Assembly: GCA_965112155.1 (NCBI GenBank)
Contig: OZ218106.1
Length of the DNA: 64,000 nucleotides
Reading direction: 5' to 3' (one strand)
From: Podarcis liolepis
Lineage: Eukaryota
The position numbers and the translations under genes are program-made. The notes beneath the pieces were generated by a model. It searched no databases. It had not been told where the DNA came from and was given only the letters and a program-made list of their open reading frames with translations. Each line of letters starts with the position of its first letter. Position 1 is the stretch's first letter. Of this stretch, positions 1-64,000 are shown piece by piece.

Positions 1-615
1 AACCAAGGGGTCTATGAAATACCCTGCAAAGTCTGCCCAGCCACGTACATTGGACAAACAAACAGACGAATAAATGCACGTATCGCAGAACACAAGAATG
101 CCGTCAAAAAAGAAGAAAAAACTTCCTCTCTTTTCCAACACATGAAAGAAACAGGACACGAAATTAATTTTGCAGATTCCAAATTGCTCTTTAACATGGA
201 ACATCACCACAAGAGAATAATCATGGAAGCCATCGAGATAGAGAAACACCCTCACAACATGAACAAGCGTGACGACACGTCCCGCCTGCCAGACATCTGG
301 AAATTAGCCCTCCCCACAAAAACCGACACCAGAACCAGAGGCACACAGAACGCCATCACCAATCAACCACACCAGACCCAAACCCAGACCCTCTCCACAG
401 ATAAATTACAGACACCATCCAGTAGCCAAACCATAGTGGCACCTCCGGATGCTGCACCCCCCTGCTATCCCTACACAGATCTGGCTGGCACAGGGCACAA
501 AACCACAGCTCGCCCCTATACACGAAGCCAAGCCAGAGCACAACTAAGTGCAGTACAGCCATCTTCTCAGAAAAACTCTTCACAAGCTCAAGAGGTCAAG
601 ACACGAAAGCTTTAG
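1..615 (+). CDS. C-terminal part of the PLE ORF: GIY-YIG endonuclease plus a T/Q/P/S-rich tail (5'-partial)
   Basis: The frame is open from base 1: NQGVYEIPCKVCPATYIGQTNRRINARIAEHK...SSLFQHMKETGHEINF...MEAIEI...NMNKRDD. It shows GVY/YIG motifs, CxxC plus two His (the PLE CCHH motif) and the conserved R, E and N. Stop TAG at 613-615. Confidence 0.9.
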   Translation, partial: NQGVYEIPCKVCPATYIGQTNRRINARIAEHKNAVKKEEKTSSLFQHMKETGHEINFADSKLLFNMEHHHKRIIMEAIEIEKHPHNMNKRDDTSRLPDIWKLALPTKTDTRTRGTQNAITNQPHQTQTQTLSTDKLQTPSSSQTIVAPPDAAPPCYPYTDLAGTGHKTTARPYTRSQARAQLSAVQPSSQKNSSQAQEVKTRKL

Positions 616-659
616 CAACTAATCCACACTTAATGACCCACCTAAGTGGTACTCAGAAT

Positions 660-693
660 ATCACTCAAGAAATCACTCAAGATATCCCTCAAG
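660..693 (+). repeat. 12-bp tandem repeat (ATCACTCAAGAW) x3 inside the PLE 3' region
   Basis: atcactcaagaa atcactcaagat atccctcaag. Confidence 0.85.
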
Positions 694-846
694 TAATTAA
701 GGAACAAAAGAAGAAAAGGCACATTAACCTGGGAACTTCCTCTCTGCCCAGAACGTTGGAGGCTATACACCACACCCCCTCAACAGTATTTATAGGAACT
801 CAAACACTGAGATCCTGCTCTGTTCCAGTAACAAGAAGCCGAAAGC

Positions 847-892
847 ACCAGCCTGAAGATGACGAGTGAGACCTCGTCGAAACGTCGCCTAG
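847..892 (+). ncRNA. Minimal type I hammerhead ribozyme of the PLE pseudo-LTR
   Basis: CTGAAGA (853-859), extra T, stem II GACGAG/CTCGTC with a TGAGAC loop, GAAA (879-882), palindromic CG, then TC with predicted cleavage after 886. Stem I is short and imperfect. Confidence 0.8.
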
Positions 893-937
893 ACACCCCA
901 ACTCTTACACGGGAAGACACCCGAAGACACCAAAACC

Positions 938-940
<3 letters not shown>

Positions 941-994
<54 letters not shown>
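941..994. repeat. (AT)27 microsatellite
   Basis: Perfect dinucleotide run. Confidence 0.98.
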
Positions 995-996
<2 letters not shown>

Positions 997-2450
997 CTAT
1001 GTAAACTGCTTTGTGAAGTTCAGAAAAACTATAAAAAAGTATTTCAGATGAAAGGAGATTTCCATTTGGGACATTTCTCGCACCAATCCTCAGGTCCCCA
1101 AAAGTGGGTCAACAGCCTTATCAGTGAGCACAGAAAAGAAACCACTGAGAGACTCAAGTGGTCATGGTAGTGGTCAGTCACATGATAGCTCTACATTGCC
1201 TGAATCTGCTGTCAGGGATAAAAAAAACCCAACATTATCACCCAATGAATGAACCCACTAGCTGGTTTGTCAAATCTCATGATAACTTACCCATGGACAA
1301 ACTTCCAATCTGGTTCCGTCATGTGCATCTGTCAGAGCAGAATTTGTCGTGCCTTGTGCTAGGAGAGCTGATTTAAATGAGCTGATTAAACTGCACACCC
1401 TAAAAAGAATGCATGTGCTGTGCACCAGACCATGGAGAACAAAACAACTGAAACTGTTTTTACTTGAATTCTCAGCAAAAGAATAGACTTGTTAAAATTA
1501 TTTTCAGTTCTCCAGAAGGTGAAGTGCAGTAGGAAAATGAATGCATTTATACAAAATGCCTGACAAATATGTTCTGCATTGCAAAGCAATACGTATTTCA
1601 CAAAACCATGGGGCATTTTTAATGAACATTAGTTTTGTGCCAGATGCTTAGGCTTTTAAAGCAGGTTTCTAGTGTACTTTAGTTTTAACCCCATGCCCCC
1701 CTACTGCTTCCCAGTATAAAGTCCCAGCAGGCCTGCACTTGGCTAACAAGTGAAGAACCCTGCCCCAGTTTTCCATAATGCATTCATGAAAGGATTTGTA
1801 ACAACCGGCAGTTACTGCAGCGAAAAGAATAAACCAGTGTTACAAAGGCATTTGGGAAGTAAGCACAAAACCACAATCACTACCATTCTTATGGCCCATG
1901 AATGCCCTATAAACATTTGCATATTACCAATATAAGTCATGCTCAAACCGTATGTTCAATACATATCCTTCATATCCTTTTTATTTACTCTCCAGACAAA
2001 AAGTATTCTGATAAACCTTTTATTGAGACCTAACATCTCTATTTTAGACACAGTGACTTGGAAGGTTATAATGTAATGCTCTGCTAATTTGAATGGCTGC
2101 TAATTTCAAGTGTCAAACAAGAAGGGATGCTAAGGAAGAGAAGGAACTCCTACAAGATTCTCAGCTAAAGCAGACGTCTCATGCTCCTATAGCTGTTTCT
2201 ACACTACATTCTGGACTAGCAGAGATCTGTATGGGGATCTGCACTGCTCCAAGTGGATTGTGGTGAACAGGCATGCTGACACTCCCAAAGGCCTACATCT
2301 GAAAGCACCTGCAGAAAATAGATGTTGCTTGGGATGTTGCAAGGAAGTGCTGACAGACTATTCATTAGTAACTTTGGGCACTGCATTTTTGTGTGTGTGC
2401 TTATTATGTCATATTCAATGTAGTCACTTGTGAGATACTTAAGTTCCAGA

Positions 2451-2514
2451 TAGGTATGGAGGAGAAATTCATTTCAGTTGTGATTTAAAGTCAAATTTAT
2501 CAAATTTATGCAAA

Positions 2515-2556
<42 letters not shown>

Positions 2557-2941
2557 AAGCACAGTCATTTTCAAGAATTGCACTTATCCAGATTTTGTAG
2601 AGCTGTTCTCAAACCAAACAGTGCTTACAAAATTGTATGTTTTAGGAGGAAATGTGCATTAAAATAGTGGGGGGAGGGGAATTACAAAAATGCATTATAT
2701 TAGGAGAAATTGCTTGCAAAAATGTGTACATTAATCAAAACTGCACACAAAAATGTGTTTGTTTGGATAAATTCACACTAAAATGCTGAAAACTTTTAAT
2801 GAGTTTTTTATATAATTCATTTTATAACTATATTATAAAAATAATAATATCACAAAAGTCTGTGGAAATGTGGATAACTAAATTTAAGACTGAAAAGATG
2901 AGAAACAGGAAGAACCAAAATCGACAGACCTTCCATCTGTA
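2451..2941. mobile_element. Non-autonomous hAT DNA transposon containing an (AG)n tract (2517-2553)
   Basis: Perfect 8-bp TSD gttccaga (2443-2450 and 2942-2949). Degenerate termini taggtatgga...ttccatctgta. Related sequence at 5185-5388 and about 26070-26460. Confidence 0.8.
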
Positions 2942-3294
2942 GTTCCAGATGCACATTTCATTTATCCATTTCTCTAAAGGTTGGATGCAAAAATCCACAG
3001 TCTGAGAGATACACCAGAAATTTTAAACAAGGAAGTATAACAACTTCCTTCATCTATATTGGCTATGCAGAATATCACATGTACTTTGCAATGATATAGT
3101 TTTATAGATTAAATAATCAAATTGGCTTTGAAATTAGCTGTGGTTCTTCCCAACTTGGAGGGGGAGAACATTTCCAAATTAATCCATTATGAGCTGGGAT
3201 ATTCTTGCCTATCTCTAATGAATAGGCAGTATACAGTAATTGATTATTTATCCCTCATGGAACAAAAAGTGTATGAAGACATAATGAAATACTT

Positions 3295-3441
3295 TCAACA
3301 CTGGTTTCCACCCTGGTTTTAGGACCCAAACACCCTTGGATGCCCTGATAGATGACTTACCCCTGAGAATTGTAGAGGGGATGCAACCCTGTTGGTTTTC
3401 CCGGACCTCTCAGCTACTTTCATTGCTATTGACAATAGCAT
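3295..3441 (+). mobile_element. Degraded L2 LINE reverse-transcriptase fragment
   Basis: Nucleotide resemblance to the L2 motifs GFRPGFGTETAL..DDL and LVLLDLSAAFDTIDH (ctggtttccaccctggttttaggac...ggacctctcagctactttc). Confidence 0.65.
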
Positions 3442-4135
3442 ATAATATTGTTTCTTATAAAGGCTTTCCAGCAAAGGTACATTAATTCATGCTAAACTGC
3501 AATTGAGTATCCACGGAACTGCAAATTTCATCGACATGAATAAGTAGAGAGGTCATCTTGATTAATGCTATTATCAAAGTGAATAATAGAGATACCAATG
3601 CCATCCCTTTCTAACTATGAATTATGACCATTTTTTCCCTGTTGAAGAGCATGAGATTGAACCTAATTATTTTTAAAGTTACATTCCCCTGGCATTACCT
3701 ACAACAATGCATTTCGATCTTTCAGATGAAAGGAATGGAACTGAATCCCCGCCCATTAAGATAAGATTAGGTCTTGCTGAACTGTGACCTTATTGTGCAA
3801 AACAAAGATCAGCTCGCATGAAAATGCTTTCTGTTTCTGTGATTTGGAGCACATTTTATGTATGGCTTCCATTCAAAACACAACTGATAATATTTCTTAA
3901 CAGGTAATGATAACTAGCGCATCCTCCCCTGTTTCAGTTCAGAATGGCTGTCCAGCTACAACTAATCATTTCCTCCCACAATGAGAATAGCTTGCATTAC
4001 TACAAAGCTCAGTCTGATACTTTATGAGATGTATTGTGCAAAGCATGATATCCCTAAAATCTGTAAAAAAAAAATGCTGAACATAGGGTACTGGCTTGCT
4101 AAACCTAATATTTAAATGCCATGGCAGGGACTTGG

Positions 4136-4324
4136 GGGAAGCGCTGTAGCTGAGTGATAGACCGAGAGAGTGATTTACATTCAAAATGCCCCACTTTGGA
4201 GTCTGGCATCCTCAGGGAGGGCTGAGAAGGACCTTTTGTCTGAAACCTTGGAGAGCTGCTGTCAGCAGTTTGAGCTGCTTAGACCAATGGTCTGTTTCAA
4301 TATGAGGCAGCTTTCTGTATTCCT
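4136..4324 (+). mobile_element. tRNA-derived squamate SINE (Squam2-like), diverged
   Basis: tRNA-like head gctgtagctgagtgatag, body tctgaaaccttggagagctgctg, tail aggcagctttctgtattcct. Shared with copies at 17806, 22869 and 51411. Confidence 0.7.
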
Positions 4325-4975
4325 CTGATTTCAAGAATTTGTATGGCTGAGCAGCTTACTAGGTCACAAGCTGGCTTATAACATTGGACGTTAAAATATA
4401 GATTCAATAAGTATGGAGGACTTTTACTTAACGTTGGGTGGTTAGTTTCTTTGTGGTGATGGTGGTTATTGTGATGCTACAGAGCACAGCTTTCCTATGC
4501 AAGGTATCTTGTCTAACAAGGGATGGTCATAGCTACAACTGACAGTTTTTAAAAGGGATTTTTCACTGGTGTTTTTTAATTGAGGGAGTTTGGCAAGCCC
4601 ACATAGCAAGCTTAGAAAGTGTAAAACAAGTAAGAACTCTCCTGTGCAGATTGTGTTGACTCCTTAGGCTTAACTCATTGACAATCTGTCAAAAAAGCAT
4701 TGCATTGGGAGGCACAATATTTTTGTTATAGCATGTCATGGTAAATTAATCTGCCCTTAGGCTCCCAAGATTGGCAGGGATGGGATTTGCATACTTTTTT
4801 CCTGAGAAGAAGTAACCAGAAAATAGTTTGTTTATCGCCGTATGTGGTATTTTTTCAAGCTTTCGTAGTCTTAGCGATGCACAGCCAAATGTTCCAAAAC
4901 TCATCAGAATAGATAGGCAAGTAGTTAACTTCATTGAGTTGCCCAAATATTTGTTGTAGATTACCCATCTAAAAG

Positions 4976-5184
4976 GGGAAGTGGGTGGCGCTGTGGTCTA
5001 AACCACAGAGCCTAGGGCTTGCCAATCAGAAGGTCAGCGGTTTGAATCGCAGCGACGGGGTGAGCTCCCATTGTTCAGTCCCAGCTCCTGCCCACCTAGC
5101 AGTTCGAAAGCACGTAAAAGTGCAAGTAGATAAATAGGTACTGCTCCAGCAAGAAGGTAAATAGCATTTCTGTGTGCTGCTCTG
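4976..5184 (+). mobile_element. Sauria SINE, 5' half only
   Basis: ggtggcgctgtggtctaaaccacagagcctagggcttg...gtgcaagtagataaataggtac; colinear with the copy at 11728. Confidence 0.92.
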
Positions 5185-5388
5185 TTAGGAGAAATTGCTG
5201 TGCAACAATGTGCATATTAGACAAAATTGAAGACACAAAAGTGTGTATTGGGATAAATTTGCACTAAGATGCTGGTGAATTTTCATAAGAGCTTAAAAAA
5301 AATATGTTTAGAAATGTGGGGAACTGAACTTAAGATAGGAAAATTAAAAACTGAGAAAAATTGAAATTGATGGATTCATCCATTCTTA
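5185..5388. mobile_element. Right half of the hAT element family seen at 2451-2941
   Basis: ttaggagaaattgc...gataaatttgcacta...aaatgtggggaactgaacttaagat...catccattctta matches 2700-2941. Confidence 0.75.
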
Positions 5389-5756
5389 ACTTGTTTATCT
5401 TTACTGAAGCTGCAAATTAAACCAGTGTTTCTCAACCTTTTTTCAACCCATACCACCTTTTAGTTAACATGAAAATCCCATGTCCCCCTTCAAACCTGGC
5501 TCCCCCAATTATTTTATCTGAATTTTAAAATGGATAGAAATGTTGGCTTTCCTTTAAAAAAAAGAGACCCTGATATTATACATTGGGGGGCACTTATGGC
5601 CCCCTACTATTTTCATACATGATGCACATAATTTGCTTAAGCTCTGTGCACGAAGGGAGATAAAGTTTGGGTAGGGAAAGGAATTGATAAAACTTAATCT
5701 TCATCTCTGCAGCCAGTTTCCTGAACTGAAATTGCAATACTACTTTGTCACTTTCA

Positions 5757-6140
5757 AGGGAGCTGGGCATGTTTAGCCTGGAGAAGAGGAGGTTAAGGGG
5801 TGATATGATAGCCATGTTCAAATATATAAAAGGATGTCACACAGAGGAGGGAGAAAGGTTATTTTCTGCTGCTCCAGAGAAGCGGACACGGAGCAATGGA
5901 TCCAAACTACAAGAAAGAAGATTCCACCTAAACATTAGGAAGAACTTCCTGACAGTAAGAGCTGTTCGACAGTGGAATTTGCTGCCAAGGAGTGTGGTGG
6001 AGTCTCCTTCTTTGGAGGTCTTTAAGCAGAGGCTTGACAACCATATGTCAGGAGTGCTCTGATGGTGTTTCCTGCTTGGCAGGGGGTTGGACTCGATGGC
6101 CCTTGTGGTCTCTTCCAACTCTATGATTCTATGATTCTAT
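5757..6140 (+). mobile_element. Young 5'-truncated CR1 LINE (ORF2 C-terminus plus 3'UTR)
   Basis: Uninterrupted RELGMFSLEKRRLRGDMIAMFKYIKG...FLTVRAVRQWNLLP...LEVFKQRLDNHM, then a 3'UTR ending in (ATTCTATG)n. Confidence 0.95.
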
Positions 6141-6454
6141 ATATCCAGGAAACAAGCAGGAGGCTTCTTAGGAAGACTTTTGCAAATGTCTGCCTTCCTG
6201 TCCCACAGCCCTTTGTGAAGTGTACCATAATGCTTAAGGTACAAGAATGAGCAGAATGAGGTGGAATTGCTAACACCACAGTGAAAGGAAGAAGAAATAT
6301 TGCCAAACCTCTTGCAACCTCTGAGCACTGTTCCGAGAGCTTGAGTAACCTGTTGCTCATCCAAGTGCTGGTGTTTCTTTGAGCACTAGTGCAAAACGCT
6401 TCTTATAAAATGGTCAATACAGATGAATGTTGTAAGATAAAATATTGCTTTTTC

Positions 6455-7066
6455 ATCTGCAGCCCCTTTTGGAAGTGACTTGACCACTATACTGCATGCT
6501 CTGGTAACTTTCAGTTTGGGTAAATACAGCATGTTCTGCAGGAAGCTGCTCTTGAATATGACTCAGGAATTTAACGCAGCAGCCAGATTACTGACTGAGC
6601 TTTTGTTTAGAAACTCAACATAAGTCCTCTTTTAAAACAGCTACGCTGGTTGTCGGTTTGTTTCTGGGCCCAATTCAGTGTGTTCATTATGTTGTTGTTG
6701 ATGATGATGAGGATGATGATGATGATGTTATCATTAATTAAATTTGTATGCCACCCTTCATTCATAGATCTCCGGGCGGTTCACAACAGTGTTTAAAGCC
6801 TGTCGGGTGTTAAGATCAGCATAGAGGACCCTCTTGGTTGTCCCACAACCCCTCATCGGGTGGGGAGACATTCTTTGAAATATTCTTTGCAACAGCTTCT
6901 AGGTTGTGGAATTCCTTCCCCCACAGAGATGTGCCTGGCACCTTCGCTGTATGGCTTCTGTTTCATACTGAAGATGCACATATTTATCCTGTAAATTGTT
7001 TTAAGTGATTTGAATAATGTTGTAACCCACCCTGGGCCCTTATGTCTGAAGGGTGCACAAGAAATG
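6455..7066 (+). mobile_element. Degraded L2 LINE 3' end, interrupted at about 6690-6789 by an antisense L2-type tail with (GAT/GTT)n
   Basis: Resembles HALVTSRL..NAAARLL..PLLKQLHWL..FR.QF. Typical L2 tail tgtaacccaccctgggcc...gaagggtgcacaagaaat. Confidence 0.75.
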
Positions 7067-7473
7067 CTATCATTTAAAAAAAAAATTTAAAAAGTGCATA
7101 ATGCAGACTTTAAAGCAGCATAAGCACAAAATCATCAAAACACTGTTAGGATAGCTGTAGAAGGCAGTAAAGGATGACATCACCACCAACAACACTGTAG
7201 AAGTACCGTAATCAAAGAGTGCTGGGCTGTTTGACAGAGTAGGCAGACAAGCAAACAATGAAAACAAGAAAATAAGAGGAAACCAAGTAACAATTCACAA
7301 GGAAAAACAAATAGGAACGAAACTGTGCAAATGCACAACCATTTTGGAAGGATTCTCATAGAGTACTGACATGTGGTTTACTAACCATATGAATATATAT
7401 TATGTAATAAGAGAATCTATGCCTTGTAAGTAGCAATTATTTAAACCAGGATTTGTTACTTAGAAGTTACATA

Positions 7474-7715
7474 CAGTGGTACCTCGGGTTACATACGCCT
7501 CAGGTTACATACACTTCAGGTTACAGACTCTGCTAACCCAGAAATCGTGCTTCAGGTTAAGAACTTCGCTTCAGGATGAGAACAGAAATTGTGCTCCTGT
7601 GGCGTGGCAGCAGCAGGAGGCCCCATTAGCTAAAGTGGTGCTTCAGGTTAAGAACAGTTTCAGATTAATAACAGACCTCCGGAACGAATTAAGTACTTAA
7701 CCCAAGGTACCACTG
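7474..7715. mobile_element. Tc1/mariner-pogo (Tigger-like) MITE
   Basis: Terminal inverted repeats (TIRs) cagtggtacctcgggtta / taacccaaggtaccactg, TA TSD on both sides, internal cttcaggtta repeats. Confidence 0.92.
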
Positions 7716-10375
7716 TATATTGTTTGTGTGCCTATTACAATGCCTATTGCAATTTTTAAAGGTTAATTTGGACTTTGTTAAAGCTGCTGCTGTGTTTCAA
7801 TTTTGCATTATTTATTTTTTGCCTACGTTATCCCTTGTTTTAACGCTCAGTTGTATTTGATGAAATCTAGGTGATGAATTGTTGTTATTCAGTGCACTGA
7901 TATGCTATTGCCACATTATAAATTCCCCTGTTGCATTGAGATATTGCAATTATAGATTAATTGTTGCATCACCTAAATGTGGGTGGATATTTTTTTTAAT
8001 GAAATAGTTTTCCAGTTGTGTTATATTGATTACGTTTCACATTGTTTGATACAAGGAGCTTGTTTGGAACTGCTTTTCTTTTGTGGCTTGTGATATATTG
8101 TTGCAGATCTAATTGTTCTATTGCTGTTATTTCTATCATTTGCTGTTGTTGCAAACAGCTTTGAGCATAATGTATGGGAAGGAGACATATGAACAATATG
8201 CCATATGCCTATGGAAATCTCCCCTCCGAGCACAATGGTTCCCATAGGCATGTACACCAATTCTGAGGCCACTGGTGGCAGAAGGAGGAACTGTGGCCTT
8301 AAAGAGCAAGCTTGGCTGTGTCCTGATACTTGCCGTGTCTGTATGCAACAATGCTGGGGGGGGGGGGGTAAAAATGAACTGCTGGTGCTCATATATTGAT
8401 AAAAGCACCATGGATGCCAGCAGAAAATGGCAGCAAAAAAGGAAGTTCCACTTTTCTGTACCAGTGTCAGACCAAAAAGCCCTGGTTAGCATTCAGAACA
8501 ATATTGTACCGTGGTGGAATCAATAGCAACACATTTGTAGCAGAGATCTGCTACAACAATGCCTGCAGTCTACATATGGGGACAAAGAGGGGCCAGAGAT
8601 AAAGTGAGGCTCTCCTGTGGAAATGTATCTGGCATAGTTCACCATTTCAGATAAACAGATCTCTATAATATATAAGCAGTCACGACAGCCCAATACCTGG
8701 ACTTAGATCCTCCAGATTGTAAAAGGTGAGCTGTAAACAGGAGGGAGTTGGTAAGCAGCAGGCATAAGCTGCTTATCTTTACTGGAAGCCTCTTTCTGTA
8801 TATGCTTTTCTGACCTTTAACATTATTTAACAGAGTCATTTTGTATTTATGTTATGAGTGGGCCAATGGCATTGCTTGCAAGTTGGGTATGTAAACAGCA
8901 GAGGAAAGTCTGCTCGCCAAGAATGTTCTGTTTGCAGGGCTCCACTTTGTTGGCGGGGATGAGATGGAAATCAGTACTGTAATAAAAGAGATGCATTTAC
9001 AGTGCAGTCAGCAAATGAGAGAATTGATGGTGACCCCTGTTGGTGTAAGTGCCTTCTGAGTGTCCTTCATGTCATTTGTCTCAAATGACATCATCAATAG
9101 ATGCCTACAATTGTGGTGTACACATCTGTTGAGTTAGCCTTCATTTGCTTTCTAGGAGGGGAAAAATAGCTTTCTGAGATGCACCTTGATGTGTACCAAA
9201 AACCTACAAAATTAGGATGACTAGAGACAGCAGCACAGAATAAATGTTTATGCCTACTTGTATCATTCTGAAAAATGTTATTTGGCTCAAGAGGAGATGA
9301 TATTGATGACAGGGATTCATACCAACATTTGCTCCCCAGATTCACTGGAGTCTCTAAACCTTTCTGCTTGTCTTCTGTGCTCTTGTATTCTCTAGATGTT
9401 TAGCAAAAGTGCATACATATACAGTGATGAAACTTCACAATTACAACAATACATCTAATGAGCTCTGTATTGTCTAAGCTAAATGAATCTCTGGTACTAC
9501 AATTCTGCCAATAGTTAAAGTAATTTCAGTTACATTGATATTAAGACCAAGTCTTCCTGGAGACCTTGCTCTATTTTTTATTTTATTTTTTTATTTTTTT
9601 AATGCTTAGAAAGAATGGTAACCATTTTTTCCTAAGCCAGTGAAATAACAAAAATAACTTTAAAGTAAGAGATCCTTTCCCTGAGCTTAATTATCTGGAA
9701 TCTCAGAAAGGAGACTCAAAGGACAATTCACTAGTTTCATAACTATATGAACTAATAAAAACCTGTGCTATATATAGGCAGGCACAGCTGTATGATAAAC
9801 TTTTTATGGGGAGTGTGCATTTTTCATTATGAACATCCATGATTAAGAGGCTATATATTTAAGCATTACCTAATGGAGTTACACGGCATCAGGAGCCAAA
9901 AAATAGGCATATTTCACTGCCACTTGATTTGTGAGGTCATAATCCTATATAAATGCTCAGACACATATTGCAAACTGACAAATTAAGGGCTCTAACTTAA
10001 TTTCCTTTTGACTGGGGACTCTTCTTTCTTTCCCTTCATCATTATTAGTCGTGGTCTTGATTCAGGACCATCTAATTCACAAGTTCTAATGCTTTCTGTG
10101 TATGTCAGGGAAGTATTTCAGGGCAAACCTTTTGCAGTTGTTACCTTAATGTACGTATCTATAAACAGTAAAAGGATTATGATTTTTAAAAGTCTTAAAT
10201 GGTTTTCCCCTTCAATTACTCCTTTGATCAGAACTGCGGGATGAATGAAGAATAAAAATACATTGTTTTAATGTTACTTTGAAATTTGATCTAACAATAT
10301 GAAAATAAAGGGGAGAAGCACAATGAACAATCCCTTCTTTTTTTACAGAGATTGCCTCACTATAGAGTAGACTCC

Positions 10376-10860
10376 TCATATCACAGAATCATAGATCTGG
10401 GAGAGACATAATAAGTCATCAAGTTCAAACCTCTGCCAGAGGCAGAAGGCTACTTGAATATACAAGTGTAAGAAACTTTGAAGGGGCTATCCTGTTACTC
10501 TTCCTGCTCGAGTATTGAACTTACCTAAACAGATCTAATCACTTGCTTCTATTAGACAGTGAAGGCCTTAGGTGCTGAAGATTCCACCTCATCCATTGAA
10601 AATCTAGTGATCTAATGTTCCAGGGGTAGAGTGGGAAGGCTTTTCTTAATCTGTTGAAATAATTATAATCTTGACCACAGTAGATAAGAAATACTGATCT
10701 CTATCTTCTTTAAAGCAACTATTTATATATTTGAAGATTCTTAATAAATCCTGCTTCAGTTCCCTCTTCTCTCAGATAAATAAACACAATTCCTTCAGCC
10801 TTTTTTCCTAGACTACATTGTCAGCCTCCACCATTGCTTGTTGCTCTTCTTTGGATTCAT
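10376..10860 (-). mobile_element. Old CR1 LINE 3' fragment
   Basis: Antisense tail tcacagaatcatag and degraded CR1 ORF2-end similarity. Confidence 0.55.
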
Positions 10861-11727
10861 ATGGGATTCTTCACTGTAAGCCAATGTGATCATATTCTGA
10901 TCAGATGGTTATAAGGCAGGTTTTAGTGGGCAGTTGCCATGTTTTATGGTAAAATGGTGGGAACGTATACTGACAAAATGTGGATATCCATCTAATTCTA
11001 TACATGAGTGAAAAAGTCATGAGACAAACATGAGTGGGTGATGTCTTGGTAGAATACATTTATTACTGATTTGCCAGCACAATCGAGCAACATGAGAAGC
11101 AGACTACATGTCCTGTGAACTACCAACCATTGTTAGTAGTACATTAGTTCTATAGGTGTGAACTGAAATTTGTAAACTAGTATATGTATGTGTATCACTG
11201 TCTTTCCCCATATCTTATATCACACAGCTTTCAGTTCACAGCATGAGACAATCTGTTGCCTTTCAGACTTTTGCAGTATTCCTTAGTAACAATGAAAAGA
11301 GGAAACACATGGTTAGGAGGTTAAAAAGCTTCTTGTTGCTGGAAGCTGAAATGCACTGTGCTATAGAGATAACCAAAGACCTCACATGTTGCTAAGGGAT
11401 GGTGCTAGCTGTGTGGCAGAAATCAACAACATGCTATTATGAGTGTTATCCTTCCTCATATGGACTGTTGGCAAGTGACCTACAGCGAGAACAATATCAA
11501 CCATCATACTCATGCCATGCTGCAAATTGTTGAACAGTAATTTCTCAGTTGCCTAGAAGATTGCAAATGGGATGGAAAAGCAATCCAAGTATGTGCCATA
11601 GTGCATTTCACAAGGTCACACTGTGGATTGGCAATGAAAGCTCTGGAACTTTGCAGCTCAACTGTGGATGCCTAGTGCTTGGTGATGGTAGAGAACTTTG
11701 CCCCACCTTTTTATGGTGAAGGTACAG

Positions 11728-12074
11728 AATGCAGGTGGCGCTGTGGTTTAAACCACAGAGCCTAGGGCTTGCTGATAGGAAGGTCGGGGGTTCGAATCCC
11801 CGCAATGCGGTGAGCTCCCGTTGCTCGGTCCCTGCTCCTGCCAACCTTGCAGTTCAAAAGCACACAGTGCAAGTAGATAAATAGGTACTGCTCTGGCGGG
11901 AAGGTAAATGGCATTTCTATGCACTACTCAGGTTCGCCAGAAGCAGCTTAGTCATGCTGGCCACATGACCCGGAAGCTGTACGCCGGCTCCCTTGGCCAG
12001 TAAAGTGAGATGAATGCCGCAAGCCCAGAGTCATTCGCAACTGGACCTAATGGTCAGGGGTCCCTTTACCCTTT
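11728..12074 (+). mobile_element. Full-length Sauria SINE
   Basis: tRNA-like head with B-box ggttcgaatccc, conserved body, tail ggtcaggggtccctttacccttt. tacagaa on both flanks may be a TSD. Confidence 0.95.
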
Positions 12075-12310
12075 AGATTACAGAACTGATGGAATTTGAT
12101 CATGCCAAAAGCATTGTGATTGGCCAGCTGCTCCCTCCTTATGACACAGTGCAAGACAAAGGAAAAGGAGAGGCAAGCAGCAGAAACCCAGTTAGAGTGT
12201 CTTTTATGCCCAATAATCACCTAGCAAAGAGGTATCAGGAAGCAAAGGAGTGTTTTGTATATAGTATATAGTATAGTATATAGCTTAGTATATAGAATAG
12301 TATATAGTTT

Positions 12311-12418
12311 AGAAGCCATACGCCAGCTCCCTCGGCCAGTAAAGCGAGATGAGCGCCGCAACCCCAGAGTCGGTCACGACTGGACCTAATGGTCAGGGGT
12401 CCCTTTACCTTTACCTTT
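12311..12418 (+). mobile_element. 5'-truncated Sauria SINE inserted in a (TATAG)n tract
   Basis: Matches 11972-12074, ends (ACCTTT)2, with atatagt on both flanks. Confidence 0.92.
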
Positions 12419-13863
12419 ATATAGTATACTATATAGATTATACTAGGAGGTAAAGGCTGCTTTCAGACAGCACTTCATTCTGTTTTCCTGTACCTGATAA
12501 TTTATGCATCAATGTGATCTTTTACATAATGTAAAAGCCACTTCTAGAAATCTAGTGGAATCTAGCAGAAATTTAGTCCTCATTTCTATGTTAATTGCTT
12601 CCGGGGGGGGGTTCCATAGTAACCTGAGAAATCACAGTAACTTAGTACTGTACTTTCCCTGCAGTCGTCCCCCCCTTGCGATGTGATGAAATTTGGGGTG
12701 GTATTCAAGCATACAGCCCCCCCCCATGTTTTTATGGGTGCATCATGTGGCAACAGAAGCACACATGCACATAAAAGGTGGTGACATCTCCAATGGTATC
12801 TGTCTGGTGTGAATGAAATTTAGCAGAACATGTGATCTAACGGTCACAGTTCCATAACATAACAGGTAATGGAAGAATGTTTAGAAATCAGAACAGAAAC
12901 ACTAGCATAATCAGGAAAACCAACACAATAATCCCCGTGTCAAAATGCACCCATGGGAAAGACAAGACTGTGACCATAAGGTGAAGGTAGTATATAAATA
13001 GTCATATAAATAAAATAAATATTCAGAAATGCAGTAAGATTTAGAACGTACATAGGAAGAAATAGTAAGCAAAGCAGAAGCCAGCTGTAGAAGGGCTTGT
13101 ATGTATGTATGTACCGTATGTATGTATGTATGATCTTGACTGCAACATGTCACCTACTGTCACTTTTCCTTTGACATGAATGCCCTTTTTCATCTGGGTC
13201 CCCAGTGGCCAATCTTTCTTTTTCTTTTGATCCCTTCAGGATTTCTGGCTTCCATGCACAGCCACCTGTTTCACACAGGCAAAAACTCCCACTGAAGTGC
13301 CTTGCAGTTTCCCCCCAGTGCAAAACAGACATGGGATCTCAGCAGCTATAAAGGGTTTTAAAAACCACCCCTCATACTAGGATCCCAATCCAGTCCAGTC
13401 CCTGTCTGTGGTCTATTTGTGTAACAAAAGAAAACCACACTCAAAAACAACACTAAAAGGCACAATGTAACATGTAGCTTGGCCACCACAGAAGTCTCAC
13501 GGTCTTTCTAAGATTTCAGTAAGAAAGATAGTGAAGACCAAGTCCAAGGAAGCTCTTTCTTCACTTTGAATAAGTTTGTTTGGGAAAGGAAGGCAGGCCC
13601 AGCCATAAAACTTGGTTGGCAGTGAAGATAAGTCCCTCCCGAACTTCAGAAGAGGTCTGGAGGACTCAGTTGATAATGAGGATTGTATTTGCCAGCTAGG
13701 ATAGTTTTGTTTCTAAACTCTAGTAATTCCAGAATTTGCAGGCCTCATTGCCTTCTATTGATCTTCTGATAGCAATCACAGAATGTAACATATGGGGGTG
13801 AGGGGAAGAAGGATACACTTGCGCCACTAAGAAACAATCACTTCTGTTCCCTTTTATGTTCTA

Positions 13864-13980
13864 GTTAATCACTTCATTTTAAAAAGGCCCAGCAGTTCCC
13901 AAAGTGTTTGCTTGCTTAAACTCCAGCTCCCGTACACTGTGTCATGAAAGTGCAAATGTTAATGATTAAAGCTATAAAAG
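13864..13980 (+). promoter_or_regulatory. Candidate HNF1 + FOXA + TATA motif cluster
   Basis: GTTAATGATTAAA (13958-13970), TATAAAAG (13973-13980), TGTTTGC (about 13905) and an HNF1 half-site GTTAATCA (13864), all in repeat-free sequence. Confidence 0.35.
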
Positions 13981-14791
13981 CGGACTGAAGCGAATAGTCA
14001 CTGAAGTCAAACACAGCCATCTCTCATTTTATCCTGCTGTCATCGTGTGGTGTGCTCCCAGATATGCAGTAATAAAGAGGAGGCTGAAGATGATAAATGG
14101 TTTTTCTGCCAGCTAGCTTCTGTTTTAAACCATCCCCTCTTGCCGCTATACCACCATCACCATCCCAAATAATCCGCTACTTATTGTGTAAGAGAGAGAA
14201 CAATATTAATGCAATGTTTTTTTGAAAGCATGTCATAAAAGTGGAAACTGGGTCCAAGATCATGAGTGGAGCAGCTCTAACAGGAGTGCTCAGTTTTTTT
14301 GCAAATTTATACTTCCTCCATTACCATTATCCAAAATTGCTCTCCTTCACATGTTAACTTTCTCATCTAAAGCTGGACATTTAACATGTTTCAGGCTGAC
14401 GTTCTTCATCCATGGGGCTGCAGATAGACCTCCAGTTTCATTTCCATAATAAACCTGCTTTCGGGACATTTATAAATCAGATACTTTAAATTTGATTCAA
14501 GCTATAATGATCTTTGTACATACGCCAGGGAGTGAGGCAATATTTTTCTGTATATTACCACTTCTTCTTGTTTAGTCATTTAGTCATGTCCTGCATTTCA
14601 GCCAATAGTCTGTAACCCACAATGAGGTACCTGGCTTTAAATTATCTCTTAATTACACAAAGAACAGAAAACAAACAGGATTTTGAAGGAACTCTGTGGA
14701 GTAGAAGGGTGAAGGGGAAATAGAGAGAAATAGTTTCTCTTGCTCAAACAGAAGTGTCTTTTACTTGTGCAGCAATACCAGTAAATCCAAA

Positions 14792-14794
<3 letters not shown>

Positions 14795-14849
<55 letters not shown>
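14795..14849. repeat. Compound (TC)n(AC)n microsatellite
   Basis: Direct reading. Confidence 0.95.
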
Positions 14850-16327
14850 TACACTGCATGCATAGAATGACATTTTCCCTGAAGCTGTCACTTGAAGAAA
14901 ATAAGAAGTCTGTATGTACATGACAATGATCTGATCTTTTATTTTATTACCATTTGAGGAGTTTTGCCTTCATCCAAAAATTGCTTGAATATTCCCTTTG
15001 CAGCAGTTATCTGTTTTTGTTTTTATACGTATCCAGTTCCAAAATTCATGTCCTTTACATTTTCCTTGTTCTAGAATGTGTGTGTGTGTGTTTGTGTGCT
15101 TGCACACACACATCTTGTCATGGCATTTCTCTCTCCACCCCACCCCCAATATATTATTAAAGATTTTATTAAAGCTTTTTCATGATAGAATAATATCAAA
15201 TAAACTAATCTAAACAAAAACAGAAAGAGAAAGAGAAAAGAAAACTCTGACAAATATGAAAGATCAGAAAAGAGAAAGGCTTCTGTGTGTTGATGAGGAG
15301 ATGATAGTTTGGTTATCTCAAATTAGACCTAATATAAATGAGATTACCCAGCGAAAGCAAGCTCACACCTCTCACTGAGTTTGCATACATGCTTGAGGTA
15401 CATATGTAAAAGGCTAATTTATAATGATATTTTGGGAATGATTCATTATCTTATGTAACTGCATTGTTTTATAGTTTCTGGATGTCCCATGATCATATTA
15501 TAAAGTACTTAGGTTCTATGTTATAAATCAAGCAGTGCTAGAAGTTGTTTTGTTTTGTTTTCCAATTTATTTCTTATCAATAAAAAAATCAGTGTGGTAC
15601 AAGCAAATTTTTGTTCTGTGGCCCAGAGAAAAAAGTTTGAGAAGCCTGCTTTAGACGTATTGAAATATTACTCTTTTTTTTTTTTTCCTATATGGAGAAT
15701 CTCCGGTTTGGAAAAACTGTAAATCAGGGCAAGAACCTCTTTTATTACAAATTAGGATAGAATCCAATCTGTATATTCTCAGTGGAGAAATACACTTAGT
15801 TCTGGCTTAAAAACACCCCCTCTCTAATGTGGACATATTTTCCTATATAACAGTGATCTCTGTGTAGAATAAAAAATAGTATGTGACATTGCTGTTACTA
15901 AAGGGTTTTTCTTTTGTACCTAATCAGCCTTTCTGCCATCTACACTTTTCTTCATCACCAGCAAATTGCCTCACCTTCCTGCATTCTTGTCTTCTGGGGT
16001 TACATGATACATAATGTGAACATAAAAGCTCTCTCTGCTTATCCTTGTAGCATTCATTACTTACATTTCTGTTTCTGAACTGTTCATTCTCACTTACCCT
16101 TCTGCCCTATTTTTTCCATTCTGTTTTGCATCCATTTAAAACTCTTGTGCCTTGTGCTATACACATACAACATCACTGATACTTGTAAGATAGATGGATT
16201 TTAGGTGTGTGGGGGGAAGATGCCCTTCTGCTTTATTTCTAAAAAGTCACTTAAAGGATATATAAATTAATATCCAAAGTATCCTCCTCGTCTGTACAAG
16301 AATTATTTCTATGTCTCTTCATAACAA

Positions 16328-16771
16328 TCCCATCCATGACATATGGCCATCCAACCTCTGCTTAAAAACTTCCAAGGAGGGAAGGTCCACCACTGTCTGA
16401 GGGAGTCTGTTCCACTGTCAAACAGCTCCTACCACCAGAAAGTTCTCTCAGATGTTTAGTCAGAATCTCATTTCTTGTAAGTTAAATCCATTGGATCAGG
16501 TCCTGTCCTCCAGAGCAGGAGAAAACAAGCTTGCTCCATCTTCCATGTAACAGCCCTTTAGATATTCGAAGATGGCTATCATATTTCCTCTCCGTCTCCT
16601 ATTTCCCTGGCTAAATATACTCAACTCCCTCAACCATTCCTCATAAGGCTTAGTTTACAGACCCTTTATCATCTTGGTCACCCTCCTCTGCATACTCTCC
16701 AACTTGCCAATATCCTTCTTAAATGGTGGTGCCCAAAACTGGACACAGTACTCCGGGTGTAATCTGACCAA
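16328..16771 (-). mobile_element. CR1 LINE ORF2 3' fragment
   Basis: The reverse complement aligns with 5757-6060 and extends into the EYCVQFWAP motif (aaaactggacacagtactcc). Confidence 0.9.
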
Positions 16772-16902
16772 GTTTGTCCTTCCCTTAACCGAACCTAGTA
16801 GCTGGAGGGGAGGAAAGAGACAGAAAAGGATATGCTGAGATGTGACTGGAAGTTATGAATAAAGCTTTTTCAAAGAATCATTAGAATCTTATTTCTCATC
16901 TG

Positions 16903-17423
16903 AATAATAATAATAATAACAACAACAATAATTTTTATTTACACCCCACCCTCCCCAGCCAAGGCCGGGCTCAGAGCAGCTTACAAGCAATAATAAAAAC
17001 AAGATGAATGATTACAACTTAAAAACAAAAATAAAATACAACATTAAAATAATGGAGCATTAAAATATTAAAATGTAGCCTCACTGCAGGAGGAGAAGGA
17101 AAAGAAAAAAGAAAGAGAGGGAGGGAATCCAATTGGCTCCAAGCCAAAGGCCAGGCGGAACAACTCTGTCTTACAGGCCCTGCGGAAAGAAATCAGATCC
17201 TACAGGGCCCTGGCCTCATGAGGCAGAGTGTTCCACCAGGCTGGAGCCAGAGTTGAAAAGGCCCTGGCTCTGGTTGAAGCCAATCTAACTTCCTTAGGGC
17301 CTGGGACCACTAGGGTGTTGCTATTTACGGACCTTGAGGCTTTCTGTGGGGCATACCGGGAGAGGCGGTCCTGTAGGTACGAGGGTCCTAGGCCACGAAG
17401 GGCTTTAAAGGTCAAAACCAGTA
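16903..17423 (-). mobile_element. 5'-truncated L2 LINE with an (ATT/GTT)n tail
   Basis: The minus-strand ORF reads KILVLTFKALRGLGPSYLQDRL...RAFSTLAPAWWNTLP; L2-type 3' end. Confidence 0.9.
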
Positions 17424-17805
17424 TTTTTAAGGTCAAAATGAAGAGGTAGATACAAAAACTGGCAGAAGGAGCGACCACGCAAAGCATGCAACCAACCTGA
17501 TCAAAACATTAGGTAAGAGATATTAAATAGTGCAATAAGAGAGGAGAAAGAGATAGCATCTTTGTCAAGTGCCTTCTTGGATTACATAACAACCTGCCTA
17601 GCCTATTCCTTCGATAAATGCTTCAGAAGGGCTTCTTCTAACCGCATTCATCTAATATAGGTTGTCAGTTAAATGATTTGATTAGAGTCTATGAAACGTA
17701 ACTTGTTCTCAGGTGGTCAACTGTACCATATGGATTAAAGCTTTGGGAGTAAAATGGATTAAAGGTTTCACTGGATTCCATCATCTTGCACATTTTATTA
17801 TTAAT

Positions 17806-17963
17806 ACTATTGGTCCATCTACCTCAGCAGTGTCTACATTGACTAGCAGATGCTCTCCATAGTGTCAGACAGGTGATGTTCACAGCGCTACCCAGAGATG
17901 CCAGGGATTGAACTGAAGCCTTCTACTTGAAAAGCAGATGCTTAGCACTAAGTTGTGGCTTTT
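17806..17963 (-). mobile_element. Squam2-like tRNA SINE, diverged
   Basis: Homologous to the 22869 and 51411 copies (ttggtccatctacctcag...ccagggattgaac). Confidence 0.7.
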
Positions 17964-18560
17964 GTCCATGGAGGAAGAGAGCTCTGGACATGCATATCAA
18001 GCTGCTAGAACACAGAGAGGTGCATGTTCAGTTCCCTTTTTGCACAATTGAGTTCTTGCTCACCCAAGAGCAATGATGTGTTATATTATTTGGCAGAGAC
18101 GTGAGCTTTGCTGTTCATAAAAATCCTAACAATTCCATCTACATTTAGATTATTGAATAACAGGCATTTTTTTAAAAAAAAAATGATGTACTGAATACCT
18201 CTGGAAGCCACCAGAACACAGATTGACAGTGGACTGGAACAAAAAACCCCAAAAACTGGGACCCTCAACATACAGCGCCTAACCCACAAAAAACACTTAT
18301 TTGAAATAAAACACAGATTCTACAGGGGTGGGGGGAGGTCAACCACATCTCTCATTTTGAGGTTTTTGAAATTTGTGGCTTTATAATTTACATCATATGT
18401 TGTAGTACAAAGAGCAACAGTGTTCATTTCGGATTTGCTTTTGAGTTAAGGAAAGAATAAATAAAGACATCTGTCTCCGGGTTTTCTGTTCCTTACTGCT
18501 CAGAGCAACTGATGAATGCGGATAGCTATTGCCTAGAAATGAGTACAAGTTATGGAACTA

Positions 18561-18768
18561 GTAAGAGCATAGAAAATATTAAAAGCTCTGCTGGATCAGG
18601 CAAAGGCCCATCTAGTTCTTATGGTGGTCAACCACAAGCCTATGAGAAGCCTGCAAGCAGGACCTTAGCACAACAGCATTTTCCTCATTTGTGGTTCTCA
18701 GCACAACATAGCCATTGTGGCTAGTAGTAGCCAATGATAACCTAATCCTCCATGCATTTGTCTAATCT
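18561..18768 (-). mobile_element. CR1-type 3'UTR fragment
   Basis: ctgctggatcaggcaaaggcccatctagt...tcctccatgcatttgtctaatc. The same family occurs at about 21141-21260, 46765-47025 and 51031-51312 (minus) and at about 19930-20080, 22625-22866, 23520-23632 and 27960-28098 (plus). Confidence 0.7.
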
Positions 18769-20675
18769 GTGTTGCTTGATATATTACATATGGTAGGAAA
18801 TTAGAGGTCAAGTCACCTGCCTGCCCCTTCCAGTTCCTCCCATAATGGTCCATAGGATGACTGCCTTTGTGATGGTTTCAGTAGCAGACTTCCTTCCTGG
18901 ATCAGACTTCCTTCCTGGATCAGCCAATCAGCAGTGGGGTTGGGGGTTATAATCTAAGTACTAAATAGGGATTATAATCTAAGTACAAAGCAGGCAAGTG
19001 CTATTATTATTTATTATTTATAGCCTGCCCATCTGGCTGGGTTTTCCCAGCCACTGTTCTGTTCTTGTTTATGTCAGTAAGACCCAGAAGTCTTCCCTCT
19101 TCCCCCCTTCCCTCAGGTAAGCTCCCCTACCTCCCCAGTGCAATTCTTTCTTCCATGATACACATTGCATGAGATAAAGTGCAGTCCAGGGAAGGGGTGT
19201 TCTAATGCAAGCTTAAAGTAAAGGTGACAAAATGCACTCACAATGCAAGAGAGTGCCAATTCAGCTTGAAGAACGAGAAGGTTCAGGTACTATGTAGGAT
19301 TATTGTTGCCCTGTTCATACATTCAGGATGAACACATGTAGGCTTCAGGTGGGATGGGGGCACACAAAGCCTGCTTCCAGCATCCCTGCCTGCACCGCTA
19401 CAAGTTCTGAGCTTTCCACATTGATCATGTCGTTTGATCATCGGTTTTGCAGCAACTGAGAAGAATTTCATGAAGAGAGCAAAGGGTTAACACTAATTAA
19501 AGAACTTTTGTCCATGTCACTGCAGTGCAGATGGAACAGCCTGCAAAGCTGACAGCACTTGGGCAGAATCTCATTTCACAGTTTGAACCTGAGAAGAACC
19601 TCTCGGGGACTCATAATCTATCCAGGCATCACAAGCCGGGCAAGCTCATATGCTGAACCAGGAAATTACAAAATTCAGCACCATCACTACTTGTCAGAGA
19701 TCTTAAAAGTTATGAATAACTAATAATATAATTATATAAAATAATGAGCTCACAGTCATGCCTGCTGGCAGGAGGGTTGTTGATTGACCAGTGGTGTGAA
19801 ATGTGGCAAGGCACCCCACTCCCCTCTGTTTCATAGGCAGTGATACTCTGAGCTAGGTAAAATTAATGAATTACCTTTCCCCTAATCCAGCCTAAGCTAT
19901 TCCTAGCTTTCCATTATGACAGGAAAACTACTTCCTGGCTCAGAGGCAGCATGCCACTAAATATCAGTTGATGGGAACTGAAAGAACTATTGCCCTCATC
20001 TCCTACTTCACAGAGGCATCTGGTTCACTGAGAAACAAGGTGCTCGCATGCATGGCTCTTTGGTTCAGCAGAGTTCTTCTTTTTAGTAAAATGGCATGGG
20101 CTTGGCATACGGATGTATTACAGCACACAACTAAGTTCCTTTTGTTATTTAATAAATAGCTTGTGAAATTAGCTTTCTAATCACTTCAACAGCTCACTGC
20201 AATTGTCAGCGCTGTTAGCGCCACCCTAAGTAAAGCACCAATATGCAGCCAATCAGAAAGCGGGGGGAGGGATGCAATACCAATGGTGTTGTCTCCACAT
20301 GCTGTGCTGCAATGCATGTGCTTCAACAACTTAGCCAAAATTTTCAACATGCCCCGTAAGCATATCGCATATGCTAAACAAAAGTAATTCCCAGTTTGGA
20401 ACAGCATAATGTGAATTCTTCATGAGATATGCCACTCACTTCCAAAGAGATATGTCACTCATTTCTAAGAGAATAATATGCAGTAACTGTTCTTTTCCTT
20501 AAAAAAATAATAATTCTGATGCCACATCTCAAAGATGAGGTCATTGTTGAAGTCAAAATATGTAAGCAGGAGTTCCCTAAAATGAGGTGTATAATCTGAG
20601 TTTATGCATGTTTACATGGGAGGGGAAATCCCATTTGCTCCATGGGGCTTGCTCCCTCAGCTAGGTGTGCATTGT

Positions 20676-20843
20676 TGACAGATTCTTGTTGTTGTCAACC
20701 ACACCTTAGGCCACCCCCAACCTCTCTCACCACCAAAGAAATACAACAAGAGAATAGTAAGAGAAAACACAATTTGAAAAAAAGAGAAAATGCACGTATT
20801 TTTGTAAACTAAGAAATCTTTAATAAAAATATGTTTTTAAAAA
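20676..20843 (+). mobile_element. Short retro-insertion (L1/Tx1-like 3' end) with a 15-bp TSD, inside a hairpin MITE
   Basis: Perfect direct repeat ctaggtgtgcattgt at 20661-20675 and 20844-20858; AATAAA at 20822 and an A-rich end. Confidence 0.75.
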
Positions 20844-22007
20844 CTAGGTGTGCATTGTATTTCAGTGTTACTTTTTATTTAATTCATCTACCTGGGTGGT
20901 TTTTAAAAACAGAAACAACAAAAAATACAATTCACTAAGACTGCATCCTGTTTCATTAAGTTTTTAAAAGCATGAACTTGCTTCACTCCCCTCCACCCAT
21001 ACCCCTAGATAGCTGAGGTTAAGTTTTCTTTTAATTTCCTTAGTTCTCTGCTTAATTTTTATGAGACTTGGTTTTCCCTATGAAACTTGCCATATCTAAC
21101 GGCAACTTCCCTGCCTTATCTTCTTCTGCATACATTTGTACATAGGAACATAAGAAGAGTCCTACTAGAGTTGGCCAGTCCACCTAGTCCAGCATTTTAC
21201 TGTCACAGTGGCCCGCCATATGCCTATGGGAAGCCCACAAGCCGAATCTGGGTCCCTCAAAACATGTTTGTTGCCTTGCTATTACTCTGTTACCGGTGAG
21301 GAGAGAGAGAGCATTCCCACTGATAAGGCAACCATGTTCACACGAACCATGTGGAGCATGCATAGCAACCCCTAGCATTGGGTTGCACATACAAAACGTG
21401 CCAACGCAAGACTGAGGAGTGACATCCATATTCAGACACACAGTTGGATGCAGACCCAACTGCATATGCCCTAATGCAGATGGCATTTCACTACACTGTG
21501 TGGCTTTCAAATGATCTGGAGGCACGCCTGTCTCATTGCAAGCAGCATGAAGTGTCCTAAAAGACTAATTTTACAAGGGGTGAAAATATCTGCAGAACTC
21601 ACACCCATTGCTTCACTTTGTTTCCATTAATAATTGCAAACAGACTTGAAATCGATTGTGAGGTGTGTCCTGATATCACTTTGAGAAATGCCTCATGGGT
21701 AACAACACAATATTCTGGGCTACCAGCTTTGAATTCATGTAATACAATAACTGACCTACAAAATGCAAGAGGCCATAGGATAAAGGTGTACATATGGGGC
21801 ATGAAAAAGCAATATGAAAAACCAGGAGAGGACTCTGTTAAAAAAAGAAGGCCGTTTTCATGTACCTTGAGCATAAGCCACAAACACATAGGACACAAAC
21901 CAAGTGAACTGTGGAGAGTCTGCCTATAACCAGTGAAGGCCTATTTACAGTGCTAGAGCACCTGTAAAAATCCTGGCTCCTGACCGCTGCCTGGAGAATA
22001 AAGTGGC

Positions 22008-22199
22008 CAGGGCCAGCCCAAGACATTATGTCACCTGAGGCAAACCACAAAATGGTATCCCCCCGCTCCTAGCCAGGGAAGAAGGGTAAGTGAAGATCTA
22101 CATTAGGAACAGGGTGGGGGGAGGACTAAATATTTAAATCAAGTTGTCATTGTAGAACCTACTGCCTGAAGCAGTCGCCTCATGGATGGGCCAGCCCTG
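22008..22199. mobile_element. hAT-like MITE
   Basis: TIRs cagggccagccca / tgggccagccctg; no TSD recognisable. Confidence 0.6.
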
Positions 22200-22868
22200 T
22201 CCAGGTTCCCTTTAGAAGCAGTATATAGAATTCATGGCAGAGTAAGTTAAATCACATATTATGCATTGCTTGTATAACTGGGGCAGGTTTCATGTCATCT
22301 TTAGAAACTGTTGCATGAAGTATATCCCAGAGTGCAAACTGATACCTTTGAACTTACAAGAATCTACAGATTTGCATTAAATAATACTGATGGCCTTTGC
22401 ATATAAATGTTTTCTGAAGTGTAAAGAAGCAGATATATTCTTCTGCTCCATACCTGCACAGCATGAATAGCAATGCAAAGCATTTGCAGATTAGCTTAAA
22501 AATATGTACATTTTGAATGTTTTCTCCAGTGCTGTGGGTGGAAGAGGAAATAGTAAAACATCTGATTAGTTACAGTTTTGAGAATATTTACACTATTGAA
22601 TATTGAATGAAGACACTCAAATGGGAACAGGTGGAGATGGCCTTTGAAAACGGAGGCAAATGCCCGGAGGATAGGTCTATCCATGGCTAATAGACATAAC
22701 AGTTAGAAATGGAACCCCTGTGATCAGAGGCAGGACATACCTGCCTATCATATCCTGGAAGTAACTTAGGGAGTTGCTATTTCCATCAAAATATTCGTGA
22801 GTTTCCCAGGGACACCTCAGTGGCCACTACTGGAGAGAGAGAAATGGGGTGGGGTGTTAAATAGACTT

Positions 22869-23035
22869 GGGAACAAAAGAAGCTGCCTTCTATCAAGTCA
22901 CACCATTGGTCCATCCAACTCAGTCTTGTCTACACCGACTGGCAGCCACTCTCCAGGGTTTCAGGAAGAAGTCTTCCCCAGCCTTACCAGAAGTGGCATA
23001 TGTACCAGGTGCTCTACCACTCAGCTACAGCCTTT
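22869..23035 (-). mobile_element. Squam2-like tRNA SINE with an internal deletion
   Basis: gaagctgccttc...ctggcagccactctccagggtttcagg...gctctaccactcagctacagcc. Confidence 0.8.
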
Positions 23036-24086
23036 GTCTAGCCCTTGTGTTTTGAACAGGCAAAATGGTTCCTACCATTTTTAATGGTGTTTTTTTTTTT
23101 AAGTGGGAGCATGATACTAAACAGACGATAACAGACAACATGCTTTTTGCCAACAGCATCTAAAAAAGGTTTACTGTTGTGAATAATAAAAGCCAGAACT
23201 ATGGAACGGCAATTAACTTTTGAAAGATAAATAGCATGGCACTGAGCAAGGGAAGATGCTTGTAAAATGGAAACCGGCAGGATCGGTGGGGAGATGGGAC
23301 AACAAATGAGGGCAGCCCTCACTCCCTCATCGTTCCCTGGGGCTTCTTGTGTGCCCTGGAGAAAGACAGAATAGGAAAAGAGCAGACCCTAGCAACACAT
23401 ACCTTCGGCTCCTGCAGCAACCATCAGTGGACTGAGAAAACTGTTGGGGTAACTCCCTCAACCCTCCCAGAGGCTACTTAAAGACCTCTCTGCCCTATCT
23501 GTGCTATCTTACCACTTGCTGGGATTTGCAAATAGGGAGCATTTTTGCTCAGGTCCTGCTGATGGGCTTTCCATATACCTCTGGCTGGTCAATGGGGGAA
23601 CAGGATTCTGGACTAGATGGGCCTCTTCTTATATTTTGTCACAATTTAGCAGTGCAAAATTGTAAACCATCTTGGGTGCCTTGGCAGCAAGGTAGTACAC
23701 AAATGCAGTACACTATATAAGTCAACCAGGGTCAGAGGCCAAGACCTCATACTTCAGTGACAGCCCTTTCCTAGATGATGGAAAGTCAGCAGAGTTACTA
23801 CCTTCCAATTTTCTAATTGAAAATTGAAACTAATTGAAACCACCAACTCAAGCAGGCTTATTTTAGCATTTTAATAATAATACTTTTATATTAATAAGCC
23901 AGGGTGGATCAAAAGGTTAAAAGTAGAGATGAATCAAATGTCAATAGTTCATGCAAATGTAGTTTAATTCATTCATTTCCCTTTTTTTTTGTTAACATTC
24001 CATCTCAACATTAAAGTTGGCAGAAAGAGAAACAGAGCACTGACACATGAGATTCTTTCTTTTTCTAGTCTCATATCTTAAACCCT

Positions 24087-24100
24087 TCTCTCTCTCTCTC

Positions 24101-24137
<37 letters not shown>
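24087..24137. repeat. (CT)n microsatellite
   Basis: Direct reading, one interruption. Confidence 0.95.
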
Positions 24138-26069
24138 TCCTTGGCGGAAATTTTAGTTACTTGGTTACCATCGCAGTTAGGAATGCAAGAAAGCTAGCTA
24201 GCTAACAAGGCCCGGTTCAGGTGGTGGTTTCTTCACCTGGTGCCAAGATAGCAATCAGACTTGGCAGTCCCCAAAACATTCCCATGAATTTCACACTGTT
24301 CACTTGTTCATAAATGAACACCAAGTTGGCTTTCCTCTGGCCCGCCTTCAGTTCTTTGTTAAATAGCTATGTGCAAGGTGGGCAATCATTTGAGGCATCT
24401 GGGATCTGCCACATAAGGACTATGGAAAACTTAATAAAATAGTGCAATCCTAAACATAGAAACTTATTTCCATTCATTAAATTGGCTCTTTCAAAGAAAA
24501 AGCTCTGGATAGCCTTTCCTGACCTGATGTCTCCCAGATGTTATTGGACTACAGCTCCCATCAGTTTTGACCATTGCTATGCTGGCCAAGAGTGATGGGA
24601 GCAGTGAAAGCCTGGCTTACGATCTTGGGCTCAATTCAACCCCAAGTTTTAAATGTGTGTTCTGAGTTTTTAGAAAGATAGTGATGAAGCTCATTTTTTT
24701 CCAATTCTGTTAGTGCTACATTTCCACTTGACTTTATAGGGGCTGTATCACACCCTATATTTCCAATAACATTTAGGTGAGCATCTGTTCAAACATTAAC
24801 CAGCCTATATTCACATATATTACCTTTTTCTTGTATTATTCTAGCTTAATTCTTACTTACGGAACTGAAACAGTAGTAGAAAATCATGTGAACCTACTGC
24901 TTAAATGTTTTTACTGCATAGCAGATGCAACTGTGTAGAAGTGTGGTCATCTCTAGCCTCTGGTCAGAGCACCAACTCCATACAGTTTATTGGGAATTTA
25001 AAGAAAATCATGATACTGCTAGGATTATTATGGGACTGAAGACTTCACATGTAGTTACATATACAAATGAGAGAAGCATTTGAGAAGCAACAGCTTGGTT
25101 TCAAGGCATGTGTTCCCACCCTCCAAAGCAATGGAATGTGAAACATGCAACACACCAAATATGTACGCTTCAGTGATTAATTTTGTCACATTCCATATCT
25201 AAAAGTCAATAAGCCAATCCAACCATTGCTTTGCCCATGCAGAAAAGTTATTCTGCATGCACAGACCCTCATCAGAAGCACAGCATAAGGGCAGAAAGGA
25301 CTTATCCAAAGGGCTGGCTTTTGTGACTGCATATTGGCAAACTGGGCAATAAGTATGGGTGCAGGTGCATATCATCCAAAATGCATGTGCCTACAGATGC
25401 ACATTTATATTGAAAGATTCAAGCACTACAATGCAATCCTCTTCCATTGTGTTACATTCACATAGGCTGGTAGGTACAGGGTGGAACTAGCTTGGATACT
25501 ATAAATTGGGGTGTGGAGTGAGGCTGGATGAAAATCTCCAGCACAAATATTCTATGTTCAATTTACCACTGGTAGTTGACCAAATATTTCCAAGAGAAAC
25601 TTTGACATTATGCAGAAAGTTTGGTTCCTCCTATAAAGCATGAGTAATTGCTTTACTCACCCTGATAATAGTCTATGCAAAAATATTTTTAGACACTGAT
25701 GAATTCATATGGCAATTTAGGATGTTCGCGGAATGGGTGAGGCTGTTTACCACGATGGACCAGCTGTCTCATCTAGCTTAGTTTGTATAAAGACTTACAT
25801 TATCACATTTGACCAACAATGTACATAGGACTGCATGGGAAAAGCCAGCCCAGAATTAAGGAACTCACCTAACCAAAAATGACTCTGTTATATAACATGA
25901 CATTTTCTCCATCTCAATTTTTTCCTGTTTGGATGTCATTTAATATTAGGAAGGTGTTGCTTCAAACACCTGTTATTTCATTTGTCTCATTTGTATTTAT
26001 GCACCAAATCATTCCTTCAGTTATACCAATGCAATGCTATTGCCATTGTTGATTTGCAAAGGCTTCATC

Positions 26070-26460
26070 TAGGGATGCTCGAAGATTTTGTTTGATCTGC
26101 ATCTCGTAGGTGAACCAACCTGATCCACATTTCCCAGATTAATAGATGGATTGGAACACAGTTCTCCTTTGGTTTTTGCACTTCTCTGAATTTTGTAGCA
26201 CAGTTATTGGCTCAAAATGCACATAAGATCAAAATGCATTAAAATGTGTGTATGCAAGGTTAAAATAGGCACAAAAATGTATAGTTTAGGTTAAAACACA
26301 CATTTTAAATTGCACATGTAGGAGAAAGCGCAAGCAGCATGCATCTTTTGTGAAACATATGGAGAAAAATAATGTGATTTATTATTATTTTTTTTAAAAA
26401 AGCAGATTGATTCAGAAAGTGGGCTGAATGGACTTTTGAATATCAAAATATATCCTCGGT
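26070..26460. mobile_element. Degraded hAT element related to 2451-2941
   Basis: Starts tagggatg; shares gcacttctctgaattttgtag and aaaatgcatt/aaaatgtg blocks. Right end approximate. Confidence 0.55.
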
Positions 26461-29400
26461 TGCCATCTTTCGTTAGCTCATTAAGACATTCGCAGGAAAA
26501 ATAGTGGTGTATTCTGGGATGACAGGAACTTCCAGCACTCAGTCTAAAACAAGAAAAATGTGTGTATTTTAAAGTTGCAAAAGGCCAGAAGGGTAGTAAG
26601 ACTATGTGGTCAAGGCTGCATGGGGGAGGGAGAGAAAGGATTGGGTAACAGCCTGGATACAGCAAGGAACTGCATAAGATATATGTGTTGATAGCTATTA
26701 GTGCTAAATTTATAGGCTGTTCTAGTTAGGCTGGTGCATCTGGATCATGCAACCCAAAATGTTTGCACAGGGATATTTGGAATGCTGTGTGTTATCTGAG
26801 AGTTGAAGCTCATCATCGAGTCTTGCAAGGGTGTTTTAGACAGCAACCCTTGCACTGACACCCCTACAAATATCCCTATCCCAATGGGTTGCTTGTATAA
26901 CCACAAAGGATTCTGCTTGCAGAAGAGAGGAATACATGCTGAAGACAGAAATAAAAGCTCTTCCCAGGCAGTGTGGGAGACAACGTCCACTAGTGCGGTC
27001 TGCTTGCACATTCCCAATAAGCAATCCAAGTACTGCCCAAGCATAAAGGGGAGCAACTCATCCTTAATGGATGGGAGATGGGGGAAAGAGTCTGTATACA
27101 CAAGAGGGCCAGGTTCCATTATTTATCTGAGGAATAATATTTATGCTCTGTGAACAGAGCTCAAAGTAGAAACCTGCCTCAGGTAGGAAGCTGTAGAGAG
27201 CAGTATACATTTATTTATTTTTTAAACCCTCATTCTCTCCCTGTTCTTTGTGTTCAGTGAGTGCTGTGCATGTTTCATAGAGTTTCTTGTTCTTTTCAGC
27301 AGAAAGAGTTTGCTTCTATAATTCTGACTCTCAGCAAGCATGGGCAGCACACAGCCTTTTTAACTGCCAGGCAGGTCTGCCTCCGCAAAAGTCTAGCTAG
27401 CCTGATTATCTGAAAATCGAATAATGTTACCAATACACCAGCTGCTGTTGCCTCCTGAGCCTCAGGATCTTTATAGCATCTGCTCTGCTAGGTACAAAAA
27501 AATTGCTCTTTTCCAGTTTTATATTCTACATCATTGCCTTCTGTTCAGCTTGCAAGCGCTATGCATCTTCTTCTTCCCCCGCCACCCCCATCAGTGTTTC
27601 CTCTTACCGAACCACGCTTTCTGAAATTGTGACCTTACAACATTTGAGAAAGGAAAGGGAGGGGTCATCCTGAGGGGGGAAAAGGCCAAGTCAGTCCAAC
27701 GGAAGAATAGGCAGGGTTATCAACTCTTTCTTAGCAGAGGTTTTACCCAGAATTCTGTTGCTCACCAAGGGGCCCTTACCATTCTGTTGGGGCTTCTGAT
27801 ATTAATTTTTGATCCATTCATAAAGTGGAAACAACGGGCCTGGCACTTTACAGAACAAATAAAAATAAAAAGATAGACCTCTTCCCTGAGTAGCTTACAA
27901 TCTAAAACTTGGCACAAGCGAATGCGACGGAGGGAGGAGACAAAAATGGAAGTGAAGCTAAAGTATATGCAATAAGGCTATTGGTGGCTTCTAGCTATGG
28001 TTACTGTGTTCCACTCAACTCCTACTGCTATTGCACTCAACTCCTGTTTGGGGGCTGCCCACTTGATTGGCCACTGTGAGGACAAAACTCTGGACTGGAT
28101 GAGTGTGTTTGCAGGCATTTCTTATACCCTTCTAGGACAAGAAAATCATAGGGCTCAGACTCATTCAGGCCAGAGGATGGGATGCAGAACCAACCAGTGA
28201 CAGAAACCAAGGGCTGAACTATAGGTAACATGGAGATAGGACCTGTGGCCAGGAACAAACTTTGGTAATACAGTGCCCTGAGCGAGAACACAATCTGGTG
28301 CCCTTCACCCTCCCATTCTGTGCATGGTCTCACGTGCACTACGTCACAGTTTTGTGCCCCCTTGGCTCAGTGCCCTGTGTAGGGGGGGAGCCTGCATCAC
28401 CCAAAATCCAGTACTGCGGTGGCCCTTCATGTCGTTCCCATCAGCCCCAGCCAGTTTGGCCAATGGGCAGGGATGATGGGAGTTGTAAAGCTACAATATC
28501 TGCTTCCTCATCCCTGAGTTACAGTCTTGTGCAGTGCTCTTGCCTCACTATCCTGCTTCCAGTCTCCCTGCCCTTCTTTGGATGCTGGAGTTGGAGTACC
28601 AGAAGTTATATCATATGAAATTCATGGCAGTTATCTAGCCAGATAAAGTGTCTTCTCCCCAGTCCTCTAGGGTGCTGTCTCAAGTGTCCATTTGGGCTAA
28701 TATTCTGCAAAATGAATAATTGGAGAAATTGCATTTTAATGTCCATTATTCCTTTATGCTTGATCACAGCATAGCAAATGATCTAATTTTGCCTTCAAGC
28801 ATTCACTTAGTAATTCATGTTCATTGGGTCCTGGTACTTCTTCCCTTTATGGAAAACCCTCTAATTTTTGCACACACCCTGAAACACCACCCCAACATAT
28901 ATGAAATTAGATTTTAGATACTGAACTCGACCTCCCTGCACTAAAAATAGCACTAGATGGATTTTCTGCGCTTCTCTTTTCCTTTGTGCACCATAGTCTA
29001 TGACCTACATAATTGGCTTTTCAATATTAGACACATCTACTTAAACGTAAGCTGAATTGAGTTTAATGGGGCTTATTCCCAGATAAATGGGCATAGGATT
29101 CCAGCCTAAATCTAAAAACACATCACAGCATTTCAAACCATTTTTAATATACATGTGAACAATATACAGCTCACTCCTAAACATGCTGATTTGGAAGGAA
29201 GCTCCACTGAGTTCCCTGGGACCTTTTCCCTATTATGGATGTGCTTGGGTACAGCCTTCATCTGCCTTTTATCTAATGCTTGTATATGAAAGGCATCAAA
29301 ATGGCAACAAAATTAATGTCACTGGTATATTGAGAACTGTAAACCACTCCTTACATATTTTTCTAATCTGGCATTTGATTACTCACTTGTAATCCACCTG

Positions 29401-29813
29401 GTTTCTTGTCCCTTTTGAGTAGTATGCAGTAAGCTTGCTTTTAGCAGACATGTAGAGCTTTGTGCTATAAGTCACACACAGCAGTTTATTGCCTGTGACT
29501 TTTTCACCTATTGTTTACTGTTAATCTAGAAAGATGGGTAAAGAAAGTGCACTGCAGTTTAAAAACTCTGTGACAAAGGCTCAAGTCACTTCCTAAGGCA
29601 CAAGGAAAAGAAAGAATCAGCTCCCAAAATAGAATAATTTTCAGGGGAACGGTCCAGCCAAATATATTGCCATATTTGATTTTTAAAAGCAGAGTTTGGT
29701 TTAAGCCTTATTTGAAAGGCAGTTTTGAAACCAAATTCTCTAATCTGAAGCATTATTCAGAGGAAAGAGGTAGGTACTTTGCACATGTATGTATTACTTC
29801 ATGTGTGCTAGAG

Positions 29814-29951
29814 CATGGAGGGGAACCTGTGACCCTTCAAATGTTATTGGACTCCAACTCCCATCATCTCCAGGCAGCAGGACTAATGGTCAGGAATGCT
29901 GAGAGTTGTAGGCCAACAAGATCTGGATTGGCCACAGTTACCCCACCCATG
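29814..29951. mobile_element. hAT (Charlie-like) palindromic MITE
   Basis: TSD tgctagag/ttctagag, termini catgg...ccatg, internal ggactccaactcccatc. Partial copies at about 24512-24605, 28408-28516, 33815-33940 and 44700-44788. Confidence 0.85.
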
Positions 29952-30436
29952 TTCTAGAGCTTGGCCTGTCAGGTTCTGAGGTTGAGCATTAGCAACCCTA
30001 GCTTCATATGAAGCCCTGCCAGCTGGTAATAAATATAAGCTGGCCTTTCCTTCACAGGTCTGTTTTTCAGTCCATCCAAATAATCAGCTGATTTCCTTGC
30101 ATCATTGTTGCAGTCTCCGAATTTACAGAATGACCTCACCAGCATTCAATTAGAGCATATGAAATAATGATGCCATTCACTTAGGGAATACTTTATGGTG
30201 CATTTATTCTGAGTTGGAAAATATTTCAGCCTAATGTATTGCTTGCTACCTTTTTAGAAAGAGTCCTGCGGCTGACATTTTAGAATGTAACTTATACAAC
30301 TGTTTTCCTTGATCGGCTGCCACAGAGCAATCCAAATGGCACTTCTAAAGGGATGAAAAATGTATTAGGTCCTGACTGTAAGTTCTATGAAGTTACTGTC
30401 CAAGGGTGCAATCCAAACTCCTTTGTAGCAGGCTGG

Positions 30437-30437
<1 letters not shown>

Positions 30438-30481
<44 letters not shown>
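30438..30481. repeat. (TG)22 microsatellite followed by G-runs
   Basis: Direct reading. Confidence 0.95.
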
Positions 30482-30484
<3 letters not shown>

Positions 30485-32141
30485 TGGCTGAGGAGGGGGG
30501 GACGGGGGACGGGGAATGACAATGATGACAGGGTAACTAAAAAGTGATGCCAGAGGCCTTTCATCAGTTCAGAAAACCTCTCCTACCCACCAATTTGTTG
30601 GGGAGGTGGAAATGTTTGCTAGCAGTGAGTTTTCCACTGTGAATGATAAGCAGAATGCCTTGAAATAAGGCATTGTGGGAGCAGGCAAAGGAGAGGCTGA
30701 GCATTCCCAGGATCCATTGGATCCTGAGTCCATCCCAGTGCCATCATGCGAGTTTGATCACTGGGGCTGCCAGGCTGGTGCAGCAATTTGCCTACCTCCA
30801 GAATGCACAGCAGGTGACTCCACTGCCCAGTTAAATCCTGCAGAGCAGCAGCCAGGGTTAGGATTCCACCCCACATTCACTTCTTTCACTATGGATCCAC
30901 ACCATCGACCAGTTAAATGTATGAGGGGCCTAAGACATTGATAAAAATGAAGGATGTAAGGAGTATGTATTATTAAATTCCATGCACTTTCTGTTCATCT
31001 AAAACACATTTGACCCCTATAGTCTCCACGGCTGCCAATCATTGCTGGTTCCCATGTGAACTACACTGTCTGAACCAATCTACAATCCTATAGGACATCA
31101 TAGTTAAGTACTCCTGTGTAGTTTACAGCACTATATCATTAATTCAAAAAACCTCCACCCAAAACTTACAGTATATGAACTTAACAGCATGTGCCGACAG
31201 AGGGGTATCATTGTTAACAGTGCAAAAAACATACATTACTATCTATCTTGTACATTACATCAGGCAGTCCACCTGTTCACGGAATTAACACAAGAACAGT
31301 GGAGATTCTATCAGTATGTCAACGGGAGCTGAAGTGAACTCTAAAGTCAGAAGAAGAAGAAAAGATTTGGCATAAATACAGCAATGTGGGGGTGGCCAGT
31401 CTCGCTTTTAGTGAACCAGGAACACAGAGTAATAATCTGACTTCTGTTTTCTGCTGTTGCAGACATGTTGGTACTGAACATGTGCTGGAGTATTGTGGTG
31501 CTTCAACCATAAGGAGACAACTCTGTGTTTTGCTAATCTCTGTGCCATGCTACAGATGGCACATAACCTGAAATTACCCTATAAAAATGTAAATCTTTGA
31601 TGGGTTTTTTTAAAAAAATGCAATGTTCACTTTATCTCCATTTGCTTTTTGGGGGGGAAGAGAGAGTAGAGAATGGCACTGACAAGGACACACCCTTCAA
31701 GTGACCTTGCCCTTCAAAGTGAGATGGTGGCGGATAAGTGGGCATTTTTAGGTGTGATATGACTTGCCTAAGGCATGCTTTCCCCAAGTAGTCTTGCCTG
31801 CTGCCTACTATGATAGGATTTCAGAACCAGGTAAAGACCTTTTAAATCACTTACTCCTATCCCCCTCAAGACCCCTTCCAACTCTACACTTCACTGTTTC
31901 TCTGATTCTATGTTATAGTACTGCTTTTAATCCACTCTGGGGTGTGTTTATCTGTTCTTCTGCTCCCTTTTTATTGTTGTTATTCTGACATTATTCTTAT
32001 ATCCTTCTTTCTTGTGAGCTGCCCTGGAAATATTTACATGGACTGGCCGGGTACCAATGTATCAAACACATAAATACAGTATTGATTGACAGGGACTGCA
32101 GAAAGTTGACAGGACTTGAATGCTAGTTATATCTGCTAGTT

Positions 32142-32481
32142 CAGGAATGAGGAACCTCAGACCTGAAGGCCAAATGTGTCTCTCCATGAACTTTTGCCAG
32201 GCCACACAGCTCACCAGGCCTTGCTTTTCCCCAGTCCACTCCATGCCATTCTCAAATTGGCATTTGTCTGGATGGAATGCTTCCTTGAAGTGTGATAACG
32301 CCTCTTGCTTGCCCAAATGAGGAAGTGTGTGGAGATGTCAGAAAACATTAACTTTGGGACGGGTGGAATATTGCCTAGTTTACAAAGGTAAGGTCTACAT
32401 CTATTGCTCCAACCACTTCAGCCTCCCACCCCTGTGCTAGGTAGCTGTCTGTTTCACTTAAGGTGAATGTGGAAGTTCCTG
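32142..32481. mobile_element. Degraded hAT/Charlie-like non-autonomous element
   Basis: Starts caggaatgaggaacctcagacctgaaggccaaatgtg and ends near ggaagttcctg; boundaries approximate. Confidence 0.5.
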
Positions 32482-32642
32482 AACAGGTAAAACATCTGAA
32501 GGAATTTCGAGATTAAATTCGAGTAGCAAACTTTTTTCAGTAGGGTTGCTCTCATTACATAAACCATGAAAAGTGAAGATCCACTGGCATCTATAGCAAG
32601 ACCTGAATCTCATTGGGTTTTCTCTTTAAAACAGTATTTTAG

Positions 32643-33182
32643 TGTTATGAATTTGTGGGTGCCAGACTCCTTAAATTCTTGGACCCAGGAGGTGTTAGAA
32701 TTTAATTAAGCTTGGGGTGCTAAGTTGTGTGCTGGACACTTCTAATTCCTTGGAATCAGCAAAGGATAAAAGCTAATTAAGCCAGGCTATTTTCCTTTTG
32801 AGGTTGAAGCCTAGGTTTTGGGTCATAAAGATAACAAAGGATCAAAAGGACTCAGTGTGGGATGGGAAAGGGGTGGGTCCCCTCTCACTCCACAAATAAA
32901 ATCAAAGCTTAGAGTAGGGAGAGTTAGGAGTTATGTGATTGAGATGCAAAGCATGATGGCTGATGTCTGTTTGAATCAAAGGCTGCGGCTATGGGAAAAG
33001 CAAGACTCTCTTGGGGAGACTATGCTGTCAACCCCTCTATCCGAAGCTCAGATGGTATATATGTGTAAATCATAAAGACACCTGAGTCTCCACTGTGTCT
33101 CATTTCCAAAAAGAAATACAGACCCTGGATGAATGCCTAGAACCCCTGGAACACCACTCAGAGATTGGGGTGGCGTACAACA
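32643..33182 (+). mobile_element. Probable solo LTR (ERV/Gypsy-type)
   Basis: TGTT...AACA termini, about 540 bp, TATA-like gataaaa and U5-like 3' end; no clean TSD. Confidence 0.6.
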
Positions 33183-33741
33183 GTACATTACAAGAATGGC
33201 TAAAAAAATTAAAATTTATTAGCAACATTTTTCAGGTAGGGCTTGTCTATTTCTTATCATGCATGCCATTTTGTGTAGTCATAAATATTATGCTATATGC
33301 TTTTACTTTTTACTCCATGAACATCACAGGTATCACCTCTGGAAGCTACATTTCTTTGAATGTTAAACAACAAGAACCTGTATAGTTCCAAAACCAGAAA
33401 TTCAAATGGGTTTGAAATTTTTTAAGAACTTCCACAATATTTCTGCACTGTGACTATCATTTTACTTTGTAATCCAGCCTCATAAGAAAATACAAATGCA
33501 TCTGATAATTGCCTCTTCTTTTAAATTCATAGGCTAATTCCCAACAGTTTGTTGGAACCTGAAGTTTAAAACAAGCACCGCTGTCCTCAGCAATGCTCAA
33601 TATTTGCAGCTGAGTAAAGGCTGGAGTCAGTACTAAACTAGTACAAACTGTATGTGGATGAACTAGCCTATTTTGCTATTGTTATCCAGAACTGTGCATG
33701 CTATGTAACAAGCAGCAGTTTAATTAGGGTGCAGCAGCAAC

Positions 33742-33794
<53 letters not shown>
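33742..33794. repeat. (TAT)n microsatellite
   Basis: Direct reading. Confidence 0.95.
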
Positions 33795-33796
<2 letters not shown>

Positions 33797-34579
33797 CCAC
33801 CCTTCACCTAGAAGTCCCTGTGACCCTACCAGTGTTGTTGGACTACAACTCCCACCATCCCCGGTCATTATTCACGCTGGCTGGCACTGATGGGAGTTGG
33901 AGTCCGACAACATTGGGCAGGTCAAAGGTTAGCCACCCCACCTTACATGACTATTGATAAGCTTCTTTATCTCATGCTCAATTCATTATCTGCCCTTTAT
34001 AAATGTTAAGTATTTTTAAAATAAGAACTTGGTAGCTATCAAGTTGCTAAAAATTGTGGGACTTCTTGTACAAATCAAACTAGTAAGCACTAATATATAG
34101 ACTGGTGCCACATGTCTTGTCTATGAAGACAACTGTGCCTTTCATGAAAGTATGTTTTGCAGCATTCCTCTGCGTGGAGCTGGAATATAGCCTGATGGTG
34201 AAAGCAAATGATCTGCTGCAAAAGTGTATGCAACAATAAAGAGACACCAAATAGCTCAGCCTCTGAGCCTATTCTTGAGCTCCTGGTACAAATCCTAAGA
34301 AAGGGCAAGATATCTCAAGCTATACGGAATGCAAGAGTTAGATGGGATAACTCTCCTTCTGTAAATCAACACAGACCCGTCAAGGAAGGACATACAAATT
34401 GAATCATAAAGTGAGGGCACTGTGATATGACAAGCAAATAAGTCTGCTGCTCTCTCTGCCTTGTAGATTAATCCCAGGAGAGAAAAGGGCCAAGGGAGTT
34501 TACCTTAGCCTTCATTTTTCCTGGGGATTAAACCTACAAGGCAGAGAGGACTACACACAAATTTGCTTATTGCTATGTT

Positions 34580-34704
34580 CAGAGCTTTTCTCCAGCCAGA
34601 ACTCACCAGTACACAGTTCCGGCACCTATTTCCCATTCTAAGAGAATGAGGGGAGTGTTCATGGTGAGTTCCAGCAACTCTTTCTCTAGAAAAAAATAGC
34701 ACTG
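34580..34704. mobile_element. hAT MITE
   Basis: Termini cagagctttt / aatagcactg; TSD gctatgtt / gcttatgtt. Confidence 0.75.
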
Positions 34705-34722
34705 GCTTATGTTGCTTATTGC

Positions 34723-34861
34723 CAGTGCTTTTTTTCAGGGGATACTCAAGGGTATCCTGTACTGGCCATTTTTCTTTTCGTTTTTTGGTTTAAAGGTGAA
34801 ACTTACTGTAACAACTTCATGGTGAGTCCCAGCACCTATTTTTATAGGGGAGAAAACACTG
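34723..34861. mobile_element. hAT MITE
   Basis: Termini cagtgctttt / aaaacactg; TSD cttattgc / cttgttgc. Confidence 0.8.
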
Positions 34862-34898
34862 CTTGTTGCTAATGGCGCTCTGGAGCGACCCACCTGAC

Positions 34899-35052
34899 TA
34901 GGGTTGCCATACGTCCAGAATTTCCCAGATATATCTTTAATATTGCTATTGGAAGCAGTGTCTGGGAGGAAATCGGGAAAATGTCCAGGAAAATCCGGAC
35001 ATATGGCAACTCATGTTGGCAGTGTCATTTCCCCTTAAAAATAGCTCAAAAA
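34899..35052. mobile_element. hAT MITE (tagggttgcca family) lacking its right terminus
   Basis: Perfect 8-bp TSD cacctgac (34891-34898 and 35053-35060); internal inverted repeat gttgccatacgtcc / ggacatatggcaac. Confidence 0.8.
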
Positions 35053-36443
35053 CACCTGACTCACACCAGAGTGAGGACATTCCGGGATTCAGTCAGAACT
35101 CAGAATTGACTTCTGTAATTCCAGGATCTCCCACTTAAAACAGGGCAGTTGAATGGTATGGAATGAGCAAAACAACAATGCACAGGTATATTCATATTTT
35201 TTTAGGTTTTTAATAAAACATTACCTGATCTCTTTACCGTCACCTGTTCACTTTGATATGTGATTATTTGTACACAGCACAAAGTGGCCATCACATTTTT
35301 TTTGTTTATTTAGAGTAATCTCTCTGGAAAATTGAAAGGATGTAAACAGCACTGTGTTATGTGGAAATTACTGGGGTATTCACTTCAAACTTAGATCTAC
35401 CAGAAGTTTAAATATTAATAAAGACTTTCTGCTGTGTTTTATATGCAGCAAAAGAAAGAGGAAGTGCTAAAATCAATGGGCAATCTATAATATATGGCTT
35501 GGGAAAATCCCCGCTGGAGCAGCATAATATATATTTATTGAGCAGTGCATGCACTTTTTAACTGTGAAATTCCCACTGATGTCCATGGGACCCAGGCCAA
35601 AATAATCCCACATTATGAAAAATGAGGCTCAACTAAGCCAATGACTGAGGAACGCCTGTGACCATTTTTCACTGAGGTCCATCTAATAAAGTTCCACTGC
35701 ATATCACAAGAAAAATAATTCATTTCCTCTCCCAGCTGGGTGTTTTTAATATTTCAAAGCCCCATATTCAATGAGTTAAGTAAAAAGTGCATTCTCAATG
35801 ATTTCAACTGCAGAGACCAAGAAACTGCAGCTACACTGGAAGGAAACCAGTGCTGGTGAGCATCTTGTATATATGTGCATGTTTGTGTGTGTGTGTTTGT
35901 TGTAAATATGTGGGTTATGCGTATACAGCTCAGGAGTGTAATAGGTTATATTTTAACAAGGCAGCTGGGAGTGGAAAACTTGCCCATTATCTGAAGCAAG
36001 TGGGTCCCTGCTGTATAAAAGTCAAATTGGTAGGTTTGGTGACAGGGTTGCTAATGTCACACATTAAATTGGCTCGATGTCAGCTCAGTCTCAGAATTTT
36101 GTTTCTTCAGTGTCAGATACTAAGGCTTGGAAGTACTGTAGTACCCATTTACTGAGTACTCTGATTTATTTTCTTTCTCCTTGACTCGTTCCTCTTCTTT
36201 ATTATTATTATTATTATCATCAAACATGCACAATACAAAAACTATAAGTGAAATCTATGAAATCAGCACGTTGTAGTTACCGCCACCTACACCATCTTTA
36301 GTATTCTATGGGCATCAATTTTTAAAATCCTGTTTTGATTATTCATTGAACAAACATTGTAAGGTGTCGTATTACCAGTAGCAGAACCTTCAGTTTCTAA
36401 TTGTCTTTTACTTTACCATTTTACTCATAGAATACTTCTCTAT

Positions 36444-36831
36444 GGGCTAATCCACATTTGCCCCATGATTTCTAGGCATGGTCCAAGTTCTTCTTTTTTC
36501 CTTCCAGTTTCCTCAGGAAAACTCACTGTTTCCTGCTAAACCAGAACAAAAACATCAATCTGCAGAAAACCCAGCTGAAGGCTCATTCACATGTTCACTT
36601 GTCCCATTCCCAGAAAGCACAGGTCCAAGTGGTTTTACCTTTGCCTTGTCGCTTTCCCCCAGAAAACCAACTTTTCAGTGCTAGATAACAGCTATCTGCA
36701 GAAAATCCGAATACTGTTTGTTCTGATTTGGCGCTAAAGATCAGATTTCCCCAGAGGAAAGCAGAGGGGCAAACGGAGGTTTGAATAAGCCCTGACATTT
36801 GTTTCCATTCAGCAGAAGTTTGGGTGAACCC
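36444..36831. mobile_element. Harbinger-like MITE containing a nested MITE of the same family (36579-36792)
   Basis: Outer: gggctaatccaca...gggtgaaccc with TAT TSD. Inner: aggctcattca...tgaataagccc with TGA TSD. Both share ggtccaagt and tctgcagaaaa. Confidence 0.75.
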
Positions 36832-37503
36832 TATATTTTTCTATGAATGATCAACAGTCTATGGCCTTTAAAATGTGTTTGTGGAAGTGGGGTTCTTGGT
36901 TTGCTTTTCCTTTCGTTTTATTGTGTATTTTCTGTTCTCATTTTGTATCTTTTTGGGTTGTGAACCACTCTGCAGACTTTTTACCTGGGAGATAGTTCAT
37001 TACCCCAGCTCAGTACAAAAGGTTTGTGTGCAGAAACAGGCCCACAATGACACGGCATTAAAAAGCTCTCATGACTATAAAGTATGGAGCAGTGGAGTCC
37101 GCAATGCTGAGTCTACTGGCATGCAAACTGCCTTATTCAGTGGATGACCCATATCAATCAGTCACAGGAAGGTTTTTTAAAAAAATAATACACTACTAAA
37201 TGATCAGATGGCTCTGGCTCCTTCAAAACAGTCTCAATGGATAGATATGTAAAGTGGAAATATGCATCACCAGCATCTGTGCAATCCAATAACTCTCTGA
37301 TGACTAATAGCCTACAATCGGAAGCTGGCTGGCAATGAGGAAAATCTGTAGGAGTCACAGAAGGGTTCTTTTCTCGTTTATGAATGAGCAAGACATAATT
37401 ATCCCTTATATTTACTACATCTCTGACACAACCTCCTGGTGAATAGAGAGGTCAGAACCAGGTATAGATTATTTTAAGACGGACAGACCAGCCTAAGTAA
37501 TGT

Positions 37504-37737
37504 AGAAGAAGAAGAAGAGTTTGGATTTGATATCCCGCCTTTCACTCCCCTTCAGGAGTCTCAAAGTGGCTAACATTCTCCTTTCCCTTCCTCCCCCACA
37601 ACAAACACTCTGTGAGGTGAGTGGGGCTGAGAGACTTCAAAGAAGTGTGACTGGCCCAAGGTCACCCAGCAGCTGCACGTGGAGGAGCGGAGACGCGAAC
37701 CCGGTTCCCCAGATTACGAGACTACCGCTCTTAACCA
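37504..37737 (-). mobile_element. Young Squam3-type (Ther1/MIR-derived) SINE, extreme 5' end missing
   Basis: The reverse complement reads tggttaagagcggtagtctcgtaatctggggaaccgggttcg...gctgggtgaccttgggccagtcac...atatcaaatccaaactc(TTC)n; many CpGs retained. Confidence 0.9.
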
Positions 37738-37974
37738 TTTGACTTTGAACTATAACGCTTCAGTCCAGTACTTCTAGCCCTCTGCTGGAGTACCCTGGGA
37801 CAGCAGAAAATGCTGTGGGAGAGCACACTGCTTCTGATCTTGCAGTTTTGCTTTGGTGTTGGTCCGGTGAGACCTACTATATTTATGATGTTCTGTTGTA
37901 AGCTCTAGATGATTCATGAATGTCCTGGCGGCATTTGTCTATAGCAAAGAATGAAATATAGGATCAAATTTAAG

Positions 37975-38105
37975 AGCATGTGTGGAATACTGGTTAGAAT
38001 GTTGAGCAGGGCTAAGAAGCCCCAAGTTCCAGTTCCCATTCATCCATAAAGCTCACTGGGTAACCTTCGATGGTCACTATCTCTCAGTCTAGCCTAATTT
38101 AGAGG
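37975..38105 (+). mobile_element. Old MIR/Squam3-like SINE 5' part
   Basis: tgtggaatactggttagaatgttg...gctcactgggtaaccttcg...ctctcagtct. Confidence 0.65.
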
Positions 38106-39737
38106 TAGGGAGCAGAGTGATCTTAGATTTCAGTTTAAGTTGAACAAATAATTGGCCTGATCCAACATGGAATAGCCATATGTGAAATATCAAATGGGGC
38201 TCCTGTTCACAATGAATTGCATATACCTCGGAAGATGAGTGCTATCTGCATCTAAACTTTATGGTATGAGAAAAGATTGTTTATTTCTACCCATCTTTAA
38301 ATATGGAAAGACTGTGGATGGGGAAACTGCACACATCTCTTTTTGCTGCTCTACACTAATGTTTATGCACAACAGTTTGTTGACGATGCCTTCTCTGTTT
38401 TGGATCCACTTGGAGGAGGAGCAGAGAAAGAAAGGAGGACTAAGATGTAATTATAATCAAATAACATGATTTCCTTGTTTAGGAGCCAGGTAGACCACAG
38501 TCAATTTATTTTCTTAATTCAGTTAAGTAACTTATGTCTTTTGAAAGCTCCTTGACCCTGGCCATTAAATGTCGAAAAACATTTGTTTTTAAGATATGAC
38601 ATTTCACTATATAATCATCAGAGAATACATGGAAATTATAGGAGATAGATCAGGATGCAGGATCAGTTGAGTCATGAAGTAGCTGCCTCTAAGGGCATTT
38701 GGAAGAAGAGAAGGGTGTCCTTGTGATTGGCGTTGCTGCAAACTGGATTTGGCTGCTTTAGGACAGAAGCACTTTGCAATAGTGACAAATTGCTTTGCAG
38801 CAATTTGGGAAATGTTGAAATATGGCTTGCTCAAATATAACCTTGGGAAGGAATCTGAAAATCCTAGATAATGTATTTGTATTTTCCTATCACAGTGTCT
38901 CAAAGCAAAAGGACCCATCAACCCATGCTCACTCACACTAGACAAGCTTAGTCATTTGAGCAGCTTTTGAACAGCTTTGTTCGCATTAGTGAGATTGCTC
39001 GCATACGTCTGTGGGAGGAGACAATATGGCCATATAATTGTATGCTAGTTCATCGGTTTAAATATGTGACATAATGGTAGACTGGAAAGCAGGAGGAAAT
39101 AAATACTTTCTGTAGGATATGCAAATTTGAAATCCAAAGTCAAATATAATCATTTCAGAGTTTTAAATCAAAGAACACACATTTATTTGTGCCAGTTGTG
39201 AAATATACACCACAATTTTTAGAAAGTCATTTCAGAATGGTTTCCTTTCTGACAAAAATCGTAAGTGCAGACTCCTGTGGTCCACACCTGAGCACCATCC
39301 AGCATCATGGCACTGAAGCATCAGGAAATGCCTTGGCTCAGTCTGCTACAGAAAATCATGCATGGCAATTTCCACACACATACTGTAAGTATTTTCCCAC
39401 TAACAGAAACCTTTTCCCATTTCTGCAGAGATTCCTCTGGGAAGTGACTGAAATGAACTCCAGGATTGCACCCAAGACCTTCTTCCCTTCAAATTCTAAA
39501 CATAAGTCATTACAACACAAGACTGTCAGATGGTTTCTCTTCTAACCATATAGTAAATGTGAGTAGGTGGAAAGAAGGCTTTAAAGTGTATTCAGTTGAA
39601 CACGCCTAGAATCCCTCTTCTTAGTGTGCTACCACTAAGCTACAGTTCTTTCCCCATCTGCATTATCCATTATTTGTAAAGTGGAACATGGGCAACCTTC
39701 AGTTTGTGTCACTAAATGTAAAAATATGCTTATTTGG

Positions 39738-40008
39738 AAAAGAGGAGACTGAAAGGAAATATGGACGCCATCGTCAAATATCTAAAGGGCTGTCCCATGG
39801 AAGACAGAAGCTTGGTTTTTTCCTGTTCCATAGGGTAGGATCCAAACCAATGGCTTTAACTTACAGGAAACGAGATTTCCATTAGGCATCAGGAAGAATT
39901 TTCTGATGGTGAGAGCTGTTCAACAGTGGAGGAGACTCCCTTGAAAGGTAGAGGACATTCTTTGCAGGTTTTTAAGCAGAAGTTGGATGGCCATTTATGA
40001 TTCTATGA
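39738..40008 (+). mobile_element. CR1 LINE 3' fragment with deleted 3'UTR
   Basis: Homologous to 5780-6050; ends atgattctatga. Confidence 0.85.
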
Positions 40009-41610
40009 ACTACAGTCCAGAGCACACAGAAAGGGCAATAAAGTTTAGTTTGAAAGCAACGCTTTTGCAGTCAATATTCCAACTCCAGAAGGACTTTAGT
40101 AACAGTTTCAGCTAATATGAAGCAAGAAGATTTGATAAGATACCAGAAATTATGGCAGTCTACCCACCCACAGCCTTCTTCCCTTCAAATCCTAAACATA
40201 ATTCATTGTCAGCAAAAGGCAGGGCATATAATATCCAGTTTACAAGATTTCTTTTAATAAAAAAGTGATGGGTAGATCCAGCATCTCCAACTATTAAATC
40301 ACATGGAAACCTGGCGTACTGATTAAAGCTAATGTTCATGCTGCAACACCAGAAACATGCTCAAAAATAAAGTTGGGAAGAACATAAATCAAATTTAAAA
40401 TTGTCCAGTCCAAAGACCTTCATTTTTCATGAAATATAGATTAATATCACCGGGTGAAATCAATTCACCGTGGACTGGGAAATGGCAGCTAAAAAGTTAG
40501 AAAGTGTCATAAAGTTTTTACTATTAGCACTCTAAAATAATTACGTTTTCTTATCAGAAGGTCTGGAACTGAAAGGGGTGGTTGTGTCACCATGTTGATT
40601 GGTTCCATCACATGGGATTACCTGAAGATAAATAGGTAAGTAGGTAGGTAAGTAGCCAGGCTCTCTTTCATTTTGGTCTAGCCAAGAGTTAATATAAGTG
40701 AAGGTTATTCTGTTCAAAAAATGTACCGTATAGAACCATTACCAATAATTTCCATGTACTTAACCTCGGATCTATTAGATGTAATTCATCAGTAGCCACA
40801 GCAAATGGGTTTGCTGTATTTAAAGGCTGTGGGTTTCAAATGGCTTTCTGAGCCAGTTAGCGTGGATGTTTTGAAATAGTATTAGACATTCTGGCGGGAA
40901 AGCATTTCTAAATAAGAAGCTTCAAGCATGCTATTTCACACCTGAAAACAGAAACTTCTAGTAAGAATTTTATTTTTAAAGGATATACTGTACTGCAGTT
41001 ATATGCATATCAAGGAAAGGTAAAGAGAAGTAATAAACTCACATTCTAAGGACTCAAATTGATGAGGTGCAGGATCCATAACTGGGTCCTAAATCTATGT
41101 ATATGTTTCTGTGTGGTTTAACTAAAAGCTAATGTAAGTGGCCTACATTTTGATCAAAACACAAGCACTGAGGGAAAGTGGCATGTAACTTCCCTATTCA
41201 CAGTTTTTTCGATTCTTTCAAAGGTATTAACCTCACTGGACAGGGGAAAGCAAATGCCTGCCTCACACCTGCATTCCCCCCCCCCCTGCACTAAAGCTAG
41301 TAGCAACTTTGAGGTATGAGGCATTTTTGATAATAGAAATGTAGCTGTGGTCCATGTCATATTATAAGCTGTCGCAAATTATCATTGCAGTAATTAGGCC
41401 AGTTAGCATTGTCACCGTCATTCAAGTCAGGCAAAATGCCACCTTCTTTTGCAGACTTTGCAGGACTCTTACTATCTTGACGTCCTCTTTTTCCTACGTG
41501 TGTTTTCCAGAAAAATCTCAAATTTGTGAAACTTCTGTCTTATAGATTGTATCATTTGCAGTAAGAGCACCACATTCAGCTCCCTCAGTGTTAGTTTCAA
41601 CAAGTGTATA

Positions 41611-41836
41611 GAGTGGTACCTCGGGTTACAGACGCTTCAGGTTACAGACTCCGCTAACCCAGAAATAGTACCTCGGGTTAAGAACTTTGCTTCAGGATGA
41701 CAACAGAAATTGTGTTGCGGCAGCGCAGCAGCAGCGGGAGGCCCCATTAGCTAAAGTGGTGCTTCAGGTTAAGAACAATTTCAGGTTAAGAACGGACCTC
41801 CGGAACAAATTAAGTTCTTAACCAGAGGTACCACTG
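41611..41836. mobile_element. Tigger-like MITE (second copy)
   Basis: TA TSD, TIRs (g)agtggtacctcgggtta / taaccagaggtaccactg; near-identical to 7474-7715. Confidence 0.92.
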
Positions 41837-42329
41837 TAGTCATATTCTTGTTCTTCAATTGCTTTCTGTGTACAAAGATATTTCAGGAGGAACCCCTCTC
41901 GCTTTGCTTGATCCTTAATGTTTTCTACCTTTTGTTTGTCACCTGAGCTCCAGATGGTCGGGGTTTTTTTATCTGCCATAGCTTACTAGAAAAATGAATG
42001 TATTTTCAAAATAAGGTTAAGATGTGGCTGTAAGTGCATTTTCACTTATTATGTGTATGTATTACCTAACCTCCAAACAACTCTACAGTCTATTTCATAT
42101 ATACATAAAAAATATAATATATGAATTATCTCAAAAAGGATAAAATATAAACTGAAAATAAAATATAATCTGAAATTTGTAAGCTATAACAAAAACTAAT
42201 CTGTATAAACTGTGCGCCTCAAATGTCAATACTGTGCTCTTCCGAGTTCTGAGCCCTTGGCAGCTGCCTAGTTGGCCAATGATAGCACCAACCCTGCTGC
42301 TACCTTTGATGAAGAGTGGGCTTGTAGAG

Positions 42330-42690
42330 CAGATTCCCATACAAACCTTCCGGAAAGTAATGATCATATTTGATGGCCATGAGGTTAGGAAATGGCAACC
42401 AGGGAAAGAATCCTTCCCAGCTGTAGCACTCCATTTGAGAAAGGCTGGAGACTTGGCTAGGGCCAAACTTTGAATCATTCCAGCAACAGATGAAGACATT
42501 TTTATTCACCCAGGCTTTTTAATACCAGCCTTTAATGCCTGCTAAATGTACTATATGTGCTGCTGTTGCTTATTTGTTCTGCTGCTTTTAGTTGTGTTCT
42601 ATTATGCTTTATCCTTGACTACTTTTAATGTTGGATTGCAGGCTACCCTGGGAGTTATGAAGCTGAAGGGTTGGGTAGCAAATAAACTGG
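42330..42690 (+). mobile_element. Degraded L2 LINE 3' end
   Basis: gaagacatttttattcacccaggctttt at the ORF2 end; L2 tail ggctaccctgggag...gaagggttgggta. Confidence 0.6.
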
Positions 42691-43460
42691 AATACATCTG
42701 CAAATAACATATTTTTTTCTTCAGGTTCACCTCCTGGTCAGGGAGCTTGTCTGAAATGGTTGCAATCACTCCCCCCCCCCCACATAAACACACAACCTTC
42801 CCCATAATTGTTGCTTTAAAATTAGAATCTCATAGGAGCTTTTAAGTTTGTGTGTCTATGTTACAAAATTAAGACATTGGGATCATGAATCTCATGTGTC
42901 AATGTCTTGGGGGGGGGGCTAACGGGAATCATTCATCTAATTTCATTGTTGCTGTCTTTTTATCGTTATCCTAAATATCTATGAAATCTCACAATGCCAT
43001 CTAGTTAATTTACTTAATATACTTTTCCCATTTGGATAAAAAAGGTATACTCTTAATAAGTGAATAAACAAACAAATTGCTATGTATTTTTTCCCTGCTT
43101 CAAGAAACAGCAAAACAAAGCAAGGTCACTTTATAGCAGGGGCCAGGGAGCTGGGTGCCTTCATAACATTGCTGGACTTCAGGTGGGGCTGATAGAAGCT
43201 AGAGTCCAGTGGCACCTGGAGAGCTGCAATTCGGCTGTCTCTGCTTTTTCCCTCATGAGCCTCAATTATGCTGGGCTAACAAAGAAATCCCCTTCCTTCT
43301 CCAAAATCTTGTCTAGTTCCAGAACAAAAAAACTGGTAGCACATGATAACATGGTGGTTCACAACTGGCCGGCCATTGGCAAGAAACTGCAGCACAAATT
43401 AAAAGCAGAATCTCCAGCGCTTACCATATTGTCTTATGAATTTGGCAGCACAAATACGCA

Positions 43461-43607
43461 TAGTGCTCTTTTTCTGGGGGGAACGCAGAGGTACGCATAC
43501 CCCTAAACATTTTGCGAATCTAAGTTTGGCCTCATTGAGGAGAAGTATTTCAATGCGTGTAGGAAAATGAGAGTACCCCTAGACATTTTTTTAGGAAAAA
43601 AGCACAG
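43461..43607. mobile_element. hAT MITE; internally deleted copy at about 52009-52102
   Basis: Termini tagtgctcttttt / aaaaaagcacag; both copies share gtacgcatacccct and gtaggaaaatgagagtacccct. Confidence 0.75.
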
Positions 43608-44788
43608 GGTACTTATATGTGTGGCACTGAAATTTTGAATGGCAACACCTGTGTACCAACACTTAACAGTTATTCCTATAGCCTACTAGCAGATGTTGAT
43701 GGTATTGCTAAGTGAGAATGGAGGAAGGGTTGTGTTAGGGCTTCATAGTGCAGTTCCCACACTATGACACAGGGGAGTGACTACTGTGCCCAACATGGCT
43801 GGAGAGCAGTAAGATCATTGATCTACAGGTTCTGTTGCATCTGCAGCATGCAGCTCCAATCTGCCTCAACTTCCTCCACTGGTGGCCAGCAGCATCCACA
43901 GGAACTTCACTCATCCTCTTTCAACTGTTCAGTGCCAGCAGCCATGTTGTACATTCTTCTGCCCTCCCCACATGCGCCACCAGAGGAGGGATGTCAGAGG
44001 AGGGTCAGCACTAGGACAAGTCAATGTGAATGATGCTGAAACAGAGGTGCTTATTCTTTTTTCATTTCAACACAATGCAATTCGTTTAAACCAGGTACAT
44101 TGCTGAAAGCTTGCCCACTTTACTAAGATGAATGGCTGAACTGAAAAGGGCTTCTGGGGGAACAAAATGTTGCTGTTGTCAAAGCTGTTTAAATGATTGT
44201 TCCATTTTTGCTATAAAAAAAATTCAGTTAAACTTTCAACAAGTTTTCGTGTTATGGTGTTGCTCCAGAAACAAACATTTTCCCCACCTAATTTCCTAAC
44301 TGGCCAGCCAGCTGCTCCCAAAGGTGGTTCCAAAATGTGGTTGCAATGCACAGTGCAATTGGAACATGGTGTTAGAGGTGCCTATTTGACTGTGTGATTA
44401 AATGGCTAATGTGAGGGGGAAAGATTGCTACATTTGGTTTAGCTGAATTTGACATTGACATTAAGCAGTGGTACATTGAGTTAAGTGCATAGCACACAGT
44501 CAGAATAATGATTATATTAATAGACAGCACAGACAAAAATCGGTTTCATCTGTAAACAAAGGTTTTCATCTCAACCTGTCCAACCTAAATATCACTTGGC
44601 AGTGGAGTGTAGGAAATAATGTTCTGCATGTTCAAACATGCAGTCATAACCCATTTTTGTCATAGTTCTAGTTTTTCTGTACCCTTCACTTCCTGTGGTA
44701 ATGTCTAGGGGTTCAACTAGCTGGCTAGGGTTGATGGGAGTTTTTACTAATCCATCAACATCTGAGGACCCAAGGCTGAAGAACATTG

Positions 44789-45201
44789 TGTTATGATATT
44801 GGTGTTCTGTTCCACCTTAAAAGGAACAGACATGATTGTTGTATGTCACATGTCTGTTTACTCTCCAGCACAGCTTGCTGGGAACTTCCGTTTGTGTATA
44901 GCTTTTGGTTTTTGTTTCCTGCTCTTGGACATGCAAGAGAGCAGACATGTTTTCTTTGTCCTGAACTATGCTGAATAAACTGCTTGTAAATATGCTTCAC
45001 ATATGCCTCTGTCCGCCACTTCTGTTACGTGTTATTCACTCTGCTGATTAAGGTGTGCTCAAGTTTCTGAAGGCTTTTGAAGCTGTGTGCCGCTGTTTTG
45101 ATGCTCTTCCAAGGACCAGAGTTCGCCTGGCTGCCAGCTGGTGGGCTGGAGCCAGCTGGGGGCCTGCAAACTGCCCCCGTTCCCTTGGACACATCCCAAC
45201 A
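44789..45201 (+). mobile_element. Probable solo LTR
   Basis: TGTT...AACA termini, about 410 bp, AATAAA at 44974; flanks cattg/ggttg match only 3 of 5. Confidence 0.55.
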
Positions 45202-48200
45202 GGTTGTACCAATGCAATGATGTTGTCTTCTCCCTTTACGACAAACATAGCACCAGTAAGACTGGCTGTTGGAGAGGCCAGGCCAGAGATCCAAACTGAA
45301 GGTTAGCCTTATTGTTCTTGTCCCATCATATGAACCTGAATGAAGTCCACTAGAAACTCAAGTTATTACTATTCACCCTGCAAAATAAGGAACATTAAAA
45401 GAACAAGCAGAAACACCACTTGTAAAGAACCTACAAGAGTCTTTTGGGGGAAAGGGGTAATAATAAATCTGAACTTAAAACACAAATATTAAATAGCGCA
45501 AAGAACCTACGGATCATTTTCTTTTTGTTTTTTTAAAAACCCTTTGGAAATAAAAACAAAAGGTATTGAAGGAAGTATAAAAGTGTGAGCAAAGCATGCT
45601 GTTGCCTTATACTCCTTAATATGCACAGGCCTATTAATTGAAGCCCTACATAGCACAGTCAACACCATGTTCCCCCTAGCAGTAGAAATTCTTCCCCACA
45701 GTGAACTCAATGAGTTCTACCAGGGACTTGAATATTGTTTTTGTGTTGGAAAAGCACACAGCTGATTCAGGAACCCAGTGTTTTCACTTCAAGGGTGTGC
45801 TGTTCTTATAGAGAAATTACACTTTCCCAAAAACCAAACACAGTATTTTGTTCCGATTTTGCCCCGCCCCCCACCAATTAAGGGACCTATTTGATAGCTT
45901 GTGCACCATCTTTAAATACAAGTGCCAAGGACAACTGTTGCCTACAGTACATGACATCATGTGATACAATTCCTCTTATTCCTCATTTTGTGGTTTTTGT
46001 GACTATATATGAACATGAAACACATAATACAAATGAACTGCCTTATCCAGTCTTAGGGAAGTCCTGTCTACCATTGTAAATTCCCCTTCTGCTGTAAAAT
46101 TGCTCTAAAAACACCTTAACGGAGAAATGTGGTGCATGTATAGACCACCTAATTTCAACTACCTATGTTTCAGACTACCCCAGCAAATTCCATTTCTATC
46201 AGCCCAAGGCTTTATAGTTTCCGTGAGTCAAATATTTTGTTGTAGCTGTGCATTGCTTGCTCTATACTGGACAGGGATGGATAGATCTTTTGAAAGGGAG
46301 ATCTCAGAAAGCTGTTCCCATTTCAATTTGATCCAGAGACCCATGCAAAACTGGATCAGGTCTTATAAGGGAAGGGGCTTCCTTTCCACCCCGCAGACTG
46401 GATGCAGGCATCAACAGGTGCCAAAGAAAAAGCACTTCAGTTTACAACTGATAAAAGTACACTCAGTCCATACAACGTGCTCTCAAACCTTATGACGTGT
46501 TGCAATTATACGGAACAAAGTACCACTATCCTCTGTTTTATGTGCAATGCATTGGCTACAGAGGAAAAAATGCTACTTAGTACTTAGAAATATCCTTCTC
46601 TGTTTCTGTAGCCAAACTCTACCCATGTAAATACTACTGCATTCAGTGGGGCTTATTCCCTAGAAAGTACACACAGAATTGCAGTGTAAATGTCTCTTTC
46701 AGTTTCCCTCTAAATATCTACTACAGTTCTGGTTGATGTTAGAAACTGCAACAAAGGTGAGCTCAGCTGGAGCGGACAAAACACCCATCAAGTCCAGCAT
46801 CCTGTTCTCTCAATGATCAACCAGATGATTCTGGGAAGCCCAGAAGCATGACTTAAGCGCAACAGCACTCTCCCCACTTGTGTTCTCCAGCAACTGGTGT
46901 ACAGAAGCTTACCGCCTCCAATTAGTAGCCATTGATAATCTTACTCTTCACGAATTTGTCTAATCTTTTAAAGCTATCCAAGTTGAAGCCATTCACATTC
47001 CAACATTTTGTGGTAGAGAATTTCACAGTGTCATTCAGACAGATGTTTTCCCCAGTCCTGCCTGTGATGCTATGGACTGAACCTGATATATTTTGCATGC
47101 AAAGCATTTTTAAAAAGATGTTGTTGTTGTTGTTGTTATATTACTTCAAAAAGGAGATGAACTCAAAGTGACTTACAAACACATATCCTGTCCTTCATCA
47201 TAGGTGATCTCAGGGCATGTAAGAAAATTTAAGATACAATGAAAGAGAAAATAAGATCCCGTTAAAACAAATATAGTATAACTCTCCTCTGTTGTCATGC
47301 TGGCCATATGCTCTACTGCTGCACAATAGCCCCTAAAAAAAGTGTTTGAAGGTTGACCTAAACAAACCTATCAGGCACATTTTTACTATAGTGCTCCAAT
47401 ATAGAATATAACACTAAGTGGTTTAACTGAAATATAGACATTTCTGAGAGTGGTTAAGTTTGTTGTCTCTGGCTACAAACCCAGATTATAGAAACCTCAG
47501 TGGGCTTGTCACACATCCAGGGAATGAAAATCTTAAACTCCATTTGCTATTAAATCCAGATGTTGGTTAGCTGAAAGTGCATAAACTGATTATTCCTCTT
47601 TTCCTTGTGGTGCATAATATATTAAATCCTCAACATTGTTTTTTAATAAATGGGCATAGCTGCAATACAACAGCAAATGAAATATCTTGAGAAGAAGATG
47701 CTTTTGAAACATACATGCAATCATGCAAAACGGAATGACAAACCTGATCATGGTTGGATATAACAGTAAGAAATTCCTGAAATAACCCAGTGCTACATCT
47801 TTAGCTTGTCAAAAGAGATTGCCACATAGCAGAGGAAAGAAAGGTACTTATCTGGTCCAAAGGCATGGTGGGAAAATGAAGCTGCTAGCCTCTGGCTAAG
47901 GATGCTGCAGTTATCTGTGAAAAGAGATATTCATGGTAAAATACGAAGTTTTGCTGGGTCAGGGTTCTTCTCTTTGGCCCACAACGTAGGATGTGGGCTT
48001 TGGAATGAAGAAGCAATACATGGGACAAGCAGATGCAATGTGGAATGTGTCTCTTGAAGGTGCATTTGTTTTGTGCTGTTTTTAGCTGCTGGGTGAGGGG
48101 ATTTTTGCCCCAGTCCTCATTAAAATTTTCCCCTCCAAAGCTGCTGCTTATCTCAGAAAGGAAGCATCCATTGGTGCCAATGGAAGAGGGCTCTCCTGGG

Positions 48201-50695
48201 ACTTTTGGAGAGGTCATGGACTTCATCAGGACCCTGGCAGGGAAGCAAAGGCTCATTCCCCTGTTCCCCACACAATGTTGTCCTGATACAAGTCCCACCT
48301 CCTGCAGTGACTATTAAAAGTGCCACACAAATGCAACATCAAGGGACCCATTTAGCATTATGTATGGTTTAGCACACAAGTAATGTTCTCGTGAAGTCTA
48401 ACTATAACTGAATTTGCTCCCGTCCTTCCCTTGCTATCTTTGTTCCTCCCCACTTTATGTCCTCTTGTCTTTCTCTTCCCTCTCCTCCCTATGTTCATCT
48501 ACTCTTCTGTCAAAATTTAGACCCGAGGTTCCTTGGGGCAAAGACATTTTTGTTCATGAAAACACATTATACAGTATATAAGTATGTAAACTGTTTGATA
48601 TGTCTCAGCTGTTAGGGGTGTTATCCACTGTTATCCTCAGAGAAGACCCATCAATATGAATGGTCTACTCTAATTTAGTTGGGTATCACCCTAGATGTAC
48701 TGGAAGACGCAGCATGCTATGCATCTGCTCAGACCCAGTACAAATCTTTGATCTGTGTATCCCCAGCCATATTAGCAATTACAATGCAATAAACGTTATG
48801 GAACTGCCAGCACTTTCAAGTTCTTGCCAATCCTTACAGCTCTCTGAAATTCATTCAGTAGATTAGTTAAAACATTATAGAGAAGTTGGAGACGATGACA
48901 AAAGCTGATGACAACAACATTTGTCTGGCCCTCTTGAAATTATTTGAAAAACTGGAGGTCGTGTACGGTCTTGAAGCAAAAGTTTTATTGCTTCTTAAGG
49001 AAACATTTGCATCTCTAATAGCAACCCAATTGTGTGTCACTAACTCAACTGACTGAGTCAGATTTGTGCATTGATTCTGTCCTCATCTGCAGACTCAGAG
49101 CAGAGGATAGTTTGCGATCAGTGTTTTACATGAGAAAAAGGTAGGGCAGGTGGTGAGCCAGGAGCCAATGCAATTGAATACATGTCTATGTGCATTCAGG
49201 AAAGAGCTTTCAGGATGTCACAACTGCTGAAACTCTTTGGCTATGCAGTAGCATTCTGGAACAGCTGGTTGCAACTTCCAGTAAAACCTTTGCCAAAAAT
49301 AGGGAGGGTGCTGTGTATTCCTTTACAGCTCAGCACTAAAGGGGGGGGGAGAAAAACTTTTTCTTTCTTTCTATAGCCATGGTCTGATCCTAACAGTCTA
49401 CATTCTTATGCTGAGAACTTTGTTTTGAATTTGATACTGTTGTGATTTTCTGTGGTTATATATGCTTTTGAAATGTTTTTCACCTTTGTTAATTAGGTAC
49501 TGGTTTTGCCTTGGTTTTGTCAGCTGCACTGGATCTCTTTAATGAGAGAAACATGGAATACAAGTATTTTATTAAACTAACAAAAACAACAAGCTTTTTC
49601 ATCACTACCAGTTGCCTGGGAACTTGGGCATTCCTCAAAGGATGGTGGTGATTCACAAGGTAATCTGCCCTGCGTGTTATAGCCATGGCACAAAGCACTT
49701 GCCACAGAGAGTCTGTGATAAGTATAATGTGCTCAAAGGCCTTTAGATTTCAGAATCCTTTTTGGAGTGCTACTGGTAATGGAATAGAAGGTACGACAGC
49801 TTCTTCTGAATGATAATTTGCATTATTAACACAGATTCAAATGCAGTTGAAAGGCAAGGAACTTGGGGCAAATAAAAAATAATCCGTATGATCTAGCATT
49901 TCCTTTAAAGGCCTCTTAACGTAAGCCATTCAGACATATCAGGGTGGTTTCCATCAAGCCATAGATCACTGGTGGTGAATGATGCACAAGCAGAGGTCAG
50001 TGCATGGGTTAAGAACTCAGCAAATATAATGCTGGACTGCATAGAAGTTATTTATGTGCACATAGTGTTTTATTTAAACTGGCTCTAATGCTCCTTGTTT
50101 TACTGTTTTCATGGTCTTTCCACTGAAAGTGGTAAACCAGCTGTGAGTAGAGAGAACACCAATTTTACTGGGAAAAGTGTATTCAGATTCTCAGCTGTCT
50201 AGAGTATGCATAAAATCCAAACTGTAAGAACACTGCACTTTTAAAGCCAATTTTCAGAATATTAAATGAATGTTTTTGACAGAGATTTGAGCTTATGGTG
50301 GGTATAAGTGTTCATATCAGTGCTCAGCTTTTGGTGACATAGCTTAAGAAAATGGGTTGGAACTCAACTGTATTATTTACTTTGCAAAAATGGGAATTCT
50401 GAATTTTAAAAATGTGAGATATAATATTTACTTACTTACTTATTCATGAGATTTACTGCCCTTTACTAGATGGTCTCAGGGTGTAAGTACATAGATTGTT
50501 AAAATGACATAGCGTGATTGCTCTTTTGGGTGGCCAAACATTGGAACAGGTTTTCTCAATGTCTTCATATATAATAAAAATATAAGGCTGTCACCATATT
50601 GGCTTGTTTGGACATCAATAGGCTGCTATGCCAAATCTAGGTGATGAATGGCAGATGGGCAGGTGAGTAAGCAAGCAGCATGTCAGAAAACCACT

Positions 50696-50729
50696 GGGTT
50701 GGGTTGGGTTGGGTTGGGTTGGGTTGGGG
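50696..50729 (+). repeat. (GGGTT)6GGGG tract with G-quadruplex potential
   Basis: Seven G3-4 runs with 2-nt loops. Confidence 0.9.
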
Positions 50730-51410
50730 TGAGCTGTGAGGCATTGATGAGAGGCAGATTAGGTGTAAAGAGTAGAATTATGTTTTATATACTATTCTCG
50801 GATGGAGATTCTTTGAAAGTTTGAAAGTGTATAAATCCTGAAATGAATTAAAAATACCTCCTTTCTCAACTAACTTGAAGTCCTGTTGCTCATGAAGCCA
50901 AATTCCCTAGTCAGTCAATGAGTCCCTCAGATATAGCACACTTGTTTTGTATCAGAGATCATCAATTTCATGCATGAAATGTATGCAAATGCATGTGTGA
51001 GATCGAATTAAGGCAAAATTTTTGTGGAAAAAATACAAGGTCTGCTGGATGAGTCCAATTGCCCATTTTAGCCCAGCACCCTATTCTCACAGTGGCCAAC
51101 CAGATGCCCTAAGAAAGAGCCAAAGCAGGACCTGATAGCAACATCACTCTCCCTACTTGTGACTCCCAGTAATAGACACCCAGAGGCATCTTGCCTAGTA
51201 GCCATTGAGAGTCATATCCTCCATGAATTTGTTGAATCGTCTTTTGAAGCAATCCAAGTTGGTGGCCTTCACTACCTCCTAAGGGAGCAAATGCCATATT
51301 TTAACTATGTGAAAAAGTCCAATTATTGCCCAATGAATAAGATGAAACAGTAGCTCCTCTAGTTTGTGCAATTCTTTTATGCTTAACTAGTTAGTTCAAA
51401 CACAAAGCAC

Positions 51411-51588
51411 AAGAACATAGGAAGCTGCCTTATACTCCTGATCCATCTACCTCAGTGTTGTTCACACCGACTGGCCAAGGATTTTTAGCAGGGTTCTCTT
51501 CCAACCCTACTTGGAGCTGCTGGGGATTGAACCATGGACCTTCTACATCCAAAGTAGATGTTCTACCACTAAACCACAGCCTTTTCCC
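51411..51588 (-). mobile_element. Squam2-like tRNA SINE
   Basis: gaacataggaagctgccttatact...ggggattgaaccatggaccttct...ttctaccact. Confidence 0.8.
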
Positions 51589-53276
51589 AACTAAACTGCA
51601 TCTATTCCCCCAGGAGTCTGCAAGGACCATCACTACCCTTTGTAATTTTATTCAGGTTATAGAAACTTCACTCACAAGATCATTTCTCCTATTAAATTAA
51701 GCATATAATTTTATGCTGATCACTTTGACTTTCAGTCATATGGCATCTGGATTAGATTTCTACAGTTTCCCAGATATTAAATCAAAGACAGTGTTAGTAA
51801 CAAGAGACGACATCTGAGCCAGATTTGGAAACCAAGGTACCCCCAGTGGCTTCCTTAACTCCTGCAAAATGAAAGTGATTTGCTGAACTCCTTTTGAAAC
51901 AATGACATTTTCCTTCCAAACATTTTGCATGATGGGCATGCATTTGGGGGTGTAAAGACTTGCAGAATAGGAGCTATTTTGCAGCATTGTAAATGGGTGG
52001 AAAGGAACTTCTGGGGGGACACAAGGGTATGCATACCCCTATTTCAATATGAGTAGGAAAATGAGAGTACCCCTAAACATTTTTTTTTAGAAAAAAGAAC
52101 TTGGTATGTTACATAGAAGCCTCCAGGGAACTATGATGACCAGTGAGCTGTTTCCACCCAACTTCATGTCATGAGTTGGAGCCAAGAGAGATAATAAACC
52201 TCTTTGCTAGCTTCCTCACTGGTGACAGAAGGCCTGGATTAAATGAGACAACAGCCACATACAACACAGGACAGCAACACATTTAAATCATACAGATGCT
52301 TCCCTTGAGACAATTCTCTTTTATGCTGAGAGTCCTAGAGAAAGTGAGAATCTGGATGCACAAAATCCATATTTCAGTCTTGCCTTACTGTCTCACTGGA
52401 ACCCAAATCCCAGTTCTGCAACATCTCTATTTAAAATTGAAACTCACATGCTGGTGAGGTAAAACCACCAACTTTGGACACTCTGCTGTAACGTGACAAT
52501 AGTTTCTTATTAGCTGTACAGGAAACCATGCCAGGCTCTCTCTGAAAATAGTGTAGTGAAATATGAACAGGAAATAATGCATTAATATAAATTACAAACA
52601 TAAAAATATTTAGTGAAGAGCAACAAACAATCTGCTGCTCAAACATGGACTGGCTGCTCTATCAAACGAAGGACTTACAATTATCACACTATGAAAACTA
52701 TCAGAGCTAAGAGATGTCTTAAAAGAACTGCAAAATGCAATCTGTTCACAAAAGCCTTATGATGCTTCTTCCAAGGTATAACATAATAACAGCTGCACAA
52801 TTTTTATGCAAGGCTTTTAATAATAAGGTACCATGTGTTTTCTACAAGCAAGATTTACTTAAATAAACTTGTTACAAACCCTGCAGGAGCACTTAGACAA
52901 CAAGCGGAACATCAACAGAAGGGAAGGTGTTCTCTGATGGACATTCAAATGATCAGAACCACAGAACTATGAAATTTCAGAGATATCTGAAATGTTAATT
53001 TTCTGATTTCTCTGTTACTAGAGTTTATGTAGCATCACCATCCATTAAAACATACCTTTAAATGTGTAGGAATGTGTGAATATGCCTCTGAAAAGCTGCA
53101 AACATCTTATTGGAAATTAAAGAGAGGAAGAAAATAAGAAAATGGGGATAAGAACTAAGAAAGAAAAACTAATATAGCAGCAGCATGTTCAATTTAATTC
53201 CCAGTTTGAACATGGAGACCATTTCACTAATTTTCAGTTTCATTTTATTTTTTGCTTGGGTATTTTGCCTTCATAG

Positions 53277-53404
53277 TAAGGTTACCAGACATCCCCGTTT
53301 CCCGGGGACAGTCCCCGGATTTACAAATCAGTCCCCATACAAAATCCATTGAAGCTGAAAAGTGTCTCTGGATTCATTGGGGGGGGGGGAATCTGGTAAT
53401 CTTA
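53277..53404. mobile_element. 128-bp hAT MITE
   Basis: Perfect 8-bp TSD cttcatag; TIRs taaggttaccaga / tctggtaatctta. Confidence 0.92.
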
Positions 53405-53973
53405 CTTCATAGGCTGCCCACACATTAATTCCAAAATGTTTTATTCCTTGTTCTAGCATTGACAATATCCATTTGCCCACAGCCAGCTGAGAGACAAAAT
53501 GATCCATCATGTTAGAATCATTAGTCTAGATTGCATGACAAGCATGGAGATCAATGTAGTTTTCCTACTAGACGTGGCTAGCAAACAATAATCCACCCGA
53601 GACTTAAATGTGTTTATCCCATTGAAGCCAATAGGTTTACCAGTCAATCTTATGAATGCCTACACAGAAGTAAACCCCATGACGTTTAATGGGGCTTAGT
53701 CCAAGTATGTATAGGAGAGGAGCCTTAATTGCAATTTACATTAGGGGTTTTTACTGGGACTCTGCCCAATGTTCTCCTGTTTCAGTTTTCATGTGAAACT
53801 CAAGTGCTTTAGGGAGGCAGAAATGTTCTTTCTAAAACTTCTTTAATTGTGGGGCATGTTCACATTTTTTAAATGAAAATCCTGACCTGATAATGGCCAT
53901 TATTTTGTCTCTCTGTTCTTGCTTTGGCACAATTCCTCCTGTGTAATTACTTCATAGACTTCTTCTAGAGCAA

Positions 53974-54157
53974 GGACTCACCCACACTTCAGCTTTTCCT
54001 GTGCCTCAAAAGCGCAGGTCCAAGTGGTTTTCCACTTGACCCACACTTTCTAGACACAGATCCAAGCAGATTTGACACAAAACAGTGAATTGTTGTTTGC
54101 TCCGATTGATGGGAGCAGAGGGGAAGCAGCAAGACAAGAGGAAGTGTGGATAAACCC
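53974..54157. mobile_element. Harbinger-like MITE of the 36444 family
   Basis: TIRs ggactcacccacacttc / gaagtgtggataaaccc; shares caggtccaagtggtttt. Confidence 0.7.
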
Positions 54158-54867
54158 TTAGTAATATAGGTAATCCCAAATATTCTGAGATCTCATAGCA
54201 AATGAGAGGATGTTTCTGGTATTTAGTAGTTTGGTACAATTAATGAGGCACTTGTATGTGAGTTCACACATGCAGGCACATCACACAATGGCAGCAATGT
54301 CAGGCAGTGACTGACTGTGTACATACCTCAAACAAAATGTGATACAGTAGTCGGAGAACCTTTAGACCAGAAATTTGTATATTAAAAACATTTAGCCTTG
54401 TCTCAGTTTCCAATGAACCTGCATACAAGTTCTCCTAAGAAATACCAACTTTGATTTGCTAACAGAACAATCTCGTTCTCATTTGCTTGTCCTTAAGAGT
54501 CTCTGATGCAACTGAATACAAACATTAAGCTTTTGTAAAGAATACAGTGTGTGAATGGCGAAAATGTAGAATAGGTGGTTTTTGCATATACAGTACTTCC
54601 ATTGACAAACCAATCTGGAAACTGATCAGATATGAATGGAAGGCTCAGAGCAAATCAGGTTTTCATGTCCTCAATTGAGTCTGGATTGGCTCCAGGAGCT
54701 AATCTGATGTCAATGAAAGGACTATACTGTATTCATTTGGAGATACTATTGCTGTAAAAGCTGCTTGTCTGGATTTTAATTAGGGAACTAAAAACAACTT
54801 GGGTGGATTATATTTTAATGCATCTATTGAAGCTTTATTAAAAGATTGTGTGGGGTTTTTTTCCTAA

Positions 54868-54887
54868 TGATCAAAGGTCAAAGGTTA
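54868..54887 (+). promoter_or_regulatory. Triple nuclear-receptor half-site (DR1) array
   Basis: TGATCA-A-AGGTCA-A-AGGTTA. Confidence 0.35.
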
Positions 54888-56059
54888 AGCAGGATACTAT
54901 TAAGAATATTTTGGGTTTTATTTTATTTTTTAAAAAATCACTTGTTTTCGTTTTGATTTTGGCCTTTGCTTGTCTTTAAGATACCTTTCTTTCAAACATG
55001 ATTCAGCATTTATAAGGTTTTAAGTCACACTCAAACCCCAAAGATATTTCCCATGGGAAAAGAAACATACCAAGATAAGCTATAAATCAGTACTTTGTAC
55101 CCATAGTGCAGCAAAGGCAAAAATAAGAAAAATTACTGACTAGGTGGAAGAAAAATAGGCCACAAATTTATTGTAACTTTCAACACATTGCAGTTTGGCA
55201 GCACAACAGGAGCCGTGGACCACCTATTGGTGGCACCTGGGTGAAAGAGTAGCATATATTGAATGCCCATAGTTAGTAGGCACAGTTAGTGGGCACAATG
55301 GCATTTGGAATTATGGCCAGCTTCCCTCTCCTGCATTTGGTGAACACGTGAGAAGGGTGATTTGAACGTCTCTTTACTCTCCTGCTGTCACTTTAGCCTT
55401 CTTCATACCTTAGAAGCCTGACTAGTGAAACAGGGTGGGAATCATGAGGCCAGGCTGGATGGCCCTACTCACCTGCCTACAACATAGCGAAAGGTATTCC
55501 AGTAGACAAAGTTCCTGGTTGCATGAAGGTGTGTATTCATGTTCAAATGAACACATATACAAGCTTACTTCAGTATTTACTACTGAATGTGCTATGTGGG
55601 AGAGGAAGGGACTACAGCCCCACAAACTGGAAACCTCATTTGCACAGTGTTGGCATAACTTCTCTAACTCCTTTTCCCCCTAAGCCATAGAGGCCGGCCT
55701 TTTAACCATTGCTTGTCATTTCTCAGTTCTTGTTAGTCTTATCTGCAATCTTTTAAAAAATGGAACACTGCACCGATAAATCTAGCTGCCATTATTTGTA
55801 TTGCAACAATGCAGCATACTGCAAAGGGATGCCTTTCATTGTACTGTACAATGATGCTACTTGCGAGTAGATGAATTATAAAGAGTAAATTAACGTCTTT
55901 CTTTCAAAGATCCTTGTGCTCGTGGAACTAGCAAGGGAAACCACCCAGTCTAGAAGGGGATTGTTGAGGATGTTTCACCATGGATTCCCCTTACTGGATC
56001 AGGCTGCTCATAAATATCACCATTTCCAAGGAAGGAAATAATATTGTCATAGGTACAGA

Positions 56060-56176
56060 GTAGTATTCCACTAGGTTTAACACAGATTAGACCAATTAAA
56101 ATTAAGAGGCCTAGCTTAGCCATGTTTATTAATTTCTGTGGGTCTAATATGAGTAAAACTTACTTGAATACCACCC
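56060..56176. mobile_element. Palindromic hairpin MITE; shorter relative at about 48616-48691
   Basis: gtagtattccactaggttt...aaacttacttgaataccac form inverted arms. Confidence 0.65.
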
Positions 56177-56992
56177 ATAAAATTAAATTTTGTAAACTCT
56201 CATTGCATTATCTTTCAAGAAAATGTGCATTTAATTGACTCATTTTTAGCAATTTCCTTCTTCTGAATTTACATCTAACATGTTTATGTCCTTCAAAGCT
56301 TTCAAAATAACCATAACTTTAAGTAGCTTCTCTGGCCTGTAGACATATCCATGCTTCATTGTTATTGGAAACATATCATTAAATTAATCATGCTAGCTTT
56401 ATGGAAGCAAACACCATGTTGTGATTTCAATAATCTGGCATAGGGTAACCAACTGTGCTGAAAAAGTAAGCCAGAACTGCTGCTCTCATGTGGCAGCTTG
56501 GTATGCTTAAAATGCAGGAATTAGCAGGAGCAAACACATTTTGGGAACTTTGCAGAGAAAGAAATCACTTTGGAGTGGCAATATGAAAGAGGGAAATAGC
56601 AGGTGGGGAAGGGGCCAAGCAGCTTGACCCTCCATCACTTCTCTGCTCTGAATTTTCCACTGCTGGAGTTGCTTTTCATTAAAGACAGCATTAGCCGGCT
56701 CAGATACCCATGCCCATGCATTTAAACCTAAAGCCTAGAGTGAGTGCGTTTGCTGGTATTAATCGCTATGTTTGCCTGCTTTTGGGCTCCTTTTCATTTG
56801 CTATCAGCCCCACTCTCCAGCTTCAGACTCTTTGCTCCTTGGAGCAGTAATTTGCCTTTCTTTGTTCATGTGGCTCAGTAAAATTTAAAACTCATATGTT
56901 GCTGGTGCTAATTGAGTAATAATTATTTGCCTGGTTTAATGTTGTCAGTATTTTTCCTTACAGCAAACAATTTTCTCTGAAAGCAGAGCATT

Positions 56993-57071
<79 letters not shown>

Positions 57072-57072
57072 A
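56993..57072. repeat. (AGAA)20 microsatellite
   Basis: Direct reading. Confidence 0.97.
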
Positions 57073-59670
57073 AACCTACCCTGGCCAACACATGTATCCA
57101 TTTCAGCACTTAAATCTAAGCATAATTCTTTACAAGCACCTTTGTTATGCAGGGCTGGATTTTTATGGGAGCAGAAGAGACTGAGGCCCTCTGGTGTTTG
57201 TCATCTGTGAATATTTATACTGTACTCCTGAAACTTTTCACCATGCTGACTGTTTTCTAGTTTCAGTCAATAACTGAGGGCTGCAATATAATACTTAATG
57301 GAAGTGTACTGGACAATATTTTTTATTTTTAAAAATCCTGTGCATACATGCTGGAAATTTTCAGTACAGAACACAGAAGATTTCTTACCCATCCACCTAC
57401 GATATCTGGCACTGTATTTTTCTTAGTGTATGACCAAATCCCATATGCCCTGATTCCAGAACTTGCTGCACCAGTATAGCCTGAACATTATGTAATATAT
57501 ACTTAATTTATGTGCAGAATCAAACTCCTTAAACTAGTGGTTATGAAACATTTTAATCGTGTAGCTTCCGCCTTAGCAAATGGTCTGATACGCATTGTGA
57601 CCACACATGGACACAACAGGTTAGGTCACTGGGCCACATTTATTTAAATATTTAAACCCCAAACAGATCTGTATTGTGGGTACAAGGTGTGGGATCTATA
57701 TCTAACAACCAAACTTTGGGCAAGCTTGCCCTCCCTTAAGCCCCACTCTTTCAGCTGAGTAGGGAGGCCTTCCTGCTACACCTCCTCCTTCTGGGGCCCC
57801 ATAACTCTAAGCAGGTGTTTACAGCTTGACCTCAAAGGTGCTCCCTAACCATGTCACACAGCCCAACAGTCCTGGAGGCGGGTCTTGGGTCTACATCCTT
57901 CCTCTTTAAAGGTGCTGGGAGGAGCACAGAGAGAAGAAATGCTATGGTGCATCTGCTTCACCACAAGTGGACGTCTTCACTGCAACAAAACATGTCTCTC
58001 CCTTATTAGTCTCAGCAGTCACATCAGGCGCTGTAACCTTCCTGAAGTTTGACTTTACCTCATAACTTCCCACACCTGTCTGCCACAGAAGCTTGGTCAC
58101 CTTCTTCATACACAGAAATAATAATTTCAAGGAGTCACATCATGCCTCTCCCCTTTCCTTAAAAAGGGCCCACAAACCAGTAGGCGGACATAAATACTAC
58201 TCTCTGGTGGGGCAATTTCCAATTTCCCACCCATTGCTGCTGTCAGCACTAGCCTTCTGGCCATCACCACCTTAGATGAGGGAAGAGCTGGTCTGTCCAA
58301 GCAGATGAAGGAGGAGAAGGAGGCTGAGCAGAATGGTGCCCAGTCCATTTAAAGGGCCTGCCACTCCACCACAATGCTGAGCCCCAATAAGATCCTATGG
58401 GAGTATTGTCCCCCTCCAACATGGCAGCCAACACTCACTTCAATGTACTTGTAAATAACACGCTATGTGAATAAACCATTGGAAAGGTATGTTATAGACA
58501 ATTCACCACTTCCACAAAACCGAAAGCTCAGTAAAGTGAGGTGAATGTGGGGCACCTTTTCTAGGGACACCAGTGAGTGACACTTCAGTCAGTAGTTCTT
58601 TTATGTCTAAAGAAAAAGTGGCTTCATACTTTGTCCTATTACTCACCTACAATCAATACCATATATGTAGCCCACAACAATAGTTTAATAGATAACATGA
58701 TATTTTAGTTTTTTAAGTCACACAGAACTCATAAACGCTCTTATGCTATTAACAACAGCAGAGTGCTGTACTTTATCTCTATGAAATAGATACACAGAAA
58801 TATTTATTATTTAGGTATTTTTAGTGATGTACTATTACCCCATCAACCCCCATTGCTAATACCTTTTAATACCTTTTCTTAAAATCAAAGAAAAACAAGC
58901 AGTTCATGAAGAAGAGCCAGCTTGCATTTTATTAGGATGGTTACCTTTCCTTTGTTAACGATCTTAGGAGAACTATTTTGGGAGGCTGTTGTGAGAGAAA
59001 GTGATGAGAAGAGATACAGCCAGACATCAGCCCTCACAAACACACTTGAAACAATGTGCTCTCACAGTTGCTTAAAAGTCATGGAGCAGCTGCACTGAAA
59101 CTGTAAAATCTGCAGTTTCGGTATGCCAACGATTTTCAGTTGGCCTTAATCAGAAAATAACACAATTTTCATTGAAGTTCTCTGCAAGCTAGAAAAAACA
59201 CATTAGGGCTGATGAAAATCCAGCCCAGAAAAGCAACCATCCTGCTGAAACTTATCAGAGATCTACAAATGAGGCACTTTAAAAAATGTGGCAGGGTGAT
59301 GGTGCTCCAGGTTCAAAATTCCAGGCAACTGCTTACATTCCCCCTCCCTCTTGGTTTTCTCCCTACTCCCACATTTAGAGAGCATTCCATGGCCACTGAG
59401 CATGATCAGCCCTCACTGGGTTATTTTTGGGGTTCTCTTCCTTTAGGGTTCTCCCCCTCCTAAATCTTAGGAAGGGCACACATTGCCTATTCCTGATTTA
59501 CACAATGACCTATTTTCAAGTTATCTCAGCACTATGTTTCCTCAAGTTAATAAATTTTATCCATAAATAGAAAAATAGCTGGCAGTGAGATTATTACATA
59601 TTCTTATTTTACCACATAATATATGTGGGTGAAAACCCTTAATGAATGGTATATAAGTTTGCCATCAAGG

Positions 59671-59808
59671 NNNNNNNNNNNNNNNNNNNNNNNNNNNNNN
59701 NNNNNNNNNNNNNNNNNNNNNNNNNNNNNNNNNNNNNNNNNNNNNNNNNNNNNNNNNNNNNNNNNNNNNNNNNNNNNNNNNNNNNNNNNNNNNNNNNNNN
59801 NNNNNNNN
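59671..59808. other. Assembly gap (138 N)
   Basis: Run of n. Confidence 1.
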
Positions 59809-60141
59809 ACTTGAAATTGCAACCATGTGATGTAGCAATTGCCCACAAAGTGACACCATTTTATGACATCATAAAATATTCTTTGTTGGGTGGTCTGTGG
59901 GCAGCAGCATGAAGAAAGCTGTATGGTAATTAGCCATCTTTTTGAAGTTAAGTTTAAATTGTGGCAAAATTTTAACATACAAGCATGCAAAATCCTAAGG
60001 GAATGCTGATATTATTTAGTTGTCTGAAGAAACTGTATGACATTGGCTTCAGAACTGGACCTATCACCCCTTCCATTCCAAATATCAGTGACAAAGCCAA
60101 GAGTAGTGGCTGTAAAGTTAATTGACTACTGAACTCCCTTT

Positions 60142-60230
60142 GGCTGCAATCCTATGCATATTTTCTTAAGGGAGTAAGTCCCATTGAATTTTGTGGGGTT
60201 TACATCTGAGCAAATGCACAGGATTGGGTT
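60142..60230. mobile_element. About 85-bp palindromic Harbinger-like MITE
   Basis: ggctgcaatcctatgcat...agtaagtcccattgaa...ggggtttac...tgcacaggattggg. Relatives at about 20601-20870, 29031-29106, 29166-29257, 46609-46686 and 53642-53724. Confidence 0.75.
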
Positions 60231-60370
60231 GAATCCTCAGCTTGGGTCCAAACTTTTGTCAACTACAAATGATCACTACAGGAAAATATTCTCCAAACTA
60301 ATCCTAAAGCCCTGTTCAGGTGATGAAAGTTGCAATGGCTAATCCTGTCACTCACCTCCAGATGTTCAAG

Positions 60371-60523
60371 GGGCTTGTTTACATGGCGGCTGCGCCTAAA
60401 TGCATAGACTTCTCTATGCACTATCCCTGAAAAATGAAAGGCCAGAGATCATACATAACACCCCATGTACAAGAACCTATGCATACTTGAGTGCATGCAA
60501 AAACACTCAATGCAAACAAGATC
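60371..60523. mobile_element. Harbinger-like MITE
   Basis: Imperfect TIRs gggcttgtttacat / atgcaaacaagatc (11 of 14 match). Confidence 0.5.
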
Positions 60524-61324
60524 TTTTAATATGTGGAAGTTTCTGATGTGAATGACAAATCAGGTAGCAGGATTTTGTAGGAACCTGAGACTTGTGGCAA
60601 CAAGAAATAGCTTAGGATGAGCTGTACTAACTGTTGCACTAGTCTAATGTTGCAAACGGTGGATGAGATCCATTGGATCTTCACTGGAGGAAGGTGGGAT
60701 TTTTGCCAATTCCCACTGCAGCCTGCAAAAAAATTATTTAGCGGGTTGGGAGGAAGCCTCTGAATTAAAAAAAAAAATTAAAAAAAACTTTTATAGATGA
60801 CACTAGAGTAGGGAGAGAGAATTGGCAAAAATCACCTCTCCTCCCATTCCTCTAAGAGGAGTTTCTACTAGATTCTTTACATGCATAATAGGAGACCTTC
60901 CTTTCATGCAATTAGCAAGTCAGGATCCTTCCCTTTGACATTATGGGCATATTCATATAGGCAGGAGAAGTTTGTTTTGTGTTATGAACAACATACCAGT
61001 TCCTGATGCTCTGCTCATTCTACTCTAGTATTAGAAACATTTCCCAAGACTGGGATATTCTGGGGCAAGTAGAGATGCACGCCAGTGGTTTGCCTGCTGA
61101 CATACATGAAATGGCTCTCTATGTGCTAGAAGTACAGTTTCCTATCTTATGTATTACATTATTGTGAAGAACTTAAACACACACAGACACGCAACAGCAG
61201 TTTCCAGCAATCAGTGCAGGTGTTGCAGCTCAACATGCATGTTACAGAGGAGACCTTGGTAAAGTCAGCTGAACAAAATAAGCACGGGAAGAAAAAACTA
61301 ATAAATACACTGCAAACTGCTGTG

Positions 61325-61380
61325 TACAAACAGAGTGCAAGGTGCATCCATCAAGATACATTTTTATTTCAACAAATACA
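61325..61380 (-). terminator. Candidate polyadenylation site of a minus-strand transcript
   Basis: On the minus strand: TGTA, AATAAA (61368-61363), CA about 20 nt downstream (61344-61343), then TCTGTTTGT and a U-rich tract. Confidence 0.45.
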
Positions 61381-62869
61381 ATATGGTAATTGTTGCTGGC
61401 AAGCTGAGACAGTGTACAAGCTAATCACTTGTAAATACTAACTTTAGATTTTTAAAGAACAAGAGAAAAACAGTGTCTAATTAAACTTAGAAGATTTTTG
61501 TTGTTGTTTCTGTAGTGTCTACATAAAGGACACGATAAGGTTTAGTGTACTGTGCGCTTTGAGCAGAGTACTAGATGTTCTAAATATAGTACCTACTTGA
61601 ACACAAGATAGATGTTGCAGAAGAGTGTAGAGCTTGGAGGCACAGTGTCAAGGAATCAGTGGGAAAATCTCTCGATGCAATTTTTCTGACAACAGATTAA
61701 AACGTTAAGGGTACTGAGATAGGATTGTAAATAGAAACGTGTAACGTTATTCATGCAGGTTCACCTTTTTGTCTTAAAGAACCGAAACGATACAAATCTG
61801 CTTATTTTAAAAGGAAGACTGCTCTGTGCCTGTGTTCTATAAGAAGACACTAAAGGTGCCATCCTGATCCACAGAGCTTACTAAAGTATTTGCTATTGTT
61901 ATCAAAATTGATGCTGGTAAAAAGCTTGTATGCATGAAGACTGTAAAATGCGTCACTGGCAGTATAACTAATATATAATGATCTGCATAAAAGCACATTT
62001 TCCATTAGATGATGTTCCTGTTCAAAGAATAGTGCACTGCAACATGCTATACTTGATTACTAACTTTTTGTAGTAAATCTTCAGGCTTCAGAGGCAGCGT
62101 GATATTGATTTTTTATATATTAGTGGATCCGTTACAATATATACTAAAGTAACATTTTTACATGTAACTGTGTGTTTTGTACTATTTTGTTTAAGTTGTC
62201 TATTGCTACTTCAGTTTTATGTACACCGCTTTATATAAATTATATAATCAGTGTCAACTGCTGGGAGCAACAATGAAGGAGATATATTGCCTTCCTGTTC
62301 TGACCTATCTGGATCAGCTACTTAGGGTAGCAGTGGGGAATCTTCAGCCCACAGGCCTAATTAGACTTTGCATGGGCCTCAAGTGTGGAGAAGGTAAGGA
62401 CAACGCTGAAGGTGAGCTTTCAGTTTTTCTTTTGCAAGTGAGGCTTTCTGACAACACCAATCAGCTGATTGGCACTAACAGGGAGACCCATGGCAATCAG
62501 CCCCTTGAGAACTCTGAAGTGCAACTGAGGGGGCTGTCTTTTCAAGTGGTTTGCCTTGAAACCACCAGCTGAAAGTTTCAATTTAGCAAGTGCCTTCAAT
62601 GCAAACTGCTTCTTGCTAATGGCCGTTCCTCACAAACCACATCTACCTGCCCACGTGTCGTATGCAAGCACCTTTGAAGGCAGGGTCCCAGCACTGATCA
62701 GTTGATTGGCAGTGGGAGTGCACTTGCAGAGGGACTTGCTCCAATAGTGTGAAGTGGTTTGCATGGAAACGAAATGCAAACACTTTCATGTATCCAATCT
62801 AGTTTCACCAACTGTTCTTCAATCTTACCTGGATTAAGCTTCATTTAATAGGCCACTGCTGTTCATGCC

Positions 62870-62968
62870 GATGTAGAGCTGTGTGTCATCAGCATAACGC
62901 TGACAAGATTCTCCAAATCTCTGGGTGATCCCACTCAGCAGTTACATGTTAAACAACACTGGAGAAAT
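62870..62968 (-). mobile_element. L2 reverse-transcriptase fragment (YADD region)
   Basis: The reverse complement reads SPVLFN...RFG..CQRYADDTQLY. Confidence 0.75.
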
Positions 62969-64000
62969 CCATGTTGCATGAGAAATGGGGAGAAGGATAG
63001 GCCCAATGGTCAGTGGTCCAGGACATCCTGTACATTAAGGAAGCAGGTTCAGAGTTTTGTTAGTAACTGTACCAAAGTCATAAAAAAGAAATGTGACTAT
63101 AGATAATTTGCATAAACCACCAGTTTCAGTTCATGCAATAAATTCATTTTAGGAAGTCTTTTGCCTTACTCATAGTATGGATATTTATACCACTAGCGAC
63201 ATCCAATATTATGATACAGTTATATTTCTCTCAGCTGCAGGGGTAAGACTTGAACAGCTCCACTATAAAAACAAACCCAGGAGTTCTTCTGTCGGTATAG
63301 TTCATGGAATCTTAAGCTAAAAATAGCTTAAAGGGGTTCTTGTTTTGTTTTTAAGACTGTTTGAGTCCTTCACAGCAGAAAAATAACAGCTTTGCTGAGA
63401 AACTAAACAATGGGCAAGTGAAGAGAATATTGGGAGATGATATCTTGGGGGGAAAAATAGAATTACATCTGCACAGAAAAGCAAACAGCTCAAGGAATAT
63501 CTCAAAATAATGATACCATCTGCACAGGGGAGTATAAATAGCTCAAGGGATATCTCAAAACAAGAACAGAATTCTGCAACAGGCAGCATGGAAGAAAATA
63601 TATTTTATAGGTATTTTATAAAAGGATAATATACTGCTGTGGAACATGAGTGTGTACAACTCGGTGAAATCACTGAAAGATTAAACTGGGTTTCTGCCCC
63701 ACAGGCTGAAATAAACTAACAGCACTTGGTAAATTTATGTAACGAGGGTCTTATGGTGGTTTCTCATAAGCTGAGCTGCAATATTGGTAGGAAACACAAA
63801 CAAGAGGAAAATGTACAATACATGAAACATAATCTCTTCCAAAACTGTAATTCATGCTGAAGCAGTAGCAAAAAGAACTAAAGAGTCTATGAAGAGATTG
63901 CAGCTGATTTTGCATGGACAAAGAGGTTGTCACATAAAGTTCACTTGTGAATGTATCACAGGGGACTGTTTTTCATAGTATATTTGTTGTTGTTGTTGTT

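What the first reader, a model, noticed from the sequence alone, without database searches (positions are those of the whole stretch)
787..900. Hammerhead ribozyme in the pseudo-LTR of a lizard Penelope-like element
Seen: CUGAAGA-U-[GACGAG/UGAGAC/CUCGUC]-GAAA-CG-UC about 60 nt downstream of TATTTATA. The catalytic core is complete and stem II is a perfect 6 bp. Known: PLEs carry minimal type I hammerheads whose tiny palindromic stem III (here a CG palindrome) favours cleavage as a dimer of tandem copies. Inference: this copy defines the self-cleavage site of the element RNA after C886. Stem I (accagc/gcctag) is weak, so this copy may be partly inactivated or may need an alternative pairing partner.
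Basis: partly seen in the sequence, partly recalled or inferred. Interest (0 to 1): 0.7.

Follow-up and report, generated by a model that had tools for sequence, protein, structure and literature searches.

The report
Penelope hammerhead with genomic cleavage footprint
This is a known type of tiny self-cutting RNA motif that overlaps the start codon of a very abundant young jumping gene; this truncated copy is likely inert, but across the genome an excess of sister copies begins exactly at the predicted cut site, which likely records the motif cutting some of the element's RNAs in living cells.

Summary
The motif is real (853-886) and is a minimal type I hammerhead of a young Penelope/Poseidon retroelement, a known kind. 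At least 6,050 copies exist. The weak 2-bp stem I is the family norm (98 of 100 listed copies identical), not decay of this copy. The bulged U of the core belongs to the AUG of a 906-aa RT/GIY-YIG ORF, as in the anole element PAc. The window copy is a 5'-truncated right arm of a head-to-head insertion in (TA)n and is likely inert. The added evidence is genomic: 5' ends of sister copies pile up at the inferred transcription start (window 817) and again at G887, the first base after the predicted cut: 15 of 98 arm ends; 9 independent clean junctions against 1.6-2.0 expected under a microhomology-aware null. This suggests that a minority of template RNAs were cleaved in vivo; most were not. No cleavage was shown directly, and one control position (+26) is also a hot spot. 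Unchecked notes of this scan report similar peaks in other Penelope families; my paper searches found none in print.

The parts
1..615 (+). 3' end of the Penelope/Poseidon ORF (GIY-YIG endonuclease and C-terminal tail, stop at 613-615); the arm starts about 50 bases left of the window
787..794 (+). TATA box TATTTATA, 30 nt before the inferred transcription start
   Evidence: function inferred from the 5'-end pile-up
817..817 (+). Inferred RNA 5' end (G, -42 from the ATG)
   Evidence: 9 of 30 scripted arms end here; 18 of 100 listed rows by eye
851..852 (+). Stem I 5' strand (GC), pairs with 887-888
   Evidence: family norm
853..859 (+). Core CUGAAGA (C3-A9)
859..861 (+). ATG made of A9, the bulged U and G10.1; start codon of the 906-aa ORF in tandem copies
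   Evidence: same arrangement in PAc; peptide footprint in 7 homologs
861..878 (+). Stem II, 6 bp, with 6-nt loop
   Evidence: covariation in distant motifs
879..886 (+). GAAA core, ACGU palindrome (882-885, loop-less stem III) and C17 (886); predicted cut between 886 and 887
   Evidence: junction peak
884..894 (+). Predicted competing hairpin GUC/GAC that hides the cleavage triplet in the monomer
   Evidence: prediction only
903..927 (+). Predicted hairpin holding the CCCGAAGA motif, also seen downstream of the PAc ribozyme and of distant short-stem-I motifs
942..942 (+). 3' end of this arm (+84), one of the two fixed family ends (+84, +118)
941..994 (.). (TA)n target microsatellite

Best explanation
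The motif is the minimal type I hammerhead of a young Penelope/Poseidon retroelement and overlaps the element's start codon; it likely cuts after C886 only in a minority of RNAs, predicted to need the element's protein and a second copy, and this truncated copy is likely inert. Shown: anatomy, copy number, ORF overlap, insertion layout and the two pile-ups of 5' ends. Inferred: transcription starts at 817; naked RNA misfolds; the protein binds the ORF-start region and helps two ACGU palindromes pair; cleavage would remove cap, 5' UTR and AUG and so stop translation; reverse transcription primed at +84 and +118 runs off the RNA 5' end, which is usually the transcription start and sometimes the cut site. 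Most insertions are made from templates with an intact ribozyme sequence.
For: 6,050 copies within one mismatch, 0 for the reversed control. ORF of 906 aa from the core ATG in 5 of 5 internal units read in three loci, RT and GIY-YIG, 45% identical to an Anolis carolinensis protein. The anole element has the same overlap and protein-assisted, core-dependent cleavage (PMC11167929). Arm ends: +29 holds 15 of 98, other positions at most 7; 9 independent clean junctions against 1.6-2.0 expected under a microhomology-aware null that fits the other positions with r 0.48-0.64, P about 1e-4 before correcting for 29 positions. Genome-wide non-SNP rows, same design, counted by eye: +29 47 (40 after dropping 7), +26 23, +21 8, +30 7, +28 0. 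Partner arm starts at or downstream of the arm's end in 26 of 28 insertions at +29 but 8 of 28 at +26/+21. Internal positive control: the same kind of peak at -42, 30 nt after the TATA box.
Against: No cleavage, cyclic phosphate or circle was observed. RNA-seq of a related species showed no pile-up of read ends at the site (fragmented libraries can hardly show one), and the PAc paper found none. +26 is also a hot spot (23 rows, 9 of one microhomology type), so +29 is only 1.7-fold above the best control, and distinct junction types are similar in number (about 16 against 13, by eye). The partner asymmetry is weaker than the Fisher value (1e-6) suggests: the null share of upstream partners was 0.16-0.64 depending on the kernel, and three further +29 rows were deletions that continue upstream. 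+29 was the position I expected, read from the same lists used for the test. The dimer fold is 4.7 kcal/mol worse than two monomers. Conservation inside the family is uninformative because it is young and the core is also coding.
Confidence: 0.72

Rival explanations
1. The hammerhead is a passenger that does not cut in vivo; the +29 peak comes from joining chemistry (GC microhomology, C-rich partner) or RT stalling.
For: +26 shows that sequence alone makes hot spots. Thousands of arms cross the intact motif. In PAc, core mutants do not affect insertion in vitro. Some PLE clades thrive without hammerheads (PMC8557442 passages).
Against: The microhomology-aware null predicts 1.6-2.0 arms at +29 against 12 seen. 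The equally short CG palindrome one base away (+28) gives 0 junction rows while +29/+29 joins occur in 7 insertions plus one variant, in both subfamilies. Other C-ending positions hold 2-4 arms. Stem II covaries across distant motifs.
Confidence: 0.25
2. Cleavage is a routine step followed by ligation: unit-length circular RNA is the main template, so an intact ribozyme in the copies reflects the ligated junction, and multi-unit arms come from rolling round the circle.
For: One insertion has a 3.8-unit arm of 100% identical units and a 1.6-unit partner. All terminal copies stop at +84 or +118, short of the 172 ORF bases that PAc needs, so long copies need a tandem or circular template. Proposed in PMC4209133.
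Against: The larger pile-up at -42 needs linear, uncleaved RNA that starts at the promoter. Read-through of tandem arrays explains multi-unit arms as well. A ligated junction cannot be told from a tandem one in sequence.
Confidence: 0.2
3. RNA 5' ends at +29 are real but made by something else: a second, TATA-less start or a cellular nuclease.
For: The junction data show RNA ends, not their chemistry. A cap-derived extra C could not be told apart at either peak.
Against: The peak is at the exact base predicted by hammerhead geometry; no TATA-like box lies 30 nt upstream; in PAc core mutants abolish RNA cleavage and endonuclease mutants do not.
Confidence: 0.08
4. One reading: this particular copy has a decayed stem I.
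For: Only 2 contiguous pairs.
Against: 98 of 100 listed copies, and full-length ORF-intact units, have the same stem I; 37 of 51 distant motif clusters have 2 or fewer contiguous pairs, though many of these may be decayed copies.
Confidence: 0.02

Closest known systems
PAc, Poseidon element of Anolis carolinensis, and its protein-assisted hammerhead (Frangieh et al. 2024, PMC11167929)
   Same: Single RT-GIY-YIG ORF that starts inside the ribozyme; AT-rich target; two RT start sites that define a tail; similar sequence downstream of the cut; 45% identity to an A. carolinensis protein with an M-x6-ETS start (that this record is PAc itself is my inference).
   Different: Cut 28 nt after the A of ATG, not 26; different reading frame across the core (SKRR, not ETS). 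For PAc no RNA ends at the cut site were found; here genomic 5' ends are enriched there.
Minimal hammerheads (min-HHR) of metazoan PLE pseudo-LTRs (Cervera and De la Pena 2014, PMC4209133)
   Same: Complete core, base between 9 and 10.1, G10.1-C11.1, long helix II, palindromic 15.2-16.2 with no loop, thousands of mostly truncated copies.
   Different: Helix I is 2 bp (paper: 4-5 bp typical, 2 bp in D. virilis); the family is nearly invariant, like D. virilis and unlike most genomes in that paper.
Insertion unit of endonuclease-bearing PLEs: partial tandems, adjacent inverted 5'-truncated copy, 30-40-bp one-sided tail (Craig et al. 2021, PMC8557442)
   Same: All present; tail 34 nt; microsatellite target.
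   Different: Here quantified: 98 of 100 pairs with two clean tail ends have one +84 and one +118 arm, and 101 of 102 typed pairs share a subfamily.
Non-LTR retrozymes (bioRxiv 10.64898/2026.07.22.740005, abstract seen)
   Same: Hammerhead-bearing, related to PLE pLTRs.
   Different: This family is autonomous with an intact ORF; the short copies are inverted stubs, not tandem non-coding arrays.

Membership tests
Minimal type I hammerhead of metazoan PLEs | Core CUGANGA, GAAA, UH | tested here: met
Minimal type I hammerhead of metazoan PLEs | Unpaired base between 9 and 10.1; G10.1-C11.1; long helix II | tested here: met
   U860; G861-C878; 6 bp
Minimal type I hammerhead of metazoan PLEs | Palindromic 15.2-16.2, little or no loop III | tested here: met
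   ACGU 882-885
Minimal type I hammerhead of metazoan PLEs | Short helix I closing the motif | tested here: inconclusive
   2 bp only; first two pairs covary weakly across 51 distant clusters (28 and 26 of 51 against 17 expected); no variation inside the family
Minimal type I hammerhead of metazoan PLEs | Lies in the pseudo-LTR of a PLE | tested here: met
Minimal type I hammerhead of metazoan PLEs | Self-cleavage as dimer or with protein | not testable with these tools
   indirect only: junction peak
Rfam hammerhead families | Match to a curated covariance model | tested here: not met
   no hammerhead match at E up to 10
Penelope/Poseidon clade of EN+ PLEs | One ORF, RT followed by C-terminal GIY-YIG, DKG motif | tested here: met
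   RVT_1 358-536, GIY-YIG 705-744 (below Pfam cut-off), DKG at 282
Penelope/Poseidon clade of EN+ PLEs | No extra zinc-finger motif in the RT-EN linker (present in Neptune and Nematis) | tested here: met
   linker has a single Cys; definition
Penelope/Poseidon clade of EN+ PLEs | RT phylogeny | not tested
   no tree built; similarity only
Penelope/Poseidon clade of EN+ PLEs | Partial tandems, inverted 5'-truncated copy, one-sided 30-40-bp tail | tested here: met

The most novel reading that the evidence does not exclude
The genome keeps a fossil record of the ribozyme at work: insertions copied from RNAs cut at the hammerhead site. Because the cut falls 28 nt into the ORF and the core itself supplies the AUG across the Poseidon clade, the ribozyme is a protein-triggered switch by which the element's own protein decapitates its mRNA, while one RNA is copied twice, from +84 and +118, to make each two-armed insertion.
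Probability: 0.45. Interest if true: 0.65.

Novelty: new member of a known kind. Interest (0 to 1): 0.45.

Why it matters
Whether PLE minimal hammerheads cut in cells is open: they are slow in vitro (PMC4209133), need protein in PAc and left no trace in anole RNA-seq (PMC11167929), and their function is called unclear (PMC8557442). A young family with thousands of junctions turns this into a count that any good assembly can repeat, and gives a rough size for the cleaved fraction: about one cut-site end for every 7-10 transcription-start ends, under 1% of all arms. The overlap with the start codon suggests a testable role in shutting off translation. The motif at this locus is ordinary.

Tried and rejected
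Rfam scans found no hammerhead. A DNA search of the own genome returned nothing because common words are skipped; patterns were used instead. A pattern for other hammerhead families in this genome gave 3 hits against 4 for the reversed control, so no sister family was available for covariation; metagenome motifs were used, of which only 7 of 116 loci showed PLE protein similarity nearby. Four public runs laid on 760-945 showed no compensatory change in stems I or II. No RNA holder was listed as such for the element. A spliced alternative stem I, as in D. virilis, was considered: the only GT..AG in the 5' UTR spans 24 nt, too short. A long extended stem I was not supported by folding. A snap-back model (second arm copied from the first cDNA) was rejected because either arm can be the longer. 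A cap-derived extra C could not be scored. Lunse et al. 2017 is not held in the library; I know it only through a review passage. No complex or structure was predicted.

Full report
Observation. The sequence is as described: CTGAAGA (853-859), T860, stem II GACGAG/CTCGTC (861-866/873-878), GAAA (879-882), CG, T885, C886. It is the single match of a minimal-hammerhead pattern in the window, with none in 100 shuffles. Rfam has no matching hammerhead model at E 10. Coordinates below are counted from the A of the ATG at 859 (+1), so the predicted cut lies between +28 and +29.

The element. The 34-nt motif occurs 6,050 times in the genome within one mismatch, 0 times reversed. Anchoring on the flanks only gives 5,281 copies; 98 of the first 100 listed are identical over the 50 inner bases, both stem I strands included. 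The 2-bp stem I is therefore the family's design. Tandem copies give a 2,962-bp unit whose ORF starts at the ATG formed by A9, the bulged U and G10.1 and runs 906 aa (5 of 5 internal units), with RT and C-terminal GIY-YIG, DKG motif and no zinc finger in the linker: Penelope/Poseidon type. It is 45% identical over 773 residues to an Anolis carolinensis protein. The closest named hit is from a viper (82%). The overlap looks general: 7 of 27 scanned homolog windows show M-x-ETS or M-x-KRR, the two peptide readings of GAAACGTC, 40-46 residues before a conserved LYG; 14 of the 27 were mis-anchored, so 7 of 13 true N-termini by eye; background 1 of 2,550 windows.

This copy. It is not full length. 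With the upstream DNA it is the right arm (about -906 to +84) of a 2-kb head-to-head insertion, the last of three such pairs nested in one (TA)n. It ends at +84, short of the first 172 ORF bases that PAc RNA needs. In a read-through transcript it would pair with its antisense arm. RNA reads of a related species show strand-specific A>G changes over this region, including the GAAA core (27 and 28 of 84 reads in one run), the pattern of double-strand editing; no matched DNA was available. So this copy is likely inert.

Folding. Stem II always forms; in the monomer the GUC triplet is predicted to pair with 892-894. Forcing the open core costs 3.7 kcal/mol, and the symmetric dimer scores -18.1 against -22.8 for two monomers (the model ignores core contacts). 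This fits the published need for a helper. In 119 motifs from metagenome contigs, selected on the core only and reduced to 51 clusters, stem II pairs 2-5 are Watson-Crick in 37, 39, 30 and 32 of 51 against 13-20 in shuffles, stem I pairs 1-2 in 28 and 26 against 17 (the shuffles ignore relatedness).

Insertion geometry. Of 113 head-to-head pairs, 100 have two clean tail ends; 98 combine one +84 and one +118 end; the other 13 have odd or cut ends. 101 of 102 typed pairs share a subfamily and arms differ at 0.27%. These ends match the two RT start sites of PAc. One RNA copied twice, two RNAs of one locus, or later conversion between arms would all fit.

5' ends as a record of RNA ends. Arms that stop between -16 and -72 (817 rows) pile up at -42, window 817, 30 nt after the TATA box: 9 of 30 scripted, 18 of the 100 listed by eye, with a downstream shoulder. 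Arms that stop between +41 and +13 (237 rows, first 100 listed; all 100 fetched and scored, 2 indel rows dropped) peak at +29: 15 of 98, 12 independent, other positions 0-7, again with a downstream shoulder (+31 to +33: 20). A null built from microhomology, distance and the search filter fits the other positions (r 0.48-0.64) and expects 1.6-2.0 at +29 against 12 clean arms, 9 independent. Genome-wide lists of one design, sorted by eye: +29 58 rows, 11 SNP, 47 left, 40 after dropping two transposon-like inserts, one poly-T, one deletion with SNP and three deletion rows; +26 23 of 35; +21 8 of 20; +30 7 of 29; +28 0 of 3. At +29 the partner arm starts at or downstream of +29 in 26 of 28 insertions, as expected if nothing upstream existed on the template; at +26 and +21 the like holds in 8 of 28. 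Against: +26 is a hot spot too, junction types are about as many there, the null for partner position is wide (0.16-0.64 upstream), and the evidence is indirect. I put in vivo cleavage at about 0.6-0.65. The excess is some 30-45 arms against roughly 260 at -42 and over 6,000 intact, a rough estimate from filtered counts.

Mechanism. Transcription from the pseudo-LTR gives a 42-nt leader whose first AUG is the core AUG (shown in sequence; start inferred). Protein is made, binds the ORF-start region and, by analogy with PAc, lets the ribozyme fold, probably as a dimer through ACGU (inferred). Cleavage would remove cap, leader and AUG; the next in-frame Met is residue 183. Reverse transcription from +84 and +118 on nicked (TA)n gives two arms that run to the RNA 5' end or stop early and join by microhomology. 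One insertion with 3.8 identical units in one arm shows that templates can present four intact ribozyme sequences in a row, either uncleaved tandem RNA or a circle.

What is known. PMC4209133: parts 1-2 of 4 read (results, discussion). PMC11167929: parts 1-2 of 4 read, three supplements as extracted text only; figures and the GenBank file could not be seen and may show genomic 5' ends. PMC8557442 and PMC6765202: passages. The 2026 retrozyme preprint: abstract and outline. Four full-text searches listed no paper on genomic 5' ends at a PLE hammerhead cut site; I judged most hits from titles and abstract starts, and subscription papers are not covered. Unchecked notes of this scan report like peaks in other Penelope families; I read them after my own counts, and they are not independent support.

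Verdict. A new member of a known kind, ordinary at this locus, with a family-wide footprint that makes an open question testable. Interest 0.45.

Noticed in passing
L001:5258-8942 (ends at window 942): Three head-to-head insertions of two subfamilies nested in one (TA)n: six hammerhead copies in 3.7 kb, three on each strand.
   Followed up: yes
L032+L314 (G000:C1:22498729-22514632): A 16-kb single insertion: 3.8 units, 100% identical, facing 1.6 units; ORFs intact.
   Followed up: partly
L032:3400-4200: RNA reads of a related species show strand-specific A>G / T>C at dozens of places, likely double-strand editing of the inverted arms; low, mostly sense coverage extends into the ORF.
   Followed up: partly
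window 903-927: Both subfamily-diagnostic changes (C904T, A925G) keep the predicted hairpin as G-U pairs; among 51 distant motifs the CCC(A/G)GAAGA-like motif occurs in 10 of 43 with short stem I and 0 of 8 with long stem I.
   Followed up: partly
one search list: In asymmetric +29 junctions with a visible partner end, the arm that reaches +29 is the +84 arm in 14 of 18, hinting that it is made first.
   Followed up: no
G000:C7:64428871 and C7:64430334; C6:5607056 and C6:5607154: Both arms of one insertion share a private deletion or point change, which fits one template or later conversion.
   Followed up: no
G000:C3:91154592 and C12:64714932: Two inserts with the same terminal sequence, hAT-like by recall, sit at the same place just beside the cut site.
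   Followed up: no
one search list: Five of 100 listed arms end at -5 (window 854), three of them running straight into TA; unexplained.
   Followed up: no
window 5730-6136: CR1-like LINE 3' fragments on both strands (label recalled, not tested); a Sauria-SINE-like stretch near 4980-5190 (recalled).
   Followed up: no
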